64,000 nucleotides of DNA from Octopus vulgaris (lineage: Eukaryota), in the NCBI GenBank assembly GCA_951406725.2, contig OX597829.1, positions 36,890,001-36,954,000 of the forward strand. The letters are read 5' to 3'. This document shows positions 1-64,000 of this stretch, piece after piece (position 1 is the first letter of the stretch; each line of letters begins with the position of its first letter). Position numbers and translations under genes: made by a program. The notes under the pieces were generated by a model that was not told where the DNA came from, searched no databases, and was given only the letters and a program-made list of their open reading frames with translations.

Positions 1-172
1 GGAAAAACCTCGTCGAAACAAAACTTCAGAAGAAAACCAAAATTTTTAGATAGGGACTGTCGGACTCTTAGTACAGCTCCCAAAATGACTACAGAGCTTA
101 ATGACCACCTTGAGAACCCAGATTCCACAAAAACTGTTTGCCGGGAGCTGCACAAAGCCAGATTTCATGGCC
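1..172 (+). mobile_element. Tc1-like transposase fragment (HTH region), degenerate
   Basis: Translates approximately as RKPKFLDRDCRTLSTAPKMTTELNDHLENPDSTKTVCRELHKARFHG, resembling the Tc1 DNA-binding region; truncated by the window edge and a SINE tail. Confidence 0.6.
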
Positions 173-849
173 AGTCACATGACTGAAACAAATAAAAGAT
201 AGTAGGACAATTTGAGGTGATTTCAAGGGAATTTGGCTACTTTTTCTAGAAAGTTGAACAGTGTAGAAGTTTGTGATAATGTTGATAGTTATGGTAGTGG
301 TGGTGTGTTGTTGTTGTTGTTGGTGTAGTGGTGGTGATGTCGTGGGATGATGATGATGATACTTGTGTAATCCAAAATTACCTTGATGCAGAAAATATAT
401 GACACCTATATAATCTGCTAATGAAATGACTGTGATCAGCTGATTTACTGTACCAGATATTATATAACCTCAGCAACTTCTTAATAGGACACTTCATAGT
501 GCCCAGCCCTACACAAACAGGCACCCTTGATACAACATCTATCTCTATATTACCAACACTACAATCATCATTGAGTCTAAGTCACAATACCACATTAACC
601 AGAACATCAGTTGTACATTATCCAACCACACATATTGTCATATTTGTAAACTTTGCAGTGTACTTTTATATCTTCCTTTTTATCTTACTCTTAGTCAAGT
701 AAAGTTGTTACTTAGCTACCCTTCTAGACAAATTTAAAAAATGAAAAGATTAGAAAATAGAGATTTGGTGCTTATCTTGACTTTTTTTGTTGTTGTTGTT
801 TTTTAATCATATATGAATGTCTGATTAGAATAGAGTGCCCAAATTTGTA

Positions 850-1790
850 ATACCCTCTACTACCCACTTTCAGGTTTTCCAAGCTTGTATCTAAGCTTAA
901 CTGCTCTATCAACCTTATTATTCCACCAGCATATCAATTTCAGTTTGACTGGGGCTTTTCTCCAGCCACATATTTGATCTGTAACCCTAAGTATGTTATT
1001 TTGTAGAAATTCCCAGTTGCTACAGGTATCTATATTTTCTTCTCTAGTCAAAGCTTATTTGTAATTGCTGGGTCTTTTAGTTTCTAAATGTTTGTTCTCC
1101 ATGTCATTTTTCATTTTTGCCTGCCTAGCTCTGATTCTGAATTCACTAACCACTAATCTATGCTGTTAAGTGTATCCTTTGCTAGGAAAAGTTTTGGTAT
1201 TTACAATAATCCTTCTATCCCATTTCCTGGTGTGAATAAAATCTATTTGACTTGGGTACTTGCCAGATTGGTAAGCGATGAGGTGGTTGGCTGGTTTTTT
1301 AAAGTGTGCATTGCAAATCGTTAGATTAGTTATATTACAGACTTTCATGAACTTTACACCCTCCATTCATGAATCATGCCATGTATGTCCACAGAGGTCA
1401 CTATTGTGTTTGTCAACAAGTCCACTGAAGTCACCAACCACAGTAGTGAAGTTGCTGTCAATTGTCATTGAGGTAGTCTGCTGAAGGGTCTCATCAAAAC
1501 AATCCTTCTACCTGTGAGGCATATGAGAGATAAATGCTGCTATTGAGCTGCTTGTAACTAGTTTCATCTTAATTATCCTATTGCACAACCTAACAACTTT
1601 AATTACCTTCTCCGTCTATTTCTCAGTTAACAGCATGCCTACTCCACACTTATTGTCACCTATAACAGCTTGAATTGCTGTCTCTAACCAGTGAGGAGTT
1701 TGGTTGAAGATCCTTTCCATCTCACCCCTTCTGCACATTCACTCATATCTTTTATCACATCTACATTGATGGTTGCAGCCCCAAAGATTT
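850..1790 (-). mobile_element. RTE-clade LINE fragment (APE endonuclease region), degenerate
   Basis: ORF pieces ICNAHFKKPANHLIAYQSGKYPSQIDFI and VTDQICGW..WWNNKVDRAVK; homologous to + strand copies at 45360 and 62005. Confidence 0.8.
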
Positions 1791-2097
1791 GAAACCTGCA
1801 GAAAGAGGGCAAAGGCTGTTTGAATGTTAGTTCATTACTGTTTGATGACATCTGAACTTTTGAGGGATACAAAAAGTTGTGCAACAGTTTGCCAGCAGTT
1901 GGTAGATTTACACATCTGACACCATTTATCTTCCCAATAATTTATTCATTCTTCAACACTCAATAAGCAGTAAGTATTCCTAATGCCATTAACATTATCA
2001 ATGTTATGCATCTTTTTATTAGTGTCATTGGCAGGATACTGATATAGAGGGGCACAGTGGGGATACCTTCATCTGGTCTATGAGGTATATGATCTCT

Positions 2098-2328
2098 TAC
2101 TTCTTTATTGCCCACATGGGGCTAAACACAGAGGGGACAAACAAGGACAAACAAACAGATTAAGTTGATTATATCGACCCCAGTGCATAACTGGTACTTA
2201 TTTAATCGACCCCGAAAGGATGAAAGGCAAAGTCGACCTCGACGGAATTTGAACTCAGAACGTAGCGGCAGACGAAATAACACTAAGCATATCGCCCAGC
2301 GTGCTAACGTTTCTACCATCTCGCCGCC
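2098..2328 (-). mobile_element. tRNA-derived SINE, family A (Meta-domain-like core GCCTTTCATCCTTTCGGGGTCGAT)
   Basis: Same sequence as copies at 13248, 23402, 34632 and 38440; 10-bp TSD TATGATCTCT at 2088-2097 and 2329-2338. Confidence 0.88.
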
Positions 2329-2762
2329 TATGATCTCTGTGGTATACAGTCACAGAGGTTGGGAGTTGAGACTTTTATTAATCAGGGCAAAGTAGAAAGG
2401 ACTCCCAGTATGGGTGATGGGATAGGATTGGGTGGGTGCATTGCAAGCAAGCACCAAACCTCCATGAGAGAGAAGAAATATTAATATTAAAGAGAACAGC
2501 AAACAAGCCCTAAACTTCTATGAGAGAGAAGAAATACTAGTTCCAAATTTTGGCACACAGCCAGCAATTTTGAAGTGGGGGTCAGTCAATTACATCGATC
2601 CCAGTGTTTAACTGGTACTTATTTTATCAATTCTGAAAGGATGAAAGATAAAGTCAACCTCAGCAGAATTTGAGCTCAGAACATAAAGATGAATGAAATG
2701 TCACTAAGCATTTTGTCCGGCATACTAACAATTCTGTCACATTGCAAACTTCAAGAGAAGAA

Positions 2763-3075
2763 ATCATCATTATAATCATCATCATCATTTAACGTCCGTT
2801 TTCCATGCTAGCATGGGTTGGACGGATCGACTGGGGTCTGGTAAGCCATGGAGGCTGCACCGGGCTCTAGTCTGATCTGGCAGTGTTTCTACAGCTTGAT
2901 GCCCTTCCTAACACCAACCACTCCGTGAGTGTAGTGGGTGTTTTTTTTTTACTTGCCACCGGCACAGGAGCCAGAGCAGGCTGGCAAACGGCCACGATCG
3001 GTTGGTGCTTTTACATGTCACCGATACAGATGCCAGTCAGGCAACGCTAGTATCTGCCACATTCAGACGGTGCTA
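2763..3075 (-). mobile_element. SINE-like retroposon, family B, (ATG)n tail
   Basis: Motifs GGATGCCCTTCCTAACRCCAACCACTC and CCATGCTAGCATGGG with a (CAT)n end; many copies in the window. Confidence 0.8.
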
Positions 3076-3769
3076 ATATTAATATCAAAGAGAACAGGAT
3101 CATATTAAAGTTAAAGAGAAAGCAGCAGTAACACATTAGAATGCAAAGTAGTGAATGAACATGATAAAAATGAAAAGATTAGAAAATAAGAGATTTGGTG
3201 CTTATCTTGACTTTTTTGTTGTTTTTTTTTCTTTTAAATCATATATGAATGTCTGATTAGAATAGAGTGCCCAAATTGATAAACTTCATAGGACTTGTAG
3301 CATATAAAAGGAAAAAATTAGATATTTTTCTAAAGTAAAAGTAAATGGTTACCAAAATGCTGTGACCTTTTTCTCTATCTAAATTTATTAGTAAAATTAT
3401 TATATTGTTGTATATATTCTGATTGTTTACTTTTCGAATCAAGGTCAACTAAATTTTCCTCCCACTACATTTGTAGATGTGTTCTTATGATTATTGACCC
3501 TTTTGATACCAACCTACCTAAAAACTATCCTTGATTCTATGATATAAACTTTTTTTAAAACTAACCTAAATTAAATCTTCCATCAAAATTTCATGTTAAT
3601 TCATTCTCTAAACACCAGCTTAACAATGTCAGAAGTTATTTTGCTAAATTTTTCATTATTTTCAAAATTAAATGGAAAAAAAAAGGTCAGTAATTCTATT
3701 TCATATAAGGAATAGATTAGTGCTCATGGTTTATCTAATTTTATGGATGTTTATTTTGATGAAATATGC

Positions 3770-3997
3770 TTAAGCCTTTTGTTACCAATCCGGCTGAATC
3801 CAGCTCTGGCTCTGAATACAAATGTCTTGTTTTCATAAGTTTTGTATTAAAATCTTCCACCAAACCTTAGTCACAATTTATGTTCCTAACACTAGCTTAA
3901 TTATGACTAAGTTACTTTACTAAATTCTTTGTTATATTTAAAGCAATTGAAAGAAACACAGAACATCTCAAAATAAATACAGTAACGAAAGGGTTAA
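3770..3997. mobile_element. piggyBac-type MITE (TTAA target)
   Basis: Ends TTAAGCCTTTTGTTAC ... GTAACGAAAGGGTTAA; same family at 7861 and 20104. Confidence 0.75.
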
Positions 3998-4313
3998 GGC
4001 AACAAAATGAATCAATTCTATCAAGTTGTACACAGGTTGCTAATTAAGAGAAATCACTGAAGAGTTACAAAAAGCCAAAATGTTTATATATAAATGGCTG
4101 TTGTGTGTTACTAATCAACTGGATGGTCTTTTTTTTGTGAAACGGTTAGAATTTTGCTGTTGAACAGTAACTATGACATTTCTTTTATCTGAGAATGGTA
4201 ATGCAACTCAGAAAGAACTAAATCTTTTAACGTCTGTTCTCAAGTTACACTATAATCGAAAAAAATAAGACAAACAATTTTCAGATAAATTTACTGAGAT
4301 AAGCAAATGTGAC

Positions 4314-4721
4314 GGACCTTTTCGGTTTGAACGGCAGTTTTTAAAAATATTTCCACGTAACTAAACACTGGTAGAATGTGTTTATAAAACATTGTTTTCT
4401 CTTGGCTTTATTGAGAAAATTCTATAGTTTGTAAGATATTTGTTGTTTTTTTCCTTCAATTTATGCAATTTCAACCAATCACTGACGTCTATTGAGGTAA
4501 AAAAAAACCATTCTGTGCCGTATGAATATGTCCCTCGTTTAAGAAACAGATTGGGTTTATTTACCTTTCTGAAGGAAAAAAAGATACCCTTCCCCCCACC
4601 CTACCCCTAACTAACCCTAACACAGATTGAAATGCAATAGATCGATACTAGGGTCATAATTATGGGTGACAATTTCATATGACACTGCTAGAAAAAACTG
4701 CCGTTCAAACCAAAAAGATCC
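4314..4721. mobile_element. TIR MITE carrying internal telomere-like (CCCTAA) repeats
   Basis: TIRs GGACCTTTTCGGTTTGAACGGCAGTTT / AAACTGCCGTTCAAACCAAAAAGATCC; CCCTAA units near 4605-4621; same family at 33463-34266. Confidence 0.8.
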
Positions 4722-5378
4722 AATCTGACTTCATTATATACACAATAAATATTTGCAGTAGAAACTGAAGTTAGTTCTATAATAGTTGCTTGTTGCTAGT
4801 CAACAATGAATAGCTGCACCAGCTAATCTTCAATTTCAAATGTTTTTATAGAGATTTTGAATAATTCACAGCTGTATCTTAATTCATAACACTGTTAGCT
4901 AATCCACAACACTTTCATGTAACTCATAGTTTCTTAAATTAATACATGGCTACGACTAACTTATGCTGATATTAAATAATCCACAAGAAGTCTATGCACC
5001 ACATGGGCAATATTGGTCCTGTTTAATAGATAATTACACTAGCTAAGGTATAGTTATACAAATTACTCTTAAGCAACTAATCTACATCTGTTGTGAAGAC
5101 AAGAAGAATTTTATACACAACCCGTGCTAGCGCGGAAAACGGACGTTAAACGATGATGATGATGATGATAATGATGATGATGATTATGACCTCAGCAGAC
5201 ACTTGTGATGTCATGATGTCACTTTAAAGATCATTTTAGAAAAAATTTCGTCTACCAAAGATGGCAGAAAATAATCTTGTTGAAAGAGACAAGAAATCTT
5301 CACCATCTCTCTTGCAAGAAGTATATTATGATATCATATTAATTGCTTTTGACTTTCATTCATTTGTGTTACTTTCAG

Positions 5379-5707
5379 CTTTAAACTACTGGAATATTTT
5401 AAGGGAGTTTGGTTGTGATACTGGATATAACAAACAAGATGTGCCTATAATACCTGACACCAATTTATATTTGCCTTTTAAATTCAAACCACATATCACA
5501 TGTTCAACCATAACTGTATTACAAAGATATGTTGACAGTTTAAAGGTGTACATTTTCATAGCATTTATTATAACAACTATCATCACCTTTATTCCATATT
5601 TTATTCCAAAGGAATATAGATTTCGAAAAGCAATTGCTCTCACAGTTATTAAATATTCACTTTATGTAGCACTTATAATTCTGCTATGTTGGTCACATTG
5701 GAGTTAA
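5379..5707 (+). CDS. Probable terminal exon of an unidentified membrane protein (about 109 aa, two C-terminal hydrophobic helices)
   Basis: Polypyrimidine acceptor ttactttcag, then open frame LNYWNILREFGCDTGY...LYLPFKFKP...LIILLCWSHWS*; non-repetitive; AATAAA at about 5712; upstream exons not identified. Confidence 0.5.
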
Positions 5708-6834
5708 GGAAAATAAAAATTCAGTGCAAATTAATAATTCTTTAGAAATGTTATTAGATAATATCTAAAAGAATGCAAAGAAAAAACAGAAATTAGCTCT
5801 GGATTTAACTGTACAAGACTTCTTGAAATGAATTATTAAGTATCTTCTTTATATGCTTCATTAAGAATAATTAAAAGAATAGTAAATACTCAAATGTTGT
5901 TAACTGTTTTCAATTGAGGAAACATTTATCAGTCTAAAAACATTGTTTTACGCATCACTTAAAATCATCCATTCAAAATAATAGCATTATATCATACTAG
6001 ACAGTGTAGACTAATAATTGCTTTCTTTTAGTAACAGTTGTATGCTCCTAATTAATTACTAAGCAGCTTTCTTCATTATAGTAGAGATATCAACTAACCA
6101 GCAATAACATCAATTGTGTGTGTGAGTATGTGATATAAATGAACTGTGGCAGAGGTCCAAATCTAGACAAGTGTGACTGCATTACTCAGACTATCCTGAC
6201 CAAGATGAAGTCGCTTTGCTCAGCTTCTTAGCAACTCTTCTTATAGAATGTCACTGAAACAGCTTTTGCCAATTCCTTCCCTTTCAATACCATACAGACA
6301 GTATCATTTACAAGCCTCTAACCTAAATAGAAAGAGCTACAAATGGTATGATACTACAATGTTAGTGCCCTTCTGAGCAGTCGTTAGATGTGGTTCTACA
6401 GCTGTAATGAAAGCAATCTATCTAGGACACAACTCTCTGGCAACTGTTCAAAATAGAACTCTGAATAAAATTCTACACAGGGAAACACAAACTTGGCAGG
6501 TTGTAGAGAAGACAAACCTCACGGGAAGAGAATTACATATGAATAAAATTCTACATGAAAACATGTGGACTCAGTAAGCTGAAATGAAAGCAAACTATAC
6601 AGGAAGGCAATAACTCTAAATAACAACTAAGTGTAGATGGGATGTTTTTATTTTGGTTAGAAAGCCTCTCTTATGAGGATGGCATGATAAAATGCACTCA
6701 TCCATGCGAAAGTGGTTTGTGAGAAGAAGGGCACCTAGCTTTAAAAAAAAGGAAAAATGTGTAGAAACAACAATCAAATATAGTTGAAAGCTCTATTTGC
6801 ATATACAGAGTTACACCTTGTTAAGGCTGCAAGA

Positions 6835-7150
6835 GTAAATAGGGTAGACAAATTGTTGGCAGAAAATTAAGTATTCAGAGAAAGTGACAGACTAATTAAG
6901 TATAGATTAGTTGTCATAAGCAAAGCAACAGCAACAGTGATCTCTGCGTACACACCACAACCAAGACTAACAGATGAACAACAGAACCAATTATTTAAGA
7001 CCTTTTTTAAATTATCTAAATAACGGATGGCAGTTACCCCTTTATCATGGCTCATGACTTCAATGAACAAACAAAACATCATGAAAGCTAAACTGATATA
7101 CATGGAAGCTACAGTTATGACATGGAATGAAGAGAAATGAAGGCCCTAGA
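6835..7150 (+). mobile_element. RTE LINE endonuclease fragment
   Basis: Degenerate match to the WVDK..V.DR.IK.RLV...ATVISAY.PQ segment of the RTE copy at 62005. Confidence 0.6.
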
Positions 7151-7860
7151 ACAGGGTTTCTCAACCACTTTTTACCTGTGGATCCCTTTGATTCCTATTT
7201 TATAACAACTAAATTCTATGGAAAATGAATGTTTACAAATAAAATAAGTCATAAATAAACAAGGACATATTTATTAAAAGAAGACAGTACTTTAGTGCTA
7301 CTTTATTTAATGCGAGCCTTGTGGTTGATACTGCTCTTCTAGTTTTGCAATATTTGGCTCCACCAATGTCAATGATAATCAAAGATCACCTCTTTCTACA
7401 ATGTCAAGTCGAAAGTAAGTTAGTGACACAGCTGAAACCAGATTCAACAAGGTAAGATGAAAGAAAAGCAGTAAAGGACAACTGCGCTTTCTCCCAGGGT
7501 AATAGATACTTTGTAGTAGTGTCATTATTTTTCCATATGTTATGATCCTCATCTTTAAATCTTGCCTGAGATATTTCATCATTCTGCAATTCAATGAGCT
7601 TCTCCTGCAAACATATCTATATCAGCAACATTAACTTCAAAAGGAAGTATCACCCAACGTGGTTTATTTAACTTCAGTAGGTCACTAAACTGAGCTTGCA
7701 TATCAACAACATGCAGATTACTGTTAATTGATTCCAAACTAAGAAACTAATAATACAAAATTTACAATATTCATTTTCTAAAGAAGTACTTTCCCTAGAA
7801 AAAGCATTAATAGCTCCTTTGGAGGATATGAGATCTGAGCTTTCTCCTTGAAGCTGTTTA

Positions 7861-8057
7861 TTAACCCTTTCGTTACCAACTCGGCTGAAACTGGCTCTGG
7901 CTCTGAGTACAAATGTCTTGTTTTTATAAGTCACAATTTATGTTCATAACACTAGCTTAATGATAAGTAAGTTATTTTACTAAAGTCTTTGTTATATTTA
8001 AAGTAATTGAAAGAAACACAATGCATCCCAAAATAAATACAGTAACGAAAGGGTTAA
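7861..8057. mobile_element. piggyBac-type MITE inserted in the hAT relic
   Basis: TTAACCCTTTCGTTAC ... GTAACGAAAGGGTTAA; TTAA at both ends. Confidence 0.85.
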
Positions 8058-8299
8058 ACAAATTAATTTTATCAAATATATCTGATAAATAAAATATATC
8101 ACATTTAGCTGCAACCATCTGTTGGCCAAGATTGTTGTGAGCTAGAAATGAAACAATAATGTCCCAAAATGCAACAAAACTCTGTAAACAATTACCTTTT
8201 GATAACCATCTCACCTCTGTGTGAGTTACAGGGCAAACTCTTCATTTTGATAACAGAATTCATGAAATATGTCTTGTAAAGAATTTCATTTAATATATT

Positions 8300-8590
8300 T
8301 AAGTGCTTGAGAAGACTCATCAAGCCAAGTGAAATCATAGTTGTAGCCAGTACTGGTAACACATAACAGCTTCTGTGCGGGTGATACATAAAAGTACTCA
8401 TGCTAGTTACACGTAAAAAGCACACATTACACTCTTGGAGTAGTTGGCATTAGGAAGGACATCCAGCCATAAAAACCAAACCAAATTCAGACTGGAACTT
8501 GGTGTAGTTCTCTGGCTTAACAGTTCTAGTCAAGCCGTCCAACCCATGCCGGCACAGAAATCAGATGTTAAATGATGATGATAATGATGA
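8300..8590 (+). mobile_element. SINE-like family B, degenerate
   Basis: GTTGGCATTAGGAAGGACATCCAGCC, CCAACCCATGCC and an (ATG)n tail. Confidence 0.7.
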
Positions 8591-10638
8591 ACTTTTATTA
8601 CAATACTAAGAGTATCTTGAAGACATCCACTTAATTGTTTTGCAACTAAGCATTGCCAGGGTATTACATAGCACATGTAAAATCCTTCAGGCACAGCATT
8701 TTTCAAATATGCAATAAAACCCTTTATTCTGCTAATCATGGATGGAACACTGTCATTAGCACAATAAAATTTCTAAGGGAAATATTTTTCTTGAAATAGG
8801 TTATGAATTGTTTGAAAATTGTTTTGCCTTTAGTGTCTATTTTAAGATGCCTGGCAAAATTCATAACGTTTTTATTCTTCACAATTCTCAGAAAATTTTT
8901 GTGAATTTGTCTTCTATACACAGGTGTTCATAAGATTATGCAAAAGAAAACAAAATTTTTTGTGTGATTTAAGGGCAACTTAGCAGTTGTTCTTAGCACA
9001 TCCCACAACCATCTTCCTTGTTTCTTTGTCACTCTGATATGTATTGATGTTTTTAAATATTTTTCTCCCTATAAACACATACAATGGAATGATGATGCAC
9101 CCAAGAGTGGTCCATTAAGCAAAAAATTCAGACTGTCCATAATTTAAACTCTATTTAAAAAAATATTTGGAAAAAGTGAAAATTTTAGGATTTGCTTTTT
9201 TAAAAAAAATTTAGTTTTTCCATAATCATATGAATTCCCATCTGTAGAACACAAATTCACAAAAATTTTCTGAAATATCCAAAAAAATAGAAACAGAGGT
9301 GACTCCAGGTCATCAGTGTCAATTGGGCTCATCACAGATTTTGTCACTCAGGCTCATCACAGATTTCACAAAATAAATGCCTGCTCAAAGAATTTCACAT
9401 TTTTCTGCACCAAATGGTTTATTTTTTTATACCTAACATTATGTCTTTCTCCATTTCTAAGTTAAGGGTAAAAATAAAGCAACCCTGCAAAACACAACTG
9501 ATCTTTACTCACAGACGCACAGAATAACAACAATCAAATAACGACAAGGGAGTGCACAACAAACATCAGCGATCTGACCGTCGCCTGTACTCTTGACAAG
9601 AGACACCAGTTAGTCTTTTACACCTGCTAGGCTCGTTCTTATTAGCCCGATTTGCTGGATAATTTTTCGTTCCTTAAAAAATATCGTAGAACAGAAACTT
9701 TTCATAGATTGGAATTTAAGTCCTAATCTGTATAGAAATTTATTATTTCAAGAAAACACTGAATTTGGATTGCTTAAATTTTTTACGATTATAGATTACA
9801 ACTTGTGCTGAAACTCTGAGCTAGAATCAGGTGTCAAAGAGAATGTCTGTTACGAATGATATTTTTTGACACAATGCACCTCTATGATGACCACCAGATG
9901 CTGAACAAAGATAAATGGACTGCGACCAGGCTCAATGAAAGGAGCCCGAGTTATTGGCTGCAATTACATACTTGAAGTCAGTGTTGGCAGAAATTAAATC
10001 AGCTTGCAAGTTTATAAACCCTCAGCCAATAATTATCTGACACTTGAAGTTTTCTTCATAATAGATACCTAAATAGTTTGCCTACATTTGAATATAATTC
10101 CTTAATTTTAAAAGGTAAACAAATAGACATGAACAAAAAGGGTGCTGATCATGAGACCAAATGCAAGTAGACAAATGTGATTAAGCTTCACTGACGAAAT
10201 AGCCAAAACTTTGAATTTTGAAACATCTTTTGGGAAAATAATGTGAAAAATGACCTTAAAAGACATTTACTTATGGCTTTGAAATGGAATTTAAAATAAC
10301 ATGTCTACTTTTACTATGCTATGTCAATGAAATGGGATATGGTGTGCAATTTCAAGTACAAAATAAAAATACAAAAATACAATACTGAAGACAGCATAAA
10401 TAAAATGTTTATTTATGGAGTACTTCCATTCTTGAAATTCTCTCATTATTTAAAAATTTTCTTTTTGATACAAATCAAAATCAAATGATAGAAAAACTGA
10501 ATTATATGTTAATAGTATGAAAGGAAATAAGTAAGTGCACAAGTTTATAAAAATTCATCTTGTAAATCATTTGGTATTCTTTTACTTGTTTCAGTCATTA
10601 GATTATGGCTACGAATCAACCCCAGTACTTATTTTTCA

Positions 10639-11069
10639 CAAGCATTGAAGTGCGAAGCACTCCTCATGACCATAGGTCCATGAGATGGTCGTGACCTGTA
10701 AACAGTTTTGAGCAGGAACCAGAAAAAGAAGTATGAACACGCAATGCGTATGTGCACACAGGATTCATAAAATTGAAGAGAAGAATGAAAACGCAATGCA
10801 CATCTCGCATCTTGTTTTATTTCTCTGTTTTAATTAGGTGGATAACACCATGTTTCTACATCTGTCATCTTGATTTTTTTCCGTATTAATGGAGAAAAAT
10901 ATCAGTGGAGAAGAATAGGAAAAAAATGAAAGAATTGTTTATATTGACAAAGGAAATCCCCATTTCTATGCAACTACACTGCTAGCTACTGGAAATGTCA
11001 GAGTGAAGTTAGAAAATAGTCTGAAAATTAAAGGCTACATAAGATGACAATACTATTCTTATATATAGA
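10639..11069 (-). mobile_element. Non-autonomous Helitron-like element
   Basis: Minus-strand 5' TCTATATATAAG; 3' hairpin GAGTGC-TTC-GCACTT followed by CTTG|T (non-canonical end). Confidence 0.55.
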
Positions 11070-11829
11070 AACAATGGCAATTATTAAAGATTCACGATAA
11101 AAAAGACTTGACTGTCCTATGAACTTCTGAAGCAACCTAATGTATATCAATTAGAAAGTTCTATAAAATAATACATTTGTTTGTTTATATTTCATAATTT
11201 TTACACCTTTGTAAACACATATATGTTCTTATTACTGACCTGACACTTACTAACTACTGTTCCCATAGTTTTTGACTTTTTAAGTGAACCATTTCAGTTT
11301 CTCGTAATTCTCTGAAAATAGTAGATGAATTTTCACAGAATCCCAGATGCAGAATCTGTGTGTTTTTGTAGGGGACTTGAGGTGCAGTAATTTTAACAAT
11401 TACAAACAGCAAGAGAATATTTATATATTTATATTGTCAAGTAGGGTGTCATGTAATATTCTCAATTTTTTGCCTGTCCATTAACAATTATTCATCAAGA
11501 TTGCAGCAGGTATTAATGATATTCTAACTTTAAATTCATCTGGTGGTGATCATTTCTCATCCCTCATAACTGTGTATATTTTTCATAAATCGAAAAATTT
11601 CAATTCAACTATTAAATCTACCAACCTGTCAGCAGTTGTTGGATTTATAATTGTTCCCACTGCCAACTTATGTCACATTAATGATACTTTTATCAAATCT
11701 GGTGTTCTTAAAACAGCTGAACAGTAAAGATTAAAAAGTTATTGCTCTGGCAACAATCTCACTCATATGGTACTCTTAGCGCTCCACTAGCAACAGATGC
11801 CAGTCACCGAGATTGATTTGTGATGACTT

Positions 11830-12476
11830 TCAAAAAAAGGTCCGGATCAACTTACAACTGTTCTTTCAGTTCATAATACAGTTGGACTACTTTTGATCTT
11901 TTGTAAGCAAGTAAGGCACAAATTTGGCTGCAACTCTTTTCATTTGCAATTCCTCACCTGAAATGAGGCAGGAGTTTTAGGACACACCATTCATATCAAC
12001 AAGTTTGTTAATTGTTTGGTGATGGTCCTCCAAGATAAGTTCTTAAATTTTTATGATGTTTTTGTTCATTGGGGGTGGAGTGGGTGTCAACACTCATCCT
12101 GAACAAGGTCAGTCTTCAAGTGACAAGTAACCATTTCTAAAGTGTGGAAACCACTCATAAACATGTGTTTTGTTCATAGCGGTGTCCTTGTAAGCTGTTT
12201 GAGTATGACAACTGTTTTGGCTACCATTTTCCCCAGCAGAAAACAGAATTTCATGGAAACACATTGTTCATTTGTTTCAGCCATCGCAAAAATCAATGAA
12301 CATGGGAGAAGCACTGCGAAAAGATGCACCAAGTGCAGTAAGACTTCACCTGATGCTGCCAGCTGGCAGACTGATGCCTGAGGGTCGCATCAAGTGGCTT
12401 CTATCAGCAGAAGCCTGAAATACAATTGGTTTGTCCCACAGAAAACTTTTCCAGTTGCTTTTGGATACCCTCTTGT
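11830..12476 (-). mobile_element. mariner transposon 5' fragment
   Basis: Minus strand reads approximately MKFCFLLGK...TAYKDTAMNKTHVYEWFPHFRNG (mariner HTH, frameshifted); terminus TACAAGAGGGTATCCAAAAAG at about 12476. Confidence 0.75.
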
Positions 12477-13051
12477 ATATTGTATTCCTACAACTATTTT
12501 GTAAGTAAACAAACCACTTTATCTCATATGCTATATTATTTTCACAGAACATAATAAAAAAGTAAATGTTACAATGTTAATCACATAAACTTTGCTTTAA
12601 AATGTTTTTAAAACCACATTCCTCTTATTTTCCCTAGAATAATTATTCTGATAGGGCTTAAAATAAATGGATATATGTTTCTCAGATAAACTCCATTTTA
12701 AAACAGTAGTTTTTTTTTTTACCAAAATAGTTATTCTGCTGTAGCTTCAAAAAACAAACAAAATAAAGATAAACTGATATATTACAATGTTTCTTCAAAA
12801 AAACTTCCTTTTAAAACTGTAAATAGATATTTTACAAAGAAATATTTCAAAATTTCATGTTCAGAATATTCAGTCTTTCAAATTTTCAATATTCTGATTT
12901 TCAGGTCATTTGATTTTGCTTTTTCACATATCGCCATATGACCCAAACTTGAATTAAAGTTATATATTACTTTTATAAAATATTAAAAACAAAAAGAGCA
13001 AATAAATAACATTGCAAAATGGAAAAAGAATAGAAATAAAAATTACTTTAC

Positions 13052-13159
13052 CTTCTGCCGGATGAGAATTGTACCTTTTCTATATATTTCAGGAAGGTTG
13101 TTGTAATTTATATTAAACTCTGTGAATAACATCTCATTCTTGTCACTTGAAAGAGTTCC
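13052..13159 (-). CDS. THG1L: THG1L coding exon 5 ([36 protein letters not shown])
   Basis: ttccag acceptor, GTAAAG donor, 108 bp, phase 0/0; Thg1 motifs KNE.LF, INYN and KGT. Confidence 0.95.
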
Positions 13160-13247
13160 CTGGAACATATAATGAAAATAATTGATTTAATAACTCTAAC
13201 TTTAAAGTTGGAGAAGAGGCATTACCTAATGGTTAATAAGTTAACTT

Positions 13248-13664
13248 AAGGCGGCGAGCTGGCAGAAATGTTAGCACACTGGGTGAAATGCTTAGCAGTA
13301 TTTTGTCTGCTGTTACATTCTGAGTTCAAATTCCACCGAGGTCGACTTTGCCTTTCATCCTTTCGGGGTTGATAAATTAGGTACCAGTTACACACTGGGG
13401 TTGATGTAATCAACTTAATCCGTTTGTCTGTCCTTGTTTGTCCCCTCTGTGTTTAGCCCCTTGTAGGTAATAAAGAAACATGTATTTCATCTGTCGTTAC
13501 GTTCTGAGTTCAAATTCCTCTGAGGTGGACTTTGCCTTTCATCCTTTCGGGGTTGATAAATTAGGTACCAGTTACGCACTGGGGTTGATGTAATTGACTT
13601 AATCCGTTTGTCTGTCCTTGTTTGTCCCCTCTGTGTTTAGCCCCTTGTGGGTAGTAAAGAAATA
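13248..13664 (+). mobile_element. SINE family A with an internal ~180-bp tandem duplication
   Basis: 17-bp TSD GGTTAATAAGTTAACTT at 13231-13247 and 13665-13681; body present twice. Confidence 0.9.
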
Positions 13665-13886
13665 GGTTAATAAGTTAACTTCATTGCTACAGGCTCGATT
13701 CACTGCCCAGCACATTAACACAAGCTTCAGGTTAGTCCTTGTCTTGTGAGTAAAATTCAGTAGATAGAAAGTATGGAAACCCATTAGACCATATGTTTTT
13801 TGGAGTTAGATTTATTTCATTACTAGATTTAATGCCGCCACTACCAAGTAGACTTTGAATATTCTAATTGGGAACTACTCTGTTGT

Positions 13887-14275
13887 GGTGGAAGTACTCC
13901 ATCGGTTACGACGACGAGGGTTCCGGTTGATCCAAATCAACGGAACAGCCTGCTCATGAAATTAACGTGCAAGTGGCTGAGCACTCCACAGACCCGTGTA
14001 CCCTTAATGTAGTTCTCGGGGATATTCAGTGTGACACAGAGAGTGACAAGGCGGGCCCTTTGAAATACAGGTACAACAGAAACAGGAAGTAAGAGTGAGA
14101 GAAAGTTGTGGTGAAAGAGTACAGCAGGGATCACCACCATCCCCTGCCGGAGCCTCGTGGACCTTTAGGTGTTTTCACTCAATAAACACTCACAACGCCC
14201 GGTCTGGGAATCGAAACCGTGATCCTATGACCGCGAGTCCACTGCCCTAACCACTGGGCCATTGCGCTTCCACCA
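13887..14275 (-). mobile_element. tRNA-derived SINE, family C (resembles octopus tRNA-Arg-derived OR SINEs)
   Basis: A box TGGCCCAGTGG and B box GGTTTCGATTCCC on the minus strand; 11-bp TSD TACTCTGTTGT at 13876-13886 and 14276-14286; second copy at 61009. Confidence 0.88.
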
Positions 14276-16212
14276 TACTCTGTTGTAAGCATTTGTTCTA
14301 AGTTTCTGGTTTTAGAATAATTTGATAGTTTAATATGTTGCTTTCTTCCTCATCAAGCCACAAAGACACTGCAAAATGTCAGTGTTACTGCCCTTTCACC
14401 TCTCTTTAATCTCCCAAAGGTAAAGAAGAATAAGCACTAAACTCCAAACCATTTCATATCATTTCATCCAATTAAATACATTTCACTAAGTGTATCGATT
14501 TTTTTTCCAATACATCTAAAACTTGTATTTGATGTAGCAGATTCTCATTTACAATCCAGTACCGTAATTCTATATAACAATATCTTTCTAGTACGAAAAT
14601 AATTCTGAAGATGTAATCCCTACAGTAACTATATCATCTAAGAAAGCTATGAAGGGACTTCTCCATCAAACCATATTCTATAATCTTAAAAATGGAAGGA
14701 TACATTAGATAATGAAGTTATAAATACACTATGTCCAGATGGGTAGAACCGTCAATGGTGATGTATTTCTAGAACTAACTGAAGATTTCTTATTAGTTTG
14801 GAAGACTTCTACTAAATCAGTGGTGGGATCATTTCTTGGAAATAAGTTCAAAGACATTGCTTGTCTTGATCTGAAGGAACATATTCACACCACCAGATTA
14901 ATTAAAAAGAAAATGGAAAAAATCCGTAAGCATAAACATTTAATGCGAATATCTGGTTGCATTTGTCCTAGTAGAGAGATAGAGAAAGAGAGAGTGCAGG
15001 TAATATAGGGAACATCACCAGTGAGGAGGGGGAATTGGGAGAAGAGATAACCGGTAGGTTGTGGTGACAAATTTCTAGACAGAACAAAACGTAAGATAAC
15101 TGATTAAGTGGGTGGGTGGATGAGCAACCGGGATGGTTGCAATTGTCCTAGGAGAGAGAGAAGTACAGGTAATATATAGAGAACAGCCCAGTGAGGAGGA
15201 GGGCTTGGGAGAATAGACAAAGATAATGGTGGTGGGAGAAGGGATATCCGGTGTAGATGGTGGGAAGATAGAGATATCCGGTATTGGTGGTGGGGGCAGA
15301 AAAGGGCGGGCGCACTGCGAACAAGCAAAGTTTTGTTTGGGGACAGAAGGACGAAAGTAATGGTAATAAGAATGAGATTAAACAGATCGAGAAATGAGGA
15401 AAAACGAGTAACAAGCTGTTAGCATGTTTTCACCAAGCCCAAAACAGGTGGGAAGTGAATTTGACATCAGTGACAACAGAAATCAGAATGTAAAATGCTA
15501 GAACATATAGTGTAAGGCATTTTGTTCAGTTCAAAAGTCTCCACAAATTTGCCACTTTGTACTTTCAAATAATTACACCTCAAATCACAAATTATGAGTA
15601 ACAATAACAATAACAGATGCTGGGAGTCCTACTATTCTAGTTCTGAAAACCACCATTCTACATAGAACACATTTAAAAAATTCTAACACTTTACAACTAA
15701 AAAGTGTACTATACTTTTCAAAAATTTAATAAATTACATACAATTTCATTAATAATGAGCAAAGTAGCTCATCATGGTCAAATATTGTATGAAAAACTGA
15801 AAACTTAGACAGTTTTGTCATACAATTATAATGTGTGCCTCCTCAGCCCAAAGACTCTATTTAAAACATCAGCTTTTAATTCCACTTTTATGCCAAAAAG
15901 TTGATGATAAATCTTTCTCTGGACAGAACATCACCTATTGCTTGAAATATTCATATATAATCAGATTACAACTAGGAAATAATGGTATTTGTTCAAAATG
16001 ATAATGACTGATAATTAGTGTGTGATAGGTCATAGAGGTATGATCCTGAAAAAGCAGTAGATATCAGTGAAAATACACCAATGTAAAGAAAATACAGGAC
16101 AGGGACCTGATAAGAAATACAATCAAATTTGGGGTTACAGCTACAAGAAAGAAACAAAATAGCATTCATTATATATGCGGTTAAAATTATAATATGAAAA
16201 AGAATTAATTAC

Positions 16213-16301
16213 TTTTAATCTTGCTTGAGATTCAGCTGGTGAGAGGCTCTTTTCCTGGACAAGTTTCCAGAAACAGGTGTTGTAAAGATTATTAATATGA
16301 C
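16213..16301 (-). CDS. THG1L: THG1L coding exon 4 (C-HINNLYNTCFWKLVQEKSLSPAESQARLK)
   Basis: ttttag acceptor, GTAATT donor, 89 bp, phase 1/0; conserved HINNLYNT motif. Confidence 0.95.
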
Positions 16302-16569
16302 CTAAAATGATTTTTAGAAAATAGTCAGGCATAAAAGAGTAATGTATTTTTAAGTACTTAAAATTACAGGAACTGTCCTAGAAATTTGTTTCATATAGCA
16401 TTAATTACAATCACTCCATACAAATTAAAGTACCAAGTTTCTGTTTAGAGTATGATTATATCAAAATGGCATTTCTCCTTCATTCACCTTTGGTGAGAAT
16501 AGCCTTGACCAGGAGGAGATGATGTCACTAGATTGTCTAATGATCATTGGGTGCTCTGATCCTGAACCA

Positions 16570-17110
16570 TAATACTCACCTGCTGACAGTGGTAACAAAC
16601 TCACTGCCAATCTCCAACTTAGCTCATCTCTCTCCTTGCTCCATAACCAATAAGAGATTCTTTCTGCTACCTCTCCCATTCTGTAAGCAGTTGCCTTTCT
16701 CTCCCTTCCTCTTATTCCAATGGCTGTGAACATTCTCCATATTGATTAGATAGTGGATCTTTTAAAGTCCATGTTTGGACCTTTTGTTATAAATTTCATG
16801 TTTTTGCAGTAGTTAACAGATTTTCACCTTCCCCTGAGAAATTGGTTGATGACGTTGATTTTCTTTGTGGTTAGCATTATTTGTATCTCTATTAGTGAGT
16901 GTCTGAGCATCTTGTTATGGTGCCATGTGCATCTCCCTTAAAGGAGTCTTGTTTTCTACCATGACAGTATGTGTACAAGACGCCCCTCTCCTCAAAGCAT
17001 ATACACTTGTGCAGAATTGTTGGTATGAGAGTATGATGTATACTGCTCACAACAAAAAAGAGATACAAAATAATTTCACGTGATCTGCCTCTTGGAAATG
17101 TTCCCAAGGA
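16570..17110 (-). mobile_element. HERO-like (R2/NeSL group) non-LTR retrotransposon 3' fragment
   Basis: Fragments GRCTWHHNKMLR (consensus-like GRYTWRHN), a degenerate CCHC knuckle and MFTAIGIRGRERK..AERISYWLW. Confidence 0.65.
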
Positions 17111-17267
17111 TACTATTAAATCAGTTTAAAACAACATACACTAAAGATATTTTATATAATATTTCCAAATTTCTGAAAGAAAATATACTTTAAGTTGACA
17201 TATTTTGTATATAGTCAAAGCTATATATTCAAAGCATTAAAGTTTGATCAAAGAAATTCTAACTTAC

Positions 17268-17437
17268 AGTCAGCTTGCCGCCAGCTGAGATAGTCTTTCA
17301 AATTTTGGTCAGATGGGTAACATATAGTTCGGGCATCAAAAGAAGGTGGGTATTTAAGATCTTGAGTGCTGAAGTATCGAGACCATGTGAACACAAATGT
17401 CGATGTGAACAAACTGACAACATTAGTCATAAGCTTG
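17268..17437 (-). CDS. THG1L: THG1L coding exon 3 ([11 protein letters not shown]...[27 protein letters not shown])
   Basis: ttatag acceptor, GTAAGT donor, 170 bp, phase 2/1; FD.R and DYLSWRQAD motifs. Confidence 0.96.
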
Positions 17438-17579
17438 CTATAAAGAAATACAAAAAGGGAAAAAAAGAGGTAAACAATTAACTCCTTCTATGATAATGTC
17501 TTTTACAAAGGATCTGTTTCATTTAATTTATGATGCACTGCTGTTCTGTCTAATCTTATTTTAGTGTTGATTCAGATAA

Positions 17580-18125
17580 TCATCATCATCATCATCATCA
17601 TTGTTTAACGTCCACTTTCCATGCTAGCATGGGTCGGACGATTTTGACTGAGGGCTGGCAAACCAGATGGCCGCACCAGGCTCCAATCTTGATCTGGCAG
17701 AGTTTCTACAGCTGGATGCCCTTCCTAATGCCAACTACTCCGAGAGTGTAGTGGGTGCTTTTACGTGCCACCAGCACGAGGGCCAGTCAGGCGGTACTGG
17801 CAATGACCTTGCTTGAATCTTTTTACACATTCCACCGGCACAGGTGCCAGTAAGGCGATGCTGGTAATGGTCACGCTCAAATGGTACCCTTTTACGTGCC
17901 ACTGGCATGGAGCCAGTTGGCTGCTCTGGCAACGATCACACTCAGATGGTGCTCTTGGCACCCTACTAGCACGGGCACAAGTGCCAGTAAGGCGATGCTG
18001 GTAACAATCACACTCGAATGGTGCCCTTTTATGTGCCACTGGCATGGAAGCTGGTTAGCCACTCTGTCAACGATCATCCTCGTATGGTGCTCTTTGCACC
18101 CCGCTAGCACTGATGCCAGTTGTTG
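17580..18125 (-). mobile_element. SINE-like family B with internal ~130-bp repeats
   Basis: (CAT)n tail, core motifs and repeated GCCAGTAAGGCGATGCTGGTAA blocks. Confidence 0.85.
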
Positions 18126-19204
18126 AATTTGATTTTGATAATGTTCATCCTATATCCTAAATTACTAGATTTATGAGTCTATCTTGGTTTCTGATTATCA
18201 TTTTTGTCTCTTAAGTTATTCCCTGTTATCACTGATTTGAACACCTATGCTTTATATTTTATGCTGGAATATATAGGATAGGTCTGCTATGCAAATATAT
18301 CACAGGTATGTGACATTTTGATAGTCATTTTGGCCCCACTTATTTGTCAGTGCTGATTTGACACCAAACTTATTACTTCATTTTGCTTTTTGCTTTACTT
18401 TGTGTATATGATGGTAAAGCTCCTCTGTAACATTGCCAGGTCAGGGACTTTTGGTAATTATCCATAGGCCCCGGACCGAATGTAGAGTATGTCAAGGTGT
18501 GGGAAAAGAGTGATGAGGATACGAAAGAAGGGAGAAAATAAATTGACAGTAATGGTAGAGAGTAATGAGAAATACAGTAAAAGCAGAAAGTGTAAGCGAT
18601 AGGTATTAATAACATATGACTAAAAGAAGGAGTGATGACTGACAGTACAGAAAGGATGGTGATACAGAGTCATCAGACAAAAAAAATGAAGGACAGACAT
18701 AAAATGAATACAGAAGAAAGATTAAGAAAATATAAAACTCCTATTGGAACAGTAGAAATATTAACACTGTCTCAATCATCTGATATAAAGCTGATACTGG
18801 AAGCTCAAAAGCTATTGATAAAAATTAAAAAAACTTGGAAAATTGATGATGATGCACAGTGCATGTTTCATAAAAAAGGAAATTTCAATATATTGTATAT
18901 GATTGTATTGAAACATAATGTTGATGAAACATGTTTGATTAATGTAGTAAAATGTACAAGTGTGTGTTAGAAAGTAAAGATAAAAATCTTGAGATCTGTT
19001 AAAACAGACAAAACAATAAACAGCAGAAAAGAGAAAGCACATGTGAAAAGCAGGGGGGGAAAAAAACTGAATCAAATTATAAATGAAGTACAAGCACAAC
19101 AAACAACATTGAAATTCATATGCAGCTTGCCAAAATCTGAAAAACCCACCATCTACATTGATATACTTTAAAAGAAAACTCATTAAAATGGCAATAAATT
19201 TTAC

Positions 19205-19381
19205 CTGGCACGCCGGCAGAAAAGTTTTGTGTTTTTCTTGAAAACAAAGCTATATTCATCACTCTGTCCATAACATAAAATGATATCTTTGTATTCATCC
19301 ATAACTGACTGGGCAGAATAGGTCATCAGTTGTAATGCCCGATCGTCATTTGGTTTTGCAAAATGATGAATCTCTGAAAAT
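19205..19381 (-). CDS. THG1L: THG1L coding exon 2 ([17 protein letters not shown]...[11 protein letters not shown]...RRA)
   Basis: tttttag acceptor, GTAAAA donor, 177 bp, phase 2/2; KPND and catalytic SDE motifs. Confidence 0.97.
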
Positions 19382-19479
19382 CTAAAAAGAGAAATATATT
19401 TCAATAAAGGATCTATTGTAAAAAAATAAATACCATAAGACATGGGCTGGTTGATTACATCACTCCTAGTACATGCCTG

Positions 19480-19773
19480 GTACTTAAACGTGATCGTTAC
19501 CAACGTCGCCTTACTGGCACCTGTGTCAATGGCACGTGTAAAAAGATTCGAGCAAGGTCATTGCCAATACCGCATGACTGGCCCCCGTGCCGGTGACACA
19601 TAAAAAGTACCCACTACACACTCAGAGTGGTTGGCGTTAGGAAGGGCATCCAGCTGTAGAAACTCTGCCAGATCAAAATTGGAGCCTGGTGCAGCCATCT
19701 GGTTTGCCAGCCCTCAGTCAAAATCGTCCAACCCATGCTAGCATGGAAAGCGGACGTTAAACGATGATGATGA
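19480..19773 (+). mobile_element. SINE-like family B
   Basis: GGCGTTAGGAAGGGCATCCAGCTGTAGAAAC and (GAT)n tail. Confidence 0.85.
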
Positions 19774-20103
19774 TTAATTATTAATATTTTAATAAACAAA
19801 TACAGATAATAATTTCAAAGAAGAATAGATGTAAAGTTAACCTGCTGGATCGATTGTTCAAAAATTGAATGTTACTCGATTGTGTAACAACCTCTAAATG
19901 TTAACTTTCATTTTAACATTAATACTATGGTGAGTTGTCAAACTACAAAATGGAAGACAAGAACTAAATTGTTATAATACAGAATTTAATAGAATAATTT
20001 CTCTAGCTGGATGCCCTTCATAAAACAATCATTTTACAAAGGCTATTGGGGTGCATTTTATTGAAGCACCAGCTCTAGAGAGGTTGTCACATCCTCAACA
20101 AGA

Positions 20104-20592
20104 TTAACCCTTTCGTTACTGTATTTATTTTGAGATGCTCTGTGTTTCTTTCAATTAATTTTAAATATAACAAAAAATTTAGTAAAATAACTTAGTTATC
20201 ATTCAGCTAGGGTTAGGAACATAAATTGTGACTAAGCTTTGATGGAAGATTTTAATTCAAAACTTATGGAAACAAGACATTTGTACTCAGAGCCAGTTTC
20301 AGCCAGGTTAGTATCAAAAGGGTTAAGAATTGTTTCTCTATTACATATTTTAACGCTTTTGTTACAGTATTTCTGTTGAGATGCTCTGTTGAGATGCTCT
20401 GTGTTTCTTTCAATTAATTTTAGATACAACAAAGAATTTAGTAAAGTAACTTAGTCATCATTCTGCTAGTGTTAGGAACATAAACTTTGACTAAGGTTTG
20501 GTGGAAGATTTTAATTCAAAACTTATGAAAACAAGGCATTTGTACTACAGAGCCAGAGGTAGTTTCAGCCGGGTTGGTATCGAAAAGGTTAA
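20104..20592. mobile_element. Two adjacent piggyBac-type MITEs (20104-20326 and 20350-20592)
   Basis: TTAACCCTTT...AAGGGTTAA-type ends; same body as the copies at 3770 and 7861, reverse orientation. Confidence 0.8.
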
Positions 20593-21699
20593 AGAGTTTT
20601 CACAATTCCATGTTATCTCTATTTGTTTCTTTCAATGCAAACTATAGAGTGCATAGAGGGCAACTACAGGAGATGAACCAGGATGATTTGAAGAAAGAAG
20701 AGTAGAGTATGTCAAGGTGTGGAAAAAGAGTGATGAGGATACGAAAGAAGGGAGAAAATAAATTGACAGTAATGGTAGAGAGTAATGAGAAATACAGTAA
20801 AAGCAGAGACTAACAGGAGAGACACTAATGGGAGCTAGAGAGAGAGTGTATGTGTAATGGATAGCCTTAAAAATAGTCAGAGAATGTGATGGACATCAGC
20901 AGTGATTGACCTGGAGGAGAGGTTGTGGTGTGGTTAGCTATATAGAAGGGTTTGCTGTTCAAAAGGAAATGTGTTATAGATGGCAAAAAAAGTGAATTGA
21001 GGAATAGGAAGCTGTAGATGATGGTGGTAAAAAATTATCCTCTCATACAAGGGTGGTATAAGGTAGCAAAGTAGAGGGAGCACTACAAAGATGAGAGGGT
21101 ATTAAATAGATAAGAGGAGCAGAAGATGGAGAATTCACAAATACAATATGGGTAAAAAAAAATCCAGATGTAAATATACAGGGTGTTTAGGATGTCCCTT
21201 TAGCATTTAAATGAAATATAAAATTTTTATTCTTATTTTGTTGTTATATATTTTAAATATTATATTGGATATTTTCTGCGAACATCTTATGATATATCTA
21301 TTACTCCTATGTGTTTTAGAAAATATCACTATCAAAAAATTAAGAGATATTCATTGTCAATGGTAATCCTCTTTGATTGTCATGTCTAGTTAATTGCTCT
21401 AGGTGATCGAAATGGTTGGTAGTATGAATGGTAGGGCAGTAGAACAAGTATCCTGAAATCCCTGAGCTGTAGTAGTCAGAGGGAAGACTAAAATCAAAGG
21501 GTTTAATGAGCATGGTGAGGAGGTAGCAAAGGAGGTGAGCAGTGTCAGTGAAGAATAAAAAATGAGGGAGACAAGATGTGTGTTAAGAAATTTAACTAAC
21601 CTTAGTTGTTAATTATTCTAAATTAATGCTAAAGGAAGTTTTGAATTACTTTGTGCATGTGTGTATATGTATGCATAATTATAAAATCCAGAGTAAGTG

Positions 21700-22317
21700 T
21701 TGTGTAGGTCACTCAGGATTTCTCTTCTCTCCCAGCACGATATAAAAATACTTTTCAATGTTGGTTTCCACAATGCTTGTATACTTCTGCTGGAAGACCA
21801 TCTATACCAGGAGCCTTGTGGATTCTCAACTTAGCAATCACTGCTTTGATTTCACTTATGAAGGGTGGGTTGCCCAAATCTATTTTTGCCTCTTATGGTA
21901 TGTTATCAAGAGACACTTCTTGCACTGAACAAGGATCCTAGTTGACAGTAACATGTTAGATAAAGTAATTAAGGATATGAAGACAAGGAAAGGCCTTGGT
22001 CCTTCAGTAATGACCTCTGAGAGCTTAAAATATATGGTAAAGTGGAATACAACTTGGTCGACCATATAGTTAATCAGGTTGTGCTGGAAGGTATCATATC
22101 TCACGACAGGTGTAGCAGCATCATAATCAATTGCTACAAAGATAAGGGAGATGCCTTAGGCAGAAGTTAATCCAGAGGTATCAAATTATGTTACAGAAAG
22201 AATCATAGTTCAACTAATTGGGAAGAGAGTTAGTCTAGATGTGATGTAGATTGGTTTTCTGTTTGTGAAAATCACCACCAATGCTATCTTCCTAATAAGG
22301 CAACTGCAGGGTAAGCA
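21700..22317 (+). mobile_element. RTE LINE RT-region fragment, degenerate
   Basis: Remnants of MKTGKA.GPS, CYK.KGDA and RGIKL motifs with stops. Confidence 0.6.
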
Positions 22318-23085
22318 GTGAAGGTTGGCTTGTGGTATACAGATGTCCTGAATCCATACTTGGTGCATGTTCACACCATACAGTTCACAATGGAAAAAGA
22401 AAAAGACAATCAGCTAGCATTCCTGGACGTATTAATAACATGCACCAAGTATGGATTCAAAACATCCGTATACCGCAAGCCAACCATCACTGGACAATAC
22501 CTCAACTTCATCTCCCACCATCCATACAGTGTAAAGAGAGGAATTGCTCAGTACCTAAAACAGCGAGAAAAGAATATAAGTAGTGATCCTGATACACACC
22601 ATGAATAAATGATCAAGCTAAATAACAATCTATTAAGCAACAAATGCCCCAAAAGTATACTATCCACTCCAATTATAAAGAAAAGAGAGGATGAAACTGA
22701 TAAACTGTCCACAGTCTGTCTACCCTATGTGAAAGGCCTCTCCGAAAAGATACAAAAGATATGCAGCCCATATGACATCAGGACAGTATTCAAGAGTAAT
22801 ACAACACTTCACAAATATTTCCTTCAAGTAAAACCACCAATAGAAGAAAATATGACCAAAGACTGTGTGTACTCCATTTCATGCAGCTGTGGTAGGTTAT
22901 ACAAAGGTGAAACATGCCTTTAACAATAACGATGGCAACGAAAAATACCTTAGGAATGAGAACCGAACCCAGGTTCGAAATTTCCCCAAGACACCTGATG
23001 AAGGCTGGAGAGTATATCAGCAGAAACGTTGTGTTAACAACAAACAAGATGAGGACAAATATCCATCAATTGTAAATAATGTAAA
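22318..23085 (+). mobile_element. Penelope-like element fragment: RT C-terminus, GIY-YIG start and pLTR
   Basis: FTMEKEKDNQLAFLDVLI..VYRKPT.TGQYLNF.SHHP; CLPYVKGLSEKI; VYSISCSCGRLYKGET; in-frame stop at 22606-22608. Confidence 0.9.
22990..23035 (+). ncRNA. Minimal type I hammerhead ribozyme motif (PLE-associated)
   Basis: GACAC CTGATGA AG GCTG-loop-CAGC A GAAA CG TT GTGTT. Confidence 0.65.
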
Positions 23086-23401
23086 CATTATGTTAGTTAA
23101 AATATGTTTATAATATATTTTAACTTTTCTAAAGGTAAATTAACTGCAGTTACCATGGAGTAAAAAGTTCTCTTGTGGTAAAAGGTTTAAAAACACTATA
23201 TCTGCCCACTGTTTCCCCTCTAGTGGATTCTCAGACTTACATTTCTGGCTCTATTAAAATATGAAAAGTGGACAAACGATGATGATGATGACAATGAGAG
23301 GGGGAGGAGGAGGAAGACAATGACTATAGAGATGAGGAAGAGGAGGAGGAAAAGGATAAATACATTTGAGTCTACAAAAAAGGGCAAAAATAATTAATAC
23401 A

Positions 23402-23635
23402 AAAGGCGGCGAGCTGGCAGAAACGTTAGGATGTAGGGTGAAATGTGTAGCCGTATTTCGTCTGCCATTACATTCTGAGTTCAAGTTCCGCTGAGGTCAA
23501 CTTTGCCTTTCATCCTTTCAGGGTCGATAAATTAAGTACCAGTTACGCACCAGGGTCGATGTAATCGACTTAATCCATTTGTCTGTCTTTGTTTGTCCCC
23601 TCTGTGTTTAGCCCCTTGTGGGTAGTAAAGAAATA
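23402..23635 (+). mobile_element. SINE family A
   Basis: AGGCGGCGAGCTGGCAGAAACGTTAG head through GTAGTAAAGAAATA tail. Confidence 0.88.
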
Positions 23636-23903
23636 TATATTCTTTATACATTTATTGTAGTGATAAAGTTGCTCTGTTGCTAAGTTTTGTGAGTATCCTG
23701 ATCTGCTACATCTTTTATAATCTGTAAGTCACAATGAAATCAATTACTCTGTGTTTTAACTACTCATGTCTAATTATATATCTGGTATTTACTACGTCTG
23801 TTCATCTTTTCACAAGTGGGACAATAGCATTTATTAATATATCAACAAAAATTATCAATGGTAACTAATTATTAAAAAAAGGTAAAAAAAAAAATTACAC
23901 TAC

Positions 23904-24157
23904 CTGTGGAAAGAATGGCCATCAATACGAACAACTAACCAGCAGTTGGGCAAACATCTGTCATCCAACTCAAAATCACGAACATATTCAAACCGACTTT
24001 TTGCCATGGTATGCTTATCACGGCTGTTACGCAATCTTAATGCTTTAAATACTGGACATTCACAAACAGAATTTGAAGTATATAATAACTTTGCAAATGT
24101 TGAGGCTGCAAGCTTGTGATGCCAAAAGATATTTTGAAAGGATATCACAGATAACAT
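23904..24157 (-). CDS. THG1L: THG1L first coding exon: 50-aa extension plus [34 protein letters not shown]; exon probably begins at 24226
   Basis: Thg1 N-terminus MAKS.FEYV and catalytic RIDG; GTAGTG donor (phase 2) joins the next exon in frame; ttttcag acceptor ending at 24227; ATGs at 24157 and 24007. Confidence 0.95.
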
Positions 24158-24273
24158 TCAGTCTATTCTATCAACATTTAGAATTTTGGAAGTTGAAGCT
24201 GCTCCAATTTATAACCATGTTAATTTCTGAAAAATAAAATATAAACAGAGATAAATATAGACATGCTTATATA

Positions 24274-25492
24274 TCAGGTTGAGTAAAAAGTAAGCAATGT
24301 TTTGAACCATGAAGAGTTTGTGTCGGAGTTTTGCAGAATTTAGAATTTTTTAAAAACATTTTTTGCAATTATCTGATAATACAGCCATAGACTTGCCCAA
24401 GTGCATCAATAAATCAACATTGATATTTTTTTCACTGTTGTGACAATCATCTGAAATGGAACTGTCAAAGCGCAGTATTAAAGCAATTTTGCTATTCAAC
24501 TTCAAAAAAGGATGTAAAGCAGCTGAAACTGTTCGTGATATTGACGAAACATTTGGTGAGGAAATGACCAGTGAGTGGTCAGCTCAAAAATGGTTTAAAC
24601 GATTTCACAGTGGAGACCTGAGCTTTGAAGATTGTGAGTGTAGTGGACGCCTATCTGTCATTAATGAAGGCCAATCAAAGATCATCATTGAGAAAGATCC
24701 ATGTAAAACCATTCAAGAACTGGCAAAAGAACTTCAAGTTGGCCAGAAAATTTGCATGCGATTGGAAAATCAAAACAGCTCAACAAATGGGTACCATACT
24801 AATTGAAATAAAAACCAGAAAATGCACAGATATGAAATTTGTTCACGGCCTCTGCTCTGTAACCAGACCAATCCATTTCTTGACTGTAATGTAACTTGTG
24901 ATGAAAAGTGGATTCTGTACAATGATAAAAAATGTTCTTTCCAGTGGTTGGACCAAAATGAAGCACCAAATACTTTCCCTAAACCCGAGTTCTTTAAAAC
25001 GAAGGTTATGGTGACTGTTTGGTGGTGTACTGCTGGACTCATCTACTATAACTTCTTAAAACCCAGAAGAACCATTACTGCAGAAACATATTGCTATGAA
25101 ATTGCCAAAATGAATGAAAAATTGCTACTCTTCAGTTCCAGACTGGTCAACAGAAGAGGGTTGATCATTCTTCATGACAATTCTCAACCACACGTTTCAC
25201 TAATGATGCTCCAGAAGTTAAGGGAACTTGGCTCACTTTCTGAAAGCATCTTAATGGTTTCCTGCGAGAGAAGGATTTCAAAAATCAAACCAATGCTGAA
25301 AGTGCATTCAAAGAGTTCTTCAGCTCCTGAACTCCAGATTTTTATTTTACCAGAATAAACAAACTTGTAACTCATTGGCAAAAGTGTCGATTGAAGTGGT
25401 AAGTACTTTGATGAATAAAATTTCAGCATTGTTGAAATATATTGTGATGAATTTCATGTTTCAAATTGTTGCTTACTTTTTACTCAACCTAT
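24274..25492 (+). mobile_element. Near full-length, defective mariner (Mos1/Hsmar1-type) element
   Basis: TIRs AGGTTGAGTAAAAAGTAAGCAA / TTGCTTACTTTTTACTCAACCT in TA context; frameshifted transposase with VTCDEKWILY and LHDNSQPH; segment with the third Asp (YSPDL) is missing. Confidence 0.92.
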
Positions 25493-26242
25493 ATACATAT
25501 ACACACACATATCTACCATATAATCGAGAGTGTGCATATGTATGCATAATTATACTCAACAGGCTCTGAAACAGTGCATCCTTGAGAAAAACTGATTCGA
25601 TTTTCAAAATCTGTGTCCTAAAGAGGTTTTCCATAAATAATAATAAAACACAATTTGCTATGAGTAATAATCCAAGTTTTAGATCAACAAATTCCCAATC
25701 CCTATCTATTACCATCAGGTTCCCCCTCTTTTACACATTCTCCTCTCTCTATATATTTACCAAACTCTTTATCATTCTCTGTTGGTATATGCTAGCTCTC
25801 TTTCTCTCTCTTCAAATAATGTAATTACTTTCATTTTTTTAAAAACTTTGTTACGTAATGTTTACTTTCATGTTATGAAACACAGCTATCACACAGAAAA
25901 TGCTAACTTCCAAATCCTCTTTTCTGATTGGGTAAAAATGATCAAACTTTAAACTCTGTAACAATTTACTAAAATTTTTCTGAAATAAATGAATCACAAA
26001 ATAGGATTCAGCATGAAAAAGTATATCAATATACCAAATTTGAAAATTTTCACTTAATTTTGAAATTTCAAATTTTGAGACAATAAAGAAAAGCTCTTTC
26101 TTTTTATTTGTCAATCTTTCATTTTTTGCTTTATTGTACACTTCCCCCTCTCTATATATATTTACCACACTCTCTTATTCTCCATATATGTGTATTGCTC
26201 ATGATGAGTGCATGTGTGTAAGGAATTTCATTAGGGTAATCA

Positions 26243-26730
26243 TCATCATTGTTCGACCGTAGTTGAGACAATGGAATTTACTATGTTGCACCAGACCTCA
26301 CGGTCCATCATAGCATTACGGAGGTCCTGTCGCTGGATACCTGTATCCCTGGAGATTACATCAGGGTAGGAGAGTGTGTGCTCTCTGGTATCGCGAGCAG
26401 ATGGCTTCCAGAGGAGAAGAGTAGAAATTACCTCGTTTTCAGTTCTACAACAATGTCCAGCAAACTGGACTCTTCTACCTTTCACAAGAGATGATACAGG
26501 TGGTAATTTCCCATATATTTGTACTTTGGTTGGATGACGCTTCCACGAGATATTTTGAGCTCTCATAAGGAGGCGAGTGTAAGTTCCATCCAACCGCCTC
26601 TCAAGCTTCTTTGATAACGTCCAGGTTTCTGAGCCATATAGTAGAATTGGTTCGACTGTGGCTTTGAAGATTTTAAGTTTGAAATCTCTACTCAGATTTG
26701 ATGACTAGATCTTATGCATATCATTACAGG
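26243..26730 (-). mobile_element. RTE LINE 3' end (RT C-terminus)
   Basis: ILLYGSETWTLSK..LDGTYTRLLMRAQNISW..RRVQFAGHC..AMMDREVW followed by a (TGA)n tail. Confidence 0.88.
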
Positions 26731-28210
26731 CTAATAGATAGGGTAATAGAGTGATTTAAAAATGGTATGTAAAAGAATTTATTTTAATATTCTTTTATTC
26801 TTTTACTTGCTCCAGTTATTTGACTGCAGCTGTGCTCGAGCACAGTCTTTAGTCAAACAGATTGACTCCAAGACTTATTCTTTTGGTCTGTGTGTGTAGA
26901 AAAAGAAACATTTACTAACAGAAAAATAAGCTATTGAAATAAATTACTTTTCTAAATCACTGTGAATAAATCCCAGCAATGATCTCAGACTTTCCAATAT
27001 TTTGAAATTATAAACAGAAACAAACAGAAAGGGGGTTTAAAAAAATATTTTGTTTTACTGAAAAGCTTCTCCTGTTGTTTTTAAGTGTACAGCACACAAA
27101 AAAAATTGGACAAAGTCATACTGGAAGTGGAGACAGTTATTCATAAATATTCTGAAACTTTTCCCCATTATTTGCAAGGGAGTGGTAAAAAAAAACATTT
27201 TGAAAAATCCCTGTTAAAACAGAGAAAATTCAACTTACCTAAAAGAAATTTTGAGCAGTTGTACTTTTACATAGTTGAGTAGTACATTCTTGGTTACAGC
27301 ATAAAACCAGTCAGAAAGTTATCATTGGTTTGATATCTACTATTGCACTTAGCAATATAGAAGATTCATCTGACATCCACATGGTTCCAGATTCAGTCCC
27401 ACTGCTTGGCACCAGAAGGAGGTAAAGTATAGTTTTGATTAGTTTGGTGGTAAAAAAAAAAAACGTAATTTTTTTGACATTTTTGACACAGTGGCCCCTT
27501 ATTAAAACAAAGCTTTGGAAGCCAGTGGGTTTAAGGACTGCATCACCTTTATACCAGGCCTTAACATTCACAAAGAAAGCACTGCAAAGAGTTTTAGTTT
27601 GCTTCACCCTTCTCCCTCAACATCAAAATCTGAGTGGGAAGGGTCTTCCTTAGATTAGTAGATAAGCATTTCACACAGTTCCATAGGAGATAATTCAATA
27701 GACATAATATATGGGTTTCTTTCAACTGTGAAACTAGTGTGAAAAAAAAAAAAAAAAAGATACTGTGGATAGGAGAAAAGACAAAAAAAACGTAAGCACA
27801 GCTGATCTACTTCAGCCATGGTGGGACTTGAACAAGGGGAAGCAACTCTTCTTTCCCTCCCAGAAAAAGGGTTTTTCTTTGTTTTGTTTTTTCACCATTA
27901 AACTGAAAAGAAGCCCATCGTATATATGTATGTGTGGTAAGTAGCTTGCTTACCAACCAGAATGTCATGTCAGGTGAGTCGTCTATATTGCCAAGTGCAA
28001 TATAGACATGAAATCAAAGTTTGAAAATTTATGAATTTTTCAAACACCCATTCTCTCACTTAAAAAATGATGGAAGAAGCATTGAAGGTTAAAATATATG
28101 ATTTTGAATATCAGCAATCACAATTACAATCAATCACCATATCCTTCATTTTCAAACAGAAGAGGAAACGAATTTTTAAAAAATAGTGATAAAAAAAAAA
28201 CATTTTCATA

Positions 28211-29082
28211 GGCACAGAGTGGCTGTGTGGTAAGTAAGCTTGCTTACCAACCACATGGTTCCGTTCAGTCCCACTGCTTGGCACCATGGGCAAGTGTCTT
28301 CTACTAGAGAAGACAAAGCCTTGTGAGTGGATTTGGTAGACGGAAACTAAAAGAAGCCCATCGTATATATGTATATGTGTATGTATACGTTTGTGTGGTA
28401 AGTAGCTTGCTTACCAACCACATGGTTCCAGATTCAGTCCCACTGCTTGGCACCATGGGCAAGTGTCTTCTACTAGAGAAGACAAAGCCTTGTGAGTGGA
28501 TTTGGTAGACGGAAACTAAAAGAAGCCCATCGTATATATGTATTGTGTATGTATACGTTTGTGTGGTAAGTAGCTTGCTTACCAACCACATGGTTCCAGA
28601 TTCAGTCCCACTGCTTGGCACCATGGGCAAGTGTCTTCTACTAGAGAAGACAAAGCCTTGTGAGTGGATTTGGTAGACGGAAACTAAAAGAACCATCGTA
28701 TATATGTATGTGTGTATGTATACGTTTGTGTGGTAAGTAGCTTGCTTACCAACCACATGGTTCAGATTCAGTCCCACTGCTTGGCACCATGGGCAAGTGT
28801 CTTCTACTAGAGAAGACAAAGCCTTGTGATGGATTTGGTAGACGGAAATAAAAAAGCATTTTAAAAGAAGCCACAACATGTATCATAGTATGTGCTATGT
28901 ATACGTTTGTGTGGTAAGTAGCTTGCTTACAACCACATGGTTCCAGATTCAGTCCCACTGCTTGGCACCATGGGCAAGTGTCTTCTACTAGAGAAGACAA
29001 AGCCTTGTGAGTGGATTTGGTAGACGGAAACTAAAAGAAGCCCATCGTATATATGTATGTGTGTATGTATACGTTTGTGTGT
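28211..29082 (+). repeat. Head-to-tail array of five ~168-181-bp tRNA-derived SINE units (family D)
   Basis: Units begin near 28224, 28392, 28560, 28727 and 28908; fragments of the same family near 27378 and 27900. Confidence 0.9.
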
Positions 29083-29379
29083 CCACATGCTTACCAGAAA
29101 AACCAGAGCAGTACTATACTGCATCACATAGATTGTAGACTGGTACAAATATGTACCAGCCAGGCTGAAAGGGTTAAATCATTGTTTTAAAATACATTTT
29201 TTTGCTGAAATGAAGCTACTCTTCCTGTATGGTCATGCAGTATTTACAATTAACCAGGTAATTTTGAATTCATGAATATTTGTCTTCTACAAGAACCATG
29301 TCGATTCTGACAAAACCATTGCATATTTTTAATCAGGATTGAAAAATAAATGTTTGTGCTTATTAAATCTATCTTTTGT

Positions 29380-29692
29380 GCTGTGGGCACGTAACAAACA
29401 CCATCCGATCGTGGCCATTCGCCAGCCTCATCTGGCACCTGTGTCGGTGGCACAAAAAAACACCATCCGAGCGTGGCCGTTCGCCAGCCTCGTCTGGCAC
29501 CTGTGTCGGTGGCACATAAAATCACCCACTACACTCTCAGAGTGGTTGGCGTTAGGAAGGGCATCCAGCTGTAGAAACACTGCCAGATCTGACTGGCCTG
29601 GTGCAGCCTTCGGGCTCCCCAGACCCCAGTTGAACCGTCCAACCCATGCTAGCATGGAAAGCGGACGTTAAATGATGATGATGATGATGAAT
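29380..29692 (+). mobile_element. SINE-like family B
   Basis: Core motif, internal ~60-bp duplication, (ATG)n tail. Confidence 0.85.
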
Positions 29693-30849
29693 GATCAGTT
29701 GTCTCAACAGATATTTTAATGGCATTTCAGTTGTCTGTTTCTACTTTAGCGTTGTGTATATTCAACTTTGCAAACTGGCTACCTGGAGTTAACATGCCTT
29801 TCTTTTACTAAGCAATTAGCTGAGTATATTCCTGCCTTATTTCCTCATCACCGTCAGAGAGAGAGATGTGTCTTACTCACTTTACCAAGGTAACATGCAT
29901 TTCTCACTATCTCTACTTGACAACCCAGAGAGGTAAATTCTCTCTCTCTCTCTCTCTCCTCTTACCTTCAGCTTCATAGCAGTACCCTACAAATGACCAT
30001 GGCAACCTACCCAAATAAAAACAGAACTTCTGCTAAATCTTTATGCAACAACAAATCAAAGCAGTTGTTCTATACAGTAACAGTAAATAAAAGTAATTTT
30101 AACTATTAACTAATTCTTGTCATTTATACCAATCACCAATGCATCTATAACACAGCATCGGTTATAAACTGGTTACCTCATAAAGAAACAAATTGCATAG
30201 CCTTGTTATGACTGGAAATTACGAATTGAATACGCAACAATTTTAGTTAACATACAAAACTATTACAAAGGCAAAATTAGCTTTGGTGAAATTGAGCTCA
30301 AAACACGAAGATAGAAAAAATGACATTAAGCATTTTATTTGACATGATAACAGTTCTACCAGCTTACTACCTTTAATAAAAATAATAATGATAATAATGG
30401 TGCAGTTCAATATAATGCGTTTGATGTACCAACACCTAAATAGATTGTTCAAGTAAGAGAAAAAGCGAATGAATAGAAGTATTTAAAATAGACCCTAAAC
30501 CCAAAAGATATTAATCCCCAAGTGGAGATAAATTCTCAAAAAGGGGAGATGTTATGTGAGAATACTGAATCCCACCCCCCTCCACACGAAAGGTGGATTA
30601 ATCGATTACAATAAATAAGAACTGAGTGAACTGTCAACAAGCATAGTTGACAGTGTTAGTTTGAATGTGTTGGTTTACCATGTAAGTTTGACATATGTTG
30701 GTTTAATAGTTGGTAGTGGAACAGTGAATACTGAGTATCATACCTTCATTCGAGTAGTATGGAGTGTGTTCTGTGTTAAGATATATATTTCTGTGGTTGG
30801 TTATTTTTAGATAACCACAACCAACTATTTATTTGTGTAATACCATTTT

Positions 30850-31412
30850 ACACCAGATGTCTATACCTGCATCATAACAGTAATGAAACTATCCACAACC
30901 TCAAGAGAACATCCGGGCATATGAGAGTCTAATTCATATTTCCTTAGTCCTTATTGTTCCTGCCACATACAAAGACATCTTTACCTGTTAATCTACCTGT
31001 AATGCCACTACACCTCTTATGTGTCCATAGCTTACATTGGATGCAGTAAGTGGAATTACTGCCGGAAAGAGAATCTTATCGGCATTCTTGCTAACAACAA
31101 CTTTGGTCTTTGCCAGGTTAAATTTAAGGCCCTTTGATTCCAGGTTTTGCTTCCATACTTGGAATTTTTCTCCAATTCTTCTACAGATTCCACAATAAGA
31201 GCAAGGTCATCAGCATTTAGTAGTTCCCACAGGCATTCTATGTTGAATTCCTCTGTTATGGCCAGGAGGGCAATGTTAAATAATAGCAGGCTGAGAACTG
31301 AGCCCTGGTGGACCCCTAATTGTATGCTAAATTCATCACTGTATTCATTGCCAACTCTCACCCTACTGACAACACTGCTGTACATGGTCTGTACAGCTCT
31401 AACAAGCCTTAC
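30850..31412 (-). mobile_element. RTE LINE RT fragment
   Basis: VRAVQTMY..VRVGNEYSDEF..GVHQGSVLS.LLF..ELLNADDLAL; homologous to 62720-63350. Confidence 0.88.
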
Positions 31413-32819
31413 ATGGAACCTACTATTAACACGGATCTGGAATCTATTGAGTGCAGTACAATCGGTAGTGTGTGTTCCTAAATACAGCCTTGAAACTGAT
31501 AATATACTCAATTGGGTGCAGTTAATCTGTAAAACTTCAGAAGTTTATCATTTAAGTATATATATGAGCATGTCTAGACATGCAAATATGTTCATAAGAA
31601 TACATACATAAAACCAATCTGCCAAAACAAAATTTTAAACGTATTTTTATGGGTTTTCAAAATCTTCAATTTTTAAGTACGTTCCAACCGGAAAGTCCGA
31701 CAAGCTAGAAACAACAGCCAAACCGAAGATCCACGAATTACCAAAAAAGAAAAAAAATTTTTTTAATGGGTCACTCGGGTCAAACACTGGAGTTTAAAGG
31801 TCAAGGTCTGAATTTTCTGCGCACTCCCTCCCGTTCGCCAGCGCGTTTTTTTTTTATATTCGTTTATTACCTGTTGTTTATTACCTATTACACTATTTTT
31901 TTCATTTTTGTGACCAGGTGTCGAAGTGGGGTTTCGGGATCGTGTGAATTATCCGAGTCCACACTAGATACTAGGTGAAAAATAATGTGTAGTAAACGAA
32001 TATGAAGAAAAAAATTTTCGCGGGGGGATGGTGAGGGAGCTTGGAACATTCCCAATGTGAATTTTCCGAGTCCTATCCCCCGCCCCACGTTCGCCAGCAC
32101 GCATTTTTTTTTTCATGTTATTGCATACATGTTATTGTATACCTGTTGCATTTTTTTTTTTTTTTTTGCTCGGGTCAGAATCTCCGCAGTCGAAAAACTG
32201 GGTTTCTGTAGATAAAAAAAAAAAGCCGAAAGCAGGTGCGGTCCACTTCTACCTCTGAAGTTTATCATTTAAGTATATATGAGCATGTCGAGACAAGCAG
32301 ATACATGTATGAGAATACATACATAAAACAAAACATACAAATCTGCACATATACATACATACGTACAAAAAAAAAAAAATACCCTGTTGATGTTGAAATT
32401 CCAATGAATGAGAACCTTGGATCTAGGTGGGAAACATGCTCTTTCTTTATTGGCCAAATATCTTGAAATAAAATTGAATTACAGATAGACATACAGACAT
32501 AATCGGCATGAAAGTATTAAGCATGGCTCTAAGTTTGGTAAGTGCTATGCACGCCTCATGCAGTGCTGAAGCCACTTCGTAACTTCTGCCGATTAAAAAT
32601 ATAAAAAAGCTTACACACGCACTCTTGTTCGGAGTTCTCTTTTGTTTTACTACAAAACCTATATTCAAGCTGATATAATATAAACACATTTATATTCTAT
32701 ATTTCGCTAAAATTTTTTGTTACTTTATTTGTCACCTTTTTCGGTTTCGTTTTGTTTTGTTTTCGCTATGCGTGCGTGTGTGCGTGCGTTATCAGTTAAT
32801 AGCAAATATCTAAACTCAC

Positions 32820-32900
32820 CGGTTAAAGCTGGACATAAACTGTGAGAACATTCGGTCTGCGGACCTATCATCACAGGAAGCGTATGCAAAGTGAGGAAAA
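32820..32900 (-). other. THG1L: Probable non-coding first exon of THG1L (5' boundary uncertain)
   Basis: Strong donor CCG|GTGAGT at 32820/32819 beside a CpG-rich tract; the downstream exon has an acceptor at 24227. Confidence 0.5.
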
Positions 32901-33460
32901 CGAAACTACGTTAAAGAAAGGACAGAGAAGCAAAAAAAAAGGATAGAGAAAAGGGCGTAACTTCGGTATAGGTACCGGATACTTTTCAAGAAAGTGTTTT
33001 GTTTTTTTTTTTTAATATATATTGGGGGTTAGGGTTAGGATTAGAAGTGGGGGAGAAAAGGGTTTCTGTTATCTTCAGAAATGTAAACAAAGCCATTTCC
33101 TTCCGGTACCTATACCGAAGGATCGCCGATGACAGAAGGAGAGAAAGATACACAGGGATGTAATTTTATTCAGATTAACAGAAACCGTCGACTGCTCGTG
33201 TAAAATAATCCAATTACAAAAAAGATCGAATGCGAGTGACCCGGAAGTAATCAAGTGTAGCAGTTTAGTCTAACTCTTTGGTGTTTCAATTCTTCTCATA
33301 CGAAATGCTTTCCATTTGTGACCATCCTTTCTTCTCTTTAAGGATTACGTTAACCGGTACTACTTGAGAACAGTGGTCCCGGTGCGCGCTCTCGCGTACT
33401 CGCGCATCCGCACCAGCTAGTCGTGTCCCGTCGATCCTTACTTTGTGTTTTTGTGTGTTA
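32900..33460. promoter_or_regulatory. Putative CpG-rich housekeeping promoter of THG1L
   Basis: Locally high CpG density, ETS-type CCGGAAGT at 33241-33248, CGCG-rich block near 33383-33410. Confidence 0.45.
32954..33127. mobile_element. Short TIR element with TTAGGG repeats
   Basis: CTTCGGTATAGGTACCGGA ... TCCGGTACCTATACCGAAG inverted ends; internal GGGTTAGGGTTAGG. Confidence 0.7.
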
Positions 33461-33462
33461 TT

Positions 33463-34266
33463 GGATCTTTTCGGTTTGAACGGCAGTTTTTTTCTAGCGG
33501 TGTCATACGAAATTGTCACCCATAATTATGACCCTAGTATCGATCTATTGCATTTCAATCTGTTTTAGGGTTAGGGTTAGGGGTGGGGGTAAGGGTATCT
33601 TTTTTTTTCCTTCAGAAAAGTAAATAAACCCAGGATCTTTTCCTTTTGAACGGCAGTTTTCAACACAATTTCTAGTTAACTAAACACTTTTAAACTTCGT
33701 ATACTGGTAGAATGTGTTTATAAAACATCATTTTTTCTTGGCTTTATTGAGAAAATTCTATATGTTGTAACATATTTCGACTTTAATTTCGAGCATTTCG
33801 GCAATTTTAACCAATCGCTGACCTCCATTGACGTAAACAACATTCCGTGCCGTATGAATATGTCCCTCGTTTAAGAAACAGATTGGGTTTATTTACATTT
33901 GCGAAGAAAAAAAAGATACCCTTCCCTCATCCTTAACCCTAACCCTAACCCTAAAATAGATTGAAATGCAATAGATCGATACTAGGGTTATAATTATGGG
34001 TGACAATTTCATACGACACCGCTACGGAAAATGGGATTTTTTTCTAGCGGTGTCAAATGAAAATGTCACCCATAATTATAACCCTAGTATCGATCTATTG
34101 CATTTCAATCTATTTTAGGGTTAGGTTTAGAGTTAGGGTTAGGGGTGAGGGAAGGGTATCTTTTTTTCTTCGCAAATGTAAATAAACTCAATCTGTTTCT
34201 TAAACGAGGGACATATTCATACGGCACGGAATGTTGTTCACGTCAATGAAGGTCAGCGATTGGTTA
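33463..34266. mobile_element. Cluster of three telomere-repeat MITE copies in alternating orientation
   Basis: Same family as 4314-4721; pieces 33463-33630, 33633-34030 and 34036-34266; the last two form a ~225-bp inverted repeat. Confidence 0.85.
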
Positions 34267-34631
34267 GGACAAGTTTTAAATGTCTGACATTGTCTCTCAA
34301 AACCAACAGAAAAACACTGTTTAAACCTTCAGACTAAAACTAATTTAATGTGAATTTGTAAAATTAAAATTCCATAATTTTTCCTAAATACAAATTATCA
34401 TAGACTTGCAATTAGTTCCTGCCCTTGGCTAAAAGGATTCCAGCTGGCTTGTTTCTTTATCTTCAATTATAATTCCATTCCAATTGAGGAAACATTATAA
34501 CAGCATTTTTCAAGGAGGAAAGGGGACCCTCTGGGATATTGTAAAGGCTGAAAAGGAGCTAGGCAATTTGCCATGTTCAAAAATAAAGAATAGGAATATT
34601 GAAAATGTTTAAAACTTGTCCAATAAATACC

Positions 34632-34851
34632 TGTTTCTTTACTAACCACAAGGGACACAGAGGGGACAAACAAGGACAGACAAACGGATTAAGTCGATTA
34701 CATTGATCCCCAGTGCATAACTGGTACTTAATTTATCGACCATGAAAGGCAAAGTCGACCTTGGTGGAATTTGAACTCAGAACGTAACGGCAGCCAAAAT
34801 ACCTCTAGGCATTTTGCCCGGTGTGCTAATGTTTCTGCTAGCTCGCCGCCT
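34632..34851 (-). mobile_element. SINE family A
   Basis: 16-bp TSD TTGTCCAATAAATACC at 34616-34631 and 34852-34867. Confidence 0.88.
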
Positions 34852-36289
34852 TTGTCCAATAAATACCATTGCAAAGAAAGAACTGTATTTCCTTTTCTCA
34901 TTAATAACGGAGCTGAGGTATGGGTTTGTCGTCTCGAGAACTATTGCATGAGCAAAAATTTGGTGGGAGTGGAGTTAGCGGTTTACATCAACTCCAGTGC
35001 TCAACTAGTACTTATTTCATCAATCCTGAAAGGATGAAAAGCAAAGTCAGCCTTGGCAGAATTTGAACTCGGAACATTAGACTGAAAGAAATGCCACAAA
35101 GCATTTTGTTCGACATACTAATGATGCCACCTTGAAGCTGAACAGTAAATTAAAATTGTTGTCAAACTGGAGCATATTTACATGACAGGAGGATTGGAGG
35201 AGAAGTGCAATAACCATAATTTGAAAAAAATTTTAAATGTGTGTTTCATTAGCCCATCCCACATCCTTAGGTGGGTCTGTGGGAATTGAAAAAGGGGTGG
35301 ATGAATTTCGTGTTTAAAAAAATTATGATGATTTGAAACTTATCTCCACCATAGCATAGAGAACAAGATTATTTGAATGCAAACTCTACGTTGCCTTCAC
35401 ATTCATAAAGAGTGATGAGTGGGAGCAAAAAAAAGTTAATATTTTAGTGGCAGTAGGGCTGATGCATTCCTGATTTCTATCAGGTAGAGGTGTTGTTCTG
35501 AAAGCTGGAGAAAGTATGTTTCAAAAATAGAAATTTTGGAAAAAATTATATTTTAGAATCATAATTTCCATATTTTTATATATGTTGGACTTTGTCCAAT
35601 GTGTTCTTTCATTTATAAGACATCTGATGCATGGTTAGAGAGAGAAGTGATTGTTGTTTCTAGCATATCAAGCAACCACCCTGAGGCCTCCCTCATATGA
35701 CCTGTTGATTTATCAGGCTTCCACACAAGTGTTAATGAATGGATAGGTTTAAAGACTTCCTCAAATGTTTGTAATGTGAAAGTCAGGGCAAACGAAGTGG
35801 ATTTAAAAGAGGAAAATTGAAAATTTGAAAAAGTATTTTTCCAGAATTGTAATGATGTATATAAGTAACTAGTTTAAAAGTCACACTCTGTGCAGACTTT
35901 TAAGCTAACTCCTGCAGAGGACTAATGGGCCTGTGACCCAAAATCAAAGAGAGCTAAATAGCATGATTATAATACATCTATAATGACTATATGCCCCAGT
36001 GATATTTGATTAGAGGTTAAGGGTGAATGAGAATTAATTCTGTAATGCAATCATTCTATTGCTCCAGTCCCAAGTTGAATTCCAATTGTTGGCCAATTTG
36101 TCCCAAAGTTCTTATTTCAATGTGAAATTAGCAAAGTGAATGTCATTTACCTCCCTCTTCATTTCTAACATCATCTGATGAACACCAACCAAGCTTTACA
36201 TGCTAGAAATAGCAACCTAAATGCTTGTAAAGCAGATCCATAACTGTAGAGGGAACCTGTGGTAGAGATAGACTCAGGAAGACATGACG

Positions 36290-36785
36290 AGGTAGTGAAG
36301 CATGAGCTTCAAACTTTGGGCCTCATGATGGTAATGACTAGCGACCGAGACCTTTGGTGATATGCAGTGCTCGAGAAGACCTGTCAAGCCAAGTGAAATC
36401 ATAGTCATGGCTGATGCTGGTGTCAGGTAACTGGCACATAAAAAGCACCTTTCGAACATTGCGCCTTTCAAGTGTTGGGCCTCATGGAGGCAATGACTGA
36501 GACCTTTGGGATTATGTCATGTTTGAGAAGAAGACCCAACAAGCCAAGTAAAATCACAGTCGTGGCAGATACCAGTGTCACACAAATGGCATACGTGTTA
36601 GTGGCATGTGAAAGCACCCATTATACTCGCAGAGTGGTTGGCATTAGGAAGAGTATCCAGCCATAGAAACCATGCCAAATCAAACTGGAGTCTGGTGCAG
36701 CCTTCCAGCTTGCCAGCCCCAGTCAAACTGTCCAACCCATGCCAACATGGACAAGAGACGTTAAATGATGATGATGATGATGGAT
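36290..36785 (+). mobile_element. SINE-like family B variant with internal duplication
   Basis: GTTGGCATTAGGAAGAGTATCCAGCC, duplicated GACCTTTGG..CAAGCCAAGT block, (ATG)n tail. Confidence 0.75.
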
Positions 36786-37117
36786 GTTGAAGAATCAAAT
36801 GAAGAGCAGACTTTCAATCCCAGGATCATCCTGATTCCAAAAAGGTATAATGTATCTATGTAAAGCAAATGTAGACTGAGATACACGGATCCTGGTCAGA
36901 CCAAGTTTCGCATTTATAGATAACTTTGTACATAGGTATACATCTTGTAGTATGCTGTTTAAATTCCATTCATAATGTTCGGCTATCTGACGTCATTAAC
37001 AATACAAAGGTACAAGCTACTGGATTTACTTCAGAAATTTTGTCGTGTCTGTAGAGTTTATAAAACATGAGTGGAAAAATGGAATTCTGAAAATTCTTTA
37101 TACTTACTTGTACTTGT

Positions 37118-37565
37118 AGCGACATTCACCCTGGGCGAGTTGAGTCGGCTTCTTCTACCACCCTCGAGGCATCTCGAACCATGGCAGTGGAAGAAGTTTC
37201 GTGGGAATATGAATTTCACAAGCAGTCCCCAACAATCCCACATGTAGAGACATCCTGTTTGCTGCAGATTGTTCACAGACGCAGGGACAGAACAACTGAG
37301 GAGCCACCGGTTAACGAAACAGACACTCCGAGGATTTTCACCAGAGCCCTGTCTGCCGGGTTGTGGCCCTAATACCACTCGGTGTCAGACCAATCTGCCT
37401 TGGGTGGCCCTACCAGGAACCGAAGTTCCTGACGGTATAGCTCTGACACTACCTGTCGCCAGCATCCCCACCATGGTGAGGAGGGGATGGACTTTGGGGA
37501 CGCAAGACTCTTTATCATTCACTACAATCGTTTCAACCCATTATGCACTGGTGCCTCGTGGGTGA
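37118..37565 (-). mobile_element. RTE (Bov-B-like) LINE 5' UTR fragment
   Basis: Minus-strand GAGCTATACCG...GGTAGGGCCACCCAAGGCAG resembles the RTE/Bov-B 5' UTR motif; GC-rich. Confidence 0.55.
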
Positions 37566-37907
37566 GATACTGTAGAAATAGTTGTGGTACATAGTAGGAA
37601 TGGATGTGTTTCATCTCCATTTCACTTATTTCGATTAGAATATATTGTAGTAGTTGTAGTATGTTACTCGTCTATGTGAGGAGCTTGTTTATATTGTAGA
37701 ACGCTTCTCATATAAGCAATAAGGTGACTTGCAATGAATAAAGAAAATATAGAAATAAGTAAATGAATCAAATATGTTATACACTGATAATGAAATGCAG
37801 CTGAATAAAACCATGCAATCAGGATAGAACAAAAACAATTGGACATTCAAGTTGACCTAAGCTCACCTTTACATTTTCACATAACAAATAATTTAGTATA
37901 TCCATAA

Positions 37908-37950
<43 letters not shown>

Positions 37951-38439
37951 CTCACAAACAAAATACACACACAAATATTCATACTCGCTTATCAGCTTTT
38001 TCTGTATAAATTATATATAGATACACACACACAAATATACACACACACACACAAACACACCCCACATATGCATTTATAAGCAAACATATTTGTTCACCCA
38101 CACATATTCCTATACATATATCTAACTATATTTAACAACTCAAATATGTACATCTGCAACTGTAACCACCCGCATACATATATACATACACAGATATATC
38201 TACACTCATGCACATATATCCATATAAAGATATACTGAGAAATCCATTGACACACTTATACTTATGTCCACACACACACACATATATTAAGTATCCTTCT
38301 TTTTCGGTCTTATCTTTTGCATCTTAATTATTTGATTCTGTAGTGTAGTCTGGGTCATGAATGCAGAGGACATATGAAGGTTAGAAGGAAATGAAAATAG
38401 TATGCTCCATTGGATGTGTACTGACAGTGTTCATATACA

Positions 38440-38654
38440 TATTTCTTTCCTACCCACAAGGGGCTAAACACAGAGGACAAACGGATTAAGTCGATTATAT
38501 CGACCCCAGTGCATAACTGGTACTTATTTAATTGACCCCAAAAGGATGAAAGGCAAAATCGACCGCAGTGGAATTTGAACTCAGAACGTAGCGGCAGACG
38601 AAATACCACTAAGCATTTTGCCCAGCGTGCTAACAATTCTGCCAGCTCGCCGCC
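38440..38654 (-). mobile_element. SINE family A
   Basis: Full head and core; possible TATACA TSD. Confidence 0.85.
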
Positions 38655-40140
38655 TATACAAGAAAGTAAAAATGTGAGAAAAAAACTGGCCATAAGAAGG
38701 TATCAGATGTGATTTTTAAAACTGTGTTGGTATGGGTATGTGATATGCACAGATGAGAGCAGTTGCATAAAGAAGTGTCAATCACTAAACATGGTTGGAA
38801 AACTGAGGAAGGTATGTAACAAAAGAGAGAAGAATGACTGGTGATTCATGCTTGAGAAAACTAGCCCAACCTGGCAAAAATGAGGTCCTAAAAACATGTT
38901 TTGTCTTGGCCCTGAACCCTGCATTCAAGCTGTACTCACAACCCATCTTTCTGATACACATCCCTCCATTACCCTTCTAACCACAGCACCTCAGCTGCTG
39001 CAAATATAAGGGAGCAGAGGTGCACGTATTTTGTCCCCTACATTTTTATGCTACCAGTTCCTTCCTCTCCTTAAAGCTGCTTAACATGCTTAGTATACAT
39101 TATTGATCATCATTTCATATCAGCCATTAACCCCACTGCACTTGCCCTTCACTTTCTTGTTTATTCCCTCCTACCTCTAATCCTTGCCCTTGTGAATGAA
39201 CAGCCCTCACTCTCCCCTGCACTTCCCACCATCTCCCTATTTCTTGTCTATACAGTTTTACTACAATGCTGCTTTTCATCCCCACTTTTGTACTACTACT
39301 TATCACCTCCTACCTGACTCCTATTTCCCTCACATTCTTCTGAACTGATATTCACTACTGAACCTTCCCCCTCCTCTGTTTGCCATTCACTGCATTACCT
39401 ATATCCCTACATTCCCTACTTTTAACTATCTGTTGCTCACCTCACACTCTTGCAAATTTACCTGATTCTCTATCTTTATTCCTCTCACATTCACTCTCTT
39501 GTACCTTGAGGGTATGTCTTTACACCTCATAGTCACAATCTTCCTCTCTCCATTTTCAATTGGAGTGGCCATGTATCTCATCAACAGCAAGACATCAATT
39601 CCAGTCTCTCTATCATTCTTATGTCTCAACACTTGGCAAAAGCCATCTCCCTCAATACTACACTCCTCTCAGTCAAGGTAGTCTTAACTTGTGAGCTGCT
39701 TGGCAATCTCACAAGAACAAGTGATATGAAAAAGCATCCACTGACTTTGTAAAGTAGTTGACATTAGGAAGAGTATCCAACTATAAAACCTATGCCAAAG
39801 TGGACACTGGAGCTCAACGTAGTCCTTTGACCTGTTGAATCCTGTCAAACTCTGCCCCAACTCCAGCCAGCATAGAGTACGGATGCTAAGTGATGATGAT
39901 GTGGATTTGAGGTAGGTGGACGCCCACTCCCCACCCCACCCCACCCTAGAATTTGAACCCATTCACATAAAATCTTGTGGACAAACAAGACAGTAAAGTC
40001 TTTAATATCTTGATTTTCATTTTTCTACTCATGCTTATTGCTCTGGAACACTTGCACCTTACAAAATCTATCTGCTCTGATAGCCTGCCAGTTATCCCAC
40101 TACAACATATGCATGTTGATAAATATATATATATATATAT

Positions 40141-40505
40141 CATCATCATCATCATCATCATCATCATTTAACGTCCGCTTTCCATGCTAGCATGGGTTGG
40201 ACAATTTTGACTGAGGGCTGGCGAGCCAAATGGCTGCACCAGGCTCCATTCTTGATCTGGCAGAGTTTCTACAGCTGGATGCCCTTCCTAACGCCAACCA
40301 CTCTGAGAGTGTAGTGGGTGCTTTTTACATGCCACTGGCATGGGGGCCAGTTAGGTGGCACTGGCAACGACCTTGCTCGAATCTTTTTACACATGCCACC
40401 GGCACAGGTGCCAGTGAAGTGACGTTGGTAACGATCACACTCGAATGGTGCCCTTTTACGTGCCACGGGTACGGAAGCCAGTTGGCTGCTCTGGCAATGA
40501 TCACA
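40141..40505 (-). mobile_element. SINE-like family B
   Basis: Closely matches 17580-17940; (CAT)n tail. Confidence 0.85.
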
Positions 40506-42676
40506 CACATATATATATATACAAATATCATATATGAATATCATTCAACTATGGTAGTAGTTGAAAAATATTCTTAAGGCCGCAATTTACATCAAAATTT
40601 GTAGCAATGTTATAGGAGAGTAAGTAATGCTTCCAATCAAGCTTAGCTCTAAATAACTTTTTTTATTTTAAAAGCAAAGTATGTTTATCTTAGTTTAAAT
40701 GATAGAAGAAAACATGAGGAATTTCAAAGTTTTGGTCCCATGCAACAAAAATTTGTATAAAAAAAGTTGTGAGGTAAAATATTATGAAAAAAATATAAGG
40801 TTAAAAAATTGAATTTAAGTATTATTAACTTTTTTATTTTAAAAACAAACTATATTTTAATTAAGCTTAAATGATAGAGCTCAACCTGAGGAAGTTCATG
40901 GTATCAATCTCATGTGATGAAGTTTTAAAAGAAAAATGTTATGAGTGTTTGTTTTTCAAATTTGAGGGTGATATATACTTTTTTATGAAGATGGTTCTAT
41001 ACTTTTTACAAAAAAAAATTAATTTTTAAAGAAAAAAGTAAAAATCACTAGTACAAGTTTTATAATTAAGATATTCATTTATGATGAGTAACAAATAAGG
41101 TTTTACTTATCATTTATCAATTTATTATCAAAATATTGACAATTCCTAATGAAAATGGGCCAAATTTTTTAAATTTTAAATAAAAACAATAACAGTTTTG
41201 TTTTGGTTATTTTTACCAGTATCTTCTTTTTATTATCATTTTTTATTCTTCTTATCACTGTGTTTTTTGAAATATAAAATTAATTTTTTTTTTGTTTTCC
41301 AAATTTTTGAAATGTAAAATTTAGAATACAGGAAATGCAAGGCAAAGAGGTGGAAATGATGGACAGTGGACAAGAGGATGACTGAAGAAAGGACAATGAG
41401 GATGTTTGAAGCAGGATTCAAGAAAAGAAGGCAGAGAGTCAGAAATGGTGGATAGGGTGGGAGGAAAGTGGATAACTGAGAAATTACAATGAGGAAGTTT
41501 GGAGCAGAATTCAAAAAAAAAAAGCAAAGCAAGGGGTCAGAAACATATGTGGATTTGAGGTTGGTGGACGCCCCCTCCCCACCCCCTAGAATTTGAAACC
41601 ATTCACCAGCAACTTTTTAAGAGGTAGCCTTCACCTCTTAATTTGCAGGTGGGTGGTGGGTCATTCCCCACTGCCCAGCAATTTTGGGGTTTACCTCTTC
41701 TTTTTCAATTTAGCACTAAAAATTTATTAATTTTGCTTTAATTTAGAAGCAAATCACAAAATAACAATGAATAACTCTTATAATTTCACTGTATTCTGAG
41801 AAATTTCTACATATATAACATTTTTACATAATGCATATACAGTAGAATTTGCCTAATTAGTCTTTGTCTAACACTCATTTCATTCCTCTACAAGCAAATT
41901 TCTTCTAAAAATGTTCATTTAATTAGTCACCCAAATAAAGTCAGTCATACACAAACTAAGTTCATGTTACACAAAGAAAGACAAGTGTCATATGGTATTT
42001 ACAGTTGGAAATGGTTACCAGTGGGGCAAGAGGATGACTTAAAGTCAGGACAAAATTTCATAAACATTAATTTACATTAAAAATATTATTAACTGACTTT
42101 TAAACTATATTCAATTAAAGAAAGTTTGCAAATTATTTTTTTTACTCTCAAATCACATTAATATTTTTCCTTTGTCAAAAGTGAAACAATAACATCTCTA
42201 TTGTAATGTGAGATAATAGCTTCAGTTTTAATGCAAATTCACCAGCCATTATTTTTTGTTTGTTTTTGTTAATTTTTTGGCATCATCTAACAAACTAACA
42301 ATCACTTGTAGTTTATTTATATATGTTGGCAATCTTACACTGCTTGAAGTTCAACATTAAGTTGTTAATACACACCAGATTTCTAGTATAAATATATTTC
42401 TATTAATTTGTTTAATAAATCTATTTCTATTAATTTATTCTAATTAAAATGGTGGTGGGTGCCCTGTCATGAGAGCATGGTTCCATGTGCCACAGGGTGG
42501 ATTCATTCAATCATTTTCTAATTTTATTTCCAATTTTTAATTTTATAACAAGTCAATGTAAATGAAGTGCTCTTCAAATACTGATCTTATTTTTATTTTT
42601 TTAGATTAAAACTTTTATTTTAATTCAATAATAATAATAATTCAATCACAAAAATGAAAAAATATAAATATTTTTT

Positions 42677-42922
42677 TAAAGAATAAAAAGTTTTGAATGG
42701 TTCAACAATGCACTATAATACAAACAATGGGCTATATACCTGTTGTAATTTAGTCATCCATAGTCTTATAATATTTTGGAATAAAATTCCTTCTTCAGAT
42801 AGTCTTAGATGGAGTTGCTCCGAAATATTATCATACTATGGATGACTAAATTGCAACAGGTATATATCCCATTGTTTGCATTATAGTGCATTGTTGTACC
42901 ATTCAAAACTTTTTATTCTTTA
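42677..42922. repeat. Long inverted repeat (~105-bp arms) with decayed hammerhead motifs at the inner ends
   Basis: TAAAGAATAAAAAGTTTTGAATGG... mirrored by ...CCATTCAAAACTTTTTATTCTTTA. Confidence 0.85.
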
Positions 42923-43589
42923 CAAACAATACACAATGCTTCAAGCGAACTACAATACTCTCATATTTTTTTAAAATTTATTATTCAATTTTCAATAAGG
43001 TAAAATCATAAATTATTAATTTACACACTATTAATTAGCATAACAGCATAGCCTGGAAAAAACATGGATTACATGGGAAAATATGAGCAAGAGAAATAAT
43101 ATTCTTAAGATTATAAACCTGGAAAAGTACAGGACAAGTTATTACATCTGGTAAAGTACAGAACAAGAAAATTTTTGGTTAAAATATTGCAGCTAAGAAT
43201 AAAATTTCAATATTAAAAATTATTTTATTCTAATTTACAAAGTAACAGTATAATTTAAAAAGGTACCATCATTTTGCTAAAATATTGATACACTAGAATA
43301 CTTTAAAAATGAGAGCCAGAAGTACCATATAGCTAAAGCTTTATGCAAAGTAGAATAGTATATATGGTAGGCAAATTCATTATATAAAAAAATAAGCATT
43401 GGGTCAAAACTAAAAATGTGAAGACTTGGCTATAACTTAAGCAGTAACTCAAGTAAATTTTACTGTGAATTTGTTGTTAAAGGTAGATTTTATTGTAATA
43501 TATAACTAATTTTTGTATTATTCTATTTATTGTACTAACTAACTGCTTACTACTATTATTTTTTATAACCTATTTTCAAATTTCTAATT

Positions 43590-44017
43590 ACTATATATAT
43601 ATATAAAACTGAGAATGTATGTCTGTCTGCATCACTAACACTCAAGAACTACCCAACAGATTTCATTCAAATGTTACATATACACTACTTAGGGTTCATG
43701 GAATGTCACAGGCCAAAAACATTTTCAACTTCTTGTGTAATGCAAGCCCAAAGCAATCTACATGTCAAAAGTGAAACAATAACATCTCTATTGTAATGTG
43801 AGGTAATAGCTTCAGTTTTAATACTTGCACTATATATATAAAATATACATTACATAGTGAAACTATTAAAAATGAAACTATTATCTCTCTCACATTATAT
43901 ATATTATATATATATACATGCATACATATATATATTATATATGTATTATATATCTGTATATATATATATATACATATGCATGTACAAATGTGTATATATA
44001 TCCGCACATATATATGC

Positions 44018-44067
<50 letters not shown>

Positions 44068-44222
44068 ATGTATATATATACACATATATATATATACATG
44101 TATATATATATATATAGATTTATATGTATATATATATATATGTGTGTGTGTATGTATATATATGTGTGTGTGTACATATATATGTATATATATATATATA
44201 TATGTGGACATATATATATGTA

Positions 44223-44258
<36 letters not shown>

Positions 44259-44288
44259 TGTATGTGTATAGATGTATATGTATAAATG

Positions 44289-44322
<34 letters not shown>

Positions 44323-44347
44323 TTTATATGCATGCATATATATGTGT

Positions 44348-44378
<31 letters not shown>

Positions 44379-44440
44379 CATATATATGTATATAAATATG
44401 TGTACATATATATGTTTAGCGAGCTTTTAGCCCACTAATT
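43590..44440 (+). mobile_element. Non-autonomous Helitron-like element containing a ~500-bp (TA)/(TG) microsatellite
   Basis: 5' CTATATATATATATAAAA..GTCTGTCTG; degenerate 3' hairpin and CTAA; internal fragment repeated at about 42174-42232. Confidence 0.5.
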
Positions 44441-44889
44441 TAATATAATGTCCGGTCATCCTTCAATAGCTGTAGGAATTAATCCAGTGAGGAAAAACAA
44501 CAATTCTTATGAGTTTTCAAAGACTTCATGGACATGGTGTATTTATTCCAATCCGGGATGAGAGCATTTATACACAGCTTGTATATTAACATTTAATAGA
44601 ACAGAATGGAAGTTGAATAAGAAAAGGATTTTCATCTTGTCATCTTCCATAACTGGTATAGAGGATTTAACAAAATTCAAATCAATGTGGGGCAGTCCAG
44701 TCGCAGAAATAGAGATGGAGACAATGTAGTTGGCAGCCAGTCGTGTGGAAGAGAAAAAGAGGCTGTTACTTGGTTGTGTGCGTCTTTTTATCCCTATCTA
44801 ACGAGCGCCACCTAGTTGTTAACAATGTGACAGGGGAGATAGCTCTGATTGACTCATTAAAACATGGATTCAAATAAGGTTGCTTACAT

Positions 44890-45027
<138 letters not shown>

Positions 45028-45359
45028 GTTTCTTTATTAGCCACACAGGGCTGCACACAGATGGGACAAATTACTAGGTAGAGCTTTTCTTTGTGGGGAT
45101 AAAAAAAAGGGGTTTTGGTTTTCGATCAAAAGGTATCGTAAAAGGAAAGAAAGAGGATAGCCAAAAAAAAGGAGGGGGGATAAAAAAAAATCGATCAGTA
45201 GGGATCGTTATCATAGAAATGTCAATATAAAGTGTAAAGGGGAGGACAGGTGAGGTTTACCCATGGAAAGGAAAGCCTACAGTAACCTCAGTCAATGAAG
45301 TCACATGTTAAATAGATAGATAGATAGATAGATTGATAGAGAGAGAGAGAGAGAGAGTG

Positions 45360-46335
45360 ATGGAATAGGGGATGTGGGCATGCCTCTTGCAGAGAAATGG
45401 GTGGATAAAGTCATAGAGGTACTGAAGGATGTGTGATAGAGTACTTAAACTCAGGCTAGTCTTGCAGAATGGTACAGCTACAATTATCTCTGCCACAAGC
45501 AGGCTTACCAAATGAACAGAAGGATCACTTTTATGATATTCTTCTGCAGGCTACCTCAAAGACGAGTAACAATGACCTCATCTTTAATGGCCATGTAGGA
45601 CATCAAACTGGTATCTTTCTTTTATTTAGATGGGGGCCATGGAGTTGGTACCAGAAATGAAGAAGGAACTAGGCTCCTGGAGCTATGCGATGCAAATGAT
45701 CTATTGATCTGCAACACCAACTTCAGGAATCTATCCAGCCACCTGATTACCTATCAATCAGGTGACAGATTGATTTCATTCTTGCCAGACTGCAGGATAC
45801 ATGGTTGGTCTTAAATACAAAGACCCTCCTTGGTGAAGAATGTACACCCACCTGCATAGACTATTTATCAGTGACTTTAGACTCGAGGCCAGAAGGATGC
45901 CAATCTGGAAAAGAAGGACTTAGAAGCTTAAGAAACCTATTCATGGTCAGTGATTTAGGGATATCCTTACCGAGAAATTTGATGAAAGGGAGGAGGAGTT
46001 ACAGTCCTGTGACATAGATGACAGCTGGAAATTCCTGTGAGACAGCTTGTTGAGTGCCACAGACCAAATCTGTGGCTAGTGCAAAGTCCCTTCCAGACCT
46101 AAGGTAACATGGTAGTGGAACAATACTATAAACAGAGCCATTAGAGCAAAGAAACAGGCCTGGAAGAGTGGGAGTAGCAGGGGACTGTATCAGTTAGCCA
46201 GAAAGGAAGCTAGGAGATAGGTATATATAGCCAAGGGAGAAGCGGAAAATAAGAAGTTTTCCAATGTTCAGTGACATGAGGACCAAAGAATTGAAATATT
46301 TCAGATTGCAAGACAGGATTTGAGAGAAAACCATT
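45360..46335 (+). mobile_element. RTE LINE endonuclease-region fragment
   Basis: Closely similar to 62005-62710; frameshifts and stops. Confidence 0.88.
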
Positions 46336-47043
46336 TTCTCTATTTTTTTACCTTAGGTTTTTAACATGATAAATGTATTATAGATGCCTGGTCCTACTTT
46401 TTAAGTTTCAAATTTAGTTAACGGAGTTTCTTCTATAAGAACAGTCATGATTTTATTTCTTTAAGAAATATTGTTTAATTCTATTTGATTATTTATTTAA
46501 CTATTATTGTAATTATTGTTGACCTGAGGAGTGACTATACTTTTAAATTGAATTGTTTTTCGATTAAATTAAAATTTAATTGTAATTCAAATTGAAGTTT
46601 TAGCCACAAATCGTACAAAGTCTTTTTACTTATTATATATTATTTATTAATTTTTTTGTATTTTTTATGATCTAGTTATATGTTTTATAATATATTTTAT
46701 TTTTTCTTTATGATTTGGTTTATGCCTATCATTGTTTGAATTAAATAATTGTTGTTTTTCTCTAATTTATGTATATTATATTTATATTGTGAAATTTGAT
46801 TTAATACTAAATTGAATTTTTCCTTGTAAGTTTAGAGTTATACTCCCTAATATTATATATGTATGCATACACACACACACACACACACACATATAATATA
46901 TAGTGTACATATAAACACATAAGGAATCCACTCATGGGATTCAACACGCTAGAAAGAACAGCTAGGTTCTATAACCACATAAATTCGGGGATAAAATTCA
47001 ACAGGAATGAAACGAAAAATAAAAACATTTTACCATCAAGTTT

Positions 47044-47120
47044 CCTGGACCAATTGGTTTCTGATTTTAGTTTAGCAAGCAAATAACATTTACTCACGAG
47101 GTGAAATCTTCATCAACAGG
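47044..47120 (-). ncRNA. Type I hammerhead ribozyme motif, U3 variant (left arm)
   Basis: Exact reverse complement of 47242-47318. Confidence 0.7.
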
Positions 47121-47241
47121 TACACCTTGGGTTAAATATTTATTGCCGGTGAAGGGCTGCGTCTGCAGTAGATTTTGAAAAAAATTAGGATATATATAGT
47201 TTGATCATCTCGTGTTTTTTATATATTCAACCCAAGGTGTA

Positions 47242-47318
47242 CCTGTTGATGAAGATTTCACCTCGTGAGTAAATGTTATTTGCTTGCTAAACTAAAATCA
47301 GAAACCAATTGGTCCAGG
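47242..47318 (+). ncRNA. Type I hammerhead ribozyme motif, U3 variant (right arm)
   Basis: CCTG TTGATGA A GATTT-loop-AAATC A GAAA CCAATTGG TC CAGG; predicted cleavage after GUC at 47314. Confidence 0.7.
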
Positions 47319-47547
47319 AAACTAGATGGTAAAATGTTTTTATTTTTCATTTCATTCCTGTCAAATTTTATCCCTAATTTTTGTGGAACCTAGCTGTTCT
47401 TTCTAGCGTATTGAATCCCACGAGTGGATTCCTTATGTGTTTAAATGTACACTATATATGATGACTAATACATAGTCTTTTTAGACTATATTTTTACATG
47501 TTAGGCCACTGTAAGTGAAAATTTCAATTAATTTTCCATTTCCCTTT

Positions 47548-47607
47548 GATATATATATACATGTATATATATATGTATATATATATATACATACATATAT
47601 ATTCACG

Positions 47608-47665
<58 letters not shown>

Positions 47666-47666
47666 C

Positions 47667-47717
<51 letters not shown>

Positions 47718-47791
47718 TATATATATAAATACATATATATATGTATATATATACATATATATATATACATATACATACATACATACATACA

Positions 47792-47831
<40 letters not shown>

Positions 47832-47945
47832 TACATATATATATACATAATACATGTATATATATACACACACACACACATATATATATATTCATATATG
47901 CTTATATATATGTATTTATATATATATATATATATACACATACAT
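47548..47945. repeat. (TA)n-rich microsatellite
   Basis: Direct reading. Confidence 0.95.
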
Positions 47946-48046
47946 AAATGTAGTTAATCCAAACATGAACAAAGAGAAAACACTACAAGAGGACATGTAA
48001 CAAGTATAGTGTTATTGGACGCTCAGGAAAGGAAAGAAAGAAGGAG

Positions 48047-48083
48047 GATTTAATGTTTCGAGCGGAGCTCTTCGTCAGAAACA
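48047..48083 (-). ncRNA. Minimal hammerhead motif in a probable solo PLE pLTR
   Basis: Minus strand: GTTT CTGACGA A GAGC-TCC-GCTC GAAA CA TT AAAT. Confidence 0.62.
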
Positions 48084-48619
48084 CAGAAAAAGGAAAGGCC
48101 TTAGGAAGGGAAAACAGAGAAAGAAAATCATCAACGATACACATGCGTTTCAGTGAGAGAAGTAGTGTTGGTGATAAAGGGGCAGGTGTTGCAGTGGGAT
48201 CTGGAGCACTGGAAGGATCGTGTGGGGCTGGGGGGAGGAGAAGGTGCTACAGACCAGAAGATCGCATAGGTTCTGGGCACGTATATATATAAGTATATAT
48301 ACATATATCTATCTGTCTCCATTGTCATGGAACCTCACCCAAGAAAACAAGAACATTGCTGTCCTCTTCTGAACAAAACCCCCCAAAAACATTTGTTTAT
48401 CATAAATGAACAAGCTGTTTGTACATTCATAAAATTCTATTTTACAAATTCGAGAAACGAATGATTCTGCTAATAATAATGAAGAAATAAAAAGATTTTT
48501 TCCAAAATTCTGACAACCATTTTTCTCAATATATATAGATGCATATATATACATGTATGTTCTTGTTTTTTTGGGTGAGGTTCCATAACAATGGAGACAG
48601 ATAGATAGAAATGTATATA

Positions 48620-48668
<49 letters not shown>

Positions 48669-49559
48669 ATATACCTATATATACATATATATACATATAT
48701 ATATACATATATATACATATATATACATACATATATATATATATACACATGAGTAAAACACCCTCCCACCGCCGTCCAATGGACGGTGTTGAGTTGTCAA
48801 ATATTTAAGCCAAATTTTCTCAAAACAACTTGTCCAAATGTCTCATAGGCCTCTCCTTTGAGAAACACTGATTTAACCTAAATTTGAGGCACCAGCAAAA
48901 GAAAAAATAAAGGTAGAATTTTTTCTATTCCAAAGAAAAACGATTTTATTCACACAAATATGCAACCAAAGAGTTTAAAGTACGAGTAATGATAAGGCTG
49001 TTGACTGGGAGAACACAAACATGGTTTAAACAGTAAGCTTGGCAAAAACAACAAAAATGGAAGGTGCAGTTATGTACAGGTTGATGGAAGAAAAGCAGGA
49101 CAAAAACGGCCTTATCGATCGCATTCTCACCTGGAATCGATTTTTGTAATTATTTCAAGACTTATACATGCCCTGATACCGTTGGTATCTACATATCAAA
49201 TTTGAGCGCAATTGGATGGAGGATGCCCAAGATCCGAGAAGACACAGACAGACAGAACCGATTTTATAGAAAAAAATAATAATTTAGGTAACACAAACAT
49301 GTCTAACAATGTCACAAGATATAATAACAATAAAAAAAAAAAATAATAATTGAAATGACAATAATAAAGGAAATACCACAACGAGTAATAATAACATAGA
49401 CAATAATAATAGAATTAATAATGATAACACTATAGGTTATAATAATAACAATAAAAATATCAGGAAAAAGAATAATAATATCAATAATGATCTGCCGGAA
49501 GATAAGGGAATAGTAAGTAATAATAATAATAATAATAATAATAATGCAGTAACAATTAA

Positions 49560-50016
49560 TCACAATAAAGTAAACTATGTACAACAAATTAATAAGTGTA
49601 ATTGTAGGATAAGAGAAAACTGTGTATTTAATAATGACTGCATTAGGAAGGAGGTAGTATATCAATGTACAGTAAGTACACAATATGACAGGAAAGTCTA
49701 TATCAGAGCTACGAAGAATAATTTGAAACAAAGACTTAATTATCACAGATATACTTTTAAAAATAGAAATAGGAGCAATTCTACACGGTTATGTACATAT
49801 ATATGGGAACTTAAGGATAAAAAAATAAATTATAATTTACAATGGAAAATACTTATATCTGCACCTGCGTATAATAATAAAAATAGAAAATGTTCATTAT
49901 GCATTAACAAAATTTTCTTTCTAATTAGGGCTAATCTACTGATCATTAACAATTTTAAGGAATGCAATGTATCATGTCTTCATAAAATTGGGTATACTTT
50001 CTCCAGATATAAATAG
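49560..50016 (+). mobile_element. Penelope-like element GIY-YIG endonuclease fragment
   Basis: KQRLNYHRYTF..STRLCTYIWELKD..YNLQWKIL..AYNNKNRKCSLC, typical of the PLE endonuclease C-terminus. Confidence 0.85.
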
Positions 50017-50775
50017 TATTATTATAAACCACCCTTTAAACTAAATACAACTAGTTATAATGAGCATTTTTACTTTAATATATATAAGAGTAGTAAAATT
50101 GTAATGGATTTTGTATATATATATATGTATATGTGTGTAATGTGTGTATATGTATGTGTATGTGTTTGTATATATAGGTGTAGATATGTGTGTACATATG
50201 TGTATATTCTATATGTGCTTGTATGTGTTTGTGTGTATATCCATTGGTATACATTTACATTTGTTGTTAAGTAGGAAGTTTTGTAATAAGCATGTGTGCA
50301 TGTACATACCCACATGAATATACTAGGTTCTGGATTCATATATATATATATGTATGTATGTGTATATATATATGTATATATATATATGTATATGTATGTA
50401 TAAGCTTTCCATTATTGTTTTATGTTATTAATTATGTATATTAGATCTAGGTAGGTTAACATGTATATTTGTGTATGTGTTGGTATGTATATGTATGTAT
50501 GTATATATATATGTATATGTATGTGTGTGTGTATGTGTACATATGTATATAAATATATATATATATACATGTAGTCTAGCTTATACTTATGCAGATATAT
50601 GTGTTTTTATATATTTAAATTAGGATATATAATTACCTGTGTGGTTATCTGTACATACAAATATGTATAGTTGTATTTTTATATGTGTGTGGATATATTT
50701 ACTTTTGCATATGTATGTGTATGTATGTATGTATACATATGGATATATGTATATGTATGTGTGTGTGGGTATGTG

Positions 50776-50820
<45 letters not shown>

Positions 50821-51230
50821 CTGTGTGTGTATGGCTAGAGTAGTATGTAAATATGTGTTTGCATATGTAAATGTATGTATATGAGGGCTCTTTGAGGATA
50901 TATATATGTATATATATTTATACTAATATGTGGTAGAATATATTATATGTGTACGTACTTGTTTATGCATGTGAATGTATGGGTATATTGATATTGATAT
51001 TACATGAACTTGTATGTATTAAGAAGAACTATTTACTAAAAGCCATAGTTTAACTGTATGTTTTTTTTTATATATTTATATACATATATATATATAAATA
51101 TATATATTTGTTTGTATGGATTGTGGATTGTTTATTTTGTATCATAATATTTGATATATTAGAATCTATTATAATATGTATTGTCAAGTGAAGATTACTA
51201 TAAATATAACAATACTGTTATTATTGATAA

Positions 51231-51261
<31 letters not shown>

Positions 51262-51469
51262 TGATTATTGTTTATGTGGTCATGAGCATAGACATGTTTA
51301 TATGTTCCAGTATATGTATATATATGTAGATGACGAATGGTCTATTTACTTGGACCCATTGTTTAATTGTGTTTATTTATGTATTTTTACACATGTAAAA
51401 GTATATACACTCTGCTTATGTATATGTGTATATATGTATATTAAATATTTTTGGAGTTCTTTATAATCT

Positions 51470-51600
51470 CTGACGAGGCCTATGGTTATATATATAAGCA
51501 CCTTATTTTTAAATGCCTATAACCTCAATATAATTGACAACTATAGGCAAAAAAATTTTAAAAACTACTTTTAACCATAGGCTGAAACAGTTGTATGGAG
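51470..51600 (+). ncRNA. Hammerhead-like motif with long stem II, degenerate stem I
   Basis: CTGACGA GGCCTATGGTTA...TAACCATAGGCT GAAA CAGTTG TA. Confidence 0.5.
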
Positions 51601-51814
51601 TGATTTTAATGATTTCAATAATTTATATTATGATTTTTATAATTTGTATTCTTATCTTATATATATTGAATTATAAGGTATATACGTATGCTATTAAGGT
51701 TCTCATTTTGTTAAATGAATAAATACTTCAACATTCTAATATCCGAAAGTTGATGAACAAACTAAATTGTTTCTCCATTTTCTTATTTGTATTATATATA
51801 CATACATACATATA

Positions 51815-51855
<41 letters not shown>

Positions 51856-51944
51856 TGCACATATATATATATGTATATATACATGTATATATATATATGT
51901 ATATATACATGTATATATATATATGTGTATATATATACATGCAC

Positions 51945-51993
<49 letters not shown>

Positions 51994-52082
51994 AATGTAT
52001 GTATGTACATATATTTATATATATGTAAATATGTGTATAAAAGTTTAGTAGAGTTAGCAATTGGAATAACCGTGTAAGGGAT

Positions 52083-52319
52083 ATTTGATTCCTGATAAAC
52101 TCTTGTTTATATTTGTTCAATGCCTGTATTGTATGAGCATAATATGCTTGCATATGTATGCCCAGGATTAACATAGGTAATTAGTACTGGTAGTAAAAAC
52201 CGTTTTTACTACCGGTATAAATTACCTATGTTAATCCTGTGCATACATATGCAAGCATATTATGCTCATACAATACAGGTAATGAACAAATATAAACAAG
52301 AGTTTATCAGGAATCAAAT
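52083..52319. repeat. Near-perfect DNA hairpin, ~118-bp arms, 1-nt loop
   Basis: Centre AAAAAC-C-GTTTTT at 52201; arms match with few mismatches. Confidence 0.92.
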
Positions 52320-52855
52320 TTAAAGTAAACAGAAAATGGAGAGATATTGATCAACAACACTTGACTAACATCGATTATTATTTTTTAATACAAAACTTTA
52401 TCCCATCTAACAGCTGTTTCTGCTTCCAGTGTCTTATGGTGTTGCCATTCAAAATTCTCAGAATAATGTTTTTCATATTTTGTAACACATCCAATTTGGA
52501 ACATGGAGCTTCATCAGAGTGAAGAAAAATACATAAATGAAAGAGAAGAGGAAGAGCCTCCTGAAGTGTTGTACTGCAAATTGTATGATTAAAATATATT
52601 AAGCATTCATTCCCCTTCCTGTAGCTCTTTCTCTTATCTTTTCTTTTATGTATTTTTTTTCACTCTGATGAATCTCCATGTTCTAGATTGTATTACAAAA
52701 TATGATGAACATTATTCTCAGAATTTTCAATGGTAACCCTGTAAGGGATTGGAAGCAGAAATGGCTGTTAGATGGGATAAAGTTTTGTATTAAAATATAA
52801 TAATCGATGTTAGTCAACTATTGTTGATCAAGATTGTTCCATTTTCTGCTTAATT

Positions 52856-52862
<7 letters not shown>
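52317..52862. repeat. Diverged long palindrome (~240-bp arms) with mirror hammerhead motifs
   Basis: Arms complementary; CTGATGA..GAAACAGCTGTT on minus (52405-52521) and its mirror on plus (52661-52775). Confidence 0.85.
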
Positions 52863-52923
<61 letters not shown>

Positions 52924-52983
52924 CATATATATATGAATATATCTGTATATATATTTACACACACACACACACATATATACATA

Positions 52984-53037
<54 letters not shown>

Positions 53038-53301
53038 CATGTGTATAGAGTGTTAGGTGTGATGTACAGAAATTGAATATTGAGTAAGAAGTTGTCAGAA
53101 TTTTGGTAAAAAATCCTTTTATTTCTTCATTATTATTAGGGCTTTCATTATTTTCTAGAACTTGTCAAATAAAATTTTGTAAGTGTACAAACAGCTTGTT
53201 CATTTATATAAAACAGACGATTTTTTGGGTTTTGTTTAGAAGAGAATATTGTTTTTGTGGGTTTTTTTCAGCGGGGATAGATAGATAAATAGATAGATAG
53301 T

Positions 53302-53362
<61 letters not shown>

Positions 53363-53778
53363 GGATAGATAGATATATAGTCAGATAGATGGACAGATAG
53401 GTAGAAGGAAAGAGAGAGAAGGGTATCTACCTTCCAATTCACCAGTCATTCATTTATTCATTTATCTAGTTCTTTACCATTGTATTGGAATAGGTTTAAG
53501 GACGGTGACCTCTTCAAAAGAATAAATAAATAAATTTTTAAATATATATACAAAAAATAAAATAAAAAATAAAAACAGGTGCCTTTTGGTCATCATTGAA
53601 AGTCATTTTGCTTTCTTTCTCTTTTCCCTTTTCTTTCATACATAAAGCTAGAACATCCCAATGCTACACATAGATATATCTATCTGAACATTTGTAGAGA
53701 TGAGCCACATTTGGAATGAAGAACTCAAATTTTCCACTTTACCTTCAAACGTTCAATTTTAGGGAGAATCCCTTGATG

Positions 53779-53817
<39 letters not shown>

Positions 53818-53939
53818 TGGTTGGGAACATGTCCATATTTATACTGTGTAACTTCGATCATGCCTCTTTCAATTTCATGATTAGAGCACATTAGTATAAC
53901 ACTAACAAAGTGTACCGTCTCTGTTTCTCTTTCAAACAT

Positions 53940-54900
53940 TCAATTTTGGAGAGACATTTTTGATGAAATGTAGTTCCATTGCTTTTCGGTATTGCTGACT
54001 GACTCATGCACATTTGTAAAAGGGAAAAATTTTGAATTTCCATTGCTGCATATTTCCAGGTGCTTCCTTAATGGAATCTTGCATAATTCTTCTTGTCAGA
54101 TATGTTGCCTGTGGATTCATGCACGTTGGCAGAGGGAATTATTTGTTTCACCAATGTAATTTTCTTTGCAGTTTGGGCAGGTAATGCAGAATATGAGGTT
54201 TTGTGTTTTGCAGTTCATATCTGCATTTATTTTGAAAAGGGATCCACTCTTGAATTTTATGTGGGAACCACTTTCCAAGTATTTGAAGTTGTTGATATTG
54301 TAGCATGTTCCACATCTCCTATCTCCACATTATTTGACTAAGAATTCTGATTCATTCTCTGATTTGAATTCTGTTCATGTGAAGTGTTTTTAAGATTTTT
54401 TGGTTGGTGTCTGCTATTTCATAAGGTGTATTTTTCAATCAGTGTTTGCATTTAGGAGTATAGGTATTCCTATACTTTCTGGTATGAAAGATGTTGGTTA
54501 TTCCAGGACTGTGTGTTAAGAAACAGAATCCTGTTTTCATTAACTCTTTCCTTAAGTGCCCATAGTTGGGTGATGTTCAGTTTCATCACTTTTTTAATTC
54601 CCTCATTAATTAATCCTAAGGGGTATTTCTGCATTGTGAGGAATCCTTTGAGTTCGTTGAGTCGGGTTTCACATATTTTGGAGTCAGTCACTATAGCACA
54701 AATGTGTCTTGCCATGCTGTATGGAATGTTTCTTTTGATGTATGATGGATGGCAAGAGTAGAAGTTTAAATATTGGTGTGTGTCAGTTTTTTTGTAAAAT
54801 ATGTCTGTTATGACTGTAGAGTTCTGTATTTTTATGTGGATATCCAGAAATGGTAGTTCATTGCAAGTGGATTCTATCATGAATTTGATGGATGGGTGAA
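53940..54900 (-). mobile_element. Penelope-like element fragment (RT C-terminus plus degenerate GIY-YIG)
   Basis: ELPFLDIHI..TDIFYKKTDTHQYLNFYSCHP..NIPYSMA..ICAIV. Confidence 0.88.
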
Positions 54901-54939
54901 ATATGTATGTATATATATATATTTATGTATGTATGTACC

Positions 54940-55012
54940 GGGGTCGATTTGCTCGACTAAAGGCGGTGCTCCAGCATGGCCGCAGTCAAATGACTGAAAC
55001 AAGTAAAAGAGA
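54940..55012 (+). mobile_element. 3' fragment of another SINE family (family E)
   Basis: GCTCCAGCATGGCCGCAGTCAAATGACTGAAACAAGTAAAAGA; related pieces near 170, 10575, 26790 and 58410. Confidence 0.65.
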
Positions 55013-55519
55013 AAAAGAGAAAAAAGAGAAATATGTATATATGTGTATGTATATATATATATATATATATGTTGAATGCACTCAAAAAGAACCTGTGGAA
55101 AAAATTAGTTCACAACAAAGTACAAATGGGCTCTTTACGAAATATTTACTCAAGATCGAGACAGGCATGTGAATAGAAGGATCGGTGAGAATGGTAAAGG
55201 GAGAAGCAGGAGAGATCAGGGATTGGACACTTGGAGAGCTGAGCATCTGGCGAAACAAAGGGAAAGAGACAAAAGCAGATGTCATGAACTGGATGCTCAT
55301 GTGAATACAAATGGAATAAAATAAATTTTTCGTAAATTGGATCATGGGTTACTGAGATACATGTTTTTTCAGATTCCTTTATAAATAGCCAAACCAGCAT
55401 ATAATGGGGAAAATGCTTTGAAAGTAAGGTGCCACTGAAATGTGAATACTCTAAGAATAACAGAAGTTTTGTGTAAATTGGACTACAAATTCCTGAAATA
55501 TGTGGTTTTTTGGGGTACC

Positions 55520-55556
55520 TTGATAGTACAAGAGGGTGAGGAATAGGGAGAAAGTG

Positions 55557-55601
<45 letters not shown>

Positions 55602-57352
55602 ATATGTGTGTGTGTATGTATGTGTGTGTGTGTTTGTATCTGAAAGGAGTGTCAATGGAAAAGAGAAAGAAAGGAAGAAGGAAGAGAGAAAGAAGAAAAA
55701 ATGTGTTGACATCTTTGCAGCTGGTCAGTTCTTTCAATAAAAAATGATTCTTGGCTTTTAGAAATAACAAACCCAAGTGGTCACTTCGGGGATAGGGGGT
55801 GTTATTTTTCAAAACAAATTGTCTGGATTTTTTTTCATTGTCTTGAGAGAGAGTGTGTGTGTGTGTGTGGGGGGGTGTATGTGCATGTGTGTGGGTGCCT
55901 GTGTATCTGAAAGGAGTGGCAATGGTTTTCCATCTTGCCAATGATAAAAAGAAGGAAAGAAAGAAGGAAGAGAGGAAGAAGAAATAATTGAATTGACATC
56001 TATACTGCTGTTCAGTTCTTTCAATCCAATATTTGATTCCTGTGCTGATATGGGTTGGAGAATCTGGATGTAAGATTGTTTTTATTTATGTATATGTACA
56101 TATGTGTAGTACTGTATGTGTGTGTGTGTGTATTTAATACAATTTACTTTAAAAAATTGGTCCTTCATCTAGTACAAATTATTATAGAAATATTTTCAGC
56201 CATTCAATTTTGGGGAGAACTTTGTTATGAAGTATTTTTTCCATATTTTTCCTGAAGGAGGTGTCATTCTTTGGGCATTTATAGAAGGGAAAGATCTTAA
56301 ATTTTCCTTCTCCACATGTATCTAGGTGTTTACTCAGTGGAATCTTTCACAGTTCCTCCTGTTGGACATGTCAGTGAATTCTGGCTCGTCGGCATAAAGA
56401 ATTTCCAGTTTCGCCCATATAATTCTCCTTGCATGTGGGGCAAGTTATACAGTACATTACATTCTGCGTCTTGCAGTTCATGTCTGCATTTACTTTGAAT
56501 ATGTGGCCACTCTTAAATTTGATTTGATTGTCTCCCTCTATACATTTGTAGGTAGGGTTACTTCAGATCCCACATCTACCATCTCTGCACTCTTTTACAA
56601 AGAATTTGGTTTTAGTCTCTGATGAGAATTTCGCTCTTGTTAGTTGTTTCTTCAGGTTTTTGTCTTGGCGTTTACTGTTTTTTATGCAATATTTGTTTAA
56701 TATGTTTCCCATTTTGGGGCTTTGTAGGACTATTGGTAAATTCGAATGTACGATTTGAAACATGTTGGTAACTCCAGGGTTGTGTGTGTTTATGAAAGGA
56801 ATAATGTTTTCTTTGTTTTTTGTTTTTGGAGTTCTGAGTTGTGCTCTTGAGATTACATTTTTTATTAATTTGAGTGGGTATTTTTGTTCTAGTAGGAAGT
56901 TTTTAAGTTCATTTAGTCTTATTTGTCGTGTGATTGCGAGTTGGTAACTATGCTGCAAATGCATCTTGCCATACTATATGGAATGTTTTTTTTTATGTGG
57001 GATGAGTGGCAGGAGTAGAACATTAAATTTCTACACACACACACACACACACTCTCTCTCTCTCTCTCACAAGACAATGATAAAAAGAAATCCAGACAAT
57101 TTTTTTTGAAAAATAACATTTTACCCCCCTCGAAGTGACCACCTAGGTTTGCCATTTCTAAAGCCAAGAATCATTTTATATTGAAAGAACTGACCAGCTG
57201 CAAAGATGTCAACACATTTTTTCTTCTTTCTCTCTTCCTTCTTCCTTTCCTTCGCTTTTCCATTGACACTCTTTTCAGATACAAAAGCACACACACACAT
57301 ACACACACACTCTCTCACTTTCTCCCCATTCCTCACCCTCTTGTACTATCTC
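55520..57352. repeat. ~340-bp inverted repeats (55520-55860 and 57035-57352) bracketing a PLE fragment
   Basis: GATAGTACAAGAGGGTGAGGAAT...TCTTGAGAGAGAG mirrored; partial third copy near 55900-56030. Confidence 0.85.
56170..57025 (-). mobile_element. Penelope-like element fragment (RT C-terminus plus GIY-YIG)
   Basis: FYSCHSSHIKKNIPYSMARCICSIV; IPFINTHNP; KRQDKNLKKQLTRAKF..ECRDGRCG. Confidence 0.85.
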
Positions 57353-57972
57353 ATATCTCTCTCCACTCGTACACACTCAATAATACTATAAAAAGAGACA
57401 AAATTCCTGAAGTTCAATCTGATGACTTCACTAAAATGGACGCAAGCGCTAATATATCTCTTATTATAAAAGGCAGATTTTATCTGCCTCCCTTTGGGAG
57501 TTATACAAATCTACAATATAGGATTTCTTCAATTACAATTTACCTAGCATTTTTGAGAATACAATGCATCGCGTCATGCCAGGTCCAGTTTTTAAATTTT
57601 AAACTCCAATTAAGCAAAATTTACAGAAAACTCACATTCTGGTGTGTGTGTCAAATGCTTTTCTTAGTCTGGTTTACAGCACACGCAAACGCACACACAC
57701 AGTGGGCAACGAATAAAATGAAAGTAATTGACTTACTGTAGTGAGTGATTCTTTCACTCTGCCTCCCACTTTCTCTTTCAACACATAGACACGCAAATAT
57801 ATAAATAAAATTGTAAGCTAACGTGCGTGTGTGTGAGTGGGTGTGTGTGGGTGTGCGCGTGTGTGTGTGTGTGTGAGGGTGCGTGTGTGTGTGTGTGTGT
57901 GCGTGTGCGTGAGTGTGTGACAGGAAAGTTTTTTACGACGAATATAACACCTATATCCAAGTAGCAGAAAGA

Positions 57973-58343
57973 TAAGACAGTAAGGTGTGATTTGAGGGAG
58001 ATTTGGCTGCTATTTCTACCATGTCTAGCTGCCATGTAGGGGTCTCCCTCATAGGCTCATACATACATATATACATAGATAAGACAGTAAGGTGTGATTT
58101 GGGGGAAATTTGGCTGCTATTTCTACCAGGTCTAGCTGCCATGTAGGGGTCTCCCTCATAGGCTCATACATACATATATACATAGATAAGACAGTAAGGT
58201 GTGATTTGGGGGAAATTTGGCTGCTATTTCTACCAGGTCTAGCTACCATGTAGAGGTCCCCCTCATTGGCTCATATATATATACATACATAAGACAGTAA
58301 GGTGTGATTTGAGGGAGATTTGGCTGCTGTTTCTACCAGGTCT
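57973..58343 (+). repeat. ~107-bp minisatellite, 3.5 copies
   Basis: Units starting TAAGACAGTAAGGTGTGATTTG at 57973, 58080, 58187 and 58290. Confidence 0.92.
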
Positions 58344-58708
58344 GTTAGGCCTTCTCATGTAAACTCAAGCTTTCTCATGCCTTGAACATAAGACCAAAGC
58401 AGAGAATGTATTCTTTTATTCTTCTGCTTTTTCCAGCCATTGGTCTGTGGCCATGCTGGGGCAATGCCTTGAAGAATTGTAGTTTAATGAATCAACTCCA
58501 GTTTTATTTTTGTAAGCATTGTACTTATTCTATCTGTTTCCTTTGTCAAACCACTAGGTGACAGGGATGTAAACAAACCAACATTCGTTGTCAAGCAGTG
58601 GTGGAGGACAATCACAAGCACAGACACGCACACACACACACATACATGCATACACATATACACACATACATACATACATACATATATATATATGTGTGTA
58701 TATATATA

Positions 58709-58968
58709 TTGCAGCCTGGAAGGTGTTTCTAAGCCATTAAAGAAACACACAAAAACCGTTACATTCACTTCAACATTTAAATTTAATTTGCCAAAAATAT
58801 TTTCGTCGCTTTGAGACCGCGACCTGTTCACTGACAAAAATATCGTGCTAACAGGTCGCGGTCTCAAAGCGACGAAAATATTTTGACAAATTAAATTTAA
58901 ATGTTGAAGTGAATCTAACGGTTTTTGTGTGTTTCTTAAATGGCTTATAAACACCTTCAACGCTGCAA
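58709..58968. repeat. Long palindrome (~120-bp arms, ~20-bp spacer)
   Basis: TTGCAGCCTGGAAGGTGTTT... mirrored by ...AAACACCTTCAACGCTGCAA. Confidence 0.92.
58787..58838 (-). ncRNA. Candidate hammerhead ribozyme with G3-C8 swapped core
   Basis: Minus strand: TTTGTCA GTGAACA G GTCGC-loop-GCGAC GAAA ATAT TT (T)TGGCAAA. Confidence 0.6.
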
Positions 58969-59120
58969 CTGTTTTCATTCCAGCACACGATCTCAGATCA
59001 AGTCACTTGCTATGCAAGTACATCTCTGTAACTATATATATATATATATATGTATATTGGTAAAAACAGTAAGATAACAAAAGAAAGAAAGAGACCTCAA
59101 TATTATGTAAATAGAGGAAA

Positions 59121-59498
59121 TCTTTATATATAAAAGTGAGGTTGTGTGTCTGTCTCCTACGATTTAGATTCCTAACTACTCCCACATTTTGCGGTGCAGT
59201 ATCTTATAGTCGTGATTCATATCGAGACCGTCTGGGTATTAGCGCGCGTCTACGATGAGTCTACGATTTAAAAAAAATTTACCATCAATTTTTCCCATTT
59301 TTAATCCATTTTTGACATATATAAGGGAAGTAACTCTCTAAAATTTATTATTAAATCTCAGAACGTAAAAAGCTACAGTAACACTCCTCCCCCTTTGTGG
59401 TTAGCCATATTGAGATGGCTATTATACTTTACATCTCTAAAAATGCTTATATAATTATTTCCCTTACAAACCCGAGCAACGCCGGGCGATACTGCTAG
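59121..59498 (+). mobile_element. Complete non-autonomous Helitron
   Basis: 5' TC, 3' hairpin CCCGAGCAACGCCGGG (59471-59486), terminal CTAG, inserted between A and T without TSD. Confidence 0.88.
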
Positions 59499-60309
59499 TG
59501 ATTTATAAAAACATGTGACATTAATAAATATCTGTAAATATAAAACCATCCAGATTTCTGAGTACCTTATTTTTTCTAATACATAATACCTGTACATCAT
59601 CTCCAAACCTAATATATATATATGCACACTCTTAACCTTACTGTCTCTATTTTTCTAACCTTACTGTCCCCCTCTCATTCTTCATTCTTTCTGGTTTTCT
59701 CTACCATTCTCTCTCTTTCACCGTTCCCTTTCTCTTACTCCTCCTCCCTCTCATCGCTGACATGTGACCAGAGTCCTGTCTTTCTGACCACAGCCTTCAA
59801 CAAGTATAGACGGCATCCTGTCCCTTTCTCACACGTTCAAAATAATTTTTCTTTCGTTCAGCTTAACAGCCCTTAACGTTCGTATTACTGTTATTCTACT
59901 TGTCCTGTCGTTTACTGTTTTTAATTTATTTGTATTTTTACAGTCTTGTATTGTTTTTACTGTTTTGTTTTTATTACCATTTTTACCCCTCCACAAAAAT
60001 TCTCAAATTCTATTTAATTTGATTTGCGGGAAGGACCGTTTCACCGAAGTCATGTCTCGCCTTTACCTTTGAAACGTGGAGTAGACAAAACGGAGGCAAC
60101 TGAAGAAGGGGAATTTTCCTTGTGTTGTATGTCTTGTACTCTGTTTTATCGTTGTTTAAAAAAAAAAAGTCTGTTTCCATGGTTCTGTTTTTGTTTTCGT
60201 TTCTCATTGTGTTTGATGTTTTTTTGGTGTCCTGTACCTATATATGCACGTATATATACATATAGATGTAGGTACGTACATATATGTATATGTTTTATTT
60301 ATTATTTTG

Positions 60310-60344
<35 letters not shown>

Positions 60345-61008
60345 ATTCACAATAACTGTGAAGTTTGTTTATTTTTTGGTCATCTTTTTTGCATTAAATG
60401 CTGGAAATTACAAAATGTGTATTGTTTACTCTTTTTTATCATTTGTCTCATTAAATACTTAAAACATGTTTTCTTGTCTTAATATTGCCTTGAATGTTTT
60501 GTTGTCATAAGATTGTAGTCACATGCAAAACGACAGCTTCCAAATCCTGTTTTCTGACTGGGTAAAAATCATCAAACCTTAAACGTCAGTAACTCTTTAA
60601 AAAAAATTTGGGGAACAAGAGAATAATGGCCTGAAATTCACCATGAAAAACTGCCTTAATACACCAAACTTGAAAATTTTCCCTTGATTTTAAAATTTCA
60701 AAAAGTGAAGGAAAACAGAAAAAAACTATACGCGCATGTTTATGTGTGTTTTAATGTTTAGATACATGTGTGCTGTGTATAGTGTTCCCAGATGTGTCTA
60801 ACTGTGCATGCACACATGCCTTCATATTGATGTCCAAATATGAGTGTTGCATGTAATATGTTTATGTGTGTATTTGTTTTCACTTGTATTGTATCTGTAT
60901 ATTCTATAAGTTTCGTAGCATGATATACTAAGGGGCTTTTTTTATGAATACCACTGGATTGAGTCCAAATATTGTGACCTAAGTTTACATAAAAATATAT
61001 ATGTATAT

Positions 61009-61297
61009 GTGGAGGCATAATGGCCCAGTGGTTAGGGCAGCAAACTCGTGGTTTCGATTCCCAGACCGGGCCTTGTGAGTGTTTATTGAGCGAAAACACC
61101 TAAAGCTCCACGAGGCTCCAGCAGGGGGTAGTGGTGATCCCTACTGTACTCTTTCGCCACAACTTTCTCTCACTCTTTCTTCTGTTGGCCTGCTCACTTA
61201 GCCAGCGGGGTGGTGTCATTTGAAGGCTAAAACAATGCGAAGTGCATTGTGACCAGCGATGTATAGCAACATGTGATAGCCTGGTTGGTCACGGTGA
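61009..61297 (+). mobile_element. tRNA-derived SINE family C
   Basis: A box TGGCCCAGTGG and B box GGTTTCGATTCCC; 5' half matches 13887-14275. Confidence 0.85.
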
Positions 61298-62004
61298 TGT
61301 GTATATGTATGTGTGTGTGTATACATACATAAATATTTGCATACTGACATGACGTATGACTTCTCGTCATCACTGTTATATCAAATGTTCCTGATGTTCT
61401 CTTATTACTCTCCAACTGTGCATCTTCAATAAGCACTCCACGATATCTCTATTCAATAATTCCTACAACCTGTACGCTATGATTGCACATATGACACTCC
61501 TCTCAGACTGTTCTGCGCATGCTCATTTATACAAACTAGTATAGTTCATTCAGCCAATCATAGGGATGTACAGATTCCCCATACAACACCTCACCCTTTG
61601 AGATTGACTTTCCTTTTATTTATTTATTTATTATTTCCTTGGGGAGAAATTGGCAAATGTTTTTAATTTAGAATCGATCTCTAACATCTCCATCTGCTTG
61701 TGCACTGGTTCAACCCTTTCCTGCAGCATTAGAATATCAAATATATCATAAAGTATTTCCATAGGCTCTTCCTGCCTTTTCTGTCCTTCTGTGTATCTCA
61801 TTTTTATTTGATTTACATCTCATATGCTCACACGTCTGCGCTTTCACCATATATATTACTCTGTTAAGACATTTGGTTATTTGTCCATGTTCTCAACTTT
61901 GTATATTTAAAAAAAAGACTGTTTTACCTATATTGAAATAGTTTGTATCATTAACAGTATTCTTCTGTATTTGTTGTTTCTTTCCTAGTAACAATTTATC
62001 AAAT

Positions 62005-63900
62005 ATGAAGTCTTCTGGCAAGGTTACATGGATGGTGTAGGGGGTGTTGGCATACTCCTTCCAGAGAAATGGGTGGATAAGGTCATAGAGGTTGTCAGGG
62101 TATGCGATAGAGTGATTAAGCTCAGGCTAGTCCTGCAAAACAGCACAGCTACAATTATCTCTGCCCATGCCCCACATGTGGGGGCTACCAGAAGGACCAC
62201 TTTTATGATAACCTTCTACAGGCTACATCAAAGACAGGTGGCAATGACCTCATCTTTGTGGCTGGAGACTTTAATGGGTGTGTTGGGCGGGAATCTGGTA
62301 TCTTCACTGGGGTACACAGTGGCCATGGTATTGGCACCCAAAATGATCAGGAAACTAGGGTACTGGAGTTCTGTGATGCATATAACCTTAATCTGCAACA
62401 CTAACTTCAGGAAGCCAGACAGCCACCTTATAACCTATCAATCAGGGGACTCTGCTAGCCAGATTGATTTCATCCTCACCAGACAGCAGGACGCAGGGCT
62501 GCTCTTAAATACAAAGACCCTCCTGGGTGAAGAATGTATCCCCCAGCATAGGCTAGTCATTAGTGACCTTAAGCTCAAGGCCAGAAGGATACCAAGAAGC
62601 AGACCAATCCCAAAAAGAAGGATTTGGAAGCTAAAGAACTCTTCACATGGTCAGAGATTTAGGGACATCCTCAACAAGAAATTTGATGAGAGGGAGGAGG
62701 AGCTACAGATCCCTTATCTGGTGGACAATGCGGAAACTGGAGATTGATGAATGGTTAATAAGGGCTGTACAGGTCCTATACAGAGAGGCCATTAGTAAGG
62801 TTAGGATTGGCAATGAGTATAGTGAAGAATTCCGGGTAGAAGTAGGGGTCCACCAAGGTTCAGCCCTCAGTCCCCTTTTATTCATCATAGTCCTCTAGGC
62901 AATAACAGAAGAATTCAAGACGGGTTGCCCCTGGGAGCTTCTCTATGCTGATGACCTGGTCCTCATAGCAGAATCACTACTGGAACTAGAAAAGAAATTT
63001 CGGGTGTGGAAGCAAGGTTTAGAATTAAAAGGCCTTAGAGTCAATGTAGCAAAGACCAAAGTTATAGTAAGTAGGCAGGCAAACTCATCACACACCCCCT
63101 CATGTAGGTGGCCCTGCTTGATCTGAAGAAAAGATGTAGGTAGAAACTCCATAAGATGTACCCAGTGAAAGCTATGGATGCATACGAGATGCAGCAACAT
63201 CAGAGGAAAATTAACCGAGAAGATAGCTTTCATGTGCAGCAGATGCACAGGGGCAATAGACACCACAGATACTCAGAAAACAGATTCCATCACATTCCAT
63301 GGGGAGAAACTAGAAGTAGTTGATAGCTTCTGCTACCTAGGTGACCAAGTTAGTAGTGGAGGTGAATGCTCAGAGAGTATCACCACTAGAATACAAAAAG
63401 CCTGGGCAAAGTTTAGAAAGCTTCTACTCCTACTGGTGACAAAGGGTCTCTTGTTCAGCGTGAAAGGTAGATTGTACACTGCATGTGTGTGAACTGCCAT
63501 GCTTCACAGTAGTGAAACATGGGCTGTGTCTGCAGATGACATGTGTAGGCTTGAAAGGAATTAAACTAGCATGATCCACTGGATGTGTAATGTCAGTGTG
63601 CACACATGACAGAGTGTAAGCACCCTGAGAGAAATGCTGGACATAAGAAGTATTGGATGTGGCGTGCAAGGGAGACGTTTGCACTGGTATGGTCATGTAC
63701 TACGGATGGATGAGGAGAGATGTGTGAAGAAGTGCCACTCCCAAACAGTTGAAGGAATCCAGGGTAGAGGTAGACCCAGGAAGACATGGGATGAGGTGGT
63801 CAAGCATGACCTTCGAACGTTGGGCCTCACAGAGGCAATGACGAAAGACCAAGATCTCTGGAGATATGCAAAGACCCGACAAATAATGTGAGTTCATGGC
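62005..63900 (+). mobile_element. RTE-clade LINE, internally deleted and inactive (EN plus RT)
   Basis: GVGILL.EKWVDKV, ICNTNFRKP..QIDFIL, GVHQGSALSPLLF, LYADDL, FCYLG, GRGRPRKTW; several stops; EN joined to mid-RT at about 62720. Confidence 0.93.
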
Positions 63901-64000
63901 TGCTTCCTGCACCAGTTTCACATAGCCCCAGCCCATCCAAAGTACCTTGGATTGCAGGATGGCCTGCTGTGTTTACCTTGGATTATAGGGTGACCTGCTG

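Follow-up and report, generated by a model that had tools for sequence, protein, structure and literature searches.

Inverted hammerhead-like motifs in the Octopus vulgaris genome probably mark a head-to-head insertion of Penelope-like type

Hammerheads found in Penelope-like elements (PLEs) combine a short helix I with a long helix II and with a helix III that is palindromic, and dual minimal hammerheads on opposite strands, 100-700 bp apart, have been reported (Cervera & de la Pena 2014, PMC4209133). Animal retrozymes have units of 150-450 bp (51-972 bp in a preprint, 10.64898/2026.07.22.740005) with a GC content below 45%, and they co-occur with PLEs (PMC7229834 and the same preprint); the preprint also describes them as related to the pLTRs of PLEs. 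The insertions of PLEs have their own hallmarks: copies shortened at the 5' end, partial tandems (pLTRs), a neighbouring copy that is both inverted and 5'-truncated, and targets in TA microsatellites (PMC8557442). Purified PLE protein cuts both strands of the DNA, extends both, and begins reverse transcription internally (PMC11167929), a possible route to head-to-head copies. PLE clades that lack hammerheads proliferate well, and the motifs may merely 'parasitize' PLEs (PMC8557442); the need for hammerheads in the propagation of PLEs and retrozymes is still an open question (PMC8557442, PMC4209133).

The window, a stretch of 64,000 nucleotides of the Octopus vulgaris genome, contains a palindrome with a hammerhead-like motif in each arm (Table 1). 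We propose, with a probability of roughly 80%, that the palindrome consists of a longer copy on the forward strand and a 5'-truncated inverted copy on the reverse strand, head to head, of one hammerhead-bearing repeat, and that it most likely arose in one PLE-type insertion primed from both strands of a cut TA/CA microsatellite.

Table 1. Positions of the palindrome, its flanks and the parts of the hammerhead-like motif, numbered from the first letter of the window
Feature	Position	Strand	Basis or remark
TA/CA microsatellite	46852..46895		adjoins 3' end of left inverted copy; presumed target DNA
5'-truncated inverted repeat copy	46896..47142	-	corresponds to 47220-47459 of right copy; arm alignment and blast self-match
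Longer repeat copy	47139..47549	+	other loci match 47139-47550 at 84-88% identity
Palindrome 'loop', 77 nt	47143..47219	+	right copy's 5' head, missing from truncated left copy
Long TA-rich microsatellite	47550..47900		abuts right copy's 3' end
Left hammerhead-like motif, identical 77 nt	47044..47120	-	descriptor scan
Predicted cleavage, left motif	after C17 at 47048	-	predicted
Right hammerhead-like motif	47242..47318	+	sequence, descriptor scan and per-site variation
Stem I, 4 bp	47242-45/47315-18	+	
U3	47246	+	
U4 G5 A6	47247-49	+	
N7	47250	+	U7 in window copy
G8 A9	47251-52	+	
Variable A after A9	47253	+	
Proximal stem II, 5 bp	47254-58/47295-99	+	
Distal hairpin of helix II, 10 bp, GUU loop	47265..47287	+	in minimum-energy and centroid folds
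A on 3' side, between C11.1 and G12	47300	+	
G12 A13 A14	47301-03	+	
Helix III	47304-13	+	3 bp, or 10-bp palindrome
C17	47314	+	
Predicted cleavage, right motif	between 47314 and 47315, after C17	+	predicted

A repeat search in the 64-kb window recovered two arms of 162 nt each (46981-47142 and 47220-47381), 94% complementary and separated by a gap of 77 nt, and a global arm alignment extended their homology to 47220-47459 against 47142-46896. The initial annotation had described a palindrome at 46896-47459. The inverted arms are real, but the structure is asymmetric: the right-hand copy runs on to about 47549, past that end. The left copy has a short-form 3' end (..TGTACACTATATAT) and the right copy a long-form 3' end (..CCCTTTGAT); the right copy is also 5'-truncated, at the boundary between linker and unit. 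The annotation had further stated that the same 77-nt motif is present in both arms, and that differences between the arms are confined to their outer parts and spare the ribozyme segment. Both statements are correct. The motif lies at 47242-47318 on the forward and 47044-47120 on the reverse strand, inside 95 nt of uninterrupted identity between the arms (47229-47323), and the global alignment contains 14 substitutions and one 7-nt indel. Several of the outer-arm differences (47349, 47362-3 and 47421 among them) are of the CpG-to-TpG/CpA type, whereas just one CpG falls in the identical stretch. CpG decay and small numbers thus account for most of this contrast, genuine as it is, and we do not read selection into it. 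Both arms share the core string TTGATGAAG, which is rare: it makes up four of the 81 exact core matches in the genome, two of them being these arms. The shared rare string suggests one source for both arms, most likely a single insertion event.

The same repeat is found at many other places in the genome. With the right arm as query, the species' own 2.8-Gb genome yielded at least 48 matches at 88-100% identity, with 40 of 2182 first-look candidates scored. The other copies span the equivalents of about 47139 through 47459 or 47550, with the 'loop' included, and the repeat elsewhere is usually one-armed; the window therefore contains two copies placed head to head. Upstream of the equivalent of 47139 many copies are joined, by a linker of about 57 nt, to the 3' end of another unit that precedes them, and true tandem dimers are present at three loci (L016, L022 and L133). 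The core-to-core spacing on the same strand is 477 bp, measured in one tandem pair among the 81 exact core matches. The unit is thus non-coding, with a period of about 477 bp, which leaves no room for an ORF, and a GC content of 32%. Arrays of more than two units were not seen among about 50 loci.

Inverted partners are a recurrent feature of the family. After two overlapping loci (L003 and L028) had been dropped, 17 of 28 unique loci had an inverted, 5'-truncated partner just upstream of the 5' end, with a partner length of about 30 to 240 nt. Same-strand partial tandems were found at 8/28 loci, and neither kind of partner at 8/28; these loci were sampled through the best blast matches or exact patterns, and the proportions may be biased accordingly. 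The 81 exact core matches include three head-to-head pairs in (-,+) order, 136, 245 and 492 bp apart, and no same-strand pairs 1-10 kb apart; most of them are solitary within 1 kb. Close inverted pairs always have the (-,+) order, in the three cases among the core matches and in three more recovered by a pattern search for subfamily B (described below).

The two ends of the copies behave differently. Five or more TA/TG/CA units follow within 45 nt of the 3' end in 27 of 33 cases, compared with 233 of 2000 random windows of the same loci, and five more run on into a next unit. The 3' ends lie at two TA-rich positions of the unit, ..ACTATATAT and ..AAGTAT, which fits priming where the RNA meets a TA target. 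The 5' ends are variable, do not pile up at 47315, and the copies continue through the predicted cleavage site. Truncation at the 5' end, partial tandems, an inverted 5'-truncated copy at the 5' end and a bias towards TA microsatellites are likewise described for canonical EN+ PLE insertions (Craig et al. 2021, PMC8557442; Frangieh et al. 2024, PMC11167929), which, unlike the present copies, have an RT/GIY-YIG ORF between their repeats.

These observations are consistent with the following course of events. A PLE reverse transcriptase/endonuclease would cut a TA/CA microsatellite, and cDNA synthesis primed from both cut strands would produce head-to-head copies in a single insertion. The sites of the 3' ends would be those at which the RNA, in a TA-rich part, comes up against the TA target. 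The templates may have been longer-than-unit or circular RNAs, as suggested by copies that traverse the predicted cleavage site and can exceed one unit. The predicted role of the motif is to cut multimeric transcripts after C17, acting as a dimer held together by the 10-bp palindromic helix III. The hairpin that the arms can make would be a by-product of insertion and not a switch. If so, inverted 'twin hammerhead' hairpins in animal genomes would be footprints of PLE insertion and not ribozyme switches, a point of value mainly for annotation.

The right-hand motif (47242-47318, forward strand) reads CCTG TTGATGA A GATTT [35 nt] AAATC A GAAA CCAATTGG TC CAGG. Three helices surround the core, with helix I open. 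G12 A13 A14, the A15.1-U16.1 pair and the H17 site are present (GAAA at 47301-04, U16.1 at 47313, C17 at 47314), and the GAAA, U16.1 and C17 sites vary in 0-2 of 31 copies. The canonical C3 U4 G5 A6 N7 G8 A9 is replaced in the window copy by U3 U4 G5 A6 U7 G8 A9. A G-C pair (47254/47299) opens stem II, and between this pair and the core stands a single nucleotide on either side, the variable 47253 and the A at 47300, so that a 1x1 mismatch (N opposite A) lies between the core and this pair. The initial annotation had taken an A opposite an A for a variant feature; this does not hold for the family, in which the site is A, C or U. An insertion of 25-35 nt within helix II makes a second hairpin.

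We scanned for the motif with a relaxed hammerhead descriptor, which required Y at position 3, stems no shorter than 4 bp and a palindromic helix III and tolerated 1-nt bulges. It gave three matches in 800 random 64-kb first-order Markov windows, both strands included, and in the real window it matches these two sites only. The motif is not a chance string. Rfam hammerhead models gave no match at the gathering threshold; with the limit relaxed to E<=10, queries of 651 nt and 106 nt gave none either. A match to MIR7502 at 47099-47263 (E = 0.0022) was rejected: it reflects the palindrome centre being scored as a hairpin precursor, at 41 bits against a gathering threshold of 71. As a monomer, the motif folds no better than its shuffles (z = -0.12), and the hammerhead-constrained fold (-14.6 kcal/mol) is within 0.4 of the minimum (-15.0 kcal/mol). 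A dimer joined by a 10-bp helix III duplex reaches -41.2 kcal/mol, compared with 2 x -15.0 for the separate monomers. The expectation that the palindromic helix III favours a dimer is thus borne out in folding.

The closest counterparts of the motif are the pLTR hammerheads of metazoan PLEs (PMC4209133), with which it shares the 4-bp helix I, the long helix II, a variable nucleotide after A9, the G-C pair that begins stem II and a helix III whose palindrome is predicted to let it act as a dimer. High copy number, mostly single truncated motifs and opposite-strand pairs 100-700 bp apart are further points in common. There are four differences: U3 faces G8 here, where a compensated U3-A8 form is reported; the one-sided bulge has become a 1x1 mismatch through an extra A on the 3' side; helix II contains the 25-35-nt insertion with its second hairpin; and the unit is without an ORF and without similarity to the PLEs sampled. 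The animal non-LTR retrozymes (Cervera & de la Pena 2020, PMC7229834) are similar in that the unit is non-coding, measures a few hundred bp and bears a single type-I hammerhead-like motif, in occurring as monomers, dimers and partial tandems, in their low GC content (32% here, below 45% there) and in sharing the genome with PLEs. The axolotl retrozyme motif HHR_Amex2, with its U-U, is an earlier example of a mismatch at the base of helix II (PMC7229834). Unlike animal retrozymes, the present family occurs mostly as dispersed single or head-to-head copies among about 50 loci, and its motif is without recognisable loop-loop tertiary contacts and without an Rfam match.

The C3-G8 pair is a Watson-Crick pair of the hammerhead core and is broken by U3. 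To our knowledge, C3 is the universal state in hammerheads. We searched the genome for exact matches to the core with position 3 left free, and recovered 81, of which 72 have T, eight have C and one has A; a reversed-pattern control gave no matches. A sister subfamily (subfamily B), with 33 matches in the same genome at two mismatches or fewer, has the canonical core CUGAAGA and reads CCTG CTGAAGA A GATTG...AAAATC A GAAA CCAATTGG TC CAGG. The existence of this subfamily argues that the motif is hammerhead-derived and that it descends from a canonical type-I PLE-style hammerhead. With overlapping loci and four segmental duplicates dropped, position 3 is T in 22 and C in 2 of 24 copies of the window's own subfamily A, T in 1 and C in 19 of 20 copies of subfamily B, and T in 20 and C in 3 of 23 copies of subfamily C. 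The frequency of U3 had been named as a check on the initial annotation, and U3 proves not to be a private mutation.

Given that C3 is universal in hammerheads, U3 most likely arose once from C3, in the ancestor of subfamilies A and C, a polarity drawn from the ingroup sequences without an outgroup. The divergence from the majority sequence, in samples that are biased, is similar in the three subfamilies (A 9.7%, B 7.8%, C 8.2%) and does not separate the U3 and C3 subfamilies by age. The U3 opposite G8 would be expected to weaken catalysis in the window's clade, which diversified nonetheless. We offer, as a tentative and somewhat doubtful scenario, that a retrozyme-like clade fixed a U3-G8 wobble without a compensating A8 and then diversified into at least two subfamilies, keeping the other core nucleotides and repairing helix II by compensatory changes. 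Our literature search on hammerhead C3-G8 and C3U changes found no retroelement family with U3-G8, and the supplementary figures of PMC4209133 may show similar variants.

N7 is the one core position that hammerheads leave unconstrained. In the 5' core strand of 31 copies, N7 (11/31) and the nucleotide after A9 (13/31) are the most variable sites; no copy differs at G5, A6 or A9, one differs at U4, and three differ at U3 and three at G8. Among the 81 core matches all four bases occur at N7 (A 23, C 14, G 22, T 22). Conservation of the motif as a block is ruled out by its variability of 5.8%, against 4.8% in the flanks, in the 31 copies. From one subfamily to another the distal hairpin of helix II changes in length and in sequence while its pairing is kept: it is AGCGAGU / ACUCGCU in subfamily B and AGCGAAUA / UAUUUGCU in subfamily C, and in subfamily A the L134 type has 11 perfect pairs. 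When 33 sequences, hand-picked to represent the subfamilies, are aligned, this hairpin contains two compensatory pairs (G-C 19, A-U 11, G-U 2; and U-A 26, C-G 3, U-G 2), and an alignment of 50 sequences contains one pair with two-sided changes. In the alignments of 33 and 50 sequences, 94.6% of cells are paired overall, compared with at most 47% in slid registers; a count of two covarying pairs was reached by 305 of 500 shuffles. Stem I, proximal stem II and stem III are almost invariant and are therefore uninformative on covariation. The covariation thus appears to give modest support for helix II.

The palindrome could also be read as a functional hairpin locus, that is, a selected ribozyme switch or a source of small RNA. 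The RNA of the whole palindrome would fold into a very stable stem, some 240 bp long (-379.6 kcal/mol; z = -45 relative to 100 shuffles), and the 95 nt that bear the motif are identical in both arms. The same architecture, with a partner of arbitrary length, nevertheless recurs at 17/28 loci, which fits a by-product of insertion, and the arms have decayed, with their substitutions and indel located mostly at CpG-type sites and a single CpG in the identical stretch. This makes selection for the hairpin very improbable. It bears equally on the suggestion in the initial annotation that the ribozyme is masked when the full hairpin is transcribed: in a read-through transcript the motif would indeed be hidden within some 240 bp of duplex, but a regulatory design is not supported by an architecture found at 17/28 loci. 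The two motifs are on opposite strands, so that no single transcript carries both as ribozymes, and only divergent transcription from the centre would yield both. The long inverted repeats could instead be the termini of a foldback or MITE-type DNA transposon holding a chance hammerhead-like string, given that about three chance descriptor matches per 102 Mb of strand correspond to the order of a hundred in a 2.8-Gb genome. We consider this the least probable of the readings, as 11/28 loci are without an inverted partner and most of the 81 core matches are solitary within 1 kb; the partners are 5'-truncated to differing extents and always in (-,+) order; partial tandems and a 477-bp tandem period exist; and there is a sister subfamily with a canonical core. 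A head-to-head PLE-type insertion remains our preferred reading of the palindrome.

A separate matter is whether the motif is a dead relic, in which U3 and the mismatch at the base of helix II abolished cleavage, the repeat having spread because PLE-type machinery needs no hammerhead, and the helix II hairpin serving, for example, protein binding or template recognition. This has a considerable chance of being right, if somewhat short of an even one. The failure to match Rfam hammerheads even at E<=10, the U3 opposite G8 in 72/81 copies, and the copies that cross the predicted cleavage site with 5' ends that are not piled at 47315 speak for it, and the low in-vitro activity even of canonical metazoan PLE hammerheads (PMC4209133) and the success of hammerhead-less PLE clades (PMC8557442) agree with it. 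On the other hand, once U3 was in place the rest of the core did not change from one subfamily to another, N7 excepted, which took all four bases, and circular templates, or multimers left uncleaved, would equally give copies that continue through the cleavage site. Natural hammerheads with deviant cores can keep activity, at a reduced level (PMC3088659), and a natural UGUUGACGA core is cited in PMC7151607. If copies with U3 cleave, nature would have shown, on the scale of a whole family, that dimeric PLE-type hammerheads can do without the C3-G8 Watson-Crick pair; if not, it would follow that such elements spread without ribozyme activity. The C3 and U3 sister subfamilies, of similar divergence and in one genome, form a ready natural experiment at a catalytic position, and their cleavage and circular-RNA output would bear on the need for hammerheads in PLE and retrozyme propagation. 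In other respects the locus is an ordinary PLE-style head-to-head insertion, whose sole noteworthy feature is the clade-wide U3-G8 beside a canonical C3 sister.

The elements that may have mobilised the family were sought among its neighbours and among the PLEs of the same genome. Blastn of the unit and the tandem segment against 30 GIY-YIG loci (with 1.5 kb on either side) and 20 PLE loci (7 kb) gave only two chance-level matches of 23-30 nt. A Pfam search of open frames of at least 110 aa around the family copies (76 of 100 frames, overlaps having been dropped by hand) identified one mariner-type transposase fragment and two RT fragments, and no partner PLE. The two neighbouring RT fragments were rejected as the mobiliser, their extended frames being LINE-like (RVT_1 and zf-RVT) or unrelated to the PLE frame. 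On the strength of a unit that is without an ORF, has a 477-bp period and shows no similarity to the 50 PLE loci, we file the family as a non-autonomous, retrozyme-like element. It is probably a parasite of PLEs, although no sequence link to a specific one emerged among the 50 loci. PLEs themselves are abundant in this genome: the GIY-YIG domain (PF01541) gave 6136 genome candidates, and 148 of the 150 scored pass the cut-off, many of them within open frames of 781 aa that combine RVT_1 with a C-terminal GIY-YIG domain. One such RT and GIY-YIG element begins directly after a TA run and has a partial tandem.

The window contains a second hammerhead motif, this one canonical and minimal, which lies about 500 bp to the right of the main palindrome, beyond the TA microsatellite. 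It reads GTTT CTGACGA A GAGC TCC GCTC GAAA CA TT AAAT: C3 is present, A9 is followed by a bulge on one side only, and the opening pair is G-C. The ∼160 bp around this motif form another high-copy repeat: a first look returned 2213 candidates, and the 40 of these that were scored are 90-93% identical. The same repeat is 84-86% similar to stretches of three sampled loci carrying GIY-YIG sequences (L066, L070 and L047). Immediately upstream of it, a minus-strand stretch (window 48153-48290) shows 77% similarity over 143 nt to part of L064, a locus that holds a Penelope-like element (PLE) frame; the similar segment lies on the strand opposite to the upstream open frame of L064.

Canonical hammerhead motifs in the window and at other loci of the genome
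Feature	Location	Strand	Basis or remark
Canonical minimal hammerhead motif	window 48048-48082, inside 47989-48147	-	sequence
Canonical PLE-type hammerhead	L039 454-536	+	matching minus-strand site too
Canonical PLE-type hammerhead, as in L039	L080 1489-1571	+	

The same genome also contains canonical hammerheads of the PLE type, reading TTGG CTGATGA GTACT..(46 nt)..AGTAC GAAA CGATCG TA CCAA and occurring as an inverted pair that adjoins a GIY-YIG fragment. Their architecture parallels that of the main motif of the window: both combine a 4-bp helix I, a large insertion in helix II and a palindromic helix III. In the PLE with a 781-aa frame, the 3′ untranslated region includes about four tandem repeats of ∼100 bp (L061 4950-5400), each containing a TGATGACGTC-type word. 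Several copies of this element carry an additional open frame of 330-386 aa before the reverse transcriptase frame, for which Pfam returned no match.

Five subfamily C copies of the ∼477-bp repeat at 67.5-79.5 Mb of contig C17 (L115-L119) have identical flanks on both sides; they are not independent insertions but either segmental duplicates or pieces of a larger repeat. The copy at L095 (1454-1547, minus strand) resembles subfamily A in its U3 core and 5′ flank and subfamily B in its helix II loop, and is either an intermediate between the two subfamilies or a recombinant of them. In the contigs of runs X1 and X2, unrelated sequence precedes a match to the window that begins at 47310, 5 nt upstream of where cleavage is predicted. 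This break suggests that the contigs represent relatives having only the 3′ module of the ∼477-bp unit in common.
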